10,106 nt of DNA, taken from IMG/VR virus record IMGVR_UViG_2737471839_000009; one strand, given 5' to 3'. Positions 1-10,106 of this stretch are shown here, piece after piece (the first letter of the stretch is position 1; each line of letters begins with the position of its first letter). Below the pieces are notes generated by a model. It made no database searches. It was not told the DNA's origin and saw nothing but the letters and a program-made list of their open reading frames with translations. The position numbers were made by a program, and so were the translations under genes. Source of the stretch: a virus. Taxonomy: Duplodnaviria; Heunggongvirae; Uroviricota; Caudoviricetes.

Positions 1-7227: not shown

Positions 7228-9347
7228 AACCAGCCTCCTGATGTTATCCATGGATTATCTTCCGCACGCTCCGTCCGCAGTTTTTTCTTCCGGCGACGGC
7301 GTTTTTCTGCCCCGGCCGTCAGTTCCGGGGATGCCGTTTCACCAGAACGCTCCTGCGGGAAGACGAGCCACGTTTCCCGCTGTGCCCAGTCCGGTGCGGA
7401 GGGCCAGCGGATCTTTTCGTAACCATGCAGAACGGCAAGCGCATCCGCATAAACCAGCAGGTCAAACGCCTCGTTAGCGCCCCTGCCCGGTTTTCGCCAT
7501 TTTCCGTCACTGCCGCGCTCTTCATAGGTCAGCTCATCGTAAAACCACCGCCCCAGCCAGTCGGGAAAGTGGATATAGTTCGGCCCCGGTGTGTCACGCC
7601 ACAGGGCATTATTTACACGGTCCTTAAACGCATCCGTCTGAACCAGCCACAGCGCGACATCGCCACTGGCTCTGGCACGGCGGGCACTTCTGCCGGTATT
7701 ATCCGGGAAGGTACGGTTAATCAGCCTGTCACGGCGAAGACCATCCCCCTTGAACAGAAACACCCTGTTGCCCAGTCCGTCACTCCGGCAACGACGCCAG
7801 AAACGATAGGCGTTATCTGTCACCCCGGCTTCCCCTCCCGTATCCACCGCCATGGCCATCAGACGCATGCGCACATCCGGATCAGAAGCCAGCGGCCATG
7901 TTTTATGGAACACATCCGTCAGCAACAAATCCCAGTCCTCCGGATATGCCGCCGGATCAACCGGCAGACTTTCACCGTTGGGACTGCAGCGCAGTGAATG
8001 CCGGATGTTGTAGCGATCAACAATCCAGCGTTCCCCCTGCTCTCCGTATCCGGTGATCTGCACAACAAAACGGCGATTTTTACCGCCCTGTACGTCAACC
8101 GTTGCCTCAATAAAACGCACACCATCCGGCACAGATCGCCGGGGAAACGGCTCGGCACGCTGTTCAAGCAGTTCACTTTTACGCTGTTCCGTGGCTGAAC
8201 GGGGCAGATAGGGTCGTCCGATATCGGTGTTCACCACCGCTTTCAGGGTCTCTTCACTGCCGGTTCGCTCATACTCTTCTTCTGCCGCCAGCAGTTTAAA
8301 AATCAGTTGTTCCCAGGTCTGAAACGCCGCAGCCGGCCCCTCCATCCAGAATGACGCAATCCGGGAATTTCGTGGCGTTCCGGTGATACTGCCGTCCGCC
8401 GCCGCCCGTTCACCTTCACGAAGCCAGATCCCCTGGTTATTCAGTTCACGTTTCTGTTCCGGAGCAATCAGGCCGCAGCAGTGCGGACACATCAGGCGGG
8501 CCGCCTGCCCGGCAGCCACAAAATCAGGGTTATTCCGGTAACCGGTCATGTTATCCATCACCGGCTGAAAATATTCCCCACAGTGCGGACACGGCCAGTA
8601 CCACCGACGGCGGTCTCCCCGGTTATACAGGGACAGGATCCCCGTTGTTGGGGGTGCCTCATGTGTGCCGCCACATCGCCATTTGGTGTCAGTGATATCC
8701 CGCCCGGGTGAACTCTCGACCAGGGTCATCCCGGAAGACATAAAGGTGGTGGTACGCTTTGATGCCAGGGTGAAGGCATCCCCTTCCCCGTCCACGTTTT
8801 CAGGGAAACGGTCATAATCCGTCAGCGCCACACGACGGTAATCCGAGGAGGAAAATACGGTGATCGACGGCCAGCCAATCTTCAGGAAGGAGCCGTCAAG
8901 AAACATTTTATCGTGGACGTTGTTGTCATTACGGGAAGGACTGAGACGCTTACTGACCTCCGGGCTGTGACGAAACGTTCTGGAAAGACGCGTTCTGGAG
9001 TGTTCCCGCGCCTTGGTCTCGGTCATCTGCACCACCAGCATATCCGCCGGATCACAGATGATGCCGTACACAATCCAGCCATCAATCAGCCCTTCGGTTT
9101 TCCCGGTCCGCGCCGGTCCTACAAACACCACCGCGTCATATTCACGGGCTGATAATGTATTAATGGGGTCAATCATATAGGGCGTCAGTGATGACTCCCA
9201 CGGACCGGAAGTGTTGGCTCCCCGTGGTACCCGCATATAACGCCTGATGGCTTCCGCTACTGGTAACCGGCCAGGTGGGCGAAACAGCGAGGCCACTTCG
9301 CGCCAGATATCGGATGCGCGGCTATGGCTCTCGTTCACCTGATTCAC
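7224..9347 (-). CDS. A: Terminase large subunit (lambda gpA family)
   Basis: 707-aa ORF. N-terminus MNQVNESHS…SLFRP parallels lambda gpA; Walker A-like VFVGPARTGKTEG (about 9093..9119); two CPHC motifs (CPHCGEYF… and …MCPHCCG, about 8475..8591) as in gpA-type terminases. Starts with GTG overlapping the small-subunit stop. Confidence 0.93.
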   Translation of the reverse strand: MNQVNESHSRASDIWREVASLFRPPGRLPVAEAIRRYMRVPRGANTSGPWESSLTPYMIDPINTLSAREYDAVVFVGPARTGKTEGLIDGWIVYGIICDPADMLVVQMTETKAREHSRTRLSRTFRHSPEVSKRLSPSRNDNNVHDKMFLDGSFLKIGWPSITVFSSSDYRRVALTDYDRFPENVDGEGDAFTLASKRTTTFMSSGMTLVESSPGRDITDTKWRCGGTHEAPPTTGILSLYNRGDRRRWYWPCPHCGEYFQPVMDNMTGYRNNPDFVAAGQAARLMCPHCCGLIAPEQKRELNNQGIWLREGERAAADGSITGTPRNSRIASFWMEGPAAAFQTWEQLIFKLLAAEEEYERTGSEETLKAVVNTDIGRPYLPRSATEQRKSELLEQRAEPFPRRSVPDGVRFIEATVDVQGGKNRRFVVQITGYGEQGERWIVDRYNIRHSLRCSPNGESLPVDPAAYPEDWDLLLTDVFHKTWPLASDPDVRMRLMAMAVDTGGEAGVTDNAYRFWRRCRSDGLGNRVFLFKGDGLRRDRLINRTFPDNTGRSARRARASGDVALWLVQTDAFKDRVNNALWRDTPGPNYIHFPDWLGRWFYDELTYEERGSDGKWRKPGRGANEAFDLLVYADALAVLHGYEKIRWPSAPDWAQRETWLVFPQERSGETASPELTAGAEKRRRRKKKLRTERAEDNPWITSGGWL

Positions 9348-9820
9348 ATATCGGCCTCATCACAACAGTCAATGACTGCCTTTTCCAGTGTGTCGCGGAT
9401 CTCATCAACCACAATCTGCACTTCGTTCAGTTGTGATGCAGTCCACCCCCTGTCCCTCTCCAGCCTGTCAGGCCAGGTTTCCAGTACCTGAACTATCGCT
9501 TTCACCACGACAGAAAACGACCGCCTGACATCACTGACAGGGACAAGCTGAACAGTTTCATGCTGAAATTTAAGACGCTCGCGCTCGGACTGATACCATG
9601 CCTTGCGATCGTGTGGATTCATCTCCTCATCTTCGGTGGATGGTGTTTTTGCCAGCAGCGCAGTAATCAGGTCCGTCAGGAGATAAAGTTTTTTCTTCTC
9701 ATTACTGCCCGGAGCAAGAGGAACATCCGCCATTCTTGCGGTAACGGTCTGCCGGTGCAGGCCTGAAAGGGCTGCCAGTTGATTAATATTTAACTTCATA
9801 TTTTTCAGCTCGCCGTCCAT
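9344..9820 (-). CDS. Terminase small subunit (DNA-recognition subunit, Nu1-like role)
   Basis: 158-aa ORF immediately upstream of and overlapping the large terminase. N-terminal helix-turn-helix-like segment LNINQLAALSGLHRQTVTARMADV; strong GGAGGAGG Shine-Dalgarno 5 nt upstream; about 190 bp downstream of the cosN candidate, like lambda Nu1. Confidence 0.8.
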   Translation of the reverse strand: MDGELKNMKLNINQLAALSGLHRQTVTARMADVPLAPGSNEKKKLYLLTDLITALLAKTPSTEDEEMNPHDRKAWYQSERERLKFQHETVQLVPVSDVRRSFSVVVKAIVQVLETWPDRLERDRGWTASQLNEVQIVVDEIRDTLEKAVIDCCDEADM

Positions 9821-10004
9821 CTACGCCTCCTCCACATACCCCTCTGAACAGAAGTGATTCTGTTTTTTTGTAAAGAAATGCCGCCACACAAAGATGTCGA
9901 ACAAAAATTGGCCACAACCATCATCTTTTTTGCATCAATTACATTAAAAACAACAGTTTACATACATGATGATGATGACGATAAAATCACAAAAATGCGC
10001 TTTT
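9821..10004 (-). other. Putative cosB-like terminase-binding region between cosN and the small terminase gene
   Basis: AT-rich about 185-bp non-coding segment with short repeated motifs (plus strand GCCGCCACACA / GGCCACAACCA; CATCATC; (GAT)3-4 run at about 9968..9980) and an ATCAA-containing AT-rich stretch that could be an IHF-type bend site. Assignment is by position relative to cosN and the terminase gene only. Confidence 0.3.
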
Positions 10005-10032
10005 TTCCGCGCCGACCCGCCCCGTGTACAGG
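10005..10032 (-). other. Putative cosN (terminase nicking site / cohesive-end region)
   Basis: Minus-strand sequence …TGTACACGGGGCGGGTCGGCGCGGAAAAAAGCGC… resembles the lambda cos junction …TTACGGGGCGGCGACCTCGCGGGTTTTCGC… as recalled (shared ACGGGGCGG core, then a GC-rich 12-mer, then CGCGG plus a homopolymer tract). Its distance to the small terminase start matches lambda. Confidence 0.45.
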
Positions 10033-10055
10033 CCCACCCCGCCAGGAGGACCCGA

Positions 10056-10078
10056 AAAATGATAATTGTTATCATTTT
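10056..10078. repeat. Perfect 10-bp-arm inverted repeat AAAATGATAA-TTG-TTATCATTTT (operator-like palindrome, Fur-box-like core)
   Basis: Read directly from the sequence. The core TGATAAT-T-GTTATCA matches the 7-1-7 Fur-box form TGATAATnATTATCA at 14 of 15 positions. Confidence 0.6.
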
Positions 10079-10106
10079 GTAATGTGTTCCGGTTTCTTCC
10101 ACCATC

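Follow-up and report, generated by a model that had tools for sequence, protein, structure and literature searches.

Cos sites of lambda-like phages with mapped or recorded ends

The phages with a lambda-like cos site follow a common set of rules. They are defined by virion DNA with 12-base 5' single-stranded extensions, a 7-bp cosQ (GGGTCCT) approximately 30 bp upstream of the top-strand nick and a neighbouring large terminase of the gpA family (PMC4669245). Variation within cosN is concentrated in bp 7-12, a CG is found at both nicks and cosQ is conserved; additionally, R2 is inverted with respect to R3 and R1, and the IHF site is located between R3 and R2 (PMC4669245, PMC4856287). The conservation of cosQ has been described for the lambda-like cos phages (PMC4669245), and the Feiss laboratory already classes phages like the one analyzed here among them (PMC4669245, PMC4856287). 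In lambda, the I2 segment carries a static bend (PMC4856287) and the bottom-strand nick is positioned via cosB and not by the local sequence (PMC4669245, PMC4856287). That cos sites combine a left half that is conserved with a right half that varies is already well described.

A protein search with the small terminase subunit (TerS) of the window, which is the complete stretch of 10,106 nt analyzed in this study, returned 58 phage records. Zund et al. (2021, PMC8008629, Table S4) used read-start analysis together with PhageTerm to map the cos of Salmonella phage Fels-1, 5'-GGGCGGCAGCGG-3', and the junction of this phage reads CCACG GGGCGGCAGCGG CGCGGG. The record of cdtI begins at GGGCGGGAGCGT, right after CCACG, and that of yong2 at CGCGGG, right after a 12-mer. 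In the LLS record bases 1-12 (GGGCGGCGCGCT) are annotated as 5' cohesive site; this 12-nt end was inferred from mEp213 (Genome Res 2025, PMC12315714). For the cyanophage Cr-LKS3, 9-nt 5' ends GGGCTCGCG have been reported (PMC9303873). The junction of its record is GACGCG/GGGCTCGCG/CGCGGAAG (slashes mark nicks or ends, here and below), and the 9-mer is located exactly between CG and CGCGG. The 9-nt ends of Cr-LKS3 imply that the overhang length in this family can follow the spacing of the flanks and need not be 12.

The record starts of mEp460, Ayreon, mEp043 and mEp213 were rejected as ends, since they are set by convention at the TerS gene or shortly upstream of it and not at a mapped cos end. 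The virion-derived assembly of mEp460_4F5 (LR595868.1, L005:1-30) starts 5 nt before the expected top-strand nick, and its core GGGCGGGAGCGCGG is 3 nt shorter than the core GGGCGGGAGCGGCGCGG of mEp460. Given this offset and the short core, which may have arisen as an artefact when the cohesive ends were assembled, its start was set aside as unreliable evidence for a physical end. For the group of mEp213, LLS, cdtI and mEp460, putative cos sites are reportedly given in the survey of Vahanian et al. 2017 (Virology 509:140).

Composition of the cos region in the window

The cos region of the window is found on the minus strand (...GTACACGGGGCGGGTCGGCGCGGAAAAAAGCGC... / ...GGGTCCTCCTGGCGGGGTGGGCCTGTACACGGGGCGGGTCGGCGCGGAAAAAAGCGCATTTTTG...). 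Here, ACGGGGCGGGTCGGCGCGG at 10025 to 10007 is followed by an A6 tract at 10006 to 10001. The first G of GGGCGG (10022) is located 202 nt and the end of the A-tract 180 nt upstream of the TerS start codon (9820), which fits the initial annotation of this motif about 190 bp upstream of a small terminase gene. The lambda sequence quoted there for comparison agrees with the lambda record, reading ...GGTTACG/GGGCGGCGACCT CGCGGGTTTT... (GGGTCCTTTCCGGTGATCCGACAGGTTACG/GGGCGGCGACCT CGCGGGTTTT). The range proposed for the site, 9821-10032, misses cosQ at 10047-10053, which is part of it. The following features were assigned, with the first G of the core (10022) taken as bp 1.

10053 to 10047, minus strand: cosQ GGGTCCT, identical in 7/7 positions to the 7-bp packaging-termination element of lambda
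10025 to 10007, minus strand: cosN, ACG/GGGCGGGTCGG/CGCGG; left half as in lambda, right half divergent, right flank conserved
10022 to 10012, minus strand: GGGCGGGTCGG, 11 nt, most likely of the candidate cohesive-end segments; both predicted nicks at the conserved CG flanks
10011 to 10007, minus strand: CGCGG flank, bp 12-16
10006 to 9981, minus strand: I2-like phased A/T tracts, A6 at bp 17-22, T5 at bp 28-32 and T4 at bp 37-40
9980 to 9965, minus strand: R3-like putative TerS site CGTCATCATCATCATG, bp 43-58 (lambda R3: bp 50-65)
9960 to 9948, minus strand: IHF-like site TAAACTGTTGTTT, bp 63-75, between R3 and R2, weak consensus match
9931 to 9912, plus strand reads CCACAACCATCATCTTTTTT: R2-like site, inverted versus R3 and R1, bp 92-111, core GATGATGG at bp 98-105
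9907 to 9889, minus strand: R1-like site TTTTTGTTCGACATCTTTG, oriented as R3, bp 116-134, core CGACATCTTT at bp 124-133
9820, minus strand: start codon (ATG) of TerS, bp 203 (lambda Nu1: bp 191)
9820 to 9344, minus strand: small terminase TerS, 158 aa; Pfam DUF1441, E=5.5e-49; PHROG 141 'terminase small subunit', E=7.6e-66
9347 to 7224, minus strand: large terminase TerL of the gpA family with ATPase and nuclease domains; PF05876, E=8e-81; PF20454, E=6e-84

From the start of cosQ there are 31 nt to CG/GGG and 42 nt to CGCGG. In the left half of cosN, ACGGGGCGG, 9/9 positions agree with lambda, and this half is invariant in all E. coli variants. Within the core GGGCGG matches lambda in 6/6 positions and the right half in 0/6. 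CG dinucleotides flank both predicted nicks, but they are 11 bp apart and not 12 as in the lambda-like definition (PMC4669245).

Between cosN and R3 the A6, T5 and T4 tracts are phased by approximately 10 nt and resemble lambda I2. The motif GGC(G/T)(C/A)(A/G)TTTTT within this region is kept as far as cyanophage Cr-LKS3. Three CATC-type repeats follow, namely R3 in forward, R2 in inverted and R1 in forward orientation. R2 and R3 form an inverted-repeat pair (9919-9932 and 9961-9974), and the R3 element was also found in Fels-1, LLS, yong2, Kp4865-4, Chris1 and Pmp14. The putative IHF site TAAACTGTTGTTT has one mismatch to YAANNNNTTGATW and the same score as lambda I1, which is a weak consensus match only. 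Upstream of cosQ, at a distance of 3 nt, a perfect 10-nt inverted repeat (AAAATGATAA / TTATCATTTT) is located at 10056-10078. A similar T(N)ATCATTTT precedes cosQ in VT1-Sakai, cdtI, Kp4865-4, Chris1 and Fels-1, and lambda has TCATTATCAC there.

In an alignment of 60 unique relatives cosQ, ACGGGGCGG, R2 and R1 were near-invariant, with R2 AAAAAGATGATG unchanged throughout, and variation was seen in the spacers and in the core's right half. The I2-R3 stretch was fixed in this alignment by the anchor pattern of the search; it was also invariant in loci selected via TerS.

The composite pattern GGGTCCT-N18-28-ACGGGGCGG occurred once in the window and in 0/200 dinucleotide-preserving shuffles, so that the match is not due to chance. 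More than 200 independent loci showed the same architecture upstream of homologous terminase genes. The order of the genes is lysis genes, a 455-nt gap, TerS, TerL, a W-like adaptor, a lambda-family portal and a ClpP-capsid fusion. In a genome with 100% identity the site lies within this gap, which carries no annotation, between holin/lysozyme/Rz-like lysis genes and TerS. The cos of lambda has the same position relative to the genes (lysis genes, cos, TerS). Scanning 9700-10106 for promoters and terminators gave no hit.

Further similarities to lambda are cosQ GGGTCCT, ACG/GGGCGG and the identical right flank CGCGG, a cosQ-to-CGCGG distance of 42 in both, A/T tracts after cosN, the order of R3, IHF-like site, inverted R2 and R1, and the terminase genes directly downstream. 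However, the lambda core comprises 12 nt compared to 11 in the window, the right halves share 0/6 positions, and the R repeats of lambda are of the CGTTTCC type and not of the CATC type.

Fels-1 shares with the window a TerS of 56% identity, the ACG and CGCGG flanks, the I2 motif GGCGCATTTTT, R3 CATCATCATCATG and the repeats GATGATGA and TCATCATC. It differs by a 12-nt core and the cosQ variant AGGTACT (29+12=41) compared to the 11-nt core and GGGTCCT of the window (31+11=42). The closest DNA relatives in the phage collection were VT1-Sakai (Sp15) and related Stx prophages with approximately 86-92% identity. VT1-Sakai has an identical architecture with an 11-nt core (GGGCGGGCGGG) and a TerS of 95% identity; only two core bases, at positions 8-9, are different (TC versus CG). 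In the group of mEp213, LLS, cdtI and mEp460 a DUF1441 TerS of 37-56% identity is combined with the same flanks and I2 motif, and the homologous position is where the records begin or carry an annotation. These phages carry 12-nt cores, however, and their ends were inferred or obtained by an undocumented method. Cr-LKS3 shares a DUF1441-type TerS (31% identity), the CG/ and /CGCGG flanks, a cosQ-like GGGTCCC and the distance of 42, and differs in its 9-nt overhang.

Based on these comparisons, the segment from 10053 to 9889 (minus strand) is very probably the cos of a Gifsy-2/VT1-Sakai-type lambdoid E. coli prophage with a lambda-like build. The cos reading is well supported, because the homologous 12-mer of Fels-1 was physically mapped as the cohesive end and this is also where the cdtI, LLS and yong2 records break. 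The site is thus a genuine lambda-type cos of a well-known kind, and this member has so far been unannotated. This agrees with the initial annotation, which had seen a lambda-like cos with a non-identical cosN core upstream of a gpA-type terminase: homology to the mapped relatives, cosQ, the I2-like tracts and the repeats all point to such a site.

Other readings of the site have to be weighed against a functional cos. Many E. coli lambdoid prophages are defective, and the prophage of the window may be defective as well. The site could accordingly be a decayed, non-functional remnant in which the shortening of the core by 1 nt is the inactivating lesion. The departure of the core spacing from the canonical 12 would fit such a lesion, and one relative (L055) does carry a clearly truncated core of 7 nt. 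However, the 11-nt core was identical in 10/10 genomes with identical TerS, a second 11-nt variant occurs in VT1-Sakai and approximately 10 other loci, and 10-nt cores make up the majority. The other cos elements as well as the terminase, portal and capsid genes are intact, and indels left of ACG are compensated such that cosQ-to-CGCGG is kept at 41-42 nt. We therefore consider a remnant very unlikely. It is hardly credible that the GC-rich block is part of a small coding gene and not a DNA site. An ORF of 53 aa (10105 to 9944, minus strand) does span the site, its residues 25-53 match phrog_5188 (E=3e-8), and an overlapping 'hypothetical protein', gp59, is annotated in mEp460. But the frame is open only in the sublineage of the window and stops after 8-10 codons, before cosQ, in the relatives; indels of 1 and 2 nt within the block separate close relatives, and the conservation follows the non-coding spacing rules shared with lambda. 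The coding reading was rejected for the closing frame and the indels. A headful (pac) site, which had been judged unlikely from the start, was excluded by the gpA-type TerL (not of the P22, Sf6 or T4 type) together with the identity of cosQ and cosN to lambda.

The 53-aa ORF (9944-10105, minus strand) overlaps cosQ, cosN, I2 and R3, and PHROG 5188 is a family of unknown function. Since the frame is not conserved in relatives, this ORF with its PHROG 5188 match and gp59 of mEp460 are probably protein annotations of conserved cos DNA.

A contig ending at the site was not found among the IMG/VR loci selected via TerS, in exact-pattern scans of metagenome and viral contigs on the I2 side or in the assembly look-up. 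The nearest contig ends (L124, L129; metagenome and viral contig scans) were 23-24 nt away, and all ten places among the matches listed for the exact TerS in the assembly look-up were chromosomal. When the literature was searched for the core sequences, the only matches were unrelated ones to G-quadruplexes and primers.

Core length and candidate cohesive ends

The distance between the left CG and the right CGCGG is 12 nt in lambda, Fels-1, cdtI, LLS, mEp460, Kp4865-4 and Pmp14, 11 nt in the window and VT1-Sakai, and 14 and 9 nt in Gifsy-2 and Cr-LKS3, respectively. Most E. coli relatives carry a 10-nt core (GGGCGGGCGG, GGGCGGACGG or GGGCGGGAGG). Counted from its first base, cosQ lies 41-42 nt from CGCGG in about 235 of 241 sites. 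This distance is composed as follows (cosQ to CG, plus core).

Lambda: 30+12, sum 42
Fels-1: 29+12, sum 41
Gifsy-2: 27+14, sum 41
Cr-LKS3: 33+9, sum 42
10-nt class: 31+10, sum 41
Window: 31+11, sum 42

The constant distance implies that indels left of ACG compensate for indels in the core, and such compensated spacing indicates selection. The same TerL (more than 99% identical) adjoins both 10- and 11-nt cores. In Gifsy-2 (L095:430-480) the 14 nt between ACG and CGCGG are GGTGGCTTCGGGCT, with a left half unlike GGGCGG.

Three cohesive ends were considered. If the site is functional, the 11-nt overhang GGGCGGGTCGG is slightly favoured as a tentative prediction, since in every physically determined or recorded case the bottom nick abuts CGCGG and the top nick follows CG, and since the overhang of Cr-LKS3 equals its flank spacing. 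With respect to two-fold symmetry this segment scores 4/11, compared to 2/11 for each 12-nt option and 5-7/11 for the reference sites. The 11-nt core is not an error, as all ten genomes with identical TerS carry it. The initial annotation had proposed the 12-mer GGGCGGGTCGGC (10022 to 10011), for which the top nick would be fixed by ACG/GGGCGG and the bottom nick would lie 12 nt away irrespective of the sequence. It stays among the candidates, although it disagrees with the flank spacing of 11 nt and in symmetry is tied with the right-anchored 12-mer. The left half of lambda cosN is sequence-critical and bottom-strand nicking tolerates base changes, with TerL being anchored via cosB (PMC4669245). 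Together with the invariance of ACGGGGCGG across E. coli variants, the constant stagger expected of a symmetric TerL pair and the use of 10- and 11-nt cores by TerL proteins of 99% identity, this argues for GGGCGGGTCGGC. However, its bottom nick would be at cosQ+43, outside the family-wide 41-42, and flanked by GC instead of the conserved CG; its symmetry is below that of the 11-nt option and of the known sites, and the 9-nt overhang in Cr-LKS3 follows the flank spacing with no fixed 12. On balance GGGCGGGTCGGC seems rather unlikely. The right-anchored 12-mer GGGGCGGGTCGG (10023 to 10012) would keep the nicks at the 30 and 42 nt from cosQ known for lambda. It is in line with the cosQ-to-CGCGG distance of 42 shared with lambda and with the finding, as far as the work of Higgins and Becker is recounted in PMC4856287, that lambda nick positions are measured from the R site and not from sequence alone. 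But this end requires a top-strand cut behind AC instead of the conserved CG, and in every relative with a known or recorded left end the top nick follows CG; given also the low symmetry, this end appears improbable.

A fixed 12-nt stagger, by GGGCGGGTCGGC or GGGGCGGGTCGG, is conceivable because the same TerL stands beside 10- and 11-nt cores and the bottom nick of lambda is positioned via cosB. The distance to R3 does not separate the candidate nicks: with the CGCGG flank taken as the bottom nick, direct counting to R3 gave 32 nt for Fels-1, 33 nt for LLS and 34 nt for yong2, and the 33-34 nt of the window candidates fall within this range.

Returning to the 11-nt end GGGCGGGTCGG, a possible but doubtful extension would be that in this E. 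coli prophage lineage one TerL (more than 99% identical) cuts 10-, 11- and 12-nt cores into ends of different length, with the nicks set by the flanks and by the 41-42 nt to cosQ instead of a constant stagger of 12 nt. If so, co-resident prophages sharing a packaging enzyme would carry ends that are unable to anneal with each other. The 10/11/12-nt spacing polymorphism beside a near-identical TerL and at a constant cosQ-CGCGG distance offers a natural test of whether the terminase measures or reads the stagger. The conceptual value of the site is otherwise small, and this polymorphism is the only point worth an experiment.

Terminase genes, packaging specificity and distribution

The Pfam match of TerS is DUF1441 and not Phage_Nu1, and no similarity to lambda Nu1 was found by BLAST. 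By hhalign the similarity was marginal (E=7e-4, probability 26%), being co-linear with the helix-turn-helix segments aligned; in the window such a helix-turn-helix-like segment, LNINQLAALSGLHRQTV, is located at the N-terminus. Comparing the TerS sequence with the PDB gave no match, and a single-sequence AlphaFold (AF2) model had a pLDDT of 48, which is too low to use. Along its whole length, TerL shares 24% identity with lambda gpA (E=9e-19).

Two types of repeats were present in the E. coli relatives, CATCATCAT / CATCATCATCATG (type 1) and CACCATCACCACC (type 2). The repeat CATCATCATCATG is found with a TerS at least 93% identical to that of the window and CACCATCACCACC with a TerS of approximately 75% identity. 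All 38 amino acid differences between the two TerS types are located in residues 1-92 and residues 93-158 are identical; TerL beside both types is 99.2-99.6% identical. Since the repeats pair with the TerS N-termini and the rest is constant, cosB repeats and the N-terminal part of TerS are exchanged as one unit. Such a joint swap of repeats and TerS is known from the specificities with which lambda and 21 package DNA. Additionally, we noted that cosB and TerS residues 1-92 behave as an exchangeable module (window 9344-9820 and 9889-9980; loci L013-L092), and that megablast matches (query 479-807 of window:9300-10106, minus strand) to CP-1639, 1720a-02 and ASU11 begin approximately 180 nt into the TerS gene, at about codon 61. 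The suggestion that the short repeats are small-terminase binding elements gains from these data, as the R3/R2/R1 layout is that of lambda and the repeats co-vary with the TerS N-terminus.

Taking the observed elements with their order, spacing and conservation, the co-variation of repeats and TerS and the homology to physically mapped sites as a starting point, packaging may be pictured by analogy with lambda. The DUF1441 TerS would bind the three CATC-type repeats (R3, inverted R2 and R1), possibly aided by bending of the DNA between R3 and R2, in the A/T-rich or IHF-like segment, at which IHF might take part. Bound TerS would then position a pair of gpA-type TerL nuclease centres on cosN. 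The predicted top-strand nick follows ACG (10023/10022), and that of the bottom strand is expected directly at the CGCGG flank or beside it (10012/10011 or 10011/10010), presumably resulting in an 11- or 12-nt 5' overhang beginning with GGGCGGGTCGG. Packaging would proceed toward the terminase and head genes, and cosQ, 41-42 nt from the bottom-strand nick, would support the terminating cut at the next cos.

The initial annotation had further assumed that a different overhang would change the compatibility with terminases and in vitro packaging systems. This is contrary to the genetics of lambda and N15, in which packaging specificity maps to TerS-cosB, TerL shows no cosN specificity, alterations to cosN's right half are neutral and a 2-nt mismatch of the ends costs about four-fold in yield (PMC4669245). 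Lambda extracts would still be expected not to package DNA of the window, as its cosB repeats and TerS are unrelated to those of lambda, and not because of the overhang.

Three complete E. coli genomes matched the 307-nt cos region with 100% identity, and 553 of 5426 complete E. coli genomes (~10%) contained related copies. E. coli 08-00022 and 06-00048 carry the site with 100% identity. VT1-Sakai and Stx2 prophages were the nearest phage records (86-92% identity). In RefSeq and in the Stx-phage records cos is unannotated. Marking it fixes the genome ends and the packaging direction for a prophage family that includes the Stx1 phage of O157 Sakai, and helps in calling prophage boundaries, in interpreting lateral and specialised transduction and in the design of cosmids and phagemids.

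Two complete cos-like sites (cosQ, core, I2 and R3) in the same orientation and 2537-2539 nt apart were found in each of approximately nine IMG/VR E. coli contigs (L153:6150-8900; L150, L156, L163, L169, L173, L177, L184, L205). In L153 the first site combines type-2 repeats with AGGTACT as cosQ variant and precedes ORFs of 75 aa and 629 aa; the second has GGGTCCT and type-1 repeats, followed by an ORF of 93 aa instead of a DUF1441 TerS. A satellite- or PICI-like element would be one possible explanation, a recombinant module another.

Finally, the ORF of 738 aa at 3544-5760 (minus strand) of the window encodes a ClpP-type protease domain fused to a major capsid domain, a fusion described for heads of the Gifsy-2 type. 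The listed TTG start overlaps the portal gene by approximately 250 nt and the true start is therefore probably located further downstream.

Follow-up and report, generated by a model that had tools for sequence, protein, structure and literature searches.

The right-hand end of the 10,106-nt phage sequence analysed here (IMG/VR record IMGVR_UViG_2737471839_000009, hereafter the window) is very probably the cosQ-bearing side of a cos site of the lambda type together with an adjacent Fur-type palindrome, probably regulatory, and not a unit of translation. A preliminary description had read the same stretch on the plus strand as a strong Shine-Dalgarno sequence, a seven-codon leader ORF and a Fur-box-like palindrome feeding into a gene that leaves the window. 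Both cosQ and a Fur site beside cos are known elements, and the window supplies a fresh instance of each.

Genomic setting and the cos site

The window covers the head end of a lambda-like prophage's late operon, which is carried on the minus strand, and it is matched at 100% identity in the genome of E. coli 06-00048 (NZ_CP015229.1). Past position 10106 that genome continues with genes for a 74-aa hypothetical protein, an Rz-type lysis protein, a lysozyme and a holin; these neighbours all lie on the minus strand, and we therefore place the segment under study in the middle of the prophage, as an intergenic region with lysis genes on one side and head genes on the other, instead of at the prophage end where it had been located before. 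The cos of lambda-type phages sits between the lysis and head genes. The features to which we refer below are the following.

5513-7015, minus strand: gene for the portal protein, lambda family (Pfam Phage_portal_2, 1e-80)
7224-9347, minus strand: gene for the large terminase, gpA-type (Pfam GpA_ATPase and GpA_nuclease, E about 1e-80)
9344-9820, minus strand: gene for the small terminase subunit, DUF1441 family (Pfam DUF1441, E = 5.5e-49)
9821-10007, minus strand: putative cosB equivalent (small-terminase binding region), assigned by position from the lambda layout and the lambda alignment
10012-10023, minus strand: predicted cosN cohesive end, 5'-GGGGCGGGTCGG-3', 12 nt and G-rich, from the lambda alignment, with a register uncertain by 1 nt
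10047-10053, minus strand: cosQ heptamer GGGTCCT (AGGACCC on the plus strand), identical in sequence and spacing to that of lambda, phi80, N15, Qin and DLP12
10056-10078, both strands: Fur-box palindrome with 10-nt arms and a 3-nt centre, assigned by matrix score, 7-1-7 match and position compared with nohA and nohB
10059-10082, plus strand: seven-codon ORF (MIIVIIL, then a stop), arising incidentally from the letters of the Fur box (aATGATAAT...); not a gene
10082-10106, plus strand: start of a 25-codon ORF (MCSGFFHHRTGQATMRGQRRAPLTQ, then a stop) whose stop lies 53 nt outside the window; not a gene

Positions 10012-10078, when read on the minus strand, correspond in sequence and spacing to the left part of cos in a lambda-type phage. 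Alignment of the reverse-complemented window with lambda across its joined ends gives these two rows.

lambda: GATGATAATCATTATCAC TTTAC GGGTCCT TTCCGGTGATCCGACAGGTTACG GGGCGGCGACCT CGCGG
window: AATGATAACAATTATCAT TTTTC GGGTCCT CCTGGCGGGGTGGGCCTGTACAC GGGGCGGGTCGG CGCGG

The heptamer GGGTCCT occurs once within the window, and the spacer that separates it from the cohesive end is 23 bp long, as it is in lambda, phi80, N15, Qin and DLP12. The predicted cohesive end lies at lambda's distances from both cosQ and CGCGG, with the flanks GTACAC-GGGGCGGGTCGG-CGCGG in the window versus GTTACG-GGGCGGCGACCT-CGCGG in lambda. The cos of lambda, and also those of 21, phi80 and N15, share with the window the heptamer, the 23-bp distance and the position of the 12-nt end, while the ends themselves differ between lambda (GGGCGGCGACCT) and the window (GGGGCGGGTCGG, as predicted). 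The lambda layout is cosQ-cosN-cosB-terS (PMC4669245), and the gene order of the window is that of lambda, with genes for the small terminase, the gpA-family large terminase and the lambda-family portal all downstream of cosQ, cosN and the cosB position. The head/packaging operon, which lies downstream of cos, begins with the small terminase gene, and a homologue of the small terminase is labelled 'phage terminase small subunit' in Stx2a phage records. The small terminase of the window belongs to the DUF1441 family, whereas lambda has the Nu1 type, so that cosB and packaging specificity are probably different from those of lambda.

In lambda, cosQ is a highly conserved subsite of 7 bp that is required for packaging termination, its role being in the bottom-strand nick at the next cosN by which the terminase-portal motor ends packaging on the concatemer (Feiss and co-workers; PMC4669245, PMC4856287). 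Among 80 species-level loci collected through homology to the large terminase (TerL), with one genome per species, the exact heptamer GGGTCCT stands upstream of TerL in 39, nearly always just upstream of a cosN-like sequence, and such loci reach down to 31% TerL identity, with Paraburkholderia and Paracoccus represented at 31-38%. This comparative conservation fits the identification of cosQ as GGGTCCT. We take the genetically defined 7 bp of lambda cosQ to be exactly this heptamer (lambda 48473-48479), a definition that is said to go back to work by Wieczorek and Feiss in 2001. In the phi80 record, the label 'cosQ; aka R4 region' is attached to the 55 bp preceding the sticky end.

Plus-strand reading frames beside cosQ

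The letters on which the earlier reading was built are present. AGGAGGA stands at 10044-10050, ATG ATA ATT GTT ATC ATT TTG TAA (MIIVIIL and a stop) at 10059-10082, and a second ATG at 10082 overlaps the stop of the mini-ORF and opens a frame (MCSGFFHH) that is uninterrupted to the window edge. What these letters represent is a different matter. AGGAGGA overlaps cosQ (10047-10053), and we regard it as the complement of GGGTCCT and its conserved CCTGG flank, and not as a Shine-Dalgarno sequence, on the basis of the alignment with lambda cos and of conservation in relatives. In a set of close relatives, consisting of 80 IMG/VR loci retrieved by means of the small terminase protein and containing 78 cosQ sites, CCAGGAGGACCC is present at 74 of these sites.

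The gene that had been expected downstream did not materialize. When the sequence is extended past 10106 in NZ_CP015229.1, the frame opened at 10082 stops after 25 codons and is unannotated, an early termination that, on the terms of the preliminary description itself, speaks against a gene; the nearest plus-strand gene beyond this ORF is about 1.8 kb away. Conservation of the leader ORF, which had also been suggested as a check, is poor, the seven-codon form being limited to 6 of the 78 cosQ sites of the close relatives. At most of the others the T-run that follows the palindrome is one base shorter, which yields an ORF of 40 codons whose frame relative to the downstream sequence is different; ORFs of 8, 10, 29, 30, 38, 41 and >65 codons also occur, and T-run indels among relatives shift the frame. 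We considered the 40-codon ORF as a small gene in its own right and rejected it on its substitution pattern and variable length. Across 20 distinct versions, variable sites are distributed 9/7/9 over codon positions 1/2/3, and the ratio of synonymous to non-synonymous changes is 9:21, compared to the 25% synonymous changes expected from random mutation, so that there is no sign of protein-level selection. In addition, none of the records retrieved annotates the mini-ORF, Pfam has no match to the long frame that runs across cos, and a scan of the extended region against Rfam finds no family at E values up to 1. No gene starts on the plus strand here.

A Fur-type palindrome upstream of cosQ

The perfect inverted repeat that had been described at 10056-10078 stands in so far as two 10-nt arms are perfect, although the innermost T and G of the 23-mer are unpaired. 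Its resemblance to a Fur box, also proposed earlier, is borne out more fully. We built a symmetric 19-nt matrix from 13 independent K-12 sites (fhuA, fepD-entS, entC, gpmA, yoeA, ryhB, sodA, fecI, fhuF, cir, exbB, fadD and sufA) that have footprint, gel-shift or other cited support (PMC2189734), excluding the nohA and nohB sites from training. This matrix gives 27.4 bits for the core 19-mer AATGATAATTGTTATCATT at 10058-10076, which is centred on 10067, 14 bp from cosQ. The score lies at the top of the range for proven sites (18.1-27.6 bits for the 13 training sites when each is left out in turn), while the second-best site in the window reaches 9.2 bits and the maximum in Markov simulations under window, intergenic and AT-rich models is 21.0 bits. 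Moreover, the 7-1-7 motif TGATAATNATTATCA has a single match in the window, with 1 mismatch, at 10060-10074, compared to 0.00 expected from 200 shuffles. The classical Fur 19-mer GATAATGATAATCATTATC has no match in the window at up to 3 mismatches, the nearest register having 4 by hand alignment. The resemblance of the palindrome to Fur sites is far beyond chance and, by analogy with characterized sites, the palindrome is predicted to be a high-affinity operator-type site for host Fur-Fe2+, the iron-regulatory repressor.

Compared to the classical Fur-repressed promoters of fhuA, entC, ryhB and sodA, the window has a 19-bp box of equal or better quality. Unlike at those promoters, no overlapping -35/-10 elements are detected and 247 bp separate the box from the nearest gene start; a consensus scan, of a type that misses weak promoters, finds no sigma-70-like promoter overlapping the box on either strand. 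By its sequence, therefore, the window box would be classed as an operator-like site lacking an obvious promoter.

Equivalent sites in K-12 prophages

Sites of this kind in E. coli K-12 are already part of the Fur literature. Chen et al. (2007) reported Fur clusters at 1634624 (nohA, in Qin; 22.3 bits) and 579824 (nohB, in DLP12; 25.3 bits), both ranking with the strongest predicted clusters of the K-12 genome under the authors' model and the nohB cluster being the third strongest; the nohA site is gel-shifted with 150 nM Fur and had been obtained earlier by Vassinova and Kozyrev (2000) through in vivo selection, and the nohB site is a prediction (PMC2189734). After conversion of both positions to current coordinates, each falls on the palindrome of its prophage, at a distance of exactly 14 bp on the upstream side of cosQ. 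The Qin sequence at the nohA site is identical to that of lambda, and our matrix scores lambda and Qin at 21.6 bits and DLP12 at 24.7 bits. The nohA (Qin) and nohB/nohD (DLP12) sites share the core ATGATAAnnnTTATCAT with the window box, and all three have their centre 14 bp from cosQ on its upstream side, some 235-250 bp before the start of the small terminase gene. The central bases are TTG in the window, C in lambda and Qin and T in DLP12, the window box differing from the gel-shifted nohA site in its central 3 nt, and the flanking DNA is unrelated.

An FNR ChIP-seq peak with its summit at 1634625 has been attributed to a Fur-repressed operon (PMC3688515). In Qin and DLP12 an FNR site is located some 90 bp from the box; a counterpart was looked for in this phage and found to be absent. 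In lambda, Qin and DLP12 a DUF3950 gene (ynfO/ylcI) reads away from cos, with its start 156 nt from the box; in this phage no DUF3950 homologue is present in the vicinity of cos. The upstream gene of N15 and phi80 is read in the direction of cos and stops shortly before the box. We considered the box as the operator of a divergent gene and set this idea aside, given the absence of the DUF3950 gene here and the direction of the upstream gene in N15 and phi80.

As far as their text is searchable, the papers on the nohA and nohB Fur sites contain no mention of cos. The cos literature examined mentions neither Fur nor a palindrome, and a full-text search for literature tying a Fur box to cos or terminase returned no relevant match.

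Distribution of the box beside cosQ

In the close-relative loci, 70 of the 78 cosQ sites retain a box of at least 16 bits, centred 13-16 bp from cosQ, and the other 8 have none. The species-level set includes 69 loci with a recognisable cosQ, 20 of which, all from Enterobacterales, have a site of at least 16 bits within 45 nt upstream; about 70% of species-level cos loci have no box. Because it is missing from these loci and from the 8 close-relative sites, the box is dispensable. Across the 69 species-level loci, 28 matches of at least 16 bits fall within the 15,180 nt of cosQ-upstream zones as against 2 in 459,990 nt elsewhere, and the box-to-cosQ distance in the 20 box-bearing loci is 15 bp in 12 cases and ranges from 11 to 23 bp. 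Individual scores are 28.2 bits for phi80, 20.0 bits for N15, 21.6 bits for lambda and 28.0 bits for the Stx1 phage VT1-Sakai, in which the box is 14 nt from cosQ.

An IMG/VR sample chosen solely by the cosQ-plus-cosN pattern yields the box at 56 of 73 cos sites that have a gpA-type large terminase downstream, and finds it lacking at 11 of 15 cos sites that have no large terminase downstream. The dyad symmetry of cos-adjacent boxes averages 6.8 of 9 pairs, the same value as for host Fur sites; the conserved feature is the Fur consensus, with nothing beyond it, and not a hairpin.

Satellite cos sites and terminators

The phage-inducible chromosomal island (PICI) EcCICFT073 provides cos sites of a similar kind in a satellite. 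It depends on the terminase of lambda or phi80 for packaging, and its cloned cos sites enable transfer by both phages (PMC6739421, PMC6092414). We find that EcCICFT073 carries two inverted cos sites in which cosQ and cosN are perfect but the Fur box is missing (-13.9 and -11.3 bits); cos1 and cos2 have the same cosQ heptamer, and the same spacing from it to cosN, as the window, but lack the box. At a distance of about 35 kb in the same CFT073 genome there is a lambda-like prophage whose cosQ is accompanied by a box of 21.8 bits, the only match of at least 16 bits in 50 kb. Since PICI cos sites are packaged by the same terminases without the box, the box is likely to lie outside the packaging signal, and it is probably regulatory rather than a part of that signal.

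Box-less cos sites often have a GC-rich intrinsic terminator, whose end falls 6-7 nt short of cosQ. One of the EcCICFT073 cos sites is of this type, with a terminator that ends 7 nt before cosQ at the place where the window has its box. Across 202 distinct contexts, the box alone is found in 100, the terminator alone in 25, both in 7 and neither in 70, corresponding to an odds ratio of 0.2 and p = 1.7e-4 for box versus terminator in statistics that ignore relatedness. The window palindrome and its T-run, with one G-C pair per arm and a folding energy of -5.8 kcal/mol, are not called by the intrinsic-terminator scan.

Proposed role and competing explanations

By sequence and comparison, the minus-strand order is the palindrome, 4 nt, cosQ, a 23-bp spacer, the predicted 12-nt cosN end, about 190 bp of cosB equivalent, and the genes for small terminase, large terminase and portal; the 'mini-ORF' is the Fur box read as codons and the 'Shine-Dalgarno' the complement of cosQ and its flank. 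On the reading that we favour, the terminase-portal motor would, as in lambda, need cosQ for the bottom-strand nick at the next cosN that ends packaging. By analogy with the Qin site, host Fur-Fe2+ would occupy the palindrome just upstream of cos, and bound Fur would limit the entry of transcription from the lysis or cargo region into cos and the terminase genes in the case of RNA polymerase unmodified by the late antiterminator (gpQ in lambda). The Fur box would in this way fill the slot held by an intrinsic terminator in box-less cos sites. We hypothesize, in short, that Fur-Fe2+ contributes to shielding cos and the terminase genes from non-antiterminated transcription. Against a regulatory reading, nothing promoter-like overlaps the box, which makes it unlike a classical promoter operator, the box is dispensable, and the 13-16 bp spacing fits a packaging-linked role as well.

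A packaging-linked role, which we hold as a minority view, would make the palindrome part of the packaging signal, either as an extended cosQ or as a pause or roadblock for the motor, with Fur as an accessory (like IHF at cosB) or incidental. The motor reaches the box immediately before cosQ, the distance between the two is confined to 13-16 bp at the 70 box-bearing close-relative sites and to 11-23 bp (15 bp in 12 of 20) at species level, lambda, phi80 and N15 all have the box, and in phi80 it falls inside the region labelled as cosQ or R4. We nevertheless consider this role unlikely, given that the EcCICFT073 clones are transferred by lambda and phi80 from cos sites devoid of the box, that many phage cos sites and 11 of the 15 without a downstream large terminase are devoid of it too, that the spacing drifts by 1-3 bp among near-identical relatives through changes in T-run length, and that cosQ is described as 7 bp only (PMC4669245). 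We think it rather less probable still that the palindrome and T-run act by structure, as a weak terminator or insulator hairpin in late-strand RNA or as a DNA cruciform, to which Fur would be irrelevant. The late strand does read AAAAUGAUAACAAUUAUCAUUUUUC, a hairpin followed by U's whose folding energy has z = -5.7, and box-less cos sites do have their GC-rich terminators in the same place. The stem, however, is nearly all A-U and falls under the criteria of the terminator scan, the mean dyad symmetry of cos-adjacent boxes is that of host Fur sites, and variants of the box track alternatives seen in Fur sites, such as GAGAAT/ATTCTC; a generic AT hairpin would not reach 20-30 bits with a Fur matrix across dozens of lineages.

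The original proposal, in which a strong ribosome-binding site drives a seven-codon leader whose stop overlaps a plus-strand lysogenic-conversion gene and the palindrome serves as an operator or RNA hairpin, now seems highly improbable. Its sequence features exist, the 8-nt spacing between AGGAGGA and ATG is canonical, the plus-strand RNA folds better than shuffled sequences (z = -3.2), and lambda, Qin and DLP12 do have the DUF3950 gene transcribed away from cos. This phage, however, has no such gene near cos, and the ORF that it offers instead is the unannotated one of 25 codons, followed by some 1.8 kb without a plus-strand gene. The ORF in relatives is variable in length and frame and has no coding signature, the upstream gene in N15 and phi80 is oriented towards cos, and Rfam provides no match. 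We therefore retain the reading as cosQ with an adjacent, probably regulatory Fur-type palindrome.

Implications

The pairing of a Fur box with cosQ is widespread in phages and missing from satellites, and has gone unremarked in the cos and Fur literature that we examined. For annotation, the window illustrates how two non-coding DNA signals can by themselves create the look of a gene start where a phage packaging module ends, with a canonical-looking ribosome-binding site, an ATG and a stop-start overlap, and no gene should be called at 10059 or 10082.

It is conceivable, although we hold it to be somewhat doubtful, that the Fur box is a functional and widely conserved accessory of lambda-type cos regions that couples events at cos to iron through host Fur-Fe2+. 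The question thereby raised for lambda is whether iron status, acting via Fur, affects terminase expression or virion production; if iron and Fur have no effect there, the box would be a passenger conserved along with the cos module, and there would be nothing out of the ordinary in the finding. The cosQ-bearing end of the chromosome is the end injected first. If the coupling is real, it could act on read-through into the terminase genes in lysogens or on the fate of the cosQ-bearing chromosome end, and the 'nohA' and 'nohB' members of the E. coli Fur regulon would be relics of a phage function.

Open frames at cos

Two plus-strand frames are open at the cos region, one read in close-relative loci and the other in the locus of the window's own prophage (L001):

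L085-L164, window-equivalent 10059 to ~10180, plus strand: 40-codon ORF MIMVIICNVVRFLPPSHRTSDYEGTTPRSVNAVNPGVYRF
L001 6555-6860, window-equivalent 9854-10159, plus strand: 101-codon ORF

The 40-codon ORF is present in most of the close relatives, with the Fur-box ATG as its start codon and the cosQ-derived AGGAGGA ahead of it, and is frameshifted in the window. Substitutions among the close relatives do not follow a pattern of the coding type, and the ORF was rejected as a coding gene. The 101-codon ORF opens with GTG and spans cosB, cosN, cosQ and the Fur box uninterrupted. A Pfam search with this ORF gave no match; it is almost certainly an artefact, a frame left open in non-coding DNA.

Genes and sites near cos in lambda and other prophages

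Features near cos in lambda and the K-12 prophages Qin and DLP12 are as follows:

L003 1810-2004 (lambda NC_001416 48109-48303), minus strand: DUF3950 ORF (Pfam)
L165, L166 (Qin, DLP12), ~90 bp past the Fur box on the side opposite cosQ: FNR site TTGATGCAGATCAA

The lambda ORF encodes 64 residues (Pfam E = 1.9e-20), is unannotated in the reference record NC_001416, and has the same sequence as K-12 YlcI and near-identity with YnfO. Its direction of transcription is away from cos, and 156 nt separate its start from the Fur box. A protein of the YlcI/YnfO family is also encoded by the PICI EcCICFT073. The FNR site, which lies upstream of nohA and nohB, is reported to be bound in vivo and in vitro, with promoter fusions being little affected (PMC1802558). 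Lambda resembles Qin and DLP12 in that the motif can be read at the corresponding place in its sequence, whereas the motif was not found in the window phage.

The lambda-like prophage at icd in E. coli CFT073 combines a 21.8-bit Fur box at cos with iron-related cargo (L181 33655-33981; L182 6708-10151), a TonB family protein gene lying between iss/bor and cos, and sitABCD just beyond the tail genes. The part of the late region of the window's prophage that lies outside the window (L001 10052-12486) contains a TerB-family gene, genes for tRNA-Gly and tRNA-Thr and, on the opposite strand, a gene for an IraM-like anti-adapter.

Sequences at and beside cosQ

Where a cos site lacks the Fur box, the slot that the box fills elsewhere is often taken by a GC-rich intrinsic terminator (e.g. 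GGCCGGAGAAATCCGGCTTTTTTT) ending 6-7 nt before cosQ:

L184, L192, L194, L210, L217, L229, L234, L235, L255, L256, L288, L290; L303 19480-19535: terminator before cosQ, no Fur box

Fur box and terminator are anticorrelated, with an odds ratio of 0.2 in a statistic that ignores the relatedness of the sites.

Some prophages, from a Serratia MAG, Rahnella inusitata and Scandinavium, have two to four Fur-like boxes (17-26 bits each, spaced ~47-60 nt) in an array up to cosQ:

L034 1704-1835; L016 1644-1756; L033 1752-1818: Fur-like box arrays

Many lambda-like large terminase (TerL) loci have AAAGGTACTCC instead of GGGTCCT at the cosQ position, with a cosN-like CCACGGGGCGGCGG downstream:

L015-L017, L019-L021, L025, L028-L041, L044-L052, ~1740-1910 of each locus: AAAGGTACTCC at the cosQ position

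These loci come from Rahnella, Yersinia, Edwardsiella, Proteus, Providencia, Morganella and Pasteurellaceae, and a Fur-like box adjoins several of the sites. AAAGGTACTCC may represent a second class of cosQ.
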